A stretch of DNA of 64,000 nucleotides from an uncultured Chloroflexia bacterium (GCA_963765765.1 CAVXYC010000010.1:234076-298075); one strand, 5' to 3'. Counted from the stretch's first letter, positions 1-64,000 are shown. The notes: generated from the sequence alone by a model not told the origin. A program made the numbers and translations.

Positions 1-438
1 GTTGGGCAGGGGATCGCGATGGGTGAGACCTTTGACCTCGATGCAACTGCGAGTCTGATTGATCACACCGAATGCTTGAAGCTCTACCCCCACGCCCTCA
101 GGCATGGGATAGGAGGTCGTCTTACGGGCGGGCCTGTCGGACTTATTGGGAAACAATTCCAGCCAGCCAGTATTGATATGGGCGCGGTAATCCTGGGAAT
201 CGATGAAGTTCGTGACCAACCCGATGTTATCGGTGCTGAGTCCGGCCCCCTCAACCAGCGCAGCAAGATTGTGCCAGGCGTTCAGGAATTGTTCCGCGGG
301 ATCGTCTGGTAGCTCACCGGTCTTCAAATCGACGCCACCGACGCCGGACGTGAAGAACATGTTCCCGGTCTTGACCAAGTCGGGCGCAACAGAGCCCTCT
401 CGAAGGCCGGGCAAGTTGTAGATGGATCTCTTCCCCAT
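1..438 (-). CDS. RidA/YjgF family imine deaminase, probably tandem-domain; runs off the left window edge
   Basis: Manual translation from ATG 438 (RBS AGGAG): MGKRSIYNLPG...FFTSGVGGVDLKTGELPDDPAEQF...RPARKTT...VELQAFG, then a second RidA-like start (IEVKGLTHRDPLPN). Absent from the ORF track because it is truncated. Confidence 0.8.
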   Translation of the reverse strand, partial: MGKRSIYNLPGLREGSVAPDLVKTGNMFFTSGVGGVDLKTGELPDDPAEQFLNAWHNLAALVEGAGLSTDNIGLVTNFIDSQDYRAHINTGWLELFPNKSDRPARKTTSYPMPEGVGVELQAFGVINQTRSCIEVKGLTHRDPLPN

Positions 439-592
439 GCGGGTGCTCCTTACAGGATGTAGTCAGTGAATAAGCTCAGCGAAGGGGTCCTGGACTGCGG
501 AGCGTAGGAGCGCCGCGACCACTCCACGGTTTCTAAATCAAGCAAAGACGTGGAGACGACGCCCCACATGCCGTCCTCCACGAGCCGTAGGG

Positions 593-1075
593 TTAAGCCC
601 TCACCGTCGATCGGTCGCGGATCATGCGCGGATCCCGCCTGGTGCGCCATTCGTCCACCGAAATCTGTGCCAGCGCCTCAGCGCCCTTCAGGGCAAGCTG
701 CTCATCACGATCCTCGTCGCCAGAACCACTGACGCCCAGGCCGCCGATGACCTGACTGGAACGTCTAAGTGTCCAACCTCCGTGGATCGTGGTCAGGTAA
801 GGGTTGGACCAGTCAGCCACGGTGCGGCCGTCGTGCAGGATCTGGAGCCGCCACAGGGCAGTGTCCCGGCCGATGTACGCGGCGGTGTGGGCTTTGCGCT
901 CGGCATTTCGCACATCTACTGCAGACGCGCCGTCCTGGCGCAGTAGGTACACGGGATTGCCTTCAGAATCTACGATGGCGATCGCCAGCGGATGCTCATT
1001 CGGACGCGTGCTCTTTAGGATGGCGTCCACCGCCAGCCGGGCGTCAGTTAAGCCGACGTTCAGCGCTGTGATCAT
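593..1075 (-). CDS. GlcG/HbpS family heme-binding protein
   Basis: Motifs AIAIVDSEG, AERKAHTAA and GG..IGGLGVSG...D. Confidence 0.85.
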   Translation of the reverse strand: MITALNVGLTDARLAVDAILKSTRPNEHPLAIAIVDSEGNPVYLLRQDGASAVDVRNAERKAHTAAYIGRDTALWRLQILHDGRTVADWSNPYLTTIHGGWTLRRSSQVIGGLGVSGSGDEDRDEQLALKGAEALAQISVDEWRTRRDPRMIRDRSTVRA

Positions 1076-1491
1076 CGTTCCACCCCCATGGCTTTCAGAC
1101 CGATTTCGGCAAGAGCCTCGTCACGGATCGTGGTATTACCGCTCATGGCGATACCACCGACGACCTGGCCATTGATGATGATGGCTATTCCGCCTTGCAG
1201 CGTAGTGACCATGGGGTCGCCCCAGTCGTTCAGAGTCCGTTGCTTGGCCTTCACATGCTTGTCTCGGAAGACCACGGTGTCCAGGCCAAGATTGGCCGCG
1301 GTATAGGCTTTGGCCCGGGCGCGACTAAGCATTCGCGAGGGCGCTTGGTCTTGACGCATGAGCAGGATCGGAACGCCGTGCTCGTCCGCAATGGCAAGCG
1401 CCACAGGATTGTCCGAGCTGGTGAGGGCTCCCAGGATGGCGTCGCGTGCACGCTCCGCTTCTGCGAGTCCAAGTCTCTCTTGTTGGAACAT
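1072..1491 (-). CDS. GlcG/HbpS family heme-binding protein (tandem paralog)
   Basis: ATG 1491 with GGAG RBS; motifs ALAIADEHG, ARAKAYTAA and GGIAI..GQVVGGIAMSG; 4-nt overlap with the downstream gene. Confidence 0.85.
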   Translation of the reverse strand: MFQQERLGLAEAERARDAILGALTSSDNPVALAIADEHGVPILLMRQDQAPSRMLSRARAKAYTAANLGLDTVVFRDKHVKAKQRTLNDWGDPMVTTLQGGIAIIINGQVVGGIAMSGNTTIRDEALAEIGLKAMGVER

Positions 1492-1519
1492 GGGTGCTCC
1501 CTCTGTCGAGTAGCCACAG

Positions 1520-1548
1520 ATTCTATGGAGACGGCTCTTGCTCGTCAA
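1520..1548 (-). promoter_or_regulatory. Sigma70-type promoter for the GlcG-GlcG-RidA operon
   Basis: TTGACG-17 nt-TAGAAT on the minus strand. Confidence 0.7.
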
Positions 1549-1597
1549 TGGATGAGCGCGGCGACAGAAGTTCACATTGTGGATGTGCGTCTCACGG

Positions 1598-1717
1598 GAC
1601 CGCCGACATCCTGGCCGTCCGGCCCACAAGGCCGCCGGAGGATGCCTTTAGCTCCGGCGCCTTTGCTGTCCGCGTTGCGGCCCTCCGAAGGGCCGGGCCA
1701 ACAGGATGTCGGCGGTC
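1598..1717. repeat. REP-like inverted repeat element
   Basis: Perfect 16-bp arms GACCGCCGACATCCTG / CAGGATGTCGGCGGTC with internal GC hairpins. Confidence 0.7.
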
Positions 1718-1808
1718 GCGGCAGACGAGATTACGTGCAAAGTTGGAGGCACAGTTTGCCTTTTGCCGTATCTGGAGCGGATTGGACCGAAACTGTACTG
1801 ACTGGCTG

Positions 1809-1992
1809 GGGTGCGCCCAGAACTTGTGACGTCTCTTCGGCTCGTACTCGTGGGAGTGGCGCCTGGCCTGTCCGTTCTGCCTGGCCAGAGCGCATACCGG
1901 TTAGGCGAGGTTCCTGTCCCACCACTTGCCGCGAGCGCTATCACGGGTCACTGCCCCTGGCCGGGCGCGTTGCACAAGTTCTGGGCACGCCC
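1809..1992. mobile_element. MITE (non-autonomous IS derivative, IS256-like ends)
   Basis: Terminal inverted repeats GGGTGCGCCCAGAACTTGTG / GGGCGTGCCCAGAACTTGTG (18/20), flanked by an exact 9-bp direct repeat GACTGGCTG (1800-1808 and 1993-2001). Confidence 0.8.
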
Positions 1993-2008
1993 GACTGGCT
2001 GCATTACT

Positions 2009-2037
2009 TTGACCTGAGCACGGCCCGTTCTTATACT
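2009..2037 (+). promoter_or_regulatory. Sigma70-type promoter for the ABC transporter genes
   Basis: TTGACC-17 nt-TATACT. Confidence 0.7.
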
Positions 2038-2162
2038 GGCCCTCGGGGCTTTATAGTCTCGCGTGCGCGGATATTTCTCCGTGCCTAAGGCATCGTCGAA
2101 GAGCGATCATTAACACACATGTTGTAGCCCGCGACGCCGAAGACGACGTCGCTGGCAGGAGG

Positions 2163-3950
2163 ATGGCAATGGCAGCCGCTACCGTATCGCACCCTGGTCC
2201 AGGGAGACGGCGAATCGCGTTCCGACCCGTCCAGGTGGTCGGGACAATTCTGCTGGCGGGCGTGCTGTTCCTTACGGTGTATCCGCTGGCCATGCTGATC
2301 GTCGGAAGCTTCAAATCGATGGGGCCCGGACTCCCCGGGGACTGGACCTTTGTCGGCTACCAGAAGGCCTACACAGACTGGGCGACGCTCTCAAGTTGGG
2401 GCAACTCGTTCATGCTGGCTACCTCGGTTACGTTGATTTCGACGGTCATCGCGGTCACCTTCGCGTTCATCGTGGCTCGGACAGACGTTCCGTTACGCTG
2501 GATGATCGTTCCCGTGATGACGATGGCCTTTGTGATGCCCCAGATCTTCTTCTCGCTGGCATGGTCAATGCTCGGCAACGCGCGCGCGGGCATGATCAAT
2601 CAGCTCTGGCGGAACCTGTTCCCCGGTGCTGGGCCGCTCTTCGACGTCAATAGCTGGGCTGGCATGATCCTGGTCATGTCGCTCGCCACAGTGGCGTTCA
2701 AGTTCCTGCTTCTGCTGGGCGCCTTCAAAGGGCTCGACCTGGCGCTCGAGGAGGCTTCTCGAATCGCTGGCGCTGGCCGCATGCAGACGCTCCTGCGGGT
2801 GGACCTACCGGTCCTCGCCCCCACCATTCTCGGCGTCATGATGCTGAGTTTTATCCGCGGACTCCAGGCCACGGAGACCCCGCTCTTCCTGGGTTTCCCG
2901 GCGGGCATCTATGTGTTCTCCACGAAGATGCTCGACTACATCAATAACTACGTGCCTGCTCGCTATCCCGAAGCTACGGCACTCGCGGTGACGGGTGTCG
3001 TGGTGATGGTCGTCCTGGTGATGCTCCAATGGAAGATCCTGGGGCATCGGGAATTCGTCACGATCACGGGTAAGGGCTACAAGCCCGAAATCTGGCATCT
3101 TGGCAAGCTGAAGTGGGCGTTCACGGCGCTAATTGTCGTGTATGTGCTCCTTGCGCTCGTCCTTCCTGGCATACAGCTCTTCCTGGGCTCATTCCAGAAA
3201 ATCTTCGGTGTGTACTCCTGGAATAGCTTTACGCTCGAGAACTATCAGAAGGCGTTGGATTCACCCGTTGTGCAGCGCGCGGCGAGGAATACACTCCAGA
3301 TTGCTCTCCTGGGCGGCCTGGTTGGGATGGCAATCACCACTGCAATCGCGTACATCGTTACGCGGACGACGTTCTACGGCCGCCGCGCCCTCGACATGGC
3401 TGTGTGGGCACCCTGGACGATGCCCGGCGTTGTGCTTGGCATAGGTCTGCTCTGGGCGTACATCAGTGTTCCGGGTCTCAAGGAGCTCTACGGAACTCCC
3501 TGGCTCATGATGTTGGGAATGATCGTGACGATCATTCCGGTCGGCGTCCGAGTGATGGGCGGGGCGCTCTCTCAGCTCAGCAAGGATCTCGAAGAATCAG
3601 CAAGAATCCACGGTGCTTCCTGGATGCGCGCCTTTATGACGGTTGTGGTGAAGCTTGTCATGCCGAGCTTCCTCTACGGTTGGCTCGTGATCGGCGTCAT
3701 TCTCAGCGGAGAGCTTTCCGTGCCGCTCGTGCTCTATGCACCAGGCAACGAGGTCTTGTCCGTGGCGATCTACGGCCTCCAGCAGAATGCTCAGCAGGCT
3801 GTCGCGGCGGCGGTCTTCTCGATGGTGCTGCTCGTCGCGGCCAGCGCGCTAGCCGTTGCGCGGCTCGTGCAGTTCATTGCGGAGCGCTTGAAAGAACGAG
3901 CTGAGGCGCCCGAGACGCGCGAGATGGAGATGCAGCCCGCGGCCGTCTGA
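2163..3950 (+). CDS. ABC transporter permease, FbpB/iron(III)-type with two fused TM domains
   Basis: 595 aa, highly hydrophobic, two EAA motifs (LEEASRIAGA, LEESARIHGA). Confidence 0.9.
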   Translation: MAMAAATVSHPGPGRRRIAFRPVQVVGTILLAGVLFLTVYPLAMLIVGSFKSMGPGLPGDWTFVGYQKAYTDWATLSSWGNSFMLATSVTLISTVIAVTFAFIVARTDVPLRWMIVPVMTMAFVMPQIFFSLAWSMLGNARAGMINQLWRNLFPGAGPLFDVNSWAGMILVMSLATVAFKFLLLLGAFKGLDLALEEASRIAGAGRMQTLLRVDLPVLAPTILGVMMLSFIRGLQATETPLFLGFPAGIYVFSTKMLDYINNYVPARYPEATALAVTGVVVMVVLVMLQWKILGHREFVTITGKGYKPEIWHLGKLKWAFTALIVVYVLLALVLPGIQLFLGSFQKIFGVYSWNSFTLENYQKALDSPVVQRAARNTLQIALLGGLVGMAITTAIAYIVTRTTFYGRRALDMAVWAPWTMPGVVLGIGLLWAYISVPGLKELYGTPWLMMLGMIVTIIPVGVRVMGGALSQLSKDLEESARIHGASWMRAFMTVVVKLVMPSFLYGWLVIGVILSGELSVPLVLYAPGNEVLSVAIYGLQQNAQQAVAAAVFSMVLLVAASALAVARLVQFIAERLKERAEAPETREMEMQPAAV

Positions 3951-3992
3951 GTCCGTAGGCTTCCGTTAAGAGACATTCAGGAGGAACACGCG

Positions 3993-5097
3993 GTGGCGGG
4001 CATTCGAGTTCGTGGACTCATCAAGTCGTTTGAGACCGGAGTCCGCGCGGTAAACGAAGTTGATTTCGAAGTCCCGGATGGGGCAGCTTGTTACGCTGCT
4101 GGGCCCAAGTGGGTGCGGAAAAACTACGACCCTCCGGCTGCTAGCCGGGTTTGAGACCCCGGATGATGGTGAGATCTCGTTTGGCGATCATATAGTGACG
4201 TCGATGCAGAAGGGCGTTTTTGAGCCGCCAGAGAAACGCGGTGCTGGAATGGTATTCCAGAGCTACGCGATCTGGCCGCACATGACCGTGTTCGAGAACG
4301 TAGCGTATCCACTGACCATTCGATCCACGCCCAAGAACGAGATCCGAACCCGTGTTTTCGATGCGCTCGAGATGCTCGGTCTTCACGGTTTCGAGAATCG
4401 ATCGGCCACAAAATTGAGTGGCGGTCAGCAGCAGCGCGTCGCGATTGCCCGCGCACTCGTGGGCAATCCGGGCATCCTGCTTCTGGATGAGCCGCTTTCG
4501 AACCTGGATGCCAAGCTGCGCGCGCAGATGCGCGTGGAGCTGCTGCAGCTCCAGCGTCGCCTAAAGGTCACGACCGTTTACGTAACGCATGACCAGACGG
4601 AGGCTATGGTGCTCTCCGATAAGGTGCTGGTCATGAAGGACGGAGTCGTCCAGCAAAGTGGTTCGGCTCGCGACATATTCAAGTGGCCTGTCAATCGGTT
4701 CGTAGCGGATTTCGTCGGGTTCACCAATTTCATTCCGGAAACGTCCTCGAGCGTAATGGGGATCTCACGTCGGTTCGCGTGGGCAGCGGCGGCCAACCGC
4801 TGCAGCTTGCGAGCTCGGAGCCGCTGAGTCCCAACGATGACGTTGTCATTGCTACGCGTCCGGTCGGCTGTTCGGCTGCATGTGAGCGGCACAAACGGTC
4901 AGGCGCCAATTAGTGGCACCGTGATCTCCCAGGCATATCTCGGCGATGTCATCGAGGTGCACGTGCAGATCGATGACATGCGAGTCATCGCCCATGTGCC
5001 CGAAGCTACGACGGGTCAGACCGTCAGCGTCCCTCAGGTTGGTGACAAGGTGGACGTGGAGCTCGATCAGGGGAACGCGATTCTGGTGAAGGTCTAG
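3993..5097 (+). CDS. ABC transporter ATP-binding protein (PotA/FbpC-like with TOBE domain); apparent frameshifts near 4080, 4740 and 4860
   Basis: GTG after AGGAGG; Walker A GPSGCGKT, LSGGQQQR and LLLDEP; the C-terminal TOBE-like region (SQAYLGD) is in other frames. Confidence 0.85.
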
Positions 5098-5129
5098 GGA
5101 TCTAGATCGTGGGTGGAACGACCGGTGGA

Positions 5130-5239
5130 ACGACGCCACCCCAGCCCTCCCCGCTGCAGCAGGGAGGGAGCGTGTTCAGGGGGAACCGAGGATCCGGCTT
5201 CCTCCCTGTCGCAGCGGGGAGGGCCTGGGGTGGGGTCGT
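5130..5239. repeat. REP-like palindromic doublet (CCCCAGCCCTCCC...GGGAGGG family)
   Basis: Two inverted imperfect copies between convergent genes; a third copy is at 58152-58200. Confidence 0.75.
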
Positions 5240-5276
5240 CATGCCGCGGGCAACGGCCTCAACGCCTCAATCCCTC

Positions 5277-6476
5277 CTACGCGCGCCTGATTCCTCCAAG
5301 TGCTCTTAGCGCCCAGTCGCGTTGATCCGCGGAGAGCATGTTCTTCACATCGGGTTGAACTTGGGCCGTTGAGATCCAATTCCGCCATGTCTCCTGCGAT
5401 TTGCGCTGGAGCGTATCGGCGTCAAATGGACGGTCATCCGATTTCTCTAGAACCTGGATAATGTGCTGGCCATTGCGGGATTCGACAACCTCGCCGATAG
5501 CACCGACGTCCTGAGAAAATGCTGCGAGCTCAAATGGCAAATTCATTACGCCGGACCCGAACCAGCCAAGATCGCCACCCTTATCCTTGCTACCCGGATC
5601 TTTTGACTCCTGTCGGGCAAGTTCGGCGAAATCCTCGCCGTTGAGCAGTCGCTGGCGGACCTCCTCGGCCTTCTCGGGAGTTTCCAACAGAATGTGCCGA
5701 GCATGGACCTGAGAGCCGGAGGCTGGCGTGTCCGCTGAAATCACTGTACGGAGCTTCTCTTCCAGCACGTCAGATCGAACGAGCTCTCGGAACTGTTGAT
5801 CCGTTAACCCATTCCGCTCGAGAAGAATAGCGTAGGCACCGCTGGCAATGTCTGGTGACAGCGTTGGATATGGAGTGGCGGTCGCCGTCGGCGACGGTGT
5901 TACCGATGGTTCAGGTGTCGGACTCGGTGTGCTTGTTACCAGCGGCGCGGGTGTAGCCGTCGGGGCCGGTTGAGTCATAGCGTCCTGCTCGGCAAGGATC
6001 TCCTGCAGCTTTGCTTCCACTTCGTCGTCGGTCACTACGATGCCGCGAGCGGCGGTCTCCCGACGTACAAGGATCTCCTCGATCATCTGGTCCAGAGTCG
6101 TATCGGGAAGTCGATTCTTCTGCGCAACGAGCTGCGAAGTTTGTTGACTCATACCCTGGGCTGTGTAGAGTCGGATTTGATCGTCGAACAGTTTGCTGCG
6201 CGGTCGCGCACGATCAACTACTTCGTTCAGGCTGATAGTCTGGCCATAGACGTCGGCCACAGTTTCTCGGCCACGCAAGAATGATTCGCGCACATAACCC
6301 ACGACGAGCACGAGCACGATGATCACCGCAAAGCCGAGAACTCCTAATTTGATCCAGCGCTCTTGCTCCTGTTCCCGCTGCCATTTGGAGAGCTGCCGCT
6401 GCGATGGACGGAGGTGCGCCAATCTGGTGGTTAAACTTCGGCTTTTCGATGGTTCCTTATTTCGTCGAGTGGCCAT
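5277..6476 (-). CDS. PrsA/SurA-like parvulin peptidyl-prolyl isomerase (foldase), membrane anchored
   Basis: N-terminal TM, SurA-like helices, Pro/Thr linker, rotamase motif VHARHILL...FAELARQES.D.GS...GGDLGWF. Confidence 0.9.
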   Translation of the reverse strand: MATRRNKEPSKSRSLTTRLAHLRPSQRQLSKWQREQEQERWIKLGVLGFAVIIVLVLVVGYVRESFLRGRETVADVYGQTISLNEVVDRARPRSKLFDDQIRLYTAQGMSQQTSQLVAQKNRLPDTTLDQMIEEILVRRETAARGIVVTDDEVEAKLQEILAEQDAMTQPAPTATPAPLVTSTPSPTPEPSVTPSPTATATPYPTLSPDIASGAYAILLERNGLTDQQFRELVRSDVLEEKLRTVISADTPASGSQVHARHILLETPEKAEEVRQRLLNGEDFAELARQESKDPGSKDKGGDLGWFGSGVMNLPFELAAFSQDVGAIGEVVESRNGQHIIQVLEKSDDRPFDADTLQRKSQETWRNWISTAQVQPDVKNMLSADQRDWALRALGGIRRA

Positions 6477-6511
6477 ATGCTTGCTATTTCAGTTCATATG
6501 CAAGGAATGAG

Positions 6512-6534
6512 AAAAGCCGGGTCGAAGCCCGGCT
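6512..6534 (-). terminator. Intrinsic terminator of rpsF-ssb-rpsR
   Basis: AGCCGGGC-TTCG-ACCCGGCT followed by TTT on the minus strand. Confidence 0.65.
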
Positions 6535-6556
6535 CAATGACTCATTTCTTAAGACG

Positions 6557-6938
6557 TCACGCGCGAGCGTGGACCCCGCTGATGCGGACATGCTCGGCTG
6601 TGTATGGCAGGAGCGCCATATGCCGTGCCCGCTTTACCGCGGTAGCCAGGGCGCGCTGATGGAGAGCACACGTGCCCGTTTTGCGGCGGGGCTCGATCTT
6701 TCCACGATCGGAAAGATGTCTGCGGAGTCGCGAAAGATCTTTGAAATCCACGTAGCTGATCTTGTCAGCACAAAACTGACAGACCTTCCGTCGCGGAGTG
6801 TATTTTCGTCCGTATCCCTCACCCTTTCGGCGTGGAGGACGTCGCTGTCCGTCGGCGGGACCCGATGGGGCACCCGGGCAGCGAAGGGCTCTGTATCCCT
6901 GACGGAGCTGCTGGTGTGATTTCTGTTTCTACTGTCAT
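6557..6938 (-). CDS. rpsR: 30S ribosomal protein S18 (Zn-binding type) with N-terminal extension; apparent frameshift near 6870
   Basis: [19 protein letters not shown]...[29 protein letters not shown]; the ATG at 6938 overlaps the ssb stop. Confidence 0.92.
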
Positions 6939-7372
6939 TAGAACGGTAAGTCCTCTAGATCTGAATCCGGAGCAGCGGATGTCCCTGTACCTGCAGGCGC
7001 ATAGCCGCCAGGTGCATAGCCGGCTCCCTGGTCGTCACGCTGACGCTGGTCGAGCAGGATGACGTCGTTCGCCATCACTTCGAGGCTCGTACGAGGTTTC
7101 CCTTCGTTGTCTTGCCAGGCGCGTGACGAGAAGCGACCCTCCACGAGCACGCGGCTTCCCTTGGTTACAAGGTTCGCCGTGGTCTCAGCCAATCGGCCAA
7201 ATGTCGAGACTTGAAACCAGTCGGCTTCCTCGACCCGCTCACCATCGCGGCCACGCCGGACGTGGCTGCAGACCATCCTGAACGATGTTACCTGGCGGCC
7301 GTCCGCGGTGAACCGAGCCTCGGGGTCACGAGGCTGCACCCGACCAACGAGGGTGATTTTGACCATGTCCAT
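6938..7372 (-). CDS. ssb: Single-stranded DNA-binding protein
   Basis: OB-fold motifs, acidic C-terminal DLEDLPF, position between rpsF and rpsR. Confidence 0.95.
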   Translation of the reverse strand: MDMVKITLVGRVQPRDPEARFTADGRQVTSFRMVCSHVRRGRDGERVEEADWFQVSTFGRLAETTANLVTKGSRVLVEGRFSSRAWQDNEGKPRTSLEVMANDVILLDQRQRDDQGAGYAPGGYAPAGTGTSAAPDSDLEDLPF

Positions 7373-7395
7373 AAGGCTGACCTCTTGCTCCCCGA

Positions 7396-7683
7396 TCAGG
7401 CGACGGGGCGAATCAGTAAGTGGCGGATGACCGACTCATTGAGACGGAAATCGCGCTCGATCGCAGTTAGGCTCGTAGGATCCAGCTTCAGCCGAACAAC
7501 GGAGTAGACGCCTTCGAGATAATTCTCGATGGGATACGCCAGTCGGCGCCGTCCCCAGGGCTCAACTCCAGTCACCTCACCCCCGCGTGATGCGAGCATT
7601 GTGGTGACGCGCGTACTCGCCTCCTCGATGCCGGCTTCATCAAGCTCTGGCGTGAGGACGTACATAAGCTCGTAATCTTGCAC
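7396..7683 (-). CDS. rpsF: 30S ribosomal protein S6
   Basis: YELMYVL...WGRRRLAYPI...NESVIRHL; GTG start after AAGGAGG. Confidence 0.95.
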   Translation of the reverse strand: MQDYELMYVLTPELDEAGIEEASTRVTTMLASRGGEVTGVEPWGRRRLAYPIENYLEGVYSVVRLKLDPTSLTAIERDFRLNESVIRHLLIRPVA

Positions 7684-7688
7684 GTCTT

Positions 7689-7736
7689 GCACCTCCTTTC
7701 TCTGGGATTGCCCTTCGCGAGCGACGTTGGCGGTGC
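7689..7736 (-). promoter_or_regulatory. Putative S6:S18 (rpsF) leader autoregulatory RNA
   Basis: GCACCGCC can pair with the SD region GGAGGTGC, enclosing a small hairpin and a CCC motif. Confidence 0.5.
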
Positions 7737-7813
7737 TCACCTTCGTCTAACGAAAGGCAGAAAGACGCGCGGGAAATTCCCGCGCATGAACTCGGGAAGT
7801 ATATCAGGTTGGA

Positions 7814-8413
7814 TCAGGTCCCGTAGCGCTCTTCCCGCCAGGGGTCACCCCGCATATGGTAGCCGTATCCCTCCCAGAACCCAGGCTGGTCGTCGGCAAG
7901 GAATTCGACCCCGCGCACCCACTTGGCACTCTTCCAGAAGTAGAGATGCGGGACAAAAAGGCGCAGGGGTCCGCCGTGCTCCGGTGTGAGATCCGCGCCG
8001 TTCCATCGATTGACGAACAGCACATCATCACGCATGAGGTCCGTAAGGGGCAGGTTTGTGGTGTAGCCGTGCTCTGCATGAATCAGTGCGAAGCGAGCCT
8101 CGGCCTGGATTTGAACCAGTTTGGCCACTTCGAGAAATGGGATGCCTTCCCAATCGCTATCGAAAAGGCTCCAGCGGGTCACACAGTGCACATCTGCGTG
8201 AACCGTTTTTCGCGGGAGCCCCAATAGCTCGTTGAATGGCAATGATCGAGGCTCGGCAACGAGCCCGGTGAGACTGAGCCGCCATGTGTCGATATCCACG
8301 TTCGGTACTGAGCCGTAGTGAAGCACCGGCCATTTCTTGGTCTGGTACTGTCCAGGCGGCAGCCGACTCCCCAGGCTGTCTTCTTCCTTGGACTTTCGTC
8401 GAAAGATGTTCAT
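7814..8413 (-). CDS. Sulfite oxidase-like molybdopterin-dependent oxidoreductase
   Basis: RLPPGQ, DVHCVTRWS (Moco Cys), HGGPLRL, YFWKSAKW, GFWE..GYHMRGDPW. Confidence 0.9.
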   Translation of the reverse strand: MNIFRRKSKEEDSLGSRLPPGQYQTKKWPVLHYGSVPNVDIDTWRLSLTGLVAEPRSLPFNELLGLPRKTVHADVHCVTRWSLFDSDWEGIPFLEVAKLVQIQAEARFALIHAEHGYTTNLPLTDLMRDDVLFVNRWNGADLTPEHGGPLRLFVPHLYFWKSAKWVRGVEFLADDQPGFWEGYGYHMRGDPWREERYGT

Positions 8414-8581
8414 GGTCTGCTCCCTGCCGGCGCTCTTCAGCATCATGATCGCACGAATGTCGGGAGTGAGCGGCAATTGTGTGTCCCCCTGTAGGCGCTA
8501 CCCGAGCTCCACGGTGCGCTCGCGGACAGGGATACCTGGTGGCGGCCGTAAAGGGCCGCCTCAGGAGTGCGGTTTAAGAAG

Positions 8582-8620
8582 ACAAAAGCGGTCCGACATC
8601 CCACGTCGAACCGCTTTTGT
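8582..8620. terminator. Probable intrinsic terminator hairpin
   Basis: ACAAAAGCGGT...ACCGCTTTTGT inverted repeat. Confidence 0.65.
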
Positions 8621-8637
8621 TTGTTGCTGGATGGCGA

Positions 8638-9096
8638 CTAACCGCAGTTGACAGGCAGACCTAGCGCTGGATCATCGATCCTATAGTCGCGATTGTTGCT
8701 CTTATCCTTAATCACCACGAACCCGGTATCGTTGCTCTCGTTGATTTCGCCTTTGATGACCGCATCTACCGTCTTGACGACGTCGTTGATGGGCGTTCTC
8801 GTCACACTCGCGGCGTCTTTAAACGTAAACACGACATCCCGGTAAGTGAGCTTTTTCTTACCTTCCTTGACGATTCGCTTGCGCGTCTCTTTGGTGAGCT
8901 TGTCAAAGTGATCGGACTGATAAGTCGCACCATCGATATTGATCCTCCAGGACCGAGAGCGACCGGATCCGTCATTGATTAGCATCGAACCATTGTTCCC
9001 AACCATCTCGCATGTATCCGCGAAAGCTGGGCTCGCCTGGAGCGGTAGGGCGGTTATGCCCACAATAAGCGCCAGTGCCCCAAGACGTCTTTGCAT
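8638..9096 (-). CDS. Secreted hypothetical protein
   Basis: Signal peptide ending SPAFA; Lys-rich, beta-rich-looking mature region; downstream terminator. Confidence 0.7.
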   Translation of the reverse strand: MQRRLGALALIVGITALPLQASPAFADTCEMVGNNGSMLINDGSGRSRSWRINIDGATYQSDHFDKLTKETRKRIVKEGKKKLTYRDVVFTFKDAASVTRTPINDVVKTVDAVIKGEINESNDTGFVVIKDKSNNRDYRIDDPALGLPVNCG

Positions 9097-9356
9097 AGCA
9101 CCCCCTCTGTCTGGTCATCGTCGGACTGCTCGACACAGCGGCTCGCGAGTCGGACGCGTCCCGTGGCGTTGATCTAACCGATGGGATTATGGAAATGTCT
9201 CTGACAATTCCAACGGCTGCAAGATCGTTTTATTGTCAAGTCACAGGATCGAGACTGCGCCGATACGGGTTTGTGATGGCCTGCTCAATGGCCTGTGCCG
9301 CGCCCGTGACCCGGCACGGTAATCTGCGATACTTCGATCGCTGAGGTGCGTCCGTT

Positions 9357-10829
9357 GTGAGTCTGTCCACTGAGCCACTGCCCAAATATCGGCGAGTCAT
9401 CGAGCTACTTCGTCAAGAGCTCGCCCATGATTCCGTGTTCGATCGGGTAGAAGAACGGCTTGTCTACGAGTACGACTACGGGTTGGACCGATCGCCCCCC
9501 GACCTCGTGGTGACTCCACGGTCTGCCGCTGAGGCCGCGGCTGTAGTTCGTCTCGCGGCAGCTGAGGGCATCGCGGTTGTGCCACGAGGCGCGGGCACCG
9601 GTATCGCCGGGGGCGCTGTACCGATAGAAGGCGGGGTCGTCGTCTCGTTCGCGCGCATGCGCTCGATACGAGAAATTGATTTTGAGAATCGCGTGATGAC
9701 GCTCGAGCCCGGTGTGGTCAATCTTGACATGACCAGGGCTGTAGAGGAGGCCGGCTTCTACTTCGCTCCCGACCCATCCAGCCAGAAAGCCAGCACCATT
9801 GGAGGAAACGTAGCCAATAACGCCGGCGGTCCGCACTGCCTTGCGCTTGGCACTACGACGAACCACGTTGTGGCACTTGATCTCGTGCTGAGCGACGGTG
9901 AGACGATTCAATTGGGAGGTGAAGCGCCTGATTCGCCCGGCTACGACCTGCTCGGCTGTGCTGTAGGCTCAGAAGGTACGATCGGTCTAATTACCGAGAT
10001 TTCAGTTCGCATTCTTCCCCATTCTGAAGCCACGAAAACAGTGCTCGCAATTTTCGGCTCGGTGGAACACGCGTCAGCAGCCGTGTCTGAAATCATCGCC
10101 GCGGGAATCGTTCCGGCCGCGCTCGAAATCATGGACCAACTGGTCCTACAGGCTGTTGAAGCAGCCTTCCGCGCCGGATATCCGCCGGAGGCGGGCGCAG
10201 TCCTCTTACTCGAGCTTGACGGACTCTCGGAGACGGTTGGGGAGCAAGCTCCGCGAGTGGAGGCGATATGTCGGGGGCACGGCGCCAGTGAGCTGCGCTC
10301 AGCCGATACGGTGGAGGCTCGCGCCAAGCTCTGGGCTGGGCGGAAGGGTGCCGCGGCCGCCATGGGGCGAGTTGCACCGAACTACTATCTTCATGATGCC
10401 GTGGTTGCGCGCTCTCGACTTCCCGAGCTTCTTCATACGGTCGTGGAGATTGGGCATCGCTATGACCTGCCAATTGGCAATGTGTTTCACGCGGGAGACG
10501 GAAATTTGCACCCGATGATCATGTTCGACGTTCGCCAGCCCGGAGCGTTGGAGCGGGTCATGGCCGCTGGACGCGAGCTGCTCGAGGCCTGCGTTGCCGC
10601 GGGCGGCGCTCTCAGCGGGGAGCACGGGATTGGACTCGAGAAAAACAATTTCATGCCGTGGGTCTTCAGTGAGGATGATCTCGACATGATGGAGCGTGCG
10701 CGAGACGCTTTCGATCCACACCACATTTTCAATCCGGGAAAAATTCTCCCGTCCACACGCCAATGTGCCGACGTGCCGATTCCAGGACGTGCTGCCGCCC
10801 CATCGAAGGATCCGGGCCTGTGGGTCTAG
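9357..10829 (+). CDS. glcD: FAD-linked oxidase, glycolate oxidase subunit GlcD-like
   Basis: PRGAGTGIAGGA, PDPSS, TIGGNVANNAGG, GSEGT, HAGDGNLHP, GEHGIG. Confidence 0.88.
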   Translation: MSLSTEPLPKYRRVIELLRQELAHDSVFDRVEERLVYEYDYGLDRSPPDLVVTPRSAAEAAAVVRLAAAEGIAVVPRGAGTGIAGGAVPIEGGVVVSFARMRSIREIDFENRVMTLEPGVVNLDMTRAVEEAGFYFAPDPSSQKASTIGGNVANNAGGPHCLALGTTTNHVVALDLVLSDGETIQLGGEAPDSPGYDLLGCAVGSEGTIGLITEISVRILPHSEATKTVLAIFGSVEHASAAVSEIIAAGIVPAALEIMDQLVLQAVEAAFRAGYPPEAGAVLLLELDGLSETVGEQAPRVEAICRGHGASELRSADTVEARAKLWAGRKGAAAAMGRVAPNYYLHDAVVARSRLPELLHTVVEIGHRYDLPIGNVFHAGDGNLHPMIMFDVRQPGALERVMAAGRELLEACVAAGGALSGEHGIGLEKNNFMPWVFSEDDLDMMERARDAFDPHHIFNPGKILPSTRQCADVPIPGRAAAPSKDPGLWV

Positions 10830-12108
10830 CAACATCGCAACACCAGGGTATCTCTCCCGAGCCTGCGGACTACTTTAGCTGTGTTCACTGCGGACTCTGC
10901 TTGGAGCATTGCCCGACGTATCTCCAGACCGGACTTGAGATGTCTTCGCCCCGAGGCCGAATTCACCTCATCACGGCACTCAATGAGGGACGGATTGATG
11001 CCTCCGAAACCTACGCCGAGTCGATCGAGCAGTGCCTGGTCTGCCGCGCTTGCGAGGCCGCGTGTCCGTCAGGCGTGCCATTCGGCCGCCTCATGGAGTC
11101 CGCGAGAGCCCAGCTCCATGAGCGGCGCCCGCCAGGGAGAGCTCGTCGGGCGCTGGAATGGCTGGTGTTTAGCCAGCTCATTGGTCACCCACAGCGACTG
11201 CTGAACCTGGCCGGTCTACTTCGCGTTTATCAGCGGAGCGGCTTGCAAAGGTTGATTCAGCGGAGCGGCGTGCTGCAGGCACTTGCTCCGCGCGTGGCTG
11301 GACTGGACCAGATGCTTCCGGCGCTTCCGAAAAAATTCTTCCACCCTAGCCGCGACTTCTTCCGGCGCCGGGGAAGGCTCGAGCAAGAGTCGCATTGTTC
11401 ACAGGCTGCGTGATGCCGTTACTCTACCCCGCGGTTCACTGGGCAACGATTCGAGTCCTCAATCGAAACGGCTGCGATGTTTACGTGCCGGGTGAGCAGG
11501 TGTGCTGCGGTGCGCTCAACGTGCATTCTGGAGAGCGTGAGCGAGCAAGTGAGATGGCAGTCACCAACGTCGGCGCATTTGCTAACCTGCCAATTGATGC
11601 CGTCATCGTGAACGCCGCGGGCTGTGGCTCAACGCTCAAAGAGTATGGCGATATCCTTCCATCTGGTGATCGTCTGGCAACAAAGGTTCGCGACATCCAT
11701 GAGTTCCTCATAGAGCTCGGACTTCGTCAGCCGCTAGGTACAGTCAACCGGACGGTTACCCTCCAGGAGTCGTGCCATCTTGCGCACGCTCAGCGAATCA
11801 CGGGTCCCCCGCGGCAAATCCTGGATGCGATACCGGGACTCTCACTGGTCAACATGGCGCATCCCGACAGATGTTGCGGGAGCGCAGGCAGCTACTCGCT
11901 AACTCACACCGAGATGTCGATGAATCTCCTGGATCAGCGGATGGACGAGGCCCGCGCAAGTGGCGCCAACACGATCGTCACGGCGAACCCAGGCTGCCTT
12001 CTTCAGCTTGCGACCGGTGTGAAACGGCACGACCTGTCCATGGATGTCAAGCACATCATCGAGCTGCTCGATGAATCCTACGCCGCCGAGTCGCGCTGGG
12101 ACTCTTAA
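10820..12108 (+). CDS. glcF: Fe-S/CCG-domain protein, GlcF-like; apparent frameshift near 11365
   Basis: CVHCGLCLEHCP and CLVCRACEAACP ferredoxin motifs; FTGC, CCGAL and CCGSAG CCG motifs. Confidence 0.85.
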
Positions 12109-12187
12109 AGCGGTGGGACGGGCTCTGCACCCGCAAGTGAGGCGCGGTGACCGTGGTGTACGGATACCCGCCCCACCGAGACGTCCA

Positions 12188-13006
12188 CTAGCTTCTGCTG
12201 GCACCCTCAGTAAGTCCGCCATCCAGGCTCTTTACGAGTGACTGAATTTTGGGGAACGTCAGGCCTGGCCGTCGCACTGGGCGATCCGTAACCGGAGCTT
12301 CAATGGTGACCGGCTGGTTGTGCTTTGAATACTGGATTGTCATGTCTATCGTGCCCGGAAGGGCATCTCCGCCTGGCTCAATCGCAGGTACCGTGAAGGC
12401 AAAGACAACGCGCTCTTTGTAAAGCTGGCGATCGTCATTACCCACCCAGACCTCAAGGTTTGCCTTGAGAGACTTGAGCGCATCTCGAACGGTCTGATCG
12501 TCATTCGGCGAAAGCTCAGAAAGTGCTAGAAGGAGCCCCAGGTCGAGCTCGGTTGACCACTTCGTCGTTAGTTTTCCGTTGACTCGCTCCTGACCCTGGA
12601 CGCTGTACGGTCCCTTGGGCAGCACATCGGAGAGCACGATGGGACCGACGTTCAGCGGCACTTCGGGCGGGATCTCCTGCTCTTCCCATTTGGGATCGAA
12701 TTTTGAGCGAGCGTAAAACGTGTTGTTCGCGGTGACCGTTTCCAAAGAGAGCGGTCCGATTTTATACGTGCCCGCGCTCTTGTCCGGTGGTGCGAGGGAG
12801 CCCTGACCAGTCACGTCCACGGTGATGCCATCAACTTTGAAAAAGCCATTAAGGTCGAACTGGGCTGATCGGAACGGGACAATGTCCGGACCGGACACAC
12901 CTTTCTGCTCCATGGGGCCCGCAAAGAGCGTCGCGGGTGCGAGTCCAACAATGGCAATGATCGCAGCGAACACGGCGGCGAGGGGCCAACCTACGAATCG
13001 AGACAT
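12188..13006 (-). CDS. Secreted protein, possible LppX/LprAFG (LolA-like) fold
   Basis: Signal peptide; pattern GQERVNGKLTTKW...EVWVG.DD..LYK...YSKHNQPVTIEAP. Confidence 0.55.
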   Translation of the reverse strand: MSRFVGWPLAAVFAAIIAIVGLAPATLFAGPMEQKGVSGPDIVPFRSAQFDLNGFFKVDGITVDVTGQGSLAPPDKSAGTYKIGPLSLETVTANNTFYARSKFDPKWEEQEIPPEVPLNVGPIVLSDVLPKGPYSVQGQERVNGKLTTKWSTELDLGLLLALSELSPNDDQTVRDALKSLKANLEVWVGNDDRQLYKERVVFAFTVPAIEPGGDALPGTIDMTIQYSKHNQPVTIEAPVTDRPVRRPGLTFPKIQSLVKSLDGGLTEGASRS

Positions 13007-13076
13007 AGACCTCTCCATGGGCTGAGTGGCGGCCTCGTCCCTGCCGCGGTGCGTGATCTGTGACTGTGTGGCCTGG

Positions 13077-14277
13077 CTAGCCGGCTCGTTCAACGACGCT
13101 CGCAATCCCTTGCCCAACGCCGATGCACATCGTAGCCAGACCGTATCGAACGTCTCGACGCTGCATCTCGTAGAGGAGCGACGTCATGATGCGCGCACCG
13201 CTGCAGCCAAGCGGATGCCCAAGTGCGATAGCGCCGCCATTTACATTGACCCGCTGGTGATCGAGCTCCAGCTCTCGCAGGCATGCGAGTGATTGGGCTG
13301 CGAAGGCCTCGTTCAGCTCTACTAGGTCAATATCGTCAACGTTGAGGCCAGCACGAGCGAGCGCCTTTCGCGTCGCCGGGACAGGACCGATTCCCATATA
13401 GGCCGGGTCCACGCCCGCCACAGCCGCAGTAACTAGGCGCGCCATCGGTGTGAAGCCGAGCTCAGCTGCTTTCTCGGCAGACATCATAAGCAGGGCGCAA
13501 GCGCCGTCGTTGATGCCGGCCGAATTGCCGGCCGTGACTGTCCCGTTTTTACGGAAGGCCGCGGGTAGCGCTGCCAGCTTTTCCAATGAAGTGTCAGCGC
13601 GCGGATGTTCATCGCGATCTACGATGAGGGGCTCGCCTCGCCGCTGCGGGACGGCGACAGGGACGATCTGCGTATCGAATGCGCCGTTTCCCTGGGCCGT
13701 TACTGCTCGCTGCTGACTATGAAGCGCGAATGAGTCCTGTTCCTCGCGCGAGATTCCGAACCGCTCGGCGACGTTCTCGGCCGTCTCCCCCATACTGATG
13801 GGCTCATACATGGCCGCCATGCGCGGATTCACCATGCGCCAGCCAAGCGTACTGTCGTAAACGGTCTGATTGCCCCTCGGAAATGCGCCATCACTCTTGG
13901 GCATGACAAACGGGGCGCGGGTCATGCTTTCCACGCCGCCGGCGATAAAGACGTCGCCTTGTCCCGTCTGAATTGCCTGGGCGGCGCTGTTTATGGCCTG
14001 CAGACCCGATCCGCACAGACGATTGATGGTCTGCCCCCCGACCTCTTCAGGTAGTCCAGCGAGCAGGAGACTCATCCGCGCGACGTTTCGATTGTCCTCA
14101 CCAGCTTGATTGGCGCAGCCGACGAGCACGTCTTCGATCAGTGTGGGATCAACGCCAGTACGGTCGAGAAGGGCTCGAAGAGCCGTAGCGAGGAGGTGGT
14201 CCGGCGACATCTTTGAGGGCGCCGCCGTGGCGGCCGATCGGCGTCCGAACCGCGTCAACAATTACGGCATCTGGCAT
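13077..14277 (-). CDS. Acetyl-CoA C-acyltransferase (PcaF/PaaJ-like thiolase); apparent frameshift near 14207
   Basis: [52 protein letters not shown]. Confidence 0.92.
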
Positions 14278-14312
14278 GGCGGGCTCATGATATCACCACG
14301 TCTAACCTGGGA

Positions 14313-14630
14313 TCAGTGGGCTACGCCGTTCTCCTCTTCGTCATCGTCGAAGCGTGGGTCGCTATATACCCCGATCTCCTGTCCCTGGTAAACGGTGACC
14401 ACGAAATCGTCGCGTGGAAGGTCAGCGCTCCAGACAAGGTCTTCGTCAATCGTCTCGATGAGCTCCATCGTCTCGTCTTCGGGAAGCTGACGTTCTACGA
14501 TTAGCAGGCCGTACACGATGCTCGACGTGAAATGAAGATCAACACGCGCCAGTGGCTCGTCGCCCTGACTGATCAAGTAGGCCTCAGACCGGTCCGTCCG
14601 GCAGATGCGATCGTAGTGCAGGCCGTCCAT
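14313..14630 (-). CDS. Small acidic hypothetical protein
   Basis: 105-aa ORF with RBS, co-oriented upstream of the thiolase. Confidence 0.7.
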   Translation of the reverse strand: MDGLHYDRICRTDRSEAYLISQGDEPLARVDLHFTSSIVYGLLIVERQLPEDETMELIETIDEDLVWSADLPRDDFVVTVYQGQEIGVYSDPRFDDDEEENGVAH

Positions 14631-15045
14631 AGTGTGCGCGCCCCCTCGCAAGCCCGAAAGCGTCCGCGTGAGCCATCGCAAGCTCGGGCCCCACGCTCTG
14701 ATCATCCTAGCACGCTAGTCGTGGATCAAACGCAGTTGAACCAGTTGCTTTCGACCGTTCGCGCGAAGCACCTCAAAAAGCATTCCCGGTTCGCGGTCGA
14801 TAGGTAGAATTGGAGCATCCGTGGCACCGACGCGTAGAATCACATTCGGTGCTACGTTGACAGAAGGCATGCGCCGCTAGGCTTGCTGCATCTCATCACA
14901 ATCCCACTACAGTCGAATCACTCCAACATGCAGCCGTGTGGCAATGCAGCCTCGGAACTAACCTGTTTCGTACCATTGGCAACGGTCAATCGATCTCGGC
15001 TGCACGGTTAGCGGCGCTATCGAAATATCACGCGACACGGATGTC

Positions 15046-16065
15046 ATGAACGTACTTATCACCGGCGGCGCCGGCTTTATCGGTGCAAATCTGGCGCGCC
15101 GATTGTTGCGCCGTGGCGAGTCAGTAGCCATCTTGGACAACTTTTCGCGTCGTGGATCGCCGAAAAATGTCGAATGGCTGCACAGCGAGTGTGAGAGTCG
15201 GCCAGAGATCTTCCAGGGAGACCTCGCTGATTCAGAGGCTGTCCTGCGAGCGGTAGCTTCGGCCGAGGTGATCTACCATCTCGGTGGCCAGGTAGCTGTC
15301 ACGACCTCCGTACTTAAGCCGCGTTTGGATTTCGAAGCCAATGTGCTCGGGACATTCAACGTTCTGGAAGCGGCGCGAGCGAGCGAGCGACAGCCGATCG
15401 TGGTTTATGCGTCGACAAATAAGGTTTACGGCGCACTCGAGTCCGCCGAGGTTGTCGAGGACGAGAAGCGTTACCACTTCAAAATGCTGCCGTACGGCGT
15501 TCCGGAGGAATGGCCGCTCGATTTCCATTCCCCGTATGGATGCTCCAAGGGCGCCGGCGATCAGTATGTACGGGACTACGCGCGTATCTTCGGCCTTCGA
15601 ACTGTGGTGTTTCGACAGTCGTGCATCTTCGGCTACCGGCAGTACGGCATCGAGGATCAGGGCTGGCTGGCCTGGATGGTCATCGCGGCTATCACTGGGC
15701 AGCCCATCACAATCTATGGCAATGGCAAACAGGTGCGCGACATTCTCTTCGTCGAGGACCTTCTGGATGCCTATGATGCGGCTGTCAACCGCATCGACAT
15801 CGCAGCCGGTCAGGTCTACAACGTTGGTGGTGGACCGGAGCATTCGCTCTCTGTCTGGGCGGAGTTCGGCCCCATGTTGAGTGAACTGCTCGATTGTCAG
15901 ATCCCGGTGTCATATGGTCCCACTCGACCTGGCGATCAGCCGCTCTACGTGTCGGACATACGTAAGGCGAAGCGAGACCTGGGGTGGTCTCCGCAAGTCT
16001 CCATGCAGGACGGTTTGGAGAAGCTAGTCAACTGGGTACGGACGGCGCCCGAGATCGCATCATGA
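15046..16065 (+). CDS. NAD-dependent epimerase, CDP-paratose 2-epimerase (RfbE/Tyv)-like
   Basis: ITGGAGFIG, GQVAVTTS, STNKVYG, LDFHSPYGCSKGAGDQY, DQGW. Confidence 0.88.
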   Translation: MNVLITGGAGFIGANLARRLLRRGESVAILDNFSRRGSPKNVEWLHSECESRPEIFQGDLADSEAVLRAVASAEVIYHLGGQVAVTTSVLKPRLDFEANVLGTFNVLEAARASERQPIVVYASTNKVYGALESAEVVEDEKRYHFKMLPYGVPEEWPLDFHSPYGCSKGAGDQYVRDYARIFGLRTVVFRQSCIFGYRQYGIEDQGWLAWMVIAAITGQPITIYGNGKQVRDILFVEDLLDAYDAAVNRIDIAAGQVYNVGGGPEHSLSVWAEFGPMLSELLDCQIPVSYGPTRPGDQPLYVSDIRKAKRDLGWSPQVSMQDGLEKLVNWVRTAPEIAS

Positions 16066-17255
16066 CGATGCGCATCTTGATGGCCATTACCTACTTCAAA
16101 CCGTATGTCTCTGGGCTCACAGTGTATGCCGAGCGGCTCAGCACGGCATTAGTGGGACAGGGACACAAGGTCACGATTCTCACCTCCCAGTTCGAGCGGG
16201 ACCTGCCCATGCACGACGATGTATCAGGGGATACGAATCGTTCGGGTACCGGTCGGCTCGTGCGTGTGAGTAAGGCTGTTCTCATGCCCAGTTACGCCGC
16301 GATTGCATCGCGGCTCCTACGTGAGCATGACGTAGTGAACCTCCACTTACCGCAACCAGAATCCGCCGCACTGGCAGGTATCGCGCGGTACGTCGCGCGT
16401 CGCCCGATTGTCGTGACGTATCACTGCGACCTGACACTTCCCAAGTCGCTGGTCAACCGAGCCATCGACGAGGCAGCTTTCGCGAATAACTGGCTCACCG
16501 GCAGACTGGCGGACGCGGTGGTTGCGTATACCAATGATTACGCCGAGCATTCGCGCTTTCTGTCGCGATTTCCAGACAAACGACGGATCATTCCGCCACC
16601 TGTAACGATTCCAACTCCGGATCCCGCCGGTGTCGCCGCCCTGCGGTCACGTCTTGCGCTTCAGGATGAAAAGGTAATCGGTTTCGCCGCCCGATTCGCC
16701 ACGGAGAAGGGCGTAGAAGTTCTGTTAGACGCCCTGCCGCGGATCCGTGCTGAGCTTGGAGACGTCCGAGTGCTTTTCGCCGGGCCGGATAAAGACGTGA
16801 TTGGCGAAGCTGATTATCGAGCACGGCTCAGACCTCGGATCGAGGCGCTCGGCAGCGCCTGGGCATTCCTCGGCACGCTCACTCAGCAGCAGCTCGCTGA
16901 CTTCTATTCGATCTGCGACGTCACGGTGCTACCGAGCATCAACTCTACAGAAAGCTTTGGCATGGTCCAGGTGGAGGCTATGGCAACGGGAACTCCCGTC
17001 TGTGCCAGCAATCTCCCCGGTGTTCGCGTCCCGATCCAGACCACCGGGATGGGCGCGGTGGTGACCATCGGCGACTCGCAGAGTCTGGCTCGCGCGGTGA
17101 TCGAGGTCGTGCGCAATCGCGGTTTGTACGTACGGCCACGAGAAGAGATACAGGCGCTGTTTAGCCTGGAGCGGACAGTCGCGGAATACACATCTCTGTA
17201 CGCATCGCTCATCCGAAGCCAAGCCCCTACAGTTGCTGATGGAGTGGCGGTGTGA
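16062..17255 (+). CDS. Glycosyltransferase family 4
   Basis: GT-B fold with EKGV and ESFGMVQVEAMATGTPV. Confidence 0.9.
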   Translation: MTMRILMAITYFKPYVSGLTVYAERLSTALVGQGHKVTILTSQFERDLPMHDDVSGDTNRSGTGRLVRVSKAVLMPSYAAIASRLLREHDVVNLHLPQPESAALAGIARYVARRPIVVTYHCDLTLPKSLVNRAIDEAAFANNWLTGRLADAVVAYTNDYAEHSRFLSRFPDKRRIIPPPVTIPTPDPAGVAALRSRLALQDEKVIGFAARFATEKGVEVLLDALPRIRAELGDVRVLFAGPDKDVIGEADYRARLRPRIEALGSAWAFLGTLTQQQLADFYSICDVTVLPSINSTESFGMVQVEAMATGTPVCASNLPGVRVPIQTTGMGAVVTIGDSQSLARAVIEVVRNRGLYVRPREEIQALFSLERTVAEYTSLYASLIRSQAPTVADGVAV

Positions 17256-18064
17256 CCCAAGCGACGACTCAGCGACCGCCGAGCCCGGACTTCCTGGCGC
17301 AACACCTTCGCGAGGTGCCGCCCTTCAGGGCGCTCATTCGAGCGATCGAATGTCGGCTGTTCGATGAGCTCGGCGAGCTCCAGCATCCCGTCCTGGACCT
17401 CGGATGTGGCGATGGCCATTTTGCTTCCGTAGCCTTCCGAGAAGCGCTCGACATGGGTATCGATCTGGACGAGCGATCCATCCAGGATGCGCAGCTTCGC
17501 AAGGCGCATGGAATAGTCCTGCGCGGGAGCGCCACCGCAATTCCAGCGGGCGATGGCGCATTTGCAACCGTCGTAAGCAATTGCGTCGTCGAGCACATTC
17601 CTGACCTCGCCGGCACGCTCAGCGAAGTCAAGCGAGTCCTTCGCCCGGGCGGCCTGTTTGCGTTCGGCGTACCGAGTCATCGCTTTGCTGACCTGTTGCT
17701 CGGAAGCACGCTGCTGCACGAAGTAGGACTGGATCGGCTCGGAGATCGTTACGGTCGCTGGTTCAACAAGCATTCGCGACATTTCCACACCTACCATCCA
17801 AATACCTGGCTGCGCTTGCTCGATGCTCACGGATTCGGAGACATTCAGTGGCAGTACTACATGAACGCCGCGGGCCATCGAGCCTTTGACATCGCGCACT
17901 ACGTCAGCGTTCCAAACCTGGTGGCTTACAAGCTGACGGGTTCCTGGGTGCCCTGGCAGGTGCCGTCGGTGGAGAAGTGGATCGACCGGTGGCTCCGTCC
18001 GTATTACGAGAGCGGGGCGCCCGATGATGGCGCATACATCTTCTTCGCATGCCGCAAACACTAG
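17252..18064 (+). CDS. Class I SAM-dependent methyltransferase
   Basis: VLDLGCGDG, VVEHIPD, RVLRPGG. Confidence 0.9.
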   Translation: MTQATTQRPPSPDFLAQHLREVPPFRALIRAIECRLFDELGELQHPVLDLGCGDGHFASVAFREALDMGIDLDERSIQDAQLRKAHGIVLRGSATAIPAGDGAFATVVSNCVVEHIPDLAGTLSEVKRVLRPGGLFAFGVPSHRFADLLLGSTLLHEVGLDRLGDRYGRWFNKHSRHFHTYHPNTWLRLLDAHGFGDIQWQYYMNAAGHRAFDIAHYVSVPNLVAYKLTGSWVPWQVPSVEKWIDRWLRPYYESGAPDDGAYIFFACRKH

Positions 18065-18113
18065 ATCCACCGTTTGATAATCGCATCTCGGCGAGCTTCA
18101 ACCTTGCATAGGC

Positions 18114-21100
18114 ATGGCTGAGAACATCCTCCAAAATCCGATGCGGCGAACCGAGTCGCGCAGTGAATCTCGGGCACTCAGCCTGCCGCGGATCGATTCC
18201 TGGGTGTGGCTCGTGGCAATTCTGCTGGTTGGCTCTCTGCTTCGGTTCGTCGGGATTGCCTGGGACGAGACGTACCATCTGCACCCGGACGAGCGGTTCA
18301 TGACGATGGTGGAGACCGCCATCCGCGTTCCCGAAAATCTCAGCGGCTACTTCAATACCGCCACTTCTACGCTGAGTCCCTACAACAACAACTTCGGCCT
18401 GTACGTCTACGGCACGTTTCCGCTGTACCTCGTCAAGGCAGTCGGTCAGGTGCTGGACAAGGCAGGCTACGATCAGATCAATCTCGTCGGTCGCGCGCTC
18501 TCGGCTCTGTTTGACGTGGGGACGATTGCCGCGACTGCGCTCGTTGGGCGACGTCTGTACGGAGCCGCGGTGGGGCTCGTCGCGGGCGGGCTATATGCGC
18601 TGATGGCGCTGCCGATTCAGCAGGCACATTTCTTCACGGTAGACAGTTACGCGTCGTTCTTCGCAGTCCTGGCTGCCTATCTCGCAATCCGGATCGGGGA
18701 AAGCAATAGTCGCTGGGACTACCTGGCTCTGGGCGCGGTTGTTGGGTTTGGCATCGCTTGCAAGATCAGCATGTTCGTGCTTGGGGGATTCGCTGCCCTG
18801 GGCGCCATTATCGTGCTCTATAGAGCCTACGAGCGCGAGAGAGTGATTAGCGCATCCCTTGTCGAGTCGATTGCAGTTCGCCTCTTGTTATCTGGAATTG
18901 TCGCTATCCTCACCTTCCGGGTCCTCCAACCGATCGCGTTCCAGGGTCCCACGATTCTGAACTTCACCCCAAACGAGCAGTGGCTCGCGAATATGGCGGA
19001 GGTGCGCGGACTACAGAGCGGCGAGCGTGATTTTCCACCCGGCCATCAGTGGACGGATCGACCCGCAATCTGGTTTCCCTGGTCCAACATGGTGCTCTGG
19101 GGAATGGGCCTGCCACTGGGTTTAGCGGCGTGGATCGGCTGGGCCTTCGCGGCCTTCGAGCTGATTCGCAGGCGCAAGATCGAGCACTTCATCCCGGTCG
19201 TCTTTATCGGCATCGTGTTCCTCTTTCAGGGAACGCAGTGGGTAAAGTCCATGCGCTACTTCCTCCACATCTATCCCTTCCTCGCGATGACGGCGGCCTA
19301 TCTGCTGCATCGGATGTGGATGGCGGGTCGGGTCAACGGCGCCGTTGGACAAATTAGTACGGTATCGCGAGCGATCGTCCTTGGCATCGTGGGCTTAACG
19401 GCGCTCTATGCCATCGGATTCACTTCGATTTACACAAGGCCACACTCACGTGTGGACGCTTCACGGTGGATCTACGACAACGTGCCTCGCGGGGCCGCGA
19501 TTGCCAACGAGCACTGGGACGACCCACTTCCGCTCAGGTTGGACGGTCGTGACGGCTTTGGTGGTTACTACCGCGGCCTAATGCTCAACAACTATGACGA
19601 AGACACACCGAAAAAGCTGGATGAGCTCGTGGCGAACCTTGTCCAGGCCGACTATCTCGTGCTCTCCAGCAATCGGCTGTACGACTCTATTCCGCGGTTG
19701 CCGATGCGCTATCCCATGACGACGCGATACTACGAGCTTCTCTTCGCAGAACAGATCGGCTTCCATCGCGTGGCGGAGTTCACTTCCTATCCCAGTATTC
19801 TGGGCATCTCGTTGCCAGATCAAAGCGCAGAAGAAGCCTGGAGCGTCTACGACCATCCAAAGGTCACCATTTTTCAGAAGACTTCCGACTTTGACCGTGC
19901 CCGTGTTCTCGCTCAGCTAGGGGGTGGTATCGACTGGGACGGGATTCTTCGACTCCGACCTGACCAGGCGACCAAAGTAAAGACAGGTCTGATGCTCAGC
20001 CCGAGTGATCAGACAACCTATCAGGCAAGCGGTACGTGGCGAGAGCTTTTCTCAACTGAAGGCATCAGTAATCGATTTCCTCTCGTCGCCTGGTGGCTAG
20101 CCATTCAGGTGGTGGGATTGGCCGCCCTGCCGATCATCATGGTCGCTTGCCGATCCCTGGTTGACCGCGGCTGGGCTATCGCCAAGCCACTGGGGCTTTT
20201 GCTGGTGGCGTGGTTGGCATGGATGGCGGCCAGCCTACACCTGGCGGAATTCGGACCGAGCCTGGTCTTCGCGTCGCTCGGGGTTGTTGCGATCGTCTCG
20301 TCGCTTGTGCTCGCTGCGCGTGGACGAGACGTTCCGTCCATCCTGCGAGCTCGCTGGAGAATCATCGCACTGGAGGAAGCGCTCTTCACGGTCGCCTTCC
20401 TTGGGTTCGTTGCGGTCCGAGCGGCCAATCCAGATATCTGGCATCCGGTGATGGGCGGCGAGAAGCCGATGGACTTCGCCTATTTGAATGCCGTGATCAA
20501 GTCCGCCTACTTTCCTCCGTACGATCCCTGGTTCGCGGGCGGCTTTATCAATTATTACTACTTCGGATTCGTCCTGGTGGCGGGGCTTGTCCACCTCACC
20601 GGGGTGGTACCCGGGGTCGCCTACAACCTGGCCGTTCCGACGTTTTTTGCGGCGACGCTGGTCGGAGCATTCGCGGTGGCGCTCAATCTCGTTCAACGAC
20701 TTCCGGGGACCACTGGGCGAAGCTCAATCAACGTGGAGCCCACGAGTCGAGCGGCAGTTCTTGCCGGGGTAGCCGCCTCACTTGGAGTTGCCGTCATGGG
20801 CAACCTTGGCGAGCTGCAGCTCTTGCTCAAGGGCCTTCACGACATTGGTCGAACGGTTATTCAGCTCCCGTTTCTCACCGAGGTCTTACGGGTGACAGAC
20901 GGTCTCCGGATGGTTATCGGCGGGGGTAAAACCCTGCCCTTCCGCACGGAGTGGTGGTACTGGAATGCGACCCGGGTGATCGATCACCCGCAGGGTGAAG
21001 CGGTTCCAATCACGGAGTTCCCTTACTTCACCTTCCTGTATGGGGATCTCCACGCCCATATGATGGCCCTACCATTCACGCTCGTATGTCTGGTTCTTAT

Positions 21101-22628
21101 TGTGAGCGTGCTGCGGACGGCGCCGGACCTCTTGGCATCTCGACGCGGCGTTGGCACATTCGGATTCCCCTGGCTAGCGGCCACGCTTCTGGCGCTGGTA
21201 ATCGGCGCACTCTGGCCGCTCAATACCTGGGACTTCCCGACGTTCGCGCTGCTCGCAGGTGCGGCGCTGCTCTTGCGTGCCGTGGCCTTGAATCGAGGGA
21301 TGTCCGCTCGCGCTATCAGCCGAAGCGCCGTGCAGTGGCTGCTGGTGATGGTGGCCGCCTATGCATTGTTCCTCCCGTTCCATCGCTCGTACGTGGCTGG
21401 CTATTCGAGCATCGAGCTCTGGCAAGGCTCGCGCACGGGGCTGGACGCCTATCTCATCGTTCATGGCATCTTCCTGTTCGTCATCGTCACAGCTCTGATT
21501 GCAGGGATCGCAGCGAAGACCAATCGCGCTCCGCTTGCCCGCGAGGTTCGCCTGCTGTTCAGCCAGGGATATCGCCTGGGCGCCCTGCGCTCACTGGATA
21601 GGAGGCTAGTCAGACGAAGAGCAATGCAGCGGCTGGGACTGGGCGCGTTGGCGTTGCTGATGGTGGTGGTATGCGGATTATTGGCCTGGAAGCTCCTGGC
21701 GACGTTGATGTTCCCGGTTGTGCCCGCGGCGTCGCTGGCGGTCGTCGCCGTTCCGCTGTTGGTGCTGGCCTTAACCGCGGTTCTCCTATTCGACGGTTCA
21801 ACTGACGCGCGACGCCGGTTCACGTACACGTGCATCACTCTGGGCGCCGCGCTCACCATAGCCGTTGAGGTCATTGTGCTCAAGGGCGATATCAGCCGGA
21901 TGAACACGGTGTTCAAGTTCTATCTACAAGTGTGGACGCTGTGGTCAATCGCCGCGGCGACTCTTCTGCCTGAGCTCCTGGGACTAGCGCGCGGCGTCAC
22001 GGATTCCATCGGGAGGGCGCGCCCCCAGCGGCTTCCCGATCTGCCTGGCTGGTGGCGCCCTGCATTTGCAGCGCTGGTTATCGCCGGACTTCTCTATCCC
22101 ATCTTCGCCACATACGTCCGAGCTCAGGATCGGTTCGAGCACAGTACCGAGTTCACCCTGGATGGCATGGCCTACATGGATGAGGCGTCCTACAACGACA
22201 AGAATCAGCCCATGGAGCTGAAGTGGGATCGGGATGCGATTGAGTGGATGCAGGCGACGATCGACGGCTCCCCGGTGATCGTTGAAGCGGTCACGCCGCT
22301 CTATCACTGGGGCTCGCGTGTCTCGATCTACACGGGGCTACCGACGATCATCGGCTGGGATTGGCATCAAAAGCAGCAGCGAGCGTTACTGCCAGGTGAA
22401 GTCGTCGATCGACGGATCAATGACGTGAATCAGATATTTGGGTCAGCAACTCCCGAACGCACGCGGGAGCTACTGGAGCGATATCGCGTGCGGTATCTCT
22501 ACGTCGGGCAGCAGGAGCGTCTCTACTACCCGGGCGTTGAAGTCAAGATGAGGCGCAACGAGGGGAACCTCTGGAATCGCGTCTACGAGAATCAGGAAGT
22601 TTCTATCTATGAAGTGCGCCGACCCTAA
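18114..22628 (+). CDS. PMT/ArnT-like GT-C domain fused to DUF2298 ('YYY' membrane protein)
   Basis: 1504 aa; HLHPDERF, AHFFTVD and NEHWDD in the N-terminal half; GGEKPMDFAYLNA, INYYYFG, GDLHAH, NTWD and RMNTVFKFY in the C-terminal half. Confidence 0.85.
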   Translation: MAENILQNPMRRTESRSESRALSLPRIDSWVWLVAILLVGSLLRFVGIAWDETYHLHPDERFMTMVETAIRVPENLSGYFNTATSTLSPYNNNFGLYVYGTFPLYLVKAVGQVLDKAGYDQINLVGRALSALFDVGTIAATALVGRRLYGAAVGLVAGGLYALMALPIQQAHFFTVDSYASFFAVLAAYLAIRIGESNSRWDYLALGAVVGFGIACKISMFVLGGFAALGAIIVLYRAYERERVISASLVESIAVRLLLSGIVAILTFRVLQPIAFQGPTILNFTPNEQWLANMAEVRGLQSGERDFPPGHQWTDRPAIWFPWSNMVLWGMGLPLGLAAWIGWAFAAFELIRRRKIEHFIPVVFIGIVFLFQGTQWVKSMRYFLHIYPFLAMTAAYLLHRMWMAGRVNGAVGQISTVSRAIVLGIVGLTALYAIGFTSIYTRPHSRVDASRWIYDNVPRGAAIANEHWDDPLPLRLDGRDGFGGYYRGLMLNNYDEDTPKKLDELVANLVQADYLVLSSNRLYDSIPRLPMRYPMTTRYYELLFAEQIGFHRVAEFTSYPSILGISLPDQSAEEAWSVYDHPKVTIFQKTSDFDRARVLAQLGGGIDWDGILRLRPDQATKVKTGLMLSPSDQTTYQASGTWRELFSTEGISNRFPLVAWWLAIQVVGLAALPIIMVACRSLVDRGWAIAKPLGLLLVAWLAWMAASLHLAEFGPSLVFASLGVVAIVSSLVLAARGRDVPSILRARWRIIALEEALFTVAFLGFVAVRAANPDIWHPVMGGEKPMDFAYLNAVIKSAYFPPYDPWFAGGFINYYYFGFVLVAGLVHLTGVVPGVAYNLAVPTFFAATLVGAFAVALNLVQRLPGTTGRSSINVEPTSRAAVLAGVAASLGVAVMGNLGELQLLLKGLHDIGRTVIQLPFLTEVLRVTDGLRMVIGGGKTLPFRTEWWYWNATRVIDHPQGEAVPITEFPYFTFLYGDLHAHMMALPFTLVCLVLIVSVLRTAPDLLASRRGVGTFGFPWLAATLLALVIGALWPLNTWDFPTFALLAGAALLLRAVALNRGMSARAISRSAVQWLLVMVAAYALFLPFHRSYVAGYSSIELWQGSRTGLDAYLIVHGIFLFVIVTALIAGIAAKTNRAPLAREVRLLFSQGYRLGALRSLDRRLVRRRAMQRLGLGALALLMVVVCGLLAWKLLATLMFPVVPAASLAVVAVPLLVLALTAVLLFDGSTDARRRFTYTCITLGAALTIAVEVIVLKGDISRMNTVFKFYLQVWTLWSIAAATLLPELLGLARGVTDSIGRARPQRLPDLPGWWRPAFAALVIAGLLYPIFATYVRAQDRFEHSTEFTLDGMAYMDEASYNDKNQPMELKWDRDAIEWMQATIDGSPVIVEAVTPLYHWGSRVSIYTGLPTIIGWDWHQKQQRALLPGEVVDRRINDVNQIFGSATPERTRELLERYRVRYLYVGQQERLYYPGVEVKMRRNEGNLWNRVYENQEVSIYEVRRP

Positions 22629-22728
22629 GCGCGTCGCGTTCAACAGAGGAACGCCAGGTCCAATGATCGTCGTTCAACCGTCGTTCGATCTGCGGCATCG
22701 ACATCATTCGATCTGGACCTGGTAGCCC

Positions 22729-23730
22729 ATGTCGTTGTTGAATCCGCGCGTTCTCATCGGACTGGTCGTAAGCGTTATTTGTCTCGTCTTCGTCCTTCGT
22801 CAGGTGAACTTCGCCGAGCTCGTCGAGACACTCGGTCGCACCAATTTATGGTGGGTGGCGCTGACGGTGATCCAGCTCATACCGGCGATGTGGCTCAAGG
22901 CCTATCGCTGGCGATTGTTCTTTCCGGATCAGGCGGCGGCCAAGCGCGCGGCGCTGCTACCCGCCCTATACATCGGGTACATGGTCAATACCATCGCCCC
23001 ATTGCGCATGGGCGAGCTAGTGCGCGCCTACCTGGTAGGTCATTACGACCGACTGGGCGTGAGCACCGCGGTCGGCACGATTGTTCTCGAAAAACTGTTC
23101 GACGTCGGATCGTTGATCGTCATCTTTGTCATTCTCGCCGCGCTGGCGCCGCTCCCCGACTGGGCAAATGCCGCCGCGATCGCGACTGGGCTCGGATTGG
23201 CTATAGGCGTGGCGGGCACGATCTGTCTGGTGGTGGCGGAGCAGCGCGTCCTGGGCCTAATTCGGTTCTTCGAAAAGCGAATTCCGATAATCGATCGCAT
23301 GCAGGCGAGCAATCTGGCCGCATCGTTTGTTGACGGACTTCGATCGATTCAATCTCCCCGGACGTTGTTCTGGGCCGTTGTCTGGTCGGCTGTGCTCTGG
23401 CTGGGTGGGGCCATGACACTCGCGTTTGGGTTCCTCGCAGTGGGAATCTCGCTGACGCCCGAAATGGTCTTCTTCCTGCTCGTGGTGACTAATCTAGGCA
23501 TGGCCGTGCCCTCAGCACCCGGGTACGTCGGTGTTTATCACGCCCTTGTCGTGGTCGGGCTGGCCGTGTTTGGAGTGCCCGAAACCACCGCCCTGAGTGC
23601 GGCGATTGTCCTCCACGCGGCAGTCTTCGGCTTCTTCCTGGTTGGTGGGATGTTCTATCTCTGGCGGGGGCGGTTCTCACTGGCCCAGCTCATCACGGGA
23701 GCTCGCGGAACGGAGCAAGCCGCCCATTGA
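22729..23730 (+). CDS. UPF0104/lysylphosphatidylglycerol synthase TM (flippase-like) protein
   Basis: RW, N...P.RMGELVRA, EKLFD, PSAPGYVG. Confidence 0.85.
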   Translation: MSLLNPRVLIGLVVSVICLVFVLRQVNFAELVETLGRTNLWWVALTVIQLIPAMWLKAYRWRLFFPDQAAAKRAALLPALYIGYMVNTIAPLRMGELVRAYLVGHYDRLGVSTAVGTIVLEKLFDVGSLIVIFVILAALAPLPDWANAAAIATGLGLAIGVAGTICLVVAEQRVLGLIRFFEKRIPIIDRMQASNLAASFVDGLRSIQSPRTLFWAVVWSAVLWLGGAMTLAFGFLAVGISLTPEMVFFLLVVTNLGMAVPSAPGYVGVYHALVVVGLAVFGVPETTALSAAIVLHAAVFGFFLVGGMFYLWRGRFSLAQLITGARGTEQAAH

Positions 23731-25958
23731 GCGAGGTCGCCGCGGTTGCGCTCTGGTACGTCGCCATCCAGGCTCTGGCGCTGGCCATTGCTCCGCTTGT
23801 TATTCAGATCTTCGTGGGTCTTCCGGATCGCGGGATTCCGTATAGCAAGGTGGTCGGCTGGCTCCTTGTAAGTGGCATGGTGTGGTTGCTCGGAATGCTC
23901 GGCCTGCTCCAATTCACCAGAGCTACCGTGATCGTGGCGCTTATTCTCATCGGAGCTCTTTGCTGGTGGCGGTGGGGCACAAACGCAATTGAAGCGCTGA
24001 GGGCGCACTCGAGCTGGCTGGATGGTGAATTGGTTTTCGGCATTGCGTTCCTTGCCGCGGTCTGGATCAGGGCGCACACGCCGGAGATCCTGGGCCAGGA
24101 GAAGTTCATGGATTTCGCAATCATGAACAGTTTCCTCATGCATGCAGAGCTTCCAGCTCCAGATCCATGGCTGTCCGGTTACGGTATGCCTTACTACCAC
24201 CTAAATTACTTCATGTTTGCGCTCATCGCGAAGCTCGCGGGAACGCCCGGACCTATCGCCTACAACCTCGCGGTGTCCACTGTGTTCGCGTTCGGAGCGC
24301 TTGGTCTTTACAGCCTGGTGCGGAATGTCACGCGTCTCGGGAATGCGAGCGCGCGGTTTTTGGGGTGGGCATCCGGAGTGCTCGCGGCGGTCTTTGTTCT
24401 CGTGCTGGGCAATCTGGAAGCAGTGTTCGAAATGCTCTCAATTCGGAGCTTGGGCCCGCCCGCTCTCTGGTCGGCCCTGGGCATCAAAGGACTCAACCCA
24501 GGCCAGGCGGCGTCCGGTTTGTGGCCGGCTGATGGTGGTTGGTGGTGGCGAGCGTCGCGCATCGTGCCCACGACGAAGCCCGATGGAATCAATGAGTTTC
24601 CGTACTTCAGTTTTCTTCTGGGCGACCTGCACCCGCACTACATGGCGATTCCATTGGACTTACTCGTCATCGCCCTGGGCACGGTGGCGCTGGTCAAGCC
24701 TGAGCAAATTCGGTCGTGGCCATGGCGGATTGTCTCGGTGATCGCTCTTGCCGCCCTGATACCAGCCAACACATGGGACGTCCCGGTCTTCTGGGGAGTG
24801 TTTGCCATCTGCATGGCGATAGCAGCCTGGCGTCTGCAGAAGCCGGTCGGTGGGATCTTGCAGTTTGTAGTCATGTTCGGGATGGCGGCGATGGCAGTCG
24901 TGCCGTACATGGTGGGATATGCGAGTCAGCCCCTCGGCATCGGGATTGTCGATGAGCATACGCCGGTGCCATCGTTCCTGATCATTTTTGGTGCGTTCGT
25001 TCTGATCACCATCGTGTGGATCCTGCTGCCGCCACCAAAAGGAAGCGCGGAGAAGCCTCCGCCCGCCTGGCTTGTGGCTATCCCGATCGTCGGGGCGGTG
25101 CTCGGCATCGTCACGAGTGTGCTGGACATGCGCACGCTGGGAATCGCCCTCGTCCTTGGCGCACTCTGCCTGCATCGCCTTGTCTCAATAATGTTCTGGA
25201 GACTGGATGGCGACCGCCAAGCGCTGAGCGAGGTGATCGCTGGACTTCTGCTTACAGTGGGATTTCTTGTCATCGCGGGCACCGAGATTTTGTTCATTCG
25301 GGACTCGTTCGGCACGCGCATGAACACAGTCTTCAAGTTTCACTACAACGCCTGGGTACTCCTGGCCCTCGGTTGCGCACTCGCACTGGTGAGTCTCATC
25401 GGGCAGCGAGGGATCCGTCGTGCCGCGGCGGTGATCGTATCGGCGGCCGTGATTCTGCTGGGCGGGATTTACCCCCTGGGTGCAACATTAACGAAGACAA
25501 ACCACTTCCTTGGAGTGGCCACGCTTGACGGGTCGAGCTTCGCCCTGCGTCAGTACGAAAACGATCTCATCGCCATTGATTGGCTCCGCGGGATGGGCCA
25601 GCCACGATCATCCATCGTCGAGGCAGTTGGCGGAGACTACACGGACTTCGGCCGCGTCTCGACATTTTCCGGGATGCCAACACCCATCGGATGGATCGGT
25701 CATGAGCTGCAATGGCGTGGCCCGAGTGAAGAGTTTCAGCGCCGCGAGCGTCTGGTTCAAGACCTTTATCAGGCGCGAGATGGCGACCAGGCTCAGCGGA
25801 CGCTTGATCTCCTCGGAGCCAGCCACGTGTTCGTGGGGCGGTTAGAGCGCGAGAAGTATGGCGCGGACACGGCTGACCGACTCCGCGCCTGGCTGCCGGT
25901 AGTGTTTCAGCGCGGTGATGCACTCGTACTCCAGCGCGTCGGAGCTCCTCAGCGATGA
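23727..25958 (+). CDS. DUF2298 domain membrane protein
   Basis: EKFMDFA, DPWLSG..MPYYH, GDLHPH, NTWD, RMNTVFKF, IGWIGHELQWRG. Confidence 0.85.
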   Translation: MSEVAAVALWYVAIQALALAIAPLVIQIFVGLPDRGIPYSKVVGWLLVSGMVWLLGMLGLLQFTRATVIVALILIGALCWWRWGTNAIEALRAHSSWLDGELVFGIAFLAAVWIRAHTPEILGQEKFMDFAIMNSFLMHAELPAPDPWLSGYGMPYYHLNYFMFALIAKLAGTPGPIAYNLAVSTVFAFGALGLYSLVRNVTRLGNASARFLGWASGVLAAVFVLVLGNLEAVFEMLSIRSLGPPALWSALGIKGLNPGQAASGLWPADGGWWWRASRIVPTTKPDGINEFPYFSFLLGDLHPHYMAIPLDLLVIALGTVALVKPEQIRSWPWRIVSVIALAALIPANTWDVPVFWGVFAICMAIAAWRLQKPVGGILQFVVMFGMAAMAVVPYMVGYASQPLGIGIVDEHTPVPSFLIIFGAFVLITIVWILLPPPKGSAEKPPPAWLVAIPIVGAVLGIVTSVLDMRTLGIALVLGALCLHRLVSIMFWRLDGDRQALSEVIAGLLLTVGFLVIAGTEILFIRDSFGTRMNTVFKFHYNAWVLLALGCALALVSLIGQRGIRRAAAVIVSAAVILLGGIYPLGATLTKTNHFLGVATLDGSSFALRQYENDLIAIDWLRGMGQPRSSIVEAVGGDYTDFGRVSTFSGMPTPIGWIGHELQWRGPSEEFQRRERLVQDLYQARDGDQAQRTLDLLGASHVFVGRLEREKYGADTADRLRAWLPVVFQRGDALVLQRVGAPQR

Positions 25959-27653
25959 TTCGCACACAGGCGCTGGCGACGCCATTTCCCTCGATCAGAT
26001 TGGATCGTACCGTCCTGCTCTGGGCGAGTATTATCGGCCTCGGGGTAATCCTGCGATTCCGCGATCTCGGCGCTCGGCCGCTCGATCCCGACGAGGCCCG
26101 ACTGGCGCTCGAGGCATTCCGCGGCGTCGGCTTCGGACGTCCCTGGGGCAGTCCCGAATCGATGACGCCCGGTTACACGGGCCTGATGTCGTTGATCTTC
26201 TACCTGTTTGGAAGCTCGGATGCAGCGGCGCGGCTGCTTTCTGCCGTGGCCGGTGTTGGTGTCATCGCGTTGAGCGCGCTCGCGATACCGTTCGTTGGAA
26301 CGGCTGGCGCGCTCGGCATCGCGGCCCTTCTTGCGACGTCTCCAATTCTACTCGAGACATCGCGCTCGGCCCTCAACGCGTCGATGCTCGCAGCGGCATT
26401 GCTTACCCTGGTGCTGGTTCTCGCACGCATCATCCAGGGACTGGAGCTCGGTCAACCGGTTTCATCCCGGTGGTCTCTTGCGTTGGGTGGAACTGCCGCG
26501 GTGGGGCTGGCAACTGATCCGCTCTTCACCTTGAATGTGCTGGCGCTGGTGGCGGCGCTGGTGTTTGCGTTTGATCTGGGCGATATTCGCGCTCGGCTCA
26601 GGGGCGCGCGTTCGATATCACCATGGCCGATCGCTTTCGGCGTCATCCTGGCTATCGCCATCTATACAACTCGTTTCCTGACAAACCCTGGAGGACTTCA
26701 GTCGGGACTTATTGATCCACTCTGGTCGTGGGCGACCGAGATTTTGCAGCCCGCGCGCATTCCGATGGTACCGCTCCTACTTATTCTGGGGACGGAATGC
26801 CTGATCCTGGTCACCGCCTTGGGCGGCGCATTCCGGCTCGGGCGGGCGGCTCCATTGGAGCGCTTCGCCGCGGCCTGGTTGGCGATCACGTTTGCGATCG
26901 CCATTATCGGCGGGCGCTCCGACTTCCGATTGCTTGTACCGGTCAATTCTTGCAGCCGCCCTTTTGGGCGGCCCGTGGCTGGCGCACACCGTTCAGAACG
27001 ATAGCTGGCGAGACACCATGCCTTATGTCGTCGGCGCAATTGCCGTCGTACCGTTGCTCGCCGCCCTGGTGGCTTCGCTGTCCGCGTTATCCAAATCATC
27101 AGCACCCGAACCGCAACTCTTCTACGCGGGATTGGCGGGCTTTGCAGGAACTGTCGTCGGCGGTCTCGCGATGGTGGGACGCCGAACAGTTGTGTACGGA
27201 CTTCTCTTCGCAGCGTTCGCACTAGCAGCGATAGCCACGGTCATCGGGAGTACGCGGTTGTCTTCTGCGGCGGCATCTGACCTCGGTAAGGCCGGCCCAG
27301 GCGCTGTTTTTATAGGAGAGCTTCGAGGAGTTGAACGTCAGCTCGCCATCTGGGAATGGGATCAGGATCGACGACCAATCCTGGTGGACGATCGCTTGCA
27401 AGGTTTGCTTGGTTGGGCATTGCGATCGAATCGAAACGTCCGGTGGATTGGACCAGATGAGATCCGCACAGGACCCGCCGTAAAGCTGGTCTCGACACGT
27501 AGCGAGGCTATACCGGAGGGTGGATTGCGGGTGACGATCGGCTACCGATTCACCCAGATCCCAGAGCTATCTCCCCTGAAGGTGGCCGAGTGGTTTCTCT
27601 GGCGTCGGTCGATTCCACGAGTGGAGCCGTATGATATACTGCTGTACCGCTAA
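25955..27653 (+). CDS. Divergent GT-C-like membrane protein (TIGR03663-like paralog); apparent frameshift near 26940
   Basis: LRFRDLGARPLDPDEA and SDAAARL; two overlapping hydrophobic ORFs. Confidence 0.6.
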
Positions 27654-27724
27654 TCTCCCGCGGCCGTTTTCGTGCGCCCGCACGATTGTCCGCTTGCCCA
27701 CACTTCTCAGCGGACGAATGTAGG

Positions 27725-30634
27725 ATGGTTCAGCTCAAGGAACGGCCACTCTCGGCCTCGCGGCTGGACGCTGAGGCCGTCACACCGCTCGACAATCCCA
27801 ACGACCGACTCGTCCAACTAGTCTTCCTGGCTCTCATGATCGTTGGGTTCCTTCTCCGGATCCACGATATAGGTGCGCGCGCGCTTCATCACGATGAGAG
27901 CCTGCACGCCACGTATTCCTGGTACCTCTACTCGGGACGCGGATACGTGCACGATCCGCTCATGCATGGTCCGGAGCAGTTCCACGTCAACGCGCTACTC
28001 TTCTTCCTGTTTGGGGATAACGATGTAACCGCGCGCCTGCAGTACGTGCTACTGGGCACCCTCATGATTGGCCTGCCGTACTTCGTGCGGCATGAGCTGG
28101 GTCGCCTGGGAGCGATCATTGCGGCCGTACTGCTCACGATTTCGCCCGGCTTTCTGTACTTTTCGCGCTTCGCCCGTGAAGATATGCCCTTCGCCTTCTT
28201 CACTATGGTGATGGCGGTGGGGCTTTTCGGTTACGTCCGAACCCGTCAACCAAAGCACCTTTACATCTTTTCCGCGGCGTTTTCTCTGGCCTTTGCCACG
28301 AAGGAAGCGACTTACATTACCGGGTTCATCTGGGCCGTGTTCATCGCCGTCATGATCGCCCTCAAGAAGTTTGACCCGGACGGGCAAGAGACATACGACA
28401 CCGTTCGCTCACTCACGCGAGGAGTGGTCGCACGCTGCCTGTTGATCTTTTTCGGTCTCTACGTCCTGCTATTTACGACGTTCCTCACCAACGTTCTGGA
28501 TCCGAAGTTCTTTACCGACCCGAAGTCTTGTCTGGATCGAGTAACGGGCTGTGGGGGACTGTTGAGCGGGTCGTACGGCGCGTTGAAGTACTGGATCGAC
28601 CAGCATGACGTGCAGCGGGGCGGACAGCCTTGGTTCTACTACCTGCTGTTGCTCGGCCTGTATGAATTTATTCCACTCACCCTGACGATCATAGCGGCAG
28701 CCCAGCGGAAATTTAACCTGTTCGGCAAGTTCTGCCTGGCCTGGTCAATTGGCGCCCTGCTGGTCTACTCGTACGCCGGCGAGAAAATGCCCTGGCTGAT
28801 CTTGCACCTGACGCTTCCACTGATCCTCACAGGGGCGCCAGTCCTGGCCCGGTGGATCCAAGGTGTGAGACCCGCAACCTGGCGATCAACGGAGCTACGC
28901 TACGCCGTCGGACTATGGCTGAGCGTTATCGCCTTTGCGGTCTCGTTTGTGGCGATCTATGCCGTGCAGTGGCTGAACGTCATCGACCAGCAGGCTCTCG
29001 GGCTGGAACGCCTCATGATCATTGTGGTGATCCTGGGATCTATCGGATGGCTGGTGTGGCTCGCTCGGCGCTCGCACCTCGGGGCCGTGCGCACGGGAGC
29101 CGTCTGCGCGCTCTTGCTGGCGAGCACCGCGTTCTACATTCGGACTTCATGGCTCGCTACCTATGAGCACGGTGATACCCCGCGAGACATGCTCATCTAC
29201 GTTCAGTCGTCGCCCGACGTCGTCTGGGTGACCCGCGAGCTCGAGCGTATCGGTGCCCAGACGGGCCAGGGCAAGGACCTGCGCATCCTTATGGACAACG
29301 GCTATTCCGAGACGGTGGGCGGCCAACCGGTCGTCCATGAGGCCGTATCATGGCCGTTCGAATGGTATTTGCGCGGGTTGAAAAACCGTCGATACTTCTC
29401 ACGCACGTTCGGCTCGGACATCAACTTGCGCGACTATCCGGCCATTCTCGTCATGGGTCCGAACCTTGATCCAATTCGGCCGGCGCTGGCCGACTACACG
29501 GGCACGAAATACAAACTCAACTGGTGGTTCCCCGAGGATTACAAAGGCCTCTCTCCCAGTGTGATCCTGAACGTATTGAGCGATCCGGAGCAGCGCGGCA
29601 AACTGATCAAATTTCTGCTCTACCGGGAGCCACTAAACACGCTGGGAGCGCGCGAGTTTTACCTCTTTGTGCGTAAGGACATTCCGGGAATCGGCACTGC
29701 TCCCATAGCCGGCGCTACTGCCGCAAACCCTCCGTCCGCTCCCACGGCGGTCGCCGTGAATGCCGGAAATGCCACCGTGTTGGCCCGATTGGGAGTCGAT
29801 AGCTCCGGACAATCCCAGCTCGTGGATCCGAAAGATGTCGCGGTCGATGGCTCGGGCAAGATTTATGTGACCGAGGGCCGGGCGAATCGCGTCACGATCC
29901 TGAATGGCGATGGTTCGATCCTGTCGCGGTTCGGAGAAGGCGGCACGGGTGATGGACAGTTCAATGAGCCGTGGGGCATCGCCGTAGCGCCCAATGGTGA
30001 GATCTACGTCGCTGATACGTGGAACCATCGCATTCAGCGGTTCGATAGCAACGGGCGCTTCCTGAACCTATGGGGCGCGCTCGGAGATAGCCAAGGCCAG
30101 TTGGGCGTTGCGCCCGGGCAATTCTGGGGACCGCGCGACATCGCGATCGCTCAGGACGGCCGACTTTACGTAACCGACACTGGGAACAAGCGGATCCAAA
30201 TTTTTGATGCCAGCGGCAATTCGCTCGGCGCCATCGGCGGTGAAGGCTCGGCGCCGGGCCGACTGCGTGAGCCCGTTGGCATCGCTATGGCACCGGATGG
30301 ACTGTGGGTCGCGGACGCATGGAACAATCGTTTACAGCGGTTGGCACAGGATGGCTCTGCGCTCAGTCAGTCCCCGGTGGTAGGCTGGGAGAGCCAGGCG
30401 ATTACCAACAAACCCTTCCTGGACGTTTCACCTGGCGGAAGTGTGATCGCCTCGGCACCTGACTCCGGCCTGCTTATGGCGGTTGGTACTACTGGACAGG
30501 TGCGCTCGGTAAGTCTCGAGCCAGGCTCGCTTGGCGCCGCTCAACCCACTGGCATCGCCGTTGCCTCAACGGGCGAAGTTTACGTCACCGACGTACGCAA
30601 CGGCCTCGTCTTGAAACTTGCCCGGCTTGACTGA
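27725..30634 (+). CDS. TIGR03663/Agl23-like GT-C membrane protein with C-terminal NHL beta-propeller
   Basis: LHHDESLHA, HDPLMHGP, FSRFARED, EKMPW, YVQSS; NHL repeats (GQFNEPWGIAV..DTWNHRIQ, GPRDIA..DTGNKRIQ). Confidence 0.85.
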   Translation: MVQLKERPLSASRLDAEAVTPLDNPNDRLVQLVFLALMIVGFLLRIHDIGARALHHDESLHATYSWYLYSGRGYVHDPLMHGPEQFHVNALLFFLFGDNDVTARLQYVLLGTLMIGLPYFVRHELGRLGAIIAAVLLTISPGFLYFSRFAREDMPFAFFTMVMAVGLFGYVRTRQPKHLYIFSAAFSLAFATKEATYITGFIWAVFIAVMIALKKFDPDGQETYDTVRSLTRGVVARCLLIFFGLYVLLFTTFLTNVLDPKFFTDPKSCLDRVTGCGGLLSGSYGALKYWIDQHDVQRGGQPWFYYLLLLGLYEFIPLTLTIIAAAQRKFNLFGKFCLAWSIGALLVYSYAGEKMPWLILHLTLPLILTGAPVLARWIQGVRPATWRSTELRYAVGLWLSVIAFAVSFVAIYAVQWLNVIDQQALGLERLMIIVVILGSIGWLVWLARRSHLGAVRTGAVCALLLASTAFYIRTSWLATYEHGDTPRDMLIYVQSSPDVVWVTRELERIGAQTGQGKDLRILMDNGYSETVGGQPVVHEAVSWPFEWYLRGLKNRRYFSRTFGSDINLRDYPAILVMGPNLDPIRPALADYTGTKYKLNWWFPEDYKGLSPSVILNVLSDPEQRGKLIKFLLYREPLNTLGAREFYLFVRKDIPGIGTAPIAGATAANPPSAPTAVAVNAGNATVLARLGVDSSGQSQLVDPKDVAVDGSGKIYVTEGRANRVTILNGDGSILSRFGEGGTGDGQFNEPWGIAVAPNGEIYVADTWNHRIQRFDSNGRFLNLWGALGDSQGQLGVAPGQFWGPRDIAIAQDGRLYVTDTGNKRIQIFDASGNSLGAIGGEGSAPGRLREPVGIAMAPDGLWVADAWNNRLQRLAQDGSALSQSPVVGWESQAITNKPFLDVSPGGSVIASAPDSGLLMAVGTTGQVRSVSLEPGSLGAAQPTGIAVASTGEVYVTDVRNGLVLKLARLD

Positions 30635-30646
30635 CAAGGGAGACGC

Positions 30647-31675
30647 ATGAGTCGAAACCGCCTGATTGGCGTGGCGCTCACGCTGGTATTCCTCGGGCTA
30701 GCGTTCTATCGCGTCGATCTCGGTGAGATGGTTGGGGCGCTTCGAACAGCCAATTACTCGCTGCTTGCGCCCGCGGCGATCTGTACGCTGATGGGCTATC
30801 TCCTGCGTACCGTGCGCTGGCGACTCATCCTGTCTCAATCGGTTGAGATTCGATTTCCAACGCTGTTTGGAATCTTAATGATTGGGTTCGCAACGAACAA
30901 TCTTGTGCCGGCTCGGTTGGGGGAGCTTGCCAGAGCGTATCTTGGCCGGCAGCGCACCGGGGTCCGAAAGACCTTTTTCATCGCGACGATATTTCTTGAG
31001 CGCGTGTTTGACGGTCTGGTGCTCATTGTCATCTTGCTTGGCCTGTCCACCCGACTATCGTTGCCTGAGTGGGGCAAAGAGGTTCAGCTCGCCTCCACGC
31101 TCGTGTTCATAGGGCTCGCAGGTGGAATTGCATTCATATTGGCCCGTCAGCATCTCGCCCTGGCACTGTTTCGTCGCCTTGCCGGGCGGCTCCCGGATAG
31201 GTTCGGATTCTGGATCTCCAGTGCCTTTGAGATGTTTCTCATGGGGCTGGCGAGTATGCGTCGATTTCAGCGGGTCGGCGCAGTGGCTCTTATATCGTGC
31301 ACAATATGGCTGCTGGAAGGCCTCTCTTACTATCTGCTGGCGCTTGGATTTGACCTGACGCTGAGCCCGCTCAGGCTTGTTGCAGCGGTCGCTCTACTCC
31401 TCGTTATGGTCAATCTCGGCATCATGATCCCCTCGGCTCCGGGCTACGTGGGAACATTCCAATTCTTCGCAGTCTCCGCTCTCAGCGTTTTCGATGTGCC
31501 GCGCGAGACGGGGTTGGCGCTCGCCGTTGTGTCACACGTCATGCAGTACGTGCTCGTCACCACCATTGGCCTGTATTTCCTGGGCCGGGAGAACATTCGA
31601 TTGGGAACCCTATTTCAATCTGACCCCGCGAGCTCAGAGGTTGGTGCTCCGCCGGCATCAAGCCGAGCTCAGTGA
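30647..31675 (+). CDS. UPF0104 flippase-like membrane protein
   Basis: NNLVPARLGELAR, ERVFD, PSAPGYVGTF. Confidence 0.85.
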   Translation: MSRNRLIGVALTLVFLGLAFYRVDLGEMVGALRTANYSLLAPAAICTLMGYLLRTVRWRLILSQSVEIRFPTLFGILMIGFATNNLVPARLGELARAYLGRQRTGVRKTFFIATIFLERVFDGLVLIVILLGLSTRLSLPEWGKEVQLASTLVFIGLAGGIAFILARQHLALALFRRLAGRLPDRFGFWISSAFEMFLMGLASMRRFQRVGAVALISCTIWLLEGLSYYLLALGFDLTLSPLRLVAAVALLLVMVNLGIMIPSAPGYVGTFQFFAVSALSVFDVPRETGLALAVVSHVMQYVLVTTIGLYFLGRENIRLGTLFQSDPASSEVGAPPASSRAQ

Positions 31676-32718
31676 AAGCGCGCATGATCCTGGGCGTGTT
31701 GTCCAGCTTAGCGTTCGTCGCGTTGCTCCTTCGCGGCGTTAACTTAGACGATCTCCTTCAGCACATCCTTTCGCTCAACGTGCTGTTCCTGATTCCAGCG
31801 ATGGCGGTGTACTTTCTGGGAGTCTGGCTCCGATCCATCCGCTGGCGCCGCCTTCTGGAGCCGGTGGCGGACGTTCCGACATCGCGCCTCTTCGCGGTTG
31901 AGCTCATTGGATTCGGCGTCAACAACGTCATGCCCGTTCGGTTGGGCGAGCTGGTGCGGGCATGGCTGCTCATGCGCTCGCACGGTGTTCGAGCGGCCGC
32001 CACGATAGGCTCGATCGTCGTTGAGCGAATTCTGGACGGCTTGTTCCTATGCATAATTCTCGTCGTTGGTCTGCTAAGTCTGCCGCTTGATGAATGGATG
32101 CGGCAGGGAGTCATCGTTGCGGCCACGGTGTTCGGGCTCGGCACGCTCGGAATTGTTTTGGCCGCTATTGCGCCGCGACACATGGTGCGATTGTTGGAGC
32201 TTCTATTGCGTCCCGCCACTGAGCGTCTTCGCGCGCTGCTTCTGGGGCACGCGTCCGCCTTTCTCGATGGCTTCGCCGCGCTGGGACGAGGACCATCGTT
32301 GCTGGTGATACTGTTACTCACCGTCTCCGGCTGGGTGGCGGAGGCTTCCGTATATTGGCTGCTATTTATGGGATTCTCAATCCCGGCGGGGCTGGGAGGC
32401 GCCATGCTTGGCATGTCGGCGGCTAACCTCGCTACTATCATCCCGTCATCTCCGGGGTATGTTGGTACGTTTCACTTACCGCTGCAGTCGGTGTTGACCG
32501 CGGGGTATGGCGTGCATCCGTCTGAGGCGGCGGCATATGCGATCGTCGCGCACGCAGTGCTTGTTCTCCCGATTGCAGCGCTTGGAATCATTCTCCTTGC
32601 GCGGGAAGGATTGAGCCTTTCCGCGGTTCAGCAGCGTGCGGGCAGGCTACGCCAGGAGCTCCGGGGCGTTCCCGTAGATGGCTCGCGTCCGGAGCAAGTG
32701 TCAGGTAACGTTCGTTGA
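31672..32718 (+). CDS. UPF0104 flippase-like membrane protein
   Basis: NNVMPVRLGELVR, ERILD, PSSPGYVGTF. Confidence 0.85.
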   Translation: MKARMILGVLSSLAFVALLLRGVNLDDLLQHILSLNVLFLIPAMAVYFLGVWLRSIRWRRLLEPVADVPTSRLFAVELIGFGVNNVMPVRLGELVRAWLLMRSHGVRAAATIGSIVVERILDGLFLCIILVVGLLSLPLDEWMRQGVIVAATVFGLGTLGIVLAAIAPRHMVRLLELLLRPATERLRALLLGHASAFLDGFAALGRGPSLLVILLLTVSGWVAEASVYWLLFMGFSIPAGLGGAMLGMSAANLATIIPSSPGYVGTFHLPLQSVLTAGYGVHPSEAAAYAIVAHAVLVLPIAALGIILLAREGLSLSAVQQRAGRLRQELRGVPVDGSRPEQVSGNVR

Positions 32719-32778
32719 GTGTGAATTGCATTGCGTCTCTCGCGGGGCGGATACGGATCGTAAGAGGGAAGGTGTAAG

Positions 32779-34152
32779 TTGTCGACTATCTGCGTAATCG
32801 GCACCGGATATGTAGGGCTGGTCACTGGCGCTTGCTTGGCTGACCTCGGTAACGACGTCACGTGCGTTGATATCGACGAGGCAAAGGTTGCGCGGCTCAA
32901 TGCCGGACACATTCCCATTTACGAGCCAGGACTCGAGGAAGTTGTCGGGCGCAATGTGCGCGCGGGCCGACTCCATTTCACGTCCTCGTACGCGAGTGCC
33001 GTCCCACCAGCTCAGTTCATCTACATCGCTGTGAATACGCCGGCTGGCCAGGCGGGCGAAGCCGACATGTCGCAGGCTCGCTCAGCCACACAGAGCATCG
33101 CGAAGCACCTGAGCCCGGACGCGATGATTATCAACAAGAGCACGATGCCCATTGGCACGGGCGATTGGGTCACGATGATGGTGGGACGCTACGTGGAGGG
33201 GCGCGTGCCTTTCCACGTCGTTTCCAACCCAGAGTTTCTCCGTGAAGGCTCGGCCATCGTCGACTTCATGAATCCCGATCGCGTCGTTCTGGGGTCAACC
33301 GATCCTGAAGCCGCAAAAATCGTGGCTGAGCTGTACGTACCACTCAACGCTCCGATCATGATCACCGACCTGCGAACCGCCGAAATGATCAAGTACGCCT
33401 CCAATGCCTTCCTGGCCACAAAGATCAGCTTCATCAACGAGATGGCGGCGATCTGTGAGCGGCTTGGCGCCGACGTGAAGGAAGTTGCTCGAGGCATGGG
33501 CCTGGACAAGCGCGTCGGTCCCGCGTTTCTCGAAGCGGGCGTTGGTTATGGCGGATCGTGTTTCCCCAAGGACATCATGGCGCTTGCCCACATGGCCGCG
33601 GTGCACGGTTGTCATCCGCAGCTTCTCCGAGCGGTGATGGACATCAACCACGACGCACGCCGTAGCGTGCTTATCAAGATCCGCGAGGGGCTCGGCTCCC
33701 TCGAAGACCGCCGTATCGGCGTACTCGGTCTGGCGTTCAAGCCCAACACCGACGACCTTCGTGAGGCGCCGGCGCTCGAGATCATTCACCTCCTGGTGCA
33801 GGAGGGCGCGCACGTGCAGGCATTCGATCCAGCGGCGATGGAGAAGGCTCAAGGCATGCTGCCGTCGGTCCACATGTGCAGCGATGCCTACGAGGTTGCA
33901 GCGGGGGCCCATGCCCTCATACTCATGACCGATTGGAACGAGTTCAAATCGCTCAATATGCGTCGATTGAAGGACTCCATGCTCTATCCACTGCTCATCG
34001 ACGGTCGCAACATCTACGACCCGCAGGAGATGGCAGCGCTCGGGTTTCACTACCGAGGCATGGGCCGTGGCTACGATACCGCGCAATCGTCAAACGGGAA
34101 CGGAGCCGCGAGTGCGGATGTCGTGGAGGCGTCCCGGTCTATTAAAGTCTAA
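32779..34152 (+). CDS. ugd: UDP-glucose 6-dehydrogenase
   Basis: [37 protein letters not shown]. Confidence 0.93.
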
Positions 34153-34423
34153 TTTTGCCCGGTACGATACGGGTGTCTAGCACTTTCCTCATCGGATCTC
34201 AGCGTGAGGTTCTACGGAGAGACTGATAGGGCGTTCGGCGTTCGAGATGGCCGTTTCCGGCCCAGAATGGCGAAACTCGATGCTCCCTTGGTGCTCATGG
34301 CGTCCGAACCTGATCCTGGTTTTCGCTCAGGCGCCACACTTGCCTCAGTCACCTGGCCGATGTATTTCGGCATACGCGGCGCTAAGCTAAGAGTGCGGAC
34401 TCCCACGTTGAGGCACCGAGGCC

Positions 34424-34900
34424 ATGAGCCAATTGACCACGGAAGAGAAACTTGGGCTCGTCGTGCGGGCGCAGGTGGCCCAAATTCGCGCGGCAGAAGC
34501 GACGCAACGAGCCAGCGTACTCCAACGACGCATGAATGCACTGCTGCGCACGCTCGAGCGATTCCACCGACTCCATGACCGAGAGGCTGATCTGCGCGAT
34601 GTGATGGACCGTGACGCGGTTCAGCGTCTGTGTCGCAGCCGCGACCCTGAAGCGACATCGCCTGAGATAGCTCGATTGGCGGGCGAGGCGCTCGAGCAGG
34701 CCACCAAAGCCAGAGAGGCCGCCAGAGAAGCACTTGTCGTGATTAAAGCAAACTTGAGTCCTGGATCAGGCGAAACGGTCGTGGACTGGGTAGGCGTATC
34801 GCGTGAGACGATTGAGCAGAGGCTGATCCGGGCGCTCGCGGAAGAGCCTTCTGAGACTAATTCAGGGGGCGGCGTTGCATTCGCCGCAGCGTCGCGCTAA
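34424..34900 (+). CDS. Hypothetical alpha-helical/coiled-coil protein
   Basis: 158 aa, GAGG RBS, Ala/Glu/Arg-rich. Confidence 0.65.
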   Translation: MSQLTTEEKLGLVVRAQVAQIRAAEATQRASVLQRRMNALLRTLERFHRLHDREADLRDVMDRDAVQRLCRSRDPEATSPEIARLAGEALEQATKAREAAREALVVIKANLSPGSGETVVDWVGVSRETIEQRLIRALAEEPSETNSGGGVAFAAASR

Positions 34901-35057
34901 TTCAGCTTGACGTTGACGGATCCCGGCGACACTTGCCGTCCCAATTAACAGCCGACCCGGCCATGATGCAATGACGAGAACTTGATCTTCGCGGGTTCGC
35001 ACGATCGAGTGCGAAACGGGCCTCTTGCGCTTGAGTTTCCTGCGTGGACCACGTGAC

Positions 35058-35272
35058 TCAATTCTCGCGCAGAAGGTCCGCCAGCTCGCGGGGTGTGAGC
35101 CCGCAGACGTGCGCGATCTGTAAGGGCTTCCTTACCGAAAGCTCCTGGAGATCATCTGACTCCAACGCCTCAGGGAGAACGTCCTCGACCTTGTCGGCTT
35201 CCCCGGAGTCAAGTCCGTCTCGGAAGAACCGCCCAGGCCGTTGGAGTCCGAATCTAGCGAATCCTTATACAT
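35058..35272 (-). CDS. Small hypothetical protein with apparent single-base frameshift
   Basis: ATG after GGGAG; MYKDSLDSD... joins ...EALESDDLQELSVRKPLQIAHVCGLTPRELADLLREN* in another frame. Confidence 0.35.
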
Positions 35273-35451
35273 GTACTCCCATAGTGCCGAATCCGCCGGA
35301 ATGGATAGCTGTCTTGATCACAATACATAATGTGGCTCAGCTACCTGAATGGGCCAGACAAACGCCGCGAGAACTCCTTGGCAAGGCTCCGAAGCTCTAC
35401 CTGTTCCCACCGGGTATACTCGCCTCAAGATTGCCCCGGTAGGTCCCTCCT

Positions 35452-38126
35452 TTGCATCAGCACGTCGCTGACCAGCTCAGTTTTGGCGGCTCTGAGTTCG
35501 TTCCGATGTCGCCCCTTCGGCGGCAGTATCTCGACATAAAACAGCGTTACCCCGACGCGCTCTTGCTGTTTCGGCTGGGCGATTTCTACGAGACGTTCGA
35601 TGAGGATGCGAAGACCGCGTCCAGCGTGCTGGAGATCGTACTCACGCAGCGAGACATGGGGCAGGGCGCTCGTGTGCCAATGGCGGGCATTCCATTCCAC
35701 GCCGCGGACACATACATCGGTCGGTTGCTTGATGCAGGTCAGCGGGTGGCGATGTGCGAGCAGATTGGCGAGTCGGCGGTGCGCGGCCTCATGGAGCGGC
35801 AGGTCGTACGTGTCCTGTCGCCCGGGACGATCGTCGAAGAGCACCTCCTGCACTCGCCGGCCAATAATTTCCTCGTCGCGCTGGTGTTCGGGGAAAACTC
35901 AGTCGGCCTCGCGGCAGCGGAAGTGAGCACGGGCGTTCTGACATGCACCATGGCTCAGGGAGTGGGTTGGCAAGAGCTCATCCAGGCTGAGCTCGCTCGA
36001 CTGGCCCCGGCCGAGTGTGTCACCGTGGACGATAGCGTCTCCCAGGCCAGAGACCTTGTGCCCGAAGGTTGCCGTGTAACGGCTCGACCGACATCTGACC
36101 TCTCGGATCGGAACGTCCTGGCACGTCTAAGAGATCATTTCAGCGTCCCATCGCTGCAGCCTCTCGGGCTGGACCAGGAGCCGATCGCGGCCCGCGCGGT
36201 TGCGCTGGCGGTCGGATATGTGGCCGATACCGTACCTGGCGCCCTGGCAACACTCGATCGACTCCAGAGCTACTCACTGAGTCGCTACATGATGCTCGAT
36301 AGCGGAACGCGTCGGAATCTGGAGCTTACGGCCAGTCTGCGTTCCGGCGGCAAAGAGGGTTCCGTGCTGGGTGTACTCGATCAGACCTGCACGGCCATGG
36401 GGGCTCGCTGCGTGCGTCGCTGGCTGACCCAGCCTCTGCTGGACACCGCCGAGATCTCGAACCGACATGACAAGGTCGAAGCTCTCGTTTCCGGATCGCT
36501 CGTCAGGGCACGCCTCCGAGAGGCGCTCGACGACATTCCCGATCTCGAGCGACTGAGCACTCGGCTCGCTCAAGCGACCTTGGGCCCGCGCGGCCTCTTG
36601 GCCCTGGCGGATGGATTGGTGCGGCTTCGCGACGTCGTCACAGAGACTCAAGAGGTTCCGCTGCTTTCCTCCGCGGCTGAGATGCTCACAGGATTCGATG
36701 AGCAAGTCGAGGAAGTTCGATCAACAATCGCCGACGATCCGCCCGCCGTCTTGAATCCGGGGACGATTCGGAGTGGCGTTTCACGTGAGCTGGATGAGCT
36801 GCGGGCTCTCGTCGGCGACACGCGCTCCTGGATAGCCACGCTGGAGGGACAGGAGCGCGAACGCAGCGGAGTAAAGAGCTTGAAAGTCGGGTATAACCGG
36901 GTGTTCGGTTATTACTTGGAAGTCAGCCAGGCAATACTAGCCCAGTCAACTGACTACTATCAACGTGAGCAAACTGGTGCCGAGAACGTCGGCGATCACC
37001 TCGCAAAGCTCGGCTACACGCGCAAGCAGACGCTGACCAATGCCGAACGATACGTCACCCGCGATCTCGAAGAGTACGAGAAGCGCGCCTCGACGGCGCA
37101 GGATGAAGTGGATCGACTGGAACGTCGACTCTTCGGCAGTCTGCTGGCTGACCTCGGAGAACATGCTCGGCGCATCGCAGACGCTGGCGCCGCGATCGGT
37201 GAGATCGATGCGCTAGCCTCGTTTGCCGACGTGGCCACACGTCAGCGCTTCACTCGCCCCGACCTCGTCGAGGATGCGACGCTTGAGCTGGAGGGGGCGC
37301 GACATCCGGTGGTGGAGGGGACGCTCGGATTCGGTGAGTTCACACCCAATGACATCACGCTGGACGATGAGCGTGGGCGCATCATGCTTGTGACCGGTCC
37401 CAACATGGCTGGCAAGAGCACCTTTCTTCGCCAGGTGGCCATTGCAACGATTCTGGCTCAGGTTGGCTCGTTCGTTCCGGCGACTTATGCGCGTATCGGA
37501 ATCACTGATCGCGTTTTCACCAGGATCGGTGCTCAAGACGATCTGGCGGGACGACAGAGCACGTTCATGGTAGAGATGGTGGAGACGGCTCAGATCTTGC
37601 GCGGCGCCACGTCTCGGAGCCTTGTCATCCTGGATGAGGTGGGACGTGGCACGAGCACGCACGATGGTCGGGCGGTAGCGCAGGCGGTGCTCGAGTACAT
37701 CCACGATGATCCGCGACTGCGCTGTAGGACGCTGTTTGCCACGCACTATCATGAGCTGGCTGATTTAGCTGAACAACTCGCCGGCCTTCAGCCCGTCCGA
37801 CTGGAAGTGCTAGAGCAAGGCGCCGAGGTCATCTTCCTTCATCGCGTGGTGCCCGGCGGGGCTGACCGCAGTTATGGCGTGTACGTTGCCCGACTCGCCG
37901 GCGTTCCCGCACCGGTGGCCAACCGTGCGCAGGAGATTCTGGACGAGCTGGAGTCCGGCTCAGCTCGACCGACCGCGGCGCCGGCCTCGCGAGGCCACCT
38001 CACCGAGAACCGGCAGTGCGACGCCTGAGGACGCTGGAGCCAATGCACCTGACGCCGCTGCAGGCGCTGGAGGAGCTCATCGTGCTCCAAACGATGGCGA
38101 ATGAGGACGCCGCGGAGAGACCGTGA
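35452..38126 (+). CDS. mutS: DNA mismatch repair protein MutS; apparent frameshift near 38005 separates the C-terminal tail
   Basis: GDFYETF, GPNMAGKST, STFMVEM, DEVGRGTS, FATHYHEL; the tail ...MHLTPLQALEEL is in the next frame. Confidence 0.95.
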
Positions 38127-39745
38127 CGATCTCCGGACTCTCGGGCGACATCCGCGTCCTGGCACCCTCGGTGGCCGCGCGCATCGCGGCCGGCGAAGTG
38201 GTGGAACGCCCCGCCTCGGCCGTCAAGGAGCTCATCGAGAACGCGCTCGACGCGCAGGCGCGACGCATTGAAATCGACGTGGATGGTGGCGGCATTGACC
38301 GCCTGGTCGTCGCCGATGATGGTGTTGGCATCTCATCTGACCAGCTCACGACCGCATTTCAGCGTTACGCTACCAGCAAGCTGCGAGACGATGAAGAGCT
38401 TGCGAGCATAGGCACACTCGGTTTCCGGGGCGAGGCGCTCCCGAGCATCGCCGCCGTCTCGCACACGACGTGCATCACACGCACGGCAGCGGAGGCCGCT
38501 GCAACGCGTCTAACCGTGAGCTACGGACAGCCCGGCGAGATCTCCAGAATGGCGCGAGGCGTGGGCACCACCATCATCGTTGAAGATCTCTTCCAGCAGA
38601 CGCCGGCGCGACGCAAGTTCCTTCGCGGACGAACCGCGGAGGCCGGGGCTATCAGCCAGGTCGTCCAGCAGCTCGCGCTCACGAGGGCCGACGTTTCCTT
38701 TACGCTTCGAATAGATGGTCGAGTTACCTTCGAAAGCTCCGGAGACGGCGATCTGAGTCGCGTGTCGGCGACCGTGCTGGGTGTCTCGAATATTGCGCTG
38801 CTCCTGGCTGTCGTCGGCGACGATGGGCCGTCGCGAGCGTCCGTGTCCGGCCTGCTCGGTCACGCGATGCTCCATCGACCAACGCGCGGTGGGATCACCT
38901 TCATCGTGAACGGTCGGTGGGTTCAGAGTCGGCCGCTCAACTTTGCCGTCGAAGAGGCGTGCCGTACCTGGACGCCGACTGGACGATTCCCCATCGCCGT
39001 ATTGAAACTCGATCTGCCGGCCGCGGAAGTGGATGTGAACGTGCATCCGCGGAAGACGGAAGTGCGTTTTCAGCGTGAACGAGCCGTGTTTGCGCTGATC
39101 CAACGTGCCGTCTATGAAGCCGTGCTGGCAGCCCAGAATGACGAAGCTGCTCACGGCATGCTGCACGATGAGCATGATGCTGAGCGGCCGCTCCGGGTAG
39201 TGGGCCAGGCTGCCCAGACGTACATCATCGCCGAGGGCGAGCACGGGCTCTACCTGGTGGATCAGCATGCCGCGCACGAGAGGGTGATGCTGGAACGGAT
39301 ACTGGAGAACGGCAGGCAGCGGGCACTGCAGTTTCTCATGGAGCCGGCAGTGGTCCCCTTCTCGGCCGGACCTGGCGGAACGCTCGACGAGACCGTATCG
39401 GAGCTCGGCTCGCTCGGATACGAATGTGAGCCATTCGGCAATGATGCGCTGCTGGTGCGTTCGATTCCGGCGGCGCTTGTCGAGCGACAGCCGCTGCGGG
39501 TGCTGGGCGATACGTTGGAGGAGCTCAGTCGTCGGCCACGCGCCACCGACTGGCGTCAGCTCATCGCTGTGCGACTAGCCTGCCACAGCGCCGTACGGGC
39601 CGGTGACGCGCTCGAGCCTACGGAGATGCAAGCGCTGGTTCAGCAGCTCGGCGAAGCGGAGATCTGTGGCGCCTGCGCCCACGGTCGGCCCACGGCGATC
39701 CTGATGAGCCACGAGGATCTCGAGCGACAGTTTGGTCGGCGGTGA
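38123..39745 (+). CDS. mutL: DNA mismatch repair endonuclease MutL
   Basis: IAAGEVVERP, GFRGEAL, DVNVHP, DQHAAHER, ACHSA, CAHGRP. Confidence 0.95.
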   Translation: MTISGLSGDIRVLAPSVAARIAAGEVVERPASAVKELIENALDAQARRIEIDVDGGGIDRLVVADDGVGISSDQLTTAFQRYATSKLRDDEELASIGTLGFRGEALPSIAAVSHTTCITRTAAEAAATRLTVSYGQPGEISRMARGVGTTIIVEDLFQQTPARRKFLRGRTAEAGAISQVVQQLALTRADVSFTLRIDGRVTFESSGDGDLSRVSATVLGVSNIALLLAVVGDDGPSRASVSGLLGHAMLHRPTRGGITFIVNGRWVQSRPLNFAVEEACRTWTPTGRFPIAVLKLDLPAAEVDVNVHPRKTEVRFQRERAVFALIQRAVYEAVLAAQNDEAAHGMLHDEHDAERPLRVVGQAAQTYIIAEGEHGLYLVDQHAAHERVMLERILENGRQRALQFLMEPAVVPFSAGPGGTLDETVSELGSLGYECEPFGNDALLVRSIPAALVERQPLRVLGDTLEELSRRPRATDWRQLIAVRLACHSAVRAGDALEPTEMQALVQQLGEAEICGACAHGRPTAILMSHEDLERQFGRR

Positions 39746-40377
39746 GTGTGGTGCCCGTGAGCGGCTCCAAGGGTCAGGGCAAGTCGCTAATGACCCAGAC
39801 CGACTATGATTTTGAGACTCTTCCGGATCTTCTCCGCCCCGGACTGCAGCTTGTCTTCGTTGGGATCAATCCAAGCGTTTACTCAGTTCAGCGTAGTCAC
39901 TACTTCGCGCGATCAACCAGTCGATTCTGGCCGGCATTTTCCCGATCGAAATTGAGTCAGCCTGTACGCATGGCCCTTGGCCGGGAAATGCTCGGATTCG
40001 AGGACGACGTGCGTCTGCTCGATTTCGGCATCGGCTTCACCGATGTGGTCAAGACTCCCAGCAGTAACGCTGCATCGCTTAAGCGCTCGGATTACGCTCT
40101 ATGGGCCCCGCGTCTCACGGAGCGGCTGGTGTGGTGTGACGCCTCAATGGTGTGCTTTCATGGCGTCACTGGCTACCGCGCATTTGCCCGATACGCACTC
40201 GACTCGCCCAAGGAGCCCACGCCACTGGGATTACAGGAGCGCATGCTCGGAAACGCGCGAATCTTCCTGGCGCCAAACCCCAGTCCAGCAAACGCGCACT
40301 TCCGCGTGGAAGACCAGACGCGTTTCTACGATGAGCTGAGCGACCTCCTCGAGACGGAACAGAGCCGCATCCCGTAA
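39742..40377 (+). CDS. mug: Mismatch-specific uracil/thymine DNA glycosylase (MUG/TDG family)
   Basis: LPDLLRPGL..VFVGINPS, RFW, PNPSPAN. Confidence 0.85.
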   Translation: MSVVPVSGSKGQGKSLMTQTDYDFETLPDLLRPGLQLVFVGINPSVYSVQRSHYFARSTSRFWPAFSRSKLSQPVRMALGREMLGFEDDVRLLDFGIGFTDVVKTPSSNAASLKRSDYALWAPRLTERLVWCDASMVCFHGVTGYRAFARYALDSPKEPTPLGLQERMLGNARIFLAPNPSPANAHFRVEDQTRFYDELSDLLETEQSRIP

Positions 40378-40456
40378 GGGTGCGGTTCCTCTCGCGATAT
40401 CAGCATCCGCGGAGCGTTCGCGAGAGGAACCGCACCCTTACGGGATGCGGCTCTGT
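40359..40456. repeat. Perfect 39-bp inverted repeat (REPIN-like), 20-nt spacer
   Basis: ACAGAGCCGCATCCCGTAAGGGTGCGGTTCCTCTCGCGA and its exact reverse complement; contains the mug stop codon. Confidence 0.85.
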
Positions 40457-40474
40457 CGTAGCTGCGCTGACAGC

Positions 40475-40509
40475 AAAACGGGCGGCTCACTCAGGTGAGC
40501 CGCCCGTTT
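40475..40509 (-). terminator. Terminator downstream of tmRNA
   Basis: AAACGGGCGGCTCAC-TCAG-GTGAGCCGCCCGTTT. Confidence 0.75.
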
Positions 40510-40512
40510 CAT

Positions 40513-40869
40513 TGGTGGAGACGGAGGGGAGTCGAACCCCTCGTCCAGAGCAATTCTGTCGGAGATATGCTACAAGCGTAGTCGGCGGATTACTCCTCGC
40601 GCCCCAAGCCTCCGTCGACCGGGCTTCGGGTCGCCAGATCACTAGTCTTAACTACCTCTTAGCGATCAGTCTGAGATAGAGCACCCTGACTTAGGTGACA
40701 CCCGATTCCAGCCCGCCAAGGTGAGGCTGAGAGGGCGCTCACAGGTCTTACGCTGCGAGAGCTTGAGGTCGTTCGCCATTTAAATGGCTTGCCACGGGAT
40801 TATCGAGGTACGTAGCCTCCTCGGCCTGCAATCTCCTAACGTCCTCCCCTGTCGAAAACCCAGCGCCCC
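40513..40869 (-). ncRNA. ssrA: tmRNA; tag peptide (A)GERPQALAA*
   Basis: 5' GGGGCG...TTCGAC; 3' T-arm GGTTCGACTCC and ...CGTCTCCACCA; internal reading frame ending ALAA-TAA; directly downstream of smpB. Confidence 0.93.
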
Positions 40870-40874
40870 AAAAA

Positions 40875-41337
40875 TTAGACCGCTGCGCGTGCTTGTTTGA
40901 TGGCTCGATCCATCTCGCGTTTGGCGTCTCGCTCAGCAATGGCCTCACGTTTGTCGTATTGCCGTTTACCGCGCGCTACACCAATCTCGAGCTTAATCTT
41001 ACCCTTTCGATCATATAAACGCAGTGGAACGATAGTTATTCCCGGTTCGTGCGATTTTCCAATGAGATGCGCAAGCTGCTGCTTGTGTACCAGGAGCTTG
41101 CGAGGCCGGAGCGGCTCGTGGTTGTAGATGTTGCCGTGGGAGTAGTGAGAGATATGCGAATTCTGAAGCCAGAAGCTCGCCGTCTTCCGAACGAATGTAT
41201 GCTTCGCGCACATTCGCATGGCCATCTCGAATCGACTTCGTCTCGGTACCGGTTAGGACGAGCCCAGCCTCGAGCGATTCGAGAATATGGTAGTCGTGAA
41301 AGGCACGACGATTGTGAACGAAATCCCGATCCGGCAT
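40875..41337 (-). CDS. smpB: SsrA-binding protein; apparent frameshift near 41172
   Basis: NRRAFHDY, EAGLVLTGTETKSIR, NHEPLRPRKLL, GKRQYDKRE. Confidence 0.95.
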
Positions 41338-41370
41338 ACAAAACTATACCACCGCGACACGGTCGCCCTT

Positions 41371-41466
41371 GGACTGCGGCGGTCTTCGCCGCTTTCTCGC
41401 GAGGCTGGAAGCCGTCCTTGTTGTCGCGCCGCTCAGTGGGAAAGCGGGCGAAGACCGCCGCAGTCC
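41371..41466. repeat. REP-like inverted doublet (GGACTGCGGCGG...GCTTT family)
   Basis: GGACTGCGGCGGTCTTCGCC..GCTTTC / GAAAGC..GGCGAAGACCGCCGCAGTCC. Confidence 0.75.
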
Positions 41467-41476
41467 GAAGGGCTGC

Positions 41477-42802
41477 CTACGGCGTGACCATGGCAACAGG
41501 CTGCTGTGCCTGGGCCGTCGTCAGGTAACGAATCGCCTCAGTGATCGCGGGATCGTTCGTTGGGCCGGGCGTGAGCGGACCTTCTACCGCGATGTCAGGC
41601 TGAAGTCCCTGACCATGGATGGGTACCTTTCCAGGCGTGAGCCACTGCGCAGAGGTGATCCTCAAGCCGGAGCGGTCGCTTAGCTGGCGAACCGTCTGCA
41701 CGGTACCTTTGCCAAAGGTCTTCTCTCCGATGAGCGCACCGCGTCCGCTATCTCGCAATGCCGCCGCGGTAATCTCCGATGCGCTGGCCGATCCACGATT
41801 TACGAGGACCGCTATGGGCAGGCTCGTCATGAGTCCAGGCCCTCTGGTGCGGTACTCCTGGTCATCGCCATTTGCGCCGCGCTGGTAAAAAACCACGCCG
41901 TCGCTCAAAAACTGACTGGTGATCTCCACTGCTGATGTCACGAACCCGCCCGGGTTGGATCGCAAGTCCAGCACGATCGCCGTCGGCTGTTGATCCAGCA
42001 GCTCTTTCATCCGGTTTGTAAGCTCGGTTGGCGCTTCTCGGCTGAAGCTGGCAACGCGGATGTAGCCAATCTGGGAATCCAGCATGCGGGCGCGAACAGC
42101 CGACACACGAATCTCGGCCCGGGTCAATGTGAATTGCAACGGCTCAGCGACGCCTGCACGCTCGATCGTAAGACGGACGGTCGTGCCGCCCTGACCGCGA
42201 ATAAGCGGAACGACATCGTTCAAGTTCCATCCGCGCACGTCCGTATCGTCGACGTGTGTCACGACGTCATCGGCCAGAATTCCGGCCTGCTCAGCAGGGG
42301 AGCCATCAATGGGCGCCACTACGTGTATCGTGCCGTCCTTGCCGTCCACCGAGATGCCCACACCCTCGAACCGACCACGCAAATCCGCATCCGAGATCTC
42401 GCGCTGCGCGGGTGTGAGGAACACCGAATTTGGGTCACCGAGCGTATTGAGCATGCCGCGGATGGCGGCGAAAATCATCTGCTCGCGATTCACGTTCTCG
42501 CGCGGCAGAAACTCTTGATTGACATAATTCCAGGTTTCCCAGAACGCCTGGACGTGAAGGCGGTCGGTCTCGGAGAGGTCGGCGTTCACCGGTGCGACCG
42601 CATGGATCCCTAGACGACTCGGATCGATTCCGAACTGTCGGATAATTGGGCTCAGTGCGTGCTTGCCCTGAACGGCGTCGGCCTGGCCGTAGAGATATCC
42701 GGAGGAGAAGAGGAAGAAGAATGTCAGCGCGAGAAAGATCGAGCTCCAGCGCGGTTCGAATATCGACCGTGGCCGCGGTGGGCGCTGGGAGTTATAGGGC
42801 AT
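41477..42802 (-). CDS. S41 family carboxy-terminal processing peptidase (PDZ)
   Basis: LDLRSNPGG, SASASEI, GEKTFGKG. Confidence 0.93.
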   Translation of the reverse strand: MPYNSQRPPRPRSIFEPRWSSIFLALTFFFLFSSGYLYGQADAVQGKHALSPIIRQFGIDPSRLGIHAVAPVNADLSETDRLHVQAFWETWNYVNQEFLPRENVNREQMIFAAIRGMLNTLGDPNSVFLTPAQREISDADLRGRFEGVGISVDGKDGTIHVVAPIDGSPAEQAGILADDVVTHVDDTDVRGWNLNDVVPLIRGQGGTTVRLTIERAGVAEPLQFTLTRAEIRVSAVRARMLDSQIGYIRVASFSREAPTELTNRMKELLDQQPTAIVLDLRSNPGGFVTSAVEITSQFLSDGVVFYQRGANGDDQEYRTRGPGLMTSLPIAVLVNRGSASASEITAAALRDSGRGALIGEKTFGKGTVQTVRQLSDRSGLRITSAQWLTPGKVPIHGQGLQPDIAVEGPLTPGPTNDPAITEAIRYLTTAQAQQPVAMVTP

Positions 42803-42904
42803 GAGTGAGAAGTCTCCTGACCGGATTCTACTCGCCGATATGAGCAGCAGGCATAAAGTCGACCAAGGAGGGAGGGCTCGAAGCGTCCTCCCTGCGGAGC
42901 ACGA

Positions 42905-43981
42905 CTAATCCGGCTCGGGGCCCTTCACCGGTAGCGCAATTCGCTGGGTCTCCGGCAGGCGGTCCAGCAGCTCCTCCGGAGACGCGCTGAAGCGATCGAA
43001 CACATCGCGCAAATGCGACGTCTCATAGTGCGCGTAGATGCGCTTCGTGGTTTCGGGAGAAGCGTGACCGAGGATGTCCTGGACTTCGGAGAGCTTGGCG
43101 CCACGGTTCAGCATCGTGCTGGCCTTGGTGTGCCTGAAATCGTGTGGTGAGATGCTAATGCCGCAGGCATTGCCGTAGCGGTGCACCGTCTTCCAGATCG
43201 ACTGGGTGGAGAGTCTATACGATTGGCCGGACGGCGTGGGCTTTCCGCGTGCCACGTCGTGCCGAAGAAACAGCGGATAGAATGCGTCGGCGCGAGCGCG
43301 CAGATAGTCCCGAATGGCCGCCAGCGTATCGTCGTCGAAGAAGACGATACGCTCTTTGTCGCCCTTGCCCGTGATGAGCGCCTGGTTGGCGTGGCCATCC
43401 TGGATGTCGGATCGATTCATGCGCGCCACTTCCTCTCGCCGCATCCCGGTGCAAAAAAGCGTACGCATCAAGGCCCGATCGCGCAAGAGCTCGCGCCTCG
43501 CCTCGCCGCGCCGGTCGCTCGGGTCGGGCAGGGGAATTGCATCGACATAACTCACAACGACCGGCAGTCGCTGGTCGATTCGAGGCGTCCTATACGGAAT
43601 GCGTCCGACGACCTCGCGCAAATTGTCGCGCATGCGCTCAAACTGCAGATCCGGTGGCGCCAGTCGTCGCCGAACGAGAAATCGAAAGAATGCGCGCGTT
43701 CCGGCCAGATACGTCGTGATGGTGAAACGTCGCTCGCGACCGTACTGCTTGATCATCCAGCCGTAGAAACGCTCCAGCACGTCATCGTCGAGCGCATCGA
43801 TCGAAACCTGCCTGGGATCGATCTTCTGCGATTCCAGGAACTCCACAAACCGGCCGAGCGCGGTTTTATAGGTTGTCCGCGTGCGGGGCGACTTGCCAAC
43901 GAGCGATTCTTCGAAATCATCGATCGCCGCGGCAATCAATGGATAGTCAGGACGCTCATGGACGGCCTCGTGCGCTGTCAC
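42905..43981 (-). CDS. Tyrosine recombinase (Xer-like), 358 aa
   Basis: TGMRREE, GKGDKER, PHDFRH, LGHAS..TT.IYAH catalytic residues. Confidence 0.92.
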   Translation of the reverse strand: MTAHEAVHERPDYPLIAAAIDDFEESLVGKSPRTRTTYKTALGRFVEFLESQKIDPRQVSIDALDDDVLERFYGWMIKQYGRERRFTITTYLAGTRAFFRFLVRRRLAPPDLQFERMRDNLREVVGRIPYRTPRIDQRLPVVVSYVDAIPLPDPSDRRGEARRELLRDRALMRTLFCTGMRREEVARMNRSDIQDGHANQALITGKGDKERIVFFDDDTLAAIRDYLRARADAFYPLFLRHDVARGKPTPSGQSYRLSTQSIWKTVHRYGNACGISISPHDFRHTKASTMLNRGAKLSEVQDILGHASPETTKRIYAHYETSHLRDVFDRFSASPEELLDRLPETQRIALPVKGPEPD

Positions 43982-44070
43982 TTGGAAAGCATAGAGTCCG
44001 GGGCTCCGTGAAATTACGCTCGATTAGATACACACGCGATACAGAAGTGCGCGGCCGGCTATCGTGGCTA

Positions 44071-44100
44071 TGGTAGATATAATTAGCATTATCGTAACCA
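44071..44100. other. dif-like recombination site candidate
   Basis: (T)GGTAGATATAA-TTAGCA-TTATCGTAACC(A): 11-6-11 layout with inverted ATAA/TTAT inner arms, in an AT-rich patch upstream of the recombinase. Confidence 0.65.
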
Positions 44101-44120
44101 ATGGATAATGATTGAAGTGG

Positions 44121-45245
44121 CTATGATCGCGCAATTCGGTAGATCTTGGTTATTCCAGCCACGTAGATAGCGCCATCGGGCCCATTGGACACATCCAGCC
44201 GGCAATCCGCCGCGAGATCTTCTACGATCTGAACCTGGTCGCCATTGGTGCCACCAAACCGGAGTCGACGCATCACTCCGACGTTCCACAGGCACTGGAA
44301 CGCGTCGCCTTGGTATTCAGGAAACTGATCGCCGCGATAAAACATGAACCCAGACATGCCCAGGCGCTCTGCTCCCGAATTCCAGATTGGATCGCTGTAG
44401 CGCGGATCGCCCGGTGCGCCAATGACACCTGGCCAGCCGTAGTTCCCGCCGGGCTTGATGAGATCGAGCTCGTCGAAGCCCTTCGGGCCGTTGTCCACGC
44501 TATAGATGGCGCCTGTCCGCGGATGGAAATCGAATCCGTATGGATTGCGCAGGCCCATGGCGTACACCGGCGTCCCGGCAAAAGGATTGTCCGAAGGAAC
44601 GCTCCCATCGTCATTGATACGGATCATTTTTCCCTGTAGACCGTCCAATTTCGGCTCGCCGCTGGGCTCGTCGCCTGCCTGTCCAGTTCCTATGTAAAGC
44701 TTCCCGTCTGCCCCGAACCTCATTCGCCCACCGTTATGTGAACCTTTAACATCCGGAGGGATCTTGTCCAGAATCGTGATCGTATCCGTGCCGACGCCGT
44801 TCCTTTCGGTCATGCGTACGACGCGATTGAAGTCGATCTTCCCGCCTTTGTTCGGCACGGCGTAATAAAGATAGACCCAGCCGTTTTCGCTGAATCGAGG
44901 ATGGAGCACCAACCCGAGGAGCCCCTGCTCTGCTCCCTTGGCGACGTCCAACGAGGCAAAGGGCTCCTCGCGGAGAACGCCGTTCTGAGCGATGCGTACC
45001 TGGCCCTTGTTCACCTCGACGAAGAAGAGCCGACCGTCCGGGGCGAACTGGAGCGACACCGGAAGCTGGACGCCGTCGACGTACGTCTTCGGCTCCACGG
45101 CAAGCGGCTTCGGAGTAATCGCCGGTGGTGGGCTGGTTGGCTCAGCCGGGGGATCAACGGGAGGACTGGCCGATTGACACGCCACCGTCGTCACGGCAAT
45201 GGCAACTGCGATCAGGCCGCTCGTGAGATGTCGCGAGACCCACAT
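44121..45245 (-). CDS. PQQ-dependent sugar (glucose/sorbosone) dehydrogenase lipoprotein
   Basis: Lipobox-like TTVAC; EQGLLG, HNGGRMRFGADGKLY, GLRNPYG, GGNYGWP. Confidence 0.9.
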   Translation of the reverse strand: MWVSRHLTSGLIAVAIAVTTVACQSASPPVDPPAEPTSPPPAITPKPLAVEPKTYVDGVQLPVSLQFAPDGRLFFVEVNKGQVRIAQNGVLREEPFASLDVAKGAEQGLLGLVLHPRFSENGWVYLYYAVPNKGGKIDFNRVVRMTERNGVGTDTITILDKIPPDVKGSHNGGRMRFGADGKLYIGTGQAGDEPSGEPKLDGLQGKMIRINDDGSVPSDNPFAGTPVYAMGLRNPYGFDFHPRTGAIYSVDNGPKGFDELDLIKPGGNYGWPGVIGAPGDPRYSDPIWNSGAERLGMSGFMFYRGDQFPEYQGDAFQCLWNVGVMRRLRFGGTNGDQVQIVEDLAADCRLDVSNGPDGAIYVAGITKIYRIARS

Positions 45246-45279
45246 GGTGCGGCGCAATTATAGCCCGAGCAAGCGAGGC

Positions 45280-47146
45280 TCAAGCCGAACGTAGTGGCGT
45301 TCCCTTGCGGGCGCCGCCTGGCAATCCCTGAGCCGACGGTGCCAGGGATCCTCGCCCAGCGTCCCCCAAGGGAATGAGACTGCGGCGGTTCCTACTCTCA
45401 AGCATTCTTTCGCTCACCCACCAGGCGATCACCGGGAACACCCACACCACCGCCGATCGGAAGTTGAATGCCCACCACATGTCGGTGCCCTGGTAGCTGA
45501 ACAGAGGATAAATCAGCAGCGATGACGCGCTCAGTATCAACGTAAGTCGAACAGCACGCGTTGATGGACTGAGGGCCGCGAATCCAAGTGGCCACAAGAT
45601 ATACCACGACCAGATCCAGGTTGCTGTCGCGAGCAAGAACACCAGGAACAGCGAGGTGAATGCGGTCGCCCATGCCCCGCCCCCGCGCTTCAACACTTGG
45701 AGTGCAATGACCAGGAATCCGACGGCGAATGCCGCGTATGCCGAGGCTCGAATCAGCGTATTGGCATCGGCGAGGTGCGACCGGCTCGTCCAGGCTGCAC
45801 GCGCCGAATCCGCGTTCATCACCTCGATCTCGCCCGGCATGACTTCATCAAGCAACCGGATCGACGGCACATAACCCACCCGTCCCGTGGACGGCTCAAA
45901 GACGCGCGTCCATTCATTCTCGGCGGGGGCAACCACCAGGAGTGATGCGCCGTCAGGCAATGACGCTATCAGTTGCCGAACGCTTCCTGAGCTCGACCAC
46001 AGTCCAGTGGGTTGGCTCAGCTGCGTGCGCCAGGTATGGAAGTACAGCGGCGCCCGAACGTCGTCGGGCATCTCGCCCATGAGCACGCGAGCCTCGGCCA
46101 GGATGAGCTCGTGAACGCTATTGGTATAGCGCACTGTATCTGCCCCGAGCACGCCAACTCCAGAGCCCTCGAGTGGCGAACGCCCGGCTACGAAGAGTCC
46201 GAGCATCACAATGAGAACTCCGACGATCGCTAGCCCGGCAGACTTTCCGAGCGCCTGTGGGCCCTTGCCGCCAACCAGCCAGATTAACCCCACAATAGGC
46301 AACATCAACGCGGCAATGGCCTTGATGAAAAAGGCGCTCGCCCAGCACGCGCCACTCAGCACGATCTTTTGCTGCTGGGCGGCCCAAACGGCGGCCAACA
46401 GGAAGAGCATCAGCAGCAGATCGTTATGTCCACTCATACCCGCTTCCAGGGGCACCAGCGGATTCCAGAGCCACAGTGCCGCCCCGGCAGTGGCCGTCTG
46501 AGCGCCTCGATCGCGGAGCACAAGCCAGATGAGTCCTCCGCAAGCCAGCGCTGACGCCGCGGCGACCAATCGGAAGAGCAGCACGCCTCTGGGGATGCTT
46601 TCCGCGGCTATGGACGCGATGACGGCTGACACCTCGGTCCACAGCGGTCCATAGAAAGACGGAACGTCGCGCCAGTAGACGTATGGAAGAACCGGGTCGT
46701 CGACGTAGGTTCGACGGTGTGTCGTGGTAAGGATTCCCATGATGGATCGATGCGATTCGACCGTACATTAGGTAGCTGAATGGATCGGATGACAGCAGAG
46801 CTGGGGCGTCGAGCTGCTGAACCTGAAATATGACGCCAATGGTGAAGACCGCGACGGTCACAGAACGTCTCGGCGCATGGCCGATCAAGACCAGTGCAGC
46901 GAGATAGCAAAGAAACAGCGCTCCGATTACCAGCGTGAACCAGGCGGCCGCTCCCGATATTCCAGAAATGTCTGTCGGAATGTCAGCTCGGGACGCGCTA
47001 CGGACGCTCCAGGGGACGATCTGCCAGGCACCGCTCGGCTCGGCCAGTGCTAGCCGCGGAACCACCGTATCCAACAGCTCGTACATGGCCGCGCTGACGC
47101 AGCCGAGCACTATCAATAGCGGAAGGCGCCACGGTAGTCGTGTCAC
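45280..47146 (-). CDS. GT-C glycosyltransferase (MptB/GT87-like) with inserted SH3-like segment; apparent frameshift near 46715
   Basis: SSDPFSYLMYGR..HGNPY, YGPLWT, WNPL..LE...GHND, IKA, WSWYILW. Confidence 0.75.
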
Positions 47147-47201
47147 TTCCCGCTCTGATCGTCACTGTGTCGACCTTCGAGATCGGGACCGCCAGAAGGG
47201 G

Positions 47202-48482
47202 TTACGGGTAAATTCCCCGTATCTGAGTTGCCTGAGCAACGCGTCCCACGCCGAGCATGTAAGCTCCCATCCTCAGCGACACGTCGTACTCTTTCGCCAG
47301 TCTGACGCTTTCACCATACGCGGTCGTTAAGATGCCACGCAGTCGACCGTTGATCTCGTCCAGCGTCCAGAAAAACTGCTCCCGATCTTGCACCCATTCA
47401 AAGTAGGACACGGTCACACCGCCGGCGTTGCACAGAATGTCGGGAATGATCAACGTGCCCTTCCCTAGCAGTATTTCATCCGCCTCCGGAGTCACCGGCC
47501 CATTTGCTGCTTCGGCGATGATTCGAGCCCGTATGTCAGCGGCGTTGCCGGAGTGAATGACGCTCTCGAGCGCGGCCGGAACGAGAATGTCGCACTCGAG
47601 CCGCAATAGATCGTCATTGCTGATCGGATCCGTTCGAGGCGCGCCGACAACGGAGCCTGTTTCTTGCTTATGTCGAGTCACGACCAGGAGATCGAGCCCG
47701 TCAGCGTTGAACACTCCGCCCCGAGAATCGCTCACAGCTACGACCGTGCAGCCAATGTCTCTAAGGAACCGCGCCGTGGACTCACCGACGTTACCGAATC
47801 CCATGACGGCGGCCCTGGACGACTTCGGATCCAGCCCAATGGACCTGGCCGCTTCTTCTACGCAGTAGACTACACCGCGGCCGGTGGCTTCTGGACGCCC
47901 CTCTGAGCCACCGATGGCCAGAGGCTTGCCGGTGACCACCGCTGGGACAGAATAGCCCTTGTGCATGGAATACGTATCCATGATCCACGCCATCGTTTGC
48001 GCGTCGGTCCCGACGTCGGGCGCTGGGATATCGAAGTCGGGCCCGATCAACAGTGAGATCTCGGTGGTATAGCGACGCGTGAGACGCTCCAGCTCACGGC
48101 GAGTCATTGACTTGGGGTCGCAGACGATGCCGCCCTTCGCGCCGCCGAACGGAATCATGACAACAGCGCACTTCCAGCTCATCCACATGGCCAGCGCCTT
48201 GACCTCGTCGAGGGTGACGCCCGGGTGATATCGGATTCCCCCTTTGGCAGGTCCTCGGCCGAGGCTGTGCTGCACGCGATAGCCTGTCATCACCTGCGTG
48301 CGGCCGTCGTCCCTCTGCACCGGGAAGTGCACGGTGAGCTCACGGTTTGCCTCACGCAGCACATCACGAACGCCAGGATCCAGCCCAAGCTTCTCCGCAA
48401 CCAGGTCATATTGCTTCTGTGCGATGGCCAACGGATTGACTTCAGCAGACTCTGCCATCCCCATTGATCGCGACTGCGCCAC
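47202..48482 (-). CDS. gdhA: Glu/Leu/Phe/Val dehydrogenase (glutamate dehydrogenase)
   Basis: GPAKGGIRYHP, GGAKGG, DIPAPDVGT, GFGNVG, NAGGVTVSYFEW. Confidence 0.92.
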   Translation of the reverse strand: MAQSRSMGMAESAEVNPLAIAQKQYDLVAEKLGLDPGVRDVLREANRELTVHFPVQRDDGRTQVMTGYRVQHSLGRGPAKGGIRYHPGVTLDEVKALAMWMSWKCAVVMIPFGGAKGGIVCDPKSMTRRELERLTRRYTTEISLLIGPDFDIPAPDVGTDAQTMAWIMDTYSMHKGYSVPAVVTGKPLAIGGSEGRPEATGRGVVYCVEEAARSIGLDPKSSRAAVMGFGNVGESTARFLRDIGCTVVAVSDSRGGVFNADGLDLLVVTRHKQETGSVVGAPRTDPISNDDLLRLECDILVPAALESVIHSGNAADIRARIIAEAANGPVTPEADEILLGKGTLIIPDILCNAGGVTVSYFEWVQDREQFFWTLDEINGRLRGILTTAYGESVRLAKEYDVSLRMGAYMLGVGRVAQATQIRGIYP

Positions 48483-48748
48483 GTTGCTGCCTCCCGCGCG
48501 CTCCGACCCTTACAAAAGCTGGATGCGTTCCGAAAGGGGTCGAGACGGCTTGATGCGACTTACTGTCCATCGATTCGATTGTAGCAATGACTCTTACAGG
48601 CCATGGACCTGGAATCCAAGAATGGCCGCCCATCGTAGAATGTCCGTGCCCTACAAGGCTTGGAACGCGAAACCGCAACTGGACTGGAGCGTTCCATCGA
48701 TAACACCGCTGCCAGCGTGCCAACCAAATTGATGAAGGATCTCCGTTA

Positions 48749-49129
48749 GTGCTCACACATACGCTAAGAGTCGGAACACTCATCGTGACGCTGGCACTCG
48801 CTAGCGGTACAGCGGCGCTCGCCGTGCGCTCTGCCTCCGCTCAGGCCGATGGCGCGGCGTTGTTCGCAACAGACTGCGCTCGATGCCATGGTGACAACCT
48901 GGAAGGTGGCGAAGGTCCGCCGCTAGCGGGTTCAGGCAACGCCATCGGAACCTACAGGACCGCGGGTGCACTCCTACAGTACGTCATGGAGAATATGCCT
49001 AACGACCAGCCGTCGACACTTGCTCCCGAAGATTATTCCGCAATCGTCGGATTCATCTTGAGTAAGCACGGGGTCGCGGTTCCAGACGGATTCAATCCGG
49101 AGAACGGTGCCGGCATAGCGCTGCCTTAA
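48749..49129 (+). CDS. Secreted monoheme c-type cytochrome
   Basis: Signal peptide, CARCH, distal Met in ENMP. Confidence 0.88.
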   Translation: MLTHTLRVGTLIVTLALASGTAALAVRSASAQADGAALFATDCARCHGDNLEGGEGPPLAGSGNAIGTYRTAGALLQYVMENMPNDQPSTLAPEDYSAIVGFILSKHGVAVPDGFNPENGAGIALP

Positions 49130-49228
49130 GGCATCCGCGAAGCGCGCGTTGTCGATCCGGCGCGACGACCCCACTTCCCGACCTCTGCTAGGATTCGACT
49201 TCGATATCCCACTATTGAGGAGGGTCCG

Positions 49229-50392
49229 GTGAAGGCCGAGCGCCTGAGTAAGCTCCCCCCGTACCTGTTCGTTCAGATTCGCAACAAGATCCGCGAGACA
49301 CGCGAGCGCGGTGTCGACGTCATCAGTCTCGGCGTCGGCGATCCAGATCAGCCCACGCCAAACCGCGTGGTTGATGCGTTATGTGAAGCTGCACGCGATC
49401 CGGCCAACCATCCCTACCCGACCGACGAGGAAAAGGGCATGCTGGCCTATCGAAAGACCGTCGCGGATTGGTACAAGCGCCGATTCAGTGTGGAGCTTGA
49501 TCCCGAATCCGAAGTTCTCGGTCTGATCGGGAGCAAAGAAGGCAATCACCATCTCTGCTTGGGCATGCTGAACCCGGGTGATGTGGCCATTCTCCCCGAC
49601 CCCGGCTATCCCGCCTACTTCGCCAGCGCCATTTTTGCCGGTGCAGAAGTCGTACGAGTCCCGCTCTATCGGGAGAAGGGCTTCTTCCTCGACGTCGACG
49701 ATATTCCGGCGGACATCATCCCGCGCACCCGCCTGATATTTCTGTGCTACCCCAACAACCCAACGGCGGCCGTTGCGACCCTCGAGCAATATCAGCGTGT
49801 GGTGGACTTCTGTCGCGAGCACGAGATTCTGGTCGTGAACGACAACCCCTACAGCGAAATCACGTACGACGGCTACAAGGCGCCCAGCATCCTGGCCGCT
49901 AAGGGGGCGATGGAGGTGGCCGTCGAGTTCAACTCACTGTCCAAGCCATTCAATATGACGGGTTGGCGCATCGGTATGGCTATGGGCAACCCCGAGGCGA
50001 TCTCGGCGATCTCGCAGGTGAAAGAGAACACCGATTCGGGCATCTTCAATGCCATTCAGTACGCGGCGATCGCCGCGCTCAATGGGCCGCAGGAGGAGCT
50101 CGATCAGCTCATCGGCGTTTATAAGCGTCGACGCGATCTGGTAGTCAGCACGTTCAGAACAATGGGACTCGACGTGGATGTCCCCAAGGGCACCTTCTAC
50201 GTCTGGACGCCGACGCCGAACGGCATGAAGTCCGCTGAGTTCGTGGAGGATGTGCTGGAAAAAACCGGCGTGGTGGTCACACCCGGTTTAGGCTACGGCT
50301 CCCGTGGCGAGGGCTTCTTCCGTGTTTCACTCACCGTGTCGGATGCCCGCCTGGATGAAGCGATGGACCGCTTGAAGAAGGCGTACGCCTAG
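49229..50392 (+). CDS. dapL: LL-diaminopimelate aminotransferase (class I/II PLP)
   Basis: LPPYLF, GSKEG, YPNNPT, SLSKPFNMTGWRIG, DSGIF. Confidence 0.8.
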   Translation: MKAERLSKLPPYLFVQIRNKIRETRERGVDVISLGVGDPDQPTPNRVVDALCEAARDPANHPYPTDEEKGMLAYRKTVADWYKRRFSVELDPESEVLGLIGSKEGNHHLCLGMLNPGDVAILPDPGYPAYFASAIFAGAEVVRVPLYREKGFFLDVDDIPADIIPRTRLIFLCYPNNPTAAVATLEQYQRVVDFCREHEILVVNDNPYSEITYDGYKAPSILAAKGAMEVAVEFNSLSKPFNMTGWRIGMAMGNPEAISAISQVKENTDSGIFNAIQYAAIAALNGPQEELDQLIGVYKRRRDLVVSTFRTMGLDVDVPKGTFYVWTPTPNGMKSAEFVEDVLEKTGVVVTPGLGYGSRGEGFFRVSLTVSDARLDEAMDRLKKAYA

Positions 50393-50404
50393 TCAACGGC
50401 TGCG

Positions 50405-50511
50405 CACTCATGTAGTGGCGTCCCATTACGGGCGCCACGTAGATCTCTCCTGGAGCGATCGCGGGTGAGGAACCTCAGGTGGCGCCCGCAAGGGACGCCA
50501 CTACGTGAGTG
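50405..50511. repeat. GTAG-type REP doublet (REPIN)
   Basis: GTAGTGGCGTCCC..GGGCGCCAC and inverted copy; single related copy at 45291-45315. Confidence 0.8.
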
Positions 50512-50519
50512 TTCTCGAG

Positions 50520-51539
50520 CTACCGAGGCATTAAGGCAGTCTCGAGGTCGCTCAGAAACTTCTCCACCCGCTGCACAACACCGTCCTCGTACCCCGGCGT
50601 CACTTCAATCCACTCGAACTCAGGCTGGCGCCTCAGCCAGATGTATTGGCGACGAATATACGCATGGACGGAGAACTTCGCTCGCTGAACTGCCTCCTCG
50701 AGTGTCAGCTCTCCCCGCAGGGCAGCGGCGAGCTCGCGGTAGCCGCTGGACGACATGGGCGGACTCGCCATCCCCAGGCCTCGGTTCACCAGTCCTCGCA
50801 CCTCTTCTAACCAGCCATTGGCCATCATGGTGTCTACTCGGCGATCGACGATCTCATAGAGCCGCTGGCGATCCATCGTAAGCGCCAGACGGAGAGCCGG
50901 CGCCGGCGCCAATTTCGATCGGCTCTGCTCTGAAAATGGCTGACCTGTGTGGATCACCACCTCCAAGGCCCGTATCACTCGACGGACATTGGTCGCTGGG
51001 ATCCGCTTCGCGGCAAGCGGGTCGCGCTGAGCCAGCCGAACGTGCAGTGCTTCTGCGCCCTCGCGGGCAGCCTCGGCCTCGAGTCGGTGTCGTAGGTCCC
51101 AGTCTGGCTCCACACGCGGCACCGAGAAATGCTCACTGAGCGCCTGTACATAGTGCCCCGTCCCGCCGACGATGAGCGCGACCTTTTCTCGTTCGCGGAT
51201 CGACTTCAGCGCGAGCCGACCGAGCTCCTGGAACTGGACGACGGTGAAAACATCTGAAGGTCCCACGATATCGATGAGATGATGAACAGCCCTCTGGCGC
51301 TCATCCGGCGAAACCTTGGCAGTGCCGATATCGAGATCGCGATAGACCTGTCTGGAGTCGGCCGAGATTATCTCAACTGGGAACGTTTCCGCTAGTCGCA
51401 AGCTGAGCGCCGTCTTTCCAACGCCTGTTGGTCCAGCGATCACGACGGTCGGTGGCAGCAGCTCCGAGACGCGGTCTTCGGGGAGCGGTGAGCGCTGAGC
51501 CGCTTGATATACTCGCTCCGCGATGGCTGATCTGGACAC
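50520..51539 (-). CDS. miaA: tRNA dimethylallyltransferase (true start probably somewhat downstream)
   Basis: GPTGVGKT, ISADSRQVY, DIGTAK, VGGTGHY, RRVIRALEV, RRQYIW. Confidence 0.93.
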   Translation of the reverse strand: MSRSAIAERVYQAAQRSPLPEDRVSELLPPTVVIAGPTGVGKTALSLRLAETFPVEIISADSRQVYRDLDIGTAKVSPDERQRAVHHLIDIVGPSDVFTVVQFQELGRLALKSIREREKVALIVGGTGHYVQALSEHFSVPRVEPDWDLRHRLEAEAAREGAEALHVRLAQRDPLAAKRIPATNVRRVIRALEVVIHTGQPFSEQSRSKLAPAPALRLALTMDRQRLYEIVDRRVDTMMANGWLEEVRGLVNRGLGMASPPMSSSGYRELAAALRGELTLEEAVQRAKFSVHAYIRRQYIWLRRQPEFEWIEVTPGYEDGVVQRVEKFLSDLETALMPR

Positions 51540-52557
51540 GGTGCTGCGTGACTACTCCGATCGTTTGGACCGCTGGCTCAAGGAAGTACTCCCCGAGCCG
51601 ATACCGGCCACCGAGCGATTCTACGAGATGATTCGCTACCACCTTGGCTGGATCGACGAGCATGGCCAGCCGAGCTCATCGGCGTCAGCAATGGGCAAGC
51701 GCATTCGCCCAGCGCTGGCATTGCTCGCCTGTGAGTCGTTGGGCGGTAAGATCGAGGACGCCCGCGGCGCTGCCGCGGCCATTGAGCTGGTCCACAACTT
51801 TTCATTGGTCCACGATGACATCCAGGACCATAGCCTCACGCGTCGACACCGACCTACCGTCTGGCAGCGCTGGGGCGCTGAGCAGGCGATCAATGTAGGC
51901 GACCACATCTTCACACTCGCCCAGCTTGCCCTTGGGCAGCTCAGTCCTGACGAGCCCGCAAGAATCGTCACGGCGCAGCAGGAGCTCAACAGAACCTGCG
52001 TGTTGCTGGTGGAAGGGCAGTACATCGACTTGGCTCTGGCAGACGCCACGCAATGCACCCAGGCGGATTACTTCGCAATGATCGAGCGCAAGACCGCCGC
52101 GCTGATCGCCGCGGCATGCCGTCTCGGCGCATTGTTCGGCGGCGCATCGTCAGACGTCCAGGACGCATTCGCCGCGTTTGGCCGAGAGCTCGGCGTCGCG
52201 TTTCAGCTCCAGGATGACGTCCTCGGTGTCTGGGGCACCGACGCAACGGGGAAGTCGGCCGATGCCGACATCCTGGAGAGGAAGAAGGCGATCCCGGCCG
52301 TACTGGCTCTCAGAATGGAAGCACCGGAGGCAGCCCGACTCCGTGAGCTCTATAGCGACTCCGCGCCGCTCTCCGGGTTGGAGGTCGTAGAGATCCGCGA
52401 CCTCCTTACGGGGCTGCAAGTACGCTCAACCGCCGAGGCGATGGCCGGCCAGCACTACGAGGCGGCTCTGAAGGCGCTAGATCATACAGGTGCCCGCGGC
52501 GAGGCTCGGTCGAGTATCGAGGCCCTGTGCGCCTCGCTGCTCAACCGCGAATTCTAG
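51523..52557 (+). CDS. Polyprenyl diphosphate synthase
   Basis: GKRIRP, HNFSLVHDDIQD, RRHRPT, KTA, FQLQDD. Confidence 0.92.
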   Translation: MADLDTVLRDYSDRLDRWLKEVLPEPIPATERFYEMIRYHLGWIDEHGQPSSSASAMGKRIRPALALLACESLGGKIEDARGAAAAIELVHNFSLVHDDIQDHSLTRRHRPTVWQRWGAEQAINVGDHIFTLAQLALGQLSPDEPARIVTAQQELNRTCVLLVEGQYIDLALADATQCTQADYFAMIERKTAALIAAACRLGALFGGASSDVQDAFAAFGRELGVAFQLQDDVLGVWGTDATGKSADADILERKKAIPAVLALRMEAPEAARLRELYSDSAPLSGLEVVEIRDLLTGLQVRSTAEAMAGQHYEAALKALDHTGARGEARSSIEALCASLLNREF

Positions 52558-52559
52558 AC

Positions 52560-52596
52560 GGCATGTAGTGAGCGCTGAAAGCGCTCACTACATGCC
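52560..52596. repeat. Perfect 17-bp hairpin with GTAG motif between convergent genes (REP-like/bidirectional terminator)
   Basis: GGCATGTAGTGAGCGCT-GAA-AGCGCTCACTACATGCC. Confidence 0.75.
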
Positions 52597-52601
52597 TTGG
52601 C

Positions 52602-53741
52602 TCAGTCCCACCCGGCGAGTAGTCGTGCGATCACTTCATTCGTCACGAAGACCCAGTCGCGCGTGATCCGAAGATGATCCCCGATCTCCTCTAAAACCCC
52701 GTCGTTCAGTAGCGCCTGAAGCTCATTGCCAAGCACGTTTTCAATCGACCGATCAAACCGCGACTGAAATTCGCTGCGCGAGAGTCCCCGACGTAGACGG
52801 AGCTGCAGGCTGACGAAATCCACGAGGCGAGTTTCCTCATCCGTGACTTCGTCCTCGATCAACACCCGGTCACCTAGAGCAACCGAGTCCATGTATCGGT
52901 CAGGACTCGGATGATTCTTCCAGCGACGGCCTTCGTATGAACCTGCCGCGCCGGAACCAAACGCCAGGTATGGCTGGTCCAGCCAATACGTCAGATTATG
53001 TCGAGATGCGCGTCCGGGCAACGCCCAGTTTGAGATCTCGTAATGTTCAAAACCCGCGGCTTTGAGGCATTCCATTGTGTGCCGATACTGCATTTCCGCC
53101 TGCTCATCCGCGGGCAACGTGAGCCGACCCGCGAGTACGTCTCGTCCCATCGGTACCCTCTCGTCCACCGTGAGCAGGTAACACGATAGATGATCCGGCT
53201 CGAGCTCGAGCGCGGAATCGAGCGTGCGATCCCAGGCATCAGCCGTCATGCCCGGTAAGCCGTACATGAGGTCCAGGCTGGCATTCTGGATACCGCCAGC
53301 GCGGATGATCCGAAACGCTTCTCGCGCCTCGTCTGCGTCGTGTCGACGACCGAGCATCTCAAGAACGGGATCGTCGAAGCTCTGAACGCCCAGGCTCATC
53401 CGATTCACACCGGCCGCGAGGTATCCCTCGACGAGCTGCACCGTTAGATCACCCGGATTGGCCTCGAGCGTGATCTCAGCATCGCCGCTCAGTCCGACCG
53501 ACTCTCGGCATGCCGAGAGAATGGATCCAACCTGCTCTGCCGTCAGAAGACTTGGCGTTCCGCCACCGAAAAAGATACTGTGCGCGGTTCGTGGATGCGC
53601 CCGACGGATATCACTGACCAACGTATCAACGTAGCGCGGAATCCGCTCGAAGCCGTACGCCTGTCGATCGAAGTCGCAATACGGACAGATCGATTTGCAG
53701 AACGGGATGTGAATGTAAATACCGATTGTGCGATCCGTCAT
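52602..53741 (-). CDS. hemW: Radical SAM heme chaperone HemW (HemN-like)
   Basis: YIHIPFCKSICPYCDF, GGGTPS, YEISNW, HNLTYW. Confidence 0.9.
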   Translation of the reverse strand: MTDRTIGIYIHIPFCKSICPYCDFDRQAYGFERIPRYVDTLVSDIRRAHPRTAHSIFFGGGTPSLLTAEQVGSILSACRESVGLSGDAEITLEANPGDLTVQLVEGYLAAGVNRMSLGVQSFDDPVLEMLGRRHDADEAREAFRIIRAGGIQNASLDLMYGLPGMTADAWDRTLDSALELEPDHLSCYLLTVDERVPMGRDVLAGRLTLPADEQAEMQYRHTMECLKAAGFEHYEISNWALPGRASRHNLTYWLDQPYLAFGSGAAGSYEGRRWKNHPSPDRYMDSVALGDRVLIEDEVTDEETRLVDFVSLQLRLRRGLSRSEFQSRFDRSIENVLGNELQALLNDGVLEEIGDHLRITRDWVFVTNEVIARLLAGWD

Positions 53742-53854
53742 GGCTCGGAGAAATGATACGTGCTGTGCAATGCGGCCATGGAACTTAGGCCACTGTGCCG
53801 CATACTTCCGGGAAATTCAGTGACCCGACTGTGCCCCGAGCGTCTGACAAGTTC

Positions 53855-53988
53855 CGTAGCCCCGGGCATCCTACCCGCACGCGAAGCGCCGATTCTCAAC
53901 TGACCCGTAGCCCTGGGCATTCCGCCGCACGCGTAAGTCGTTTGAACACTGACCGCGCTACGCGTGCGGGCATCATGCCCGCCGCTAC
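53855..53988. repeat. Cluster of three GTAG-type REP copies (two direct, one inverted)
   Basis: CGTAGCCCCGGGCAT..CCGCACGCG, CGTAGCCCTGGGCAT..CCGCACGCG, and the inverted copy CGCGTGCGGGCATCATGCCCGCCGCTACG. Confidence 0.7.
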
Positions 53989-54028
53989 GAGTGCGAAAAT
54001 GCGCTCTGCTAGACTCTTCGCTAAGTTC

Positions 54029-54844
54029 ATGAACATCCATTCAAAGGCCCTCGTACGCCAGGCTGTCGCAATCATGCTGGTGTTCGTAACGTCGCTCAGT
54101 CCCGTGCAATGGAGTCAGACCACGGCCTTCGCCGACGCTGCAGACGGCATCGACGACTGTTCGGACCTCGACACGCGACCATTGCCTCGCCCCGGCGGGG
54201 CCGCGGCCCCTGACTTCTGGAGCCAGTTCAGCAGCCCGCTCCCGCCTACCGCGGTGTGGAACCCGCCTGGTCCAAAGCGTGTCGGCATTCAAGCCGGTCA
54301 CTGGCGCGTGGAGGAGGCTCCGGAAGAGCTACGGCAGCTGGGACCCGGCACATCCGGCGGTGGGAAGGCCGAGTGGGAAGTGAATCTCGATGTGGCCGAG
54401 CGCACTGCCACGATGCTTCGCGCGGAGGGTGTGGAGGTGGATGTACTTCCCGTGTATCTACCTGAGCGATATCGCGCGCATGCGTTCATTTCATTGCATG
54501 CCGACGGTGACGTTTCGGGGGCGCTCAATGGATTCAAGATTGCCCGACCGGTCTTCTCCGCGATCCCGGAGACGGACGAGCGCCTGGTAGCAACCATGAA
54601 CGACGCCTACGAGCGCGTTACCGGTATTCCGCGCGATGATGCGCACATCTCTCGACGCATGACTGGCTACTACGCGTTCAACACTCGACGTTACTGTCAC
54701 GCTATTGCGCGGGGTGTCCCGGCGGCAATCGTTGAGATGGGATTTCTGACCAACGCGGGCGACCGCTTGATGTTGATCGGTAACCCTGATGTGTTGGCAC
54801 GTGGCATCACCGACGGCATCCTGCGCTTTCTGGATACGCCCTGA
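54029..54844 (+). CDS. Secreted N-acetylmuramoyl-L-alanine amidase (Amidase_3)
   Basis: GIQAGH, EWEVNL, ISLHAD and IVEMGF zinc/catalytic motifs; signal peptide. Confidence 0.82.
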   Translation: MNIHSKALVRQAVAIMLVFVTSLSPVQWSQTTAFADAADGIDDCSDLDTRPLPRPGGAAAPDFWSQFSSPLPPTAVWNPPGPKRVGIQAGHWRVEEAPEELRQLGPGTSGGGKAEWEVNLDVAERTATMLRAEGVEVDVLPVYLPERYRAHAFISLHADGDVSGALNGFKIARPVFSAIPETDERLVATMNDAYERVTGIPRDDAHISRRMTGYYAFNTRRYCHAIARGVPAAIVEMGFLTNAGDRLMLIGNPDVLARGITDGILRFLDTP

Positions 54845-54855
54845 ATCGGTGATCC

Positions 54856-54972
54856 TGTAGCAGGGCCCTTGTGGCCTGTGCCTAGAACGCCAGCTTGCCG
54901 CGCTCAAGAAGAAATGACCGGCAATCGCGGGCCGGATGCCCTCTAGGCACAGGCCACAAGGGCCCTGCTACA
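54856..54972. repeat. GTAG-type REPIN with perfect 31-bp arms
   Basis: TGTAGCAGGGCCCTTGTGGCCTGTGCCTAGA / TCTAGGCACAGGCCACAAGGGCCCTGCTACA. Confidence 0.85.
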
Positions 54973-55100
54973 CGGAGCCGGCCAGTCCACCAGCAGCACC
55001 GAACCTAGCGCCGCTTAGTCCGATTCAGACAAAGGCCCTCATCTCATGCTACGGTTCACAGGAACCGCACCGGCGGTTCGAAGGAGTGAGTGCATCCATC

Positions 55101-56861
55101 ATGCGGCGAACGCACACCTGTGGCGAGCTACGAGCGAGTGATATTGGGATCGAGGTCACGGTTCAAGGTTGGGTCAATCGCCGGCGTGATCACGGCGGAC
55201 TGATCTTCCTCGATGTCCGTGACCGATACGGGCTCGTGCAGGTGGTGGCGAATCCGGAGCAGGCTCCCGAGGCGCACAAAGTCGGAGAGACCTGTCGCTC
55301 TGAGTACGTGATCGAGGCTCGCGGGCGAGTCCAGGCCCGTCCGGAAGGGACGGAGAACCCGAACATGCCTACGGGCGACGTTGAGATCCAGGTCGACTCG
55401 CTCACCGTGCTGAACGCATCGCTCCCAGTACCATTCTCCGTTTCCGACGATCTTCCCGTAGACGAGCGCGTGCGTCTTCAGTATCGCTATCTCGATCTAC
55501 GCCGCTCCACGATGTCGCGGCGAATTGAGCAACGTCACCGGATCGTGAAGTACATCCGCGATTTTCTCGATGAGCGCAAGTTCCTGGAAATCGAGACGCC
55601 AATCCTGATCAAGGCTACCCCGGAGGGCGCGCGCGACTTTCTAGTACCCAGCCGAACCTATCCGGGCGAGTTCTACGCTCTGCCCCAGTCGCCACAGCAG
55701 CTCAAGCAGCTTCTTATGGTCTCCGGCATGGACCGCTACTTCCAGATCGCACGTTGCTTTCGGGACGAGGATCAGCGCGCCGACCGCCAGCTCGAGTTCA
55801 CTCAGCTCGATGTGGAGATGTCCTTCATCGAGCCGGCGGACATTCAGGAAGTCATCGAAGAGCTCTACTCGTCGCTGACCGTCGAGTTAACGAATAAGCG
55901 GGTCATCTATCCGTTCCCTCGCTTCACTTATCGAGAGGCAATGGACAAGTATGGTAGTGATAAGCCGGATATTCGATTCGACCTGATCATCCAGGACGTT
56001 TCGGACATCCTGGCAGAAACAGAATTCCGCGTCTTCCGCGAGACCATCGCGGCAGGCCGTGTGGTGCGAGCTCTGGCAGCGCCGGGAGCCGCCGAGCTCA
56101 CTCGTCGCGAGATCGATGGTCTCGTGGCGCGCGCGCAGGAGCAGGGCGCAAAGGGATTGGCCTGGGCCGCGTTCCAGGGCAGCGAAGTCCGCAGTAGCTT
56201 TGCCAGGAACATCTCCGAAGGCGAGCTTGCCGCGATCCGTGAGCGAACCGGTGCCGAGGACGGGTCGCTATTGATCGCCGTGGCGGACGAGGCTGACAAG
56301 GCCGCGGCGGTCCTGGGGCGGTTACGCGTTGAGCTCGCGGAACGATTGAACCTGATTGAGCCCGGACTCATGGCTTACGCCTGGGTCGTAGACTTCCCCT
56401 ATTTCGAGGCAGATGAGGACCGCGGCGGCGTCACCTTTGTCCATCATCCATTTACGGCGCCCTACGACGAAGACGTGGATCTGATCGAGTCTGACCCGCT
56501 GAAGGTGCGTGCCAAGGCATACGACGTGGTGGCGAACGGTTTTGAGATGGGTGGCGGCAGCATCCGAATTCACCAGCGCGATGTGCAGCGCAAAGTGTTT
56601 CGCACGCTTGGCTACAACGATGAAGCCATCGAGGCGAACTTCGGCCACATGCTACGAGCCTTCGATTACGGCGCTCCGCCCCACGGTGGCATTGCAACTG
56701 GGATCGACCGCCTGGCCATGCTGCTCTCCGATGCCGAGAACATCCGCGAAGTGATCGCCTTCCCGAAGAACCAGGCCGCCCAGGACCTTGTCACCGGTGC
56801 GCCGTCACCTGTAGACGACAGGCAGCTCAAGGAGCTGCACCTCCGCGTCGTTCCAGAGTAG
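55101..56861 (+). CDS. aspS: Aspartate--tRNA ligase (probably non-discriminating)
   Basis: MRRTHTCGEL, RRDHGG, LPQSPQ, CFRDED, PPHGGIA.G.DR. Confidence 0.96.
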   Translation: MRRTHTCGELRASDIGIEVTVQGWVNRRRDHGGLIFLDVRDRYGLVQVVANPEQAPEAHKVGETCRSEYVIEARGRVQARPEGTENPNMPTGDVEIQVDSLTVLNASLPVPFSVSDDLPVDERVRLQYRYLDLRRSTMSRRIEQRHRIVKYIRDFLDERKFLEIETPILIKATPEGARDFLVPSRTYPGEFYALPQSPQQLKQLLMVSGMDRYFQIARCFRDEDQRADRQLEFTQLDVEMSFIEPADIQEVIEELYSSLTVELTNKRVIYPFPRFTYREAMDKYGSDKPDIRFDLIIQDVSDILAETEFRVFRETIAAGRVVRALAAPGAAELTRREIDGLVARAQEQGAKGLAWAAFQGSEVRSSFARNISEGELAAIRERTGAEDGSLLIAVADEADKAAAVLGRLRVELAERLNLIEPGLMAYAWVVDFPYFEADEDRGGVTFVHHPFTAPYDEDVDLIESDPLKVRAKAYDVVANGFEMGGGSIRIHQRDVQRKVFRTLGYNDEAIEANFGHMLRAFDYGAPPHGGIATGIDRLAMLLSDAENIREVIAFPKNQAAQDLVTGAPSPVDDRQLKELHLRVVPE

Positions 56862-56994
56862 TGGCCAGCCCCCGACCGGGACCCGACACGCTGTGGGTCC
56901 CAACCCGGGGTCTGGGCCGCGCATCGCTTGACCGAACGCCGGTCGGTTGTTACATTTCGCGTACGACGCACGCTTGCTCCCGAGAGGAGTTCTT

Positions 56995-58074
56995 ATGACA
57001 ATTACGCTGTCCCATGGTGGTCCAACGATCTACGAGTCGAATGCACCCGAATCAGATGTCCTCGTCGGCACGAATGAGGGCACCGTTCGGATGGAGCGCT
57101 CTGGATCTGGCTGGACGATCACGGACCGAACGCTCACTGATCTGCACATCCATGCCATTTTGAAAGAGCCGGTCAGCGGCCTGGTCTTTGCCGGCGCCAA
57201 TCATGGCTCCGTGCACGTCAGTCGAGACAATGGTCGAACTTGGACGCGGAGCGATACCGGGCTGACTGAGACCAATGTCTACAGCCTGAACAGTGTGCAG
57301 CGGAAGAATGGTCAAACTCGCATCTATCTCGGCACCGAGCCCGCCCATCTCTTCTACAGTGACGATCTTGGTGCAAGCTGGTCAGAACTTCCCAGTTTCC
57401 GAAACGTCCCCAGCGTGGGGGGATGGAGCTTCCCCGGACCACCGCACGTCGCCCACCTGAAGAAGATCGATTTTGCTCACGACAATCCTGAGACGATCTA
57501 CGGGAGCGTTGAAGTCGGTGCGCTGCTCCGAAGTCGAGACGAAGGCCAGTCGTGGGAAGAGCTCACGCCGGAGTATCCTGACATTCATCGCGTTGTGGTC
57601 CCGCCAACAAATGCCAATCGTCTGTATGTGACGGGTGGCAACGGGATCTATGTTTCATCTGACGCGGGTGCGTCCTGGGAGCACTGGTCCGATCGAAGCG
57701 CCGACATCGGTGGCTATCCCGATCAGCTTGTCTATCTGCCGTCTAACCCCGACCTCATGTTCGTTTGCGCTGCACACAAGAGCCCGGGCGCATGGCGAGA
57801 GCACAATCATTCCGGCAGTCGCATAAGTCGCAGCCGCGACGGTGGCCGAACCTGGGAAGTGCTGACCAACGGCTTACCTGATCGCATGCAGGGCAGTGTC
57901 GAGTCGATGTGCTTCGATACCCGTGGTGACAACGGCACGCTGCTCGTCGGCACGTCGACTGGAGAAGTCTGGGTAAGCGAAGATCTCGGCGACTCGTGGT
58001 CAATCGCCATCAACGGCCTGGCCCCGATCTCCAAGGGCGATCATTACCGGGCGATGGTACCGGCGCTGGCGTAA
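56995..58074 (+). CDS. BNR/Asp-box beta-propeller protein
   Basis: Repeated S.D.G.(T/S)W Asp-boxes; no signal peptide. Confidence 0.8.
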   Translation: MTITLSHGGPTIYESNAPESDVLVGTNEGTVRMERSGSGWTITDRTLTDLHIHAILKEPVSGLVFAGANHGSVHVSRDNGRTWTRSDTGLTETNVYSLNSVQRKNGQTRIYLGTEPAHLFYSDDLGASWSELPSFRNVPSVGGWSFPGPPHVAHLKKIDFAHDNPETIYGSVEVGALLRSRDEGQSWEELTPEYPDIHRVVVPPTNANRLYVTGGNGIYVSSDAGASWEHWSDRSADIGGYPDQLVYLPSNPDLMFVCAAHKSPGAWREHNHSGSRISRSRDGGRTWEVLTNGLPDRMQGSVESMCFDTRGDNGTLLVGTSTGEVWVSEDLGDSWSIAINGLAPISKGDHYRAMVPALA

Positions 58075-58098
58075 ATTCGCTGGTTTCCAAAAGATTTG

Positions 58099-58125
58099 AG
58101 GGAGGCCGTGAGGCCTCCCTTTCTT
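58099..58125 (+). terminator. Intrinsic terminator
   Basis: AGGGAGGCC-GTGA-GGCCTCCCT followed by TTCTT. Confidence 0.7.
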
Positions 58126-58151
58126 ATGCGAGCGAGAGCATTCGGGAGAGG

Positions 58152-58200
58152 GACCCTACCCCAGCCCTCCCGGCTGCGGCAGGGAGGGAGCCGGATTCTC
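58152..58200. repeat. Single copy of the 5130-5239 REP family
   Basis: CCCCAGCCCTCCCGGCTGCGGCAGGGAGGGAGCCGGATTCTC. Confidence 0.7.
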
Positions 58201-58354
58201 AAATTTCCGTGAACATGCTCAACGTACGCCGAAAACTGCTTGATGGTCCGCCAAACCGGGTGTTAGCATCTTTTAGTTCAACGGACCCTTCATCGAATGG
58301 CACGGCTCCGCGCCCGTGCCATTTCTGTGTCGGGGACTGTGGCACGGAGAACCT

Positions 58355-61300
58355 GTGTACAAGCCTGTACCGAGCAGCGTCGATTTCCCTACTCTCGAGC
58401 ACGAGATCCTTGAATTCTGGGATCAAGTTCGGGCGTTCGAGAAGCTCCAGAAGAAGCTGCGCGGCAACGCCATATTCTCGTTCATCGATGGTCCGATTAC
58501 GGCCAACAACCCCATGGGCGTGCACCACGCCTGGGGACGGACCTACAAGGACATCTTCCAGCGATATCATGCCATGCGGGGATTCGATCAGCGCTGGCAG
58601 AATGGCTTCGATTGCCAGGGCCTCTGGGTCGAGGTCGAAGTAGAGAAAGAGCTGGGCTTCAACTCCAAGCGTGAGATTGAAGCCTACGGGCTGGCCGAGT
58701 TTGCCAGGCAATGTCGCGCTCGAGTTGAGAAATTCGCCGACATTATTACGCAGCAGTCGATCCGGCTCGGCCAATGGATGCGCTGGGACGATAGCTACTA
58801 CACACATACCGACGACAACATCCAGCACATCTGGAACTTCCTTAAGGCCTGCCAGGAACGCGGGTGGCTCTACAAAGGCCACCGATCCATGCCCTGGTGC
58901 GTACGCTGCGGCACGGGACTCTCACAGCATGAACTGGTGGGCACGGACTCGTACCGCGAGGTGACCCACCCATCGATTTACTTGCGTCTGCCCATCGAGG
59001 GCCGCGAGCACGAATACTTCCTGGTCTGGACCACCACGCCCTGGACGCTAACAGCCAACGTGGCGTTGGCCGTGAACCCAGAGCTCGAGTACGCCCGCGT
59101 CAAGCAAGGCGAGGATACGTACATCCTATCGCCAAGAACAGTGGGCCTCCTCGAGGGCGAATACGAGCAGGTCGGCACGCTCCGTGGCTCGGAGATGATC
59201 GGCTGGGGGTATCGCGGGCCGTTTGATGAGCTCCCCGGCTGCCAGTCAGGTGAAGCATCGAGTCATCCCGTGGGAAGACGTCGGGGAAGAGGAAGGCACC
59301 GGCATCGTTCACATCGCTCCCGGATGTGGCGCCGAGGACTTTGAGCTGAGCAAGGTCGAGCGTCTGGACGTCATCGTCCCGATCGACGAGGCCGGCACCT
59401 ATTTACCGGGCTTTGGCGATTTCACCGGGCGCGACGTTCGAGGCGTGCGCGAAGCGATCTTTGATGATCTGCGCGCTAAGGGCATCGCGTACAAAATTGA
59501 GAACTACACGCACCGCTATCCGTCGTGCTGGCGCTGTGGCCAGGAGCTGTTCTTCCGACTGGCAGATGAGTGGTTCATCTCCGGGCAGGAGATCCGCGAG
59601 CCGATGAAGGCCGCCTCAGCCCAGGTGGACTGGGTTCCCGCCTCGGCCGGCAAGCGGATGGAGGACTGGCTCAATAACATGGGAGATTGGAACATCTCCC
59701 GCAAGCGCTACTGGGGCCTGCCGCTGCCTTTCTACCCCTGCGAGGACTGTAAATCGCTCACAGTGATCGGCTCAGTCGCCGAGCTAAAGGAGCGCGCCGT
59801 TTCAGGTCTGGACCAGCTCCAGGAGCTGCACCGGCCGTGGATTGACGAAGTCAAGATCCGCTGCTCCACCTGCAACACGGTGCTGGATCGTGTGCCAGAG
59901 GTGGGCGATGCCTGGCTGGATGCTGGCATCGTGCCATATTCCACTCTTCACTACATGAGCGAGCACGACTACTGGCAGAAGTGGTTCCCGGCGGACTTTA
60001 TCACCGAGATGCGTGAGCAGATCAGACTGTGGTTCTACAGCATGCTCTTTATGAGCGTGACGCTGGAGAACACCGCGCCGTACCGTCGCGTCCTGGCCTA
60101 TGAGAAGCTGATGGACGAGAAGGGCAACCCCATGCACAAGAGCCTGGGGAATGCCATCTGGTTCGATGAAGCGGCCGAGAAGATGGGCGCCGACGTAATG
60201 CGCTGGCTCTACACCGGCCAGAACATCCAGACGAACCTGAGCTTTGGCTACGGGCCGGCCGAAGACGTCAAGCGCAAGCTGTTGGTGCTGTGGAACGTGT
60301 ACAGCTTCTTCGTGACCTATGCACGACTGGACGGATATACGCCGCCGGCAACTGGTGAGATCGATCCGGCAAAACTGCGACTGATCGACCGGTGGATCCT
60401 CTCGCGATTCCAGGCTGTCGTCGAGGGGACGCACAGCGCCCTGCAAGCGCTGAACCCGGCTGACGTTAGCCGCCTGGTCGACGCATTCGTGGACGATTTG
60501 AGCACCTGGTATGTAAGGCGAAGCCGCCGGCGGTTCTGGAAATCCGAGAGCGACGACGACAAACAGGCGGCATATACCACGCTCTACACATGCCTCACCG
60601 GATTGACCAGCCTCCTGGCTCCCTTCCTGCCATTTCTGTCAGAGTCCATGTACCAGAATCTCGTTCGGAGCGTGCAGTCCGATGCGCCCGAGAGTGTGCA
60701 TCACACCGAGTTTCCCAGCGTTCGGAGCGAGCTGCGAGACGAGGCGCTGGAACGGCTGGTGGATCAGGTGCGCCAGGTCGTAAGCCTGGGACGGGCTGTA
60801 AGAAATCAGGTGGCCATCCGCGTTCGCCAGCCGCTGGCGTCGGTCAGCGTGGCAGTGCCGTCAGGCTCCACCGAGCTTGCAGACGAGCTGCGTCGCGAGA
60901 TCGCCGAGGAGCTCAACGTCAAGGACATCATCTGGGGTGCGGATTTGGGCGGCATGGTGCGAACCGTGGCGAAGCCCAATCCCGCGGTCCTGGGGCCACG
61001 ATTGGGCAAGGATTTCCCTCGAGTACTCCAGGCGCTCCGCTCCGGCGATTTCACCGTCACAGATGATGGTTCGGTCTCTGTACTTGGCCACTCTCTTGAG
61101 TCAGAGCTGGTGGCAGTGAGTGTGGAGCCGATGGAAGGTTTCGCCGCCGCGGCCGGAAATGGCGTGACCGTGGCGTTGGATACAGCGCTCACGCCTGAGC
61201 TCATTGCTGAGGGACGCGCGCGCGAGCTGGTGCATCGCATTCAAACAATGCGCAAGGATGCCGGCTTCAATGTCGAGGACCGCATCGTCACGTCGTTCGA

Positions 61301-61472
61301 TCGCTCGAGCGAGCTCGCGACGGTCATCGGAGAATTCGATTCATACATCAAGCAGGAGACGCTCACCGAGCTACTCGAACCTGATGGTGCGGAGCAGGGC
61401 TACCGTTGGGAGGGTGCCATCGACGGTCTCGCTATTGCCCTGAGCGTACGCAAAACATCGGATGGAGCATGA
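58355..61472 (+). CDS. ileS: Isoleucine--tRNA ligase, type 2; apparent frameshift near 59240
   Basis: DGPITANNPMGVHH, GFDCQGL, WTTTPWT, GTGIVHIAP, DWNISRKRYWG, PMHKS. Confidence 0.95.
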
Positions 61473-61993
61473 GCGAGGAGCGATCGCTGTACGGAAATAA
61501 GTGGGACATGAGTCGCCGTCTGGCCGCGCTGACCATGTTAGGCCTGGGAGCAGGCATCGTGGCACTGGATCAGTGGACCAAGCAGCTTGCCGTAGCGCAT
61601 CTGCTTGATTCGGGCGTCCGCTCCATTCCGGTGCTTGGACCATACATTCGATTCACCTATGTTGAGAATCGAGGCGCGGCGTTTGGGCTGCTACAGGAGC
61701 AGACATCGTTCTTCATCATAGTCGGCCTCATCGTCATCGGTGTCATTCTCTATAGCTTTCGCCAGATGTCGCGGCCGAGCGTGATCCTGACGCTGGCCCT
61801 GGGTCTCCAGCTTGGCGGAGCTATCGGCAACCTGATTGACCGGGTCCGTTTTGGTTATGTCGTGGATTTTATGGACCTATCGGTCTGGCCCGTGTTCAAC
61901 GTGGCTGATTCCGCCATCGTTTGCGGCGTGATTGGATTGGCGTACACGCTGGCGTTCCCACCGAGGACTGCCACCGCGCCGTCCAATGCGTAG
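61469..61993 (+). CDS. lspA: Signal peptidase II
   Basis: DQWTK, NRGAAFG, GNLIDR, VVDF, FNVAD. Confidence 0.95.
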   Translation: MSEERSLYGNKWDMSRRLAALTMLGLGAGIVALDQWTKQLAVAHLLDSGVRSIPVLGPYIRFTYVENRGAAFGLLQEQTSFFIIVGLIVIGVILYSFRQMSRPSVILTLALGLQLGGAIGNLIDRVRFGYVVDFMDLSVWPVFNVADSAIVCGVIGLAYTLAFPPRTATAPSNA

Positions 61994-62968
61994 CCGTCAG
62001 CCCGTCCGACCTACCATGCACACGGCGCCGGGCGGTCGGGAGATCGTCACAGTGCCAGCGTACGTGCACGGAGAGCGGCTGGACGCTTTCCTCACCAAGA
62101 ACGTGGGCGGACGCTCGCGCTCAGACTGGCAACGACTGGTTGAGCTGGAGCTGATCAAGGTCAATGGCCGACCTGTGAAACCCAGCACGCGCGTATGGCC
62201 GAACGAGCGCGTCTCCATTGACCCCGTTGCGCCGCACGCGGAGCTCCGCCCGGCCACGGAGATCCCCCTGGACATCGTTTACGAGGACGACGCGATGGTG
62301 GTGGTCAACAAACCGCCCGGGCTCGTGGTGCATCCGGCGCCGGGACATGCGTCCGATACGCTCGTAAATGCCCTTCTGGCACGCTTCCCTGAGCTCCAGG
62401 ACCCGACTGGCGAGCTCCGCCGGGAATCGTTCATCGGCTGGACAAGGACACGTCCGGTCTCATCGTGATCGGCCGCACTACTGAGGCAATTGCCGATCTG
62501 CAACGGCAGATGAAGGATCGCACGTCAGTCAAGCGCTACTACCTGCTGGTCAATGGCGTGATTCACGAAGACGAGGCGGTCATCGACGCTCCTATAGGTC
62601 GAGATTTTCGCGACCGCCAGAAGATGTCGGTACGTGCCGATCAACGCGAGGCGGTCACGCGATTTCGGGTAGTCGAGCGGTTTGAGGACTACACGCTGGT
62701 GGATGCGACGCTGGAAACTGGTCGCACGCATCAGCTTCGCGTGCATTTCGCGTTCATCGGTCACGGCGTGGCTGCTGACGGAACCTATGGCTCGGGACAA
62801 CGACCGGCGGGTCTGCACCGCCAGTTCGTGCACGCTCATTACTTGAGGCTGGAGAGTCCGGCCAATGGCCAGACAGTGGAGCTGGATATTCCGCTGGCTC
62901 CCGACCTGCAGGCTACGATCGACGAGCTTCACCGACAGCGCGGCAAACGGGAGGCCCGAGGTGGCTGA
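61986..62968 (+). CDS. RluA/RluD family pseudouridine synthase; apparent frameshift near 62420
   Basis: S4 domain, NKPPGLVVHP, reconstructed RPGIVHRLDKDTSG, TGRTHQLRVH. Confidence 0.9.
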
Positions 62969-64000
62969 TCAACCGGTCCGTGTTCGCATTGCCCCCTCAC
63001 CCACCGGAGATCCGCACGTTGGCACCGCGTACGTCGCGCTTTTCAACGCCGCCTTCGCGCAGCGTCACGGCGGCCAGTTTGTGCTACGTATCGAGGACAC
63101 CGATCAGGCGCGCTACGTCGCCGATTCGGAGCGACTGATCTACGAGTCTCTGGCGTGGCTGGGCATCACCTGGCACGAGGGACCGAACGTCGGCGGACCA
63201 TACGGTCCCTATCGCCAGTCCGAGCGTCAGCCGATCCACCAGCAGCATGCGCGGATGCTGGTGGAAAGTGGTGGCGGTTACTACTGCTTCTGCTCCGCGG
63301 AGCGCCTGGAGCAGGTGCGTAAGGAGCAGATGGCCCGCAAGGAACCGGCGAAATACGATGGGCATTGCCGTGACATTCCGTTGGACGAGGCAGATCGCCG
63401 CATCGGGGCCGGTGAGAAGGCCGTAGTCCGACTGAAAGTGCCTAATGAAGGCGAAACAGGCTGGCACGATCTCATCCGCAACGACGTGCTATTCCAGAAC
63501 GCGGTGTTGAATGACGCCGTGCTACTGAAGACCGACGGATTTCCCACATACCACCTGGCCAACGTGGTGGACGACCATCTGATGAAGGTCAGTCACGTTT
63601 CGCGCGCCGAGGAATGGGTGTCCAGCACGCCACTGCACCTGCTGCTTTATAAGGCGTTTGGCTGGGACGTACCGGTGTTCGCGCACCTGCCACTTCTGCG
63701 GAATCGCGACAAGAGCAAGATCTCAAAGCGCAAGAACCCTACGTCACTCAAGTGGTTCGAGGCTGAGGGATATCTGCCCGAAGCCATGGTGAATTTCCTG
63801 GCGCTTATGGGCTGGTCTATGCCCGACGGTCGGGAGATCTTTACCTACGACGATATCGTCGCCAATTTCTCCTGGGAGCGCGTGAATCCTGCCGGGCCAG
63901 TCTTTGACCTCGACAAACTGGAATGGCTCAACGGTAGCTACATCCGATCGCTCGAGCTTGATGACTTGATCACCCGGCGACTCCGTTTATCGAAGCCTGG
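62961..64000 (+). CDS. gltX: Glutamate--tRNA ligase; runs off the right window edge
   Basis: Manual translation: VRVRIAPSPTGDPHVGT, LRIEDTD, YRQSER, PTYHLANVVDDH, KISKR. Confidence 0.95.
   Translation, partial: MADQPVRVRIAPSPTGDPHVGTAYVALFNAAFAQRHGGQFVLRIEDTDQARYVADSERLIYESLAWLGITWHEGPNVGGPYGPYRQSERQPIHQQHARMLVESGGGYYCFCSAERLEQVRKEQMARKEPAKYDGHCRDIPLDEADRRIGAGEKAVVRLKVPNEGETGWHDLIRNDVLFQNAVLNDAVLLKTDGFPTYHLANVVDDHLMKVSHVSRAEEWVSSTPLHLLLYKAFGWDVPVFAHLPLLRNRDKSKISKRKNPTSLKWFEAEGYLPEAMVNFLALMGWSMPDGREIFTYDDIVANFSWERVNPAGPVFDLDKLEWLNGSYIRSLELDDLITRRLRLSKP

Follow-up and report, generated by a model that had tools for sequence, protein, structure and literature searches.

XerH/difH consists of one Xer-type recombinase encoded near a site of about 30 bp, in which inverted arms flank a 6-bp centre. 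XerH binds both arms of difH, and other tyrosine recombinases may coexist in the genome. The difSL site is 31 bp long and has unequal arms. In dif, the arm bound by XerD is conserved while the XerC arm is more variable. XerA works without FtsK.

One of the systems closest to the locus described here is XerH/difH of Helicobacter and Campylobacter (PMC3325230, PMC5241119). In streptococci and lactococci, XerS/difSL combines a gene beside its site, vertical inheritance and a single FtsK-dependent enzyme (PMC1914069, PMC2965235), and in archaea XerA acts as a single recombinase on a dif site with similar arms (4a8e, 5hxy; PMC3646895). The canonical XerC/XerD/dif system uses two conserved Xer paralogs, of which xerC is found mostly close to dif and xerD close to the origin (Kono et al. 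2011, PMC3025954). Canonical dif is usually offset from the skew switch by 0–1.39% of genome length, with outliers below 3% (Kono et al. 2011, PMC3025954). In Legionellales, XerL is a single, lineage-specific recombinase whose dif site, of about 30 bp, is low in GC, partly palindromic and non-coding (10.1101/2021.09.12.459815, PMC9765430). The XerL paper looks for dif as a sequence of about 30 bp that is low in GC, partly palindromic, near the terminus and non-coding, with varying flanks (PMC9765430).

Here we describe a 28-bp element and a recombinase gene from an uncultured Chloroflexia bacterium that very probably represent a dif-type site with a dedicated Xer-family recombinase, widely conserved in Chloroflexota. 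The window, by which we mean the whole stretch of DNA analysed, is 64,000 nucleotides long (G000:C10:234076-298075). It comes from an assembly of 33 contigs and 6.49 Mb, 92% complete with 6.9% contamination. The related records used for comparison are Chloroflexota MAGs. The locus has the following parts, in window coordinates.

41477 to 42802, minus strand: S41 (Ctp-type) peptidase with PDZ domain, the downstream neighbour (ORF and Pfam)
42905 to 43981, minus strand: Xer-family tyrosine recombinase gene, a 358-aa ORF with a GTG start
43982 to 44120, no strand: intergenic region holding the site, 139 bp, AT-rich, from the stop of the glucose/sorbosone dehydrogenase-like gene (GSDH) to the recombinase start
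44072 to 44099, no strand: 28-bp dif-like core site, with left arm 44072-44082, 6-bp centre 44083-44088 and right arm 44089-44099
44121 to 45257, minus strand: GSDH-like gene, the upstream neighbour (ORF and Pfam)

An earlier reading of this DNA, made from the sequence alone, had proposed a lone 358-aa tyrosine recombinase with its own dif-like site. The ORF and its Pfam domains bear out the enzyme itself. It matches Phage_integrase (PF00589) at 1.6e-29 and an N-terminal SAM-like domain (PF02899), and its GTG start coincides in alignment with the ATG of the same-genus ortholog. Residues R181, K206, H280, R283, H306 and Y316 are invariant in an alignment of 23 orthologs (alignment A2, which leaves out row L085 for a stop codon in its reference). 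The two-domain build and the R-K-H-R-H-Y catalytic set thus place the protein in the Xer group in the broad sense. It falls under the curated cut-off of every NCBIfam equivalog scored: it misses the canonical XerC (147.9 bits, cut-off 335) and XerD (146.8, cut-off 330) models widely, and also XerA (147.6, cut-off 220) and XerS (80.1, cut-off 267). In these scores the protein differs from canonical XerC and XerD, from XerA and, most of all, from XerS. The solved structures closest to the family profile are XerA (4a8e, 7e-35), the best match, XerD (1a0p, 3e-27) and, more weakly, XerH (5jjv, 4e-18), which belongs to a different protein family. The host also sets the protein apart from XerA, being bacterial and encoding an FtsK with a gamma domain (C20:200835-201011).

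Of 41 related genomes, 35 have an ortholog at 54–85% identity, among them all 11 of high quality, and a second match occurs in about ten genomes. This is the pattern of a vertically inherited gene in a housekeeping context, a trait shared with XerS. The gene's neighbours within about 8 kb run from MutS to glutamate dehydrogenase and include MutL, a UDG-family protein, the S41 peptidase, GSDH and a GT87-like protein. No phage or IS genes are among them, as the sequence-only reading had said. The GSDH-like gene keeps its synteny with the recombinase in G001 and G007, and the S41 peptidase gene also lies directly downstream in G007, G026 and G031. Nothing at the locus has the form of a phage or ICE integrase with its att site: mobile-element genes are lacking, the site has one copy and its core is not duplicated.

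The site begins 90 bp upstream of the recombinase start, in a patch with GC of 0.45 (44050-44149) against about 0.6 around it. Its position, the AT-rich setting and the layout of two 11-bp arms around a 6-bp centre are all as originally described. The claim of near-symmetric arms overstated the symmetry: in this genome the arms agree at just 7 of 11 positions. The 30-mer at 44071-44100 occurs once, and none of 100 shuffles matched it at three mismatches or fewer. An arm matrix was made from eight related sites, in part from this site itself, and the whole assembly was scanned; with that matrix the site scores 34.1 bits and the next-best place 18.8, leaving it the sole match above 19 bits in 6.49 Mb. 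The runner-up (C20:476,249, 2.4 kb from an integrase fragment) was rejected because its score falls in the tail of those expected by chance. Reading the site as a promoter or as a hairpin was also dropped. No sigma-70-like promoter match overlaps it on the strand of the recombinase gene, and it folds no better than shuffled sequence (z = -0.57).

The likeness to the E. coli dif quoted in the sequence-only reading did not hold up as a sequence match. It amounts to 14 of 22 arm positions, a score equalled at 432 places in the genome and exceeded at 65, the best reaching 16. What weight the candidate site carries rests on its architecture and its conservation, not on resemblance to the E. coli sequence. 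With canonical dif it shares a length of 28 bp, the 11-6-11 layout, inner motifs ATAA and TTAT, and one copy per chromosome (PMC3025954). It departs from canonical dif in its symmetric, co-varying arms and in a sequence that is not E. coli-like.

In the same-genus genome G001 the recombinase is 85% identical and the 30-mer shows no difference at all (30 of 30 positions), within intergenic DNA that has otherwise diverged. G001 also has about 100 extra bases between site and gene. An intact island in diverged DNA, at a spacing that differs by about 100 bp, indicates purifying selection on the site. Looking strictly for the motif class ATAA-N6-TTAT ahead of 29 further orthologs recovered it in G001 only; that search was set aside, and wider flanks and looser models were needed. 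Sites of the form GGTAGAtATAA-N6-TTATCtcTACC, scoring at least 29 bits, were then found 0.02–3.7 kb upstream of the gene at 9 of 39 gene-holding loci (531 kb scanned), namely in G000, G001, G007, G031, G030, G026, G005, G012 and G025. A whole-genome pattern search allowing up to three mismatches matched 9 of 41 relatives, at a single site each, and the reversed pattern, used as a control, gave no match in any of the 41. In G032 the site and the gene are on different contigs; in G004 the site is at a contig end, where no recombinase gene was seen. A pattern of the AGTAGAACTAA type, searched in five closed or near-closed genomes, gave one site in each of the four that matched. One site per chromosome is the rule, with G041 and G047, which each carry an extra site elsewhere, as exceptions.

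A broader sample came from a scan of 185,579 species genomes, which yielded 135 relatives, and the best 80 loci were used. Nearly all are labelled Chloroflexota or Chloroflexi, the few others probably being mislabelled bins. By a fixed rule, a site had to have the 11-6-11 layout, TAA and TTA as its inner triplets, and arms complementary at 7 or more of 11 positions; 36 of the best 80 loci had one such site within 4 kb upstream (36 sites in 271 kb). In the equal downstream flank, 2 of these 80 had a site (2 sites in 277 kb), and both are rich in GC and do not resemble the others. At 44 of the best 80 loci the rule found no site in the 4-kb upstream flank. Variants outside the rule, with inner ATTA/TAAT or a TAT end, were seen in L192, L197, L220 and L228. 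A generic scan for inverted repeats matching at 10 of 11 positions was discarded; it was swamped by GC-rich hairpins, with 37 hits upstream and 27 downstream.

What lies between the site and the recombinase depends on the lineage. It may be nothing, or a gene for an aldo-keto reductase, a Rieske protein, a methyltransferase, a Zn peptidase or an HD protein. The genes on the far side vary likewise. As the intervening genes are variable or absent, the recombinase is the only constant partner of the site. A gene close to its site is also the arrangement of XerS, XerH and XerL, and with XerH/difH the locus further shares inverted arms, a 6-bp centre and coexisting tyrosine recombinases. Varying flanking genes are likewise found at the XerL site, and in Coxiella the dif site immediately adjoins xerL, as the site adjoins the recombinase in the window's genome (PMC9765430). 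The Chloroflexota site has every feature by which the XerL paper recognises dif, nearness to the terminus in part. For XerL, proof came from genetics and from a mobile element integrating at its site (PMC9765430), whereas the Chloroflexota system is a candidate drawn from sequence comparison, and the two lineages are unrelated.

The arms themselves differ from one lineage to the next, the sequences being GGTAGATATAA, AGTAGAACTAA, ACTAGATATAA, ATCAGATATAA, GCTAGATATAA, GTGAAAGCTAA and ATGTCATGTAA. Within each site both arms change together, while the 6-bp centre is variable and mostly of the form T....A. Over the outer eight arm positions of 30 distinct sites, the mean difference within a site is 2.57, compared with 4.59 when partners are shuffled, and none of 10,000 shuffles reached the observed value. 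This test is biased, in that the detection rule limits mismatches between the arms of a site to four. Of the 30 distinct sites, six are perfect palindromes (11/11), in which four or more arm sequences are represented, and perfect palindromes with several arm sequences are unaffected by the bias. Together, the co-varying arms and the six perfect palindromes point indirectly to one protein binding both arms. Perfectly symmetric arms in several lineages, in an 11-6-11 layout, also distinguish the site from difSL. Among sites from the taxonomic order to which the window's genome belongs, one arm hardly changes and the other varies.

The recombinase is not alone in its genome, contrary to the first description. 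The assembly has 21 matches to PF00589, the integrase domain, and one of them stands out.

C29:40998-42026: XerD-like recombinase gene, 343 aa, all catalytic residues visible in the sequence

The XerD-like protein scores 268 bits on the XerD model, 266 on PRK00283 and 238 on XerC, all under the cut-offs and far above the 147–148 bits of the site-linked recombinase on XerD and XerC. The two proteins are 28% identical. A single copy of the XerD-like gene is carried by 38 of 41 relatives (a count that includes the unpublished genome G006), and all 10 closed or near-closed genomes have the gene too, every time alongside the site-linked one. In G041, G044, G046 and G047 these two are the only matches at E <= 1e-10. 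By hand arithmetic, the XerD-like gene lies 3.8–16% of the chromosome from dnaA in all ten genomes. Its neighbours are a histidine kinase, a response regulator, an InhA-like protein and MazG, and no dif-like repeat is found out to 11 kb from it. Unlike XerH/difH, the site-linked gene is accompanied by a second, conserved gene, the XerD-like one, in all the closed or near-closed genomes that were searched. Since a second housekeeping Xer partner is present, the case for a single recombinase rests on arm symmetry and on the linkage of gene and site, not on the absence of a partner. Co-conservation of the two genes means that the phyletic pattern also fits a two-enzyme system.

The site had also been proposed as a marker of the replication terminus. 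Local cumulative GC skew around the site gave the following.

G005, contig C1: skew +0.040 to the left and -0.028 to the right (200 kb each); maximum at 689,487, site at 671,534, 18 kb apart with a flat top
G012, contig C5: skew +0.045 and -0.040; maximum at 369,895, site at 412,269, 42 kb apart
G007, contig C71: weak skew; maximum at 66,116, site at 23,192, 43 kb apart
G000, contig C10: weak skew (0.01-0.03); maximum at 277,469, site at 278,146, 0.7 kb apart, the contig extending just 20 kb past the site
G030, contig C4: no skew switch in the 200 kb to each side of the site at 441,980
G047: skew drops from +0.10 to +0.02 right at the site (1,165,037) and keeps its sign; maximum 129 kb onward
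G045: skew negative on both sides; maximum at 2,363,284 and switch near 2.355-2.363 Mb, site at 2,439,986, about 77 kb or 2% of the chromosome away
G044: skew negative on both sides for 100 kb; no maximum in the 200-kb stretch, hence at least 100 kb from the site at 2,267,873

End effects on contigs C30 and C32 of the same assembly resemble the skew maximum at the C10 site. The evidence on the terminus is mixed: the maxima are 18–43 kb off in G005, G012 and G007, but skew and site do not coincide in G030, G044, G045 and G047. Distance from dnaA was worked out by hand as a fraction of the chromosome, with G049 and G050, each one large contig, taken as circular. The recombinase gene lies at 0.42–0.50 of the chromosome from dnaA in 7 of the 10 closed or near-closed genomes (G041, 0.49; G042, 0.42; G043, 0.46; G044, 0.47; G045, 0.50; G049, 0.47; G050, 0.47), but at 0.34 in G046, 0.33 in G047 and 0.23 in G048. 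The site thus appears terminus-proximal in most of the genomes tested, yet it is not a precise terminus marker.

Conserved next to orthologs, single-copy, built as 11-6-11, with co-varying arms and no mobile context, the site has the properties expected of a core site used by the adjacent recombinase. We give about an even chance to the fuller reading, in which the 28-bp element is the chromosomal dif-type core site of the recombinase encoded 90 bp away and serves dimer resolution. Two monomers of the Xer-family enzyme would bind the two inverted 11-bp arms, and two sites on one chromosome dimer would synapse. The conserved tyrosine Y316 would cleave at the edges of the 6-bp centre, and, as replication nears completion, two pairs of strand exchanges would convert the dimer to monomers, with the FtsK translocase encoded in the genome as the probable regulator. 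That the site-linked protein and no other would bind the arms, that the reaction would be dimer resolution and that FtsK would take part are predictions from the sequences compared here. The original idea of a single-recombinase module keeps its gene-linked, conserved site and co-varying arms, but has to accommodate the conserved XerD-like gene. That gene, co-conserved and origin-proximal, makes a two-enzyme system of the XerC/XerD type at the same site a serious rival, even if an unlikely one. The site-linked protein would then be a divergent XerC equivalent on one arm, with the XerD-like protein on the other. Both genes are conserved together (35 and 38 of 41 relatives, both in all ten closed or near-closed genomes), several genomes have no other match at the threshold used, and the layout, with one gene beside the site and the other toward the origin, agrees with that of Kono et al. 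2011 (PMC3025954). The near-invariant and the variable arm in the taxonomic order of the window's genome also resemble the XerD and XerC arms. The main counter-argument lies in the symmetric, co-varying arms, which are hard to square with two DNA-binding specificities: at 28% identity between the proteins, six sites nevertheless have perfect 11/11 arms, and arms change in step. The lack of a dif-like site near the XerD-like gene was also counted against two enzymes. On balance one enzyme at the site appears likelier than two.

Dimer resolution itself could be assigned elsewhere. The adjacent recombinase might bind the site for autoregulation, or for a recombination unrelated to dimers, while the XerD-like enzyme resolves dimers at a site that has gone unrecognised. 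We consider this improbable. The better match of the XerD-like protein to the XerD and XerC models speaks for it, as does a site that lies off any skew switch in G030, G044, G045 and G047, and at several loci just 56–110 bp separate the upstream site from the point where the protein match begins. Yet the site may lie anywhere from 56 bp to 3.7 kb away from the gene, with unrelated genes between, which is ill-suited to an operator, and the gene's strand lacks a promoter-like match over the site. One site per genome permits no intramolecular inversion or excision, and no other single-copy dif-like site was found in the window's assembly. A still more distant explanation, which we regard as very improbable, takes the site for the operator of an unrelated transcription factor or the relic attachment site of an old mobile element, linked to the recombinase by shared ancestry. 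Short AT-rich palindromes are typical operators, and the relatives are non-independent samples in which inherited synteny inflates linkage counts. Against this, the far-side genes vary and the recombinase alone is constant, 11-6-11 with TAA and TTA inner triplets is the core-site layout of tyrosine recombinases, and the site has one copy with no mobile-element genes nearby, not an attL/attR pair. A dif-type site used by the adjacent recombinase thus remains the preferred reading.

Full-text literature searches turned up no Chloroflexota Xer/dif system beyond the dif predictions in three Dehalococcoides genomes (Kono et al. 2011, PMC3025954), and no paper was found that describes this module of recombinase and site. 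Lineage-specific Xer-like subgroups named Arch1, Cyan and Cand have been defined (Smyshlyaev et al. 2021); the word Chloroflexi does not occur in a word search of the main text of that paper. The locus offers a concrete, testable candidate for the dimer-resolution site and enzyme of a large, mostly uncultured phylum. It is unusual for a symmetric, gene-linked site to coexist with two conserved Xer paralogs, and whether one enzyme or two act there is directly testable with two purified proteins and two half-sites. The site is also useful for orienting and checking MAG assemblies near the terminus, bearing in mind that skew and site do not always coincide. More speculatively, and at rather less than an even chance, many Chloroflexota may resolve dimers by an undescribed, phylum-specific Xer family acting alone on a symmetric, gene-linked dif. 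The co-conserved, origin-proximal XerD-like enzyme would then have another housekeeping job, and in the window's genome a mobile family of look-alike sites might exploit one of the enzymes.

The motif ATAA-N6-TTAT occurs at 27 places in the assembly. The site described here is one of them, 19 belong strictly and about three loosely to one multi-copy family, and the remainder are unremarkable. An E. coli-type XerD arm was found at none of the 27. The multi-copy family consists of 22 sites that look like dif arms, some of them arranged in single-gene cassette arrays.

The genome of the window carries, outside the window itself, 22 near-palindromic sites of 11-6-11 layout that form one multi-copy family. 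Each consists of GTTCCGATAA, a centre rich in G or C, and TTATCGGAAC. The family arm agrees with the right arm of the dif-like site next to the 358-aa recombinase gene at 9 of 11 positions. The family has no copies in the same-genus genome (G001), one in G007 and two in G029, both related Chloroflexota. Its sites lie on the following contigs.

Multi-copy family sites in the genome of the window
C23:452364-457714, six sites, same orientation
C20:550706 and 551908, two sites
C1:183139, 192516 and 193678, family sites
C7:226-45119, family sites
C27:45974, 84340 and 88179, family sites
C30:95082, family site
C15:661403, family site

The six sites on C23 all point the same way and flank single genes, an arrangement that resembles a cassette array. 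By eye, the flanked genes were assigned as PFK-like, substrate-binding-like and SnoaL-like. A short Xer-like gene (C30:93976-94689) has a family site 0.4 kb upstream of it, and an integrase on C20 has two family sites at distances of 1.3-2.5 kb. The family may be a mobile cassette system whose sites are look-alikes of dif arms. Separately, the runner-up match of this genome to the arm matrix built from eight related sites (C20:476249-476276; 18.8 bits, inside the chance-score range) lies 2.4 kb from an integrase fragment (C20:478636-479460).

Several relatives (G002, G005, G008, G009, G014, G019 and G023) encode a second copy of the recombinase, 51-58% identical, on another contig. The G005 copy (G005:C5:33748-34689) has its own 11-6-11 site 66 bp upstream, of different sequence. 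A second replicon may be what this module serves.

Two closed genomes each have one extra site distant from the recombinase gene.

Extra sites in closed genomes
G047:C1:2698441-2698468
G041:C1:1077263-1077290

The G047 extra site is a perfect palindrome made of the left arm. It lies 0.32 of the chromosome from dnaA, versus 0.33 for the gene-linked site, on opposite sides, and the GC skew steps abruptly at the gene-linked site. These positions and the skew step hint at a large rearrangement or a replicon fusion.

The closed chromosome of G042 (OZ253578.1) holds more than 20 copies of a tyrosine recombinase of ~334 aa. Every copy shares 25-29% identity with the XerD-like query, the second conserved Xer paralog (contig C29 of the window's genome). 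G049 has several tyrosine recombinases of near this size. The copies have the appearance of a mobile element that has expanded. Within the window, the 358-aa recombinase gene has a DNA-repair gene cluster (MutS, MutL, UDG-family; 35452-40377) at a distance of 2.5-7.5 kb.
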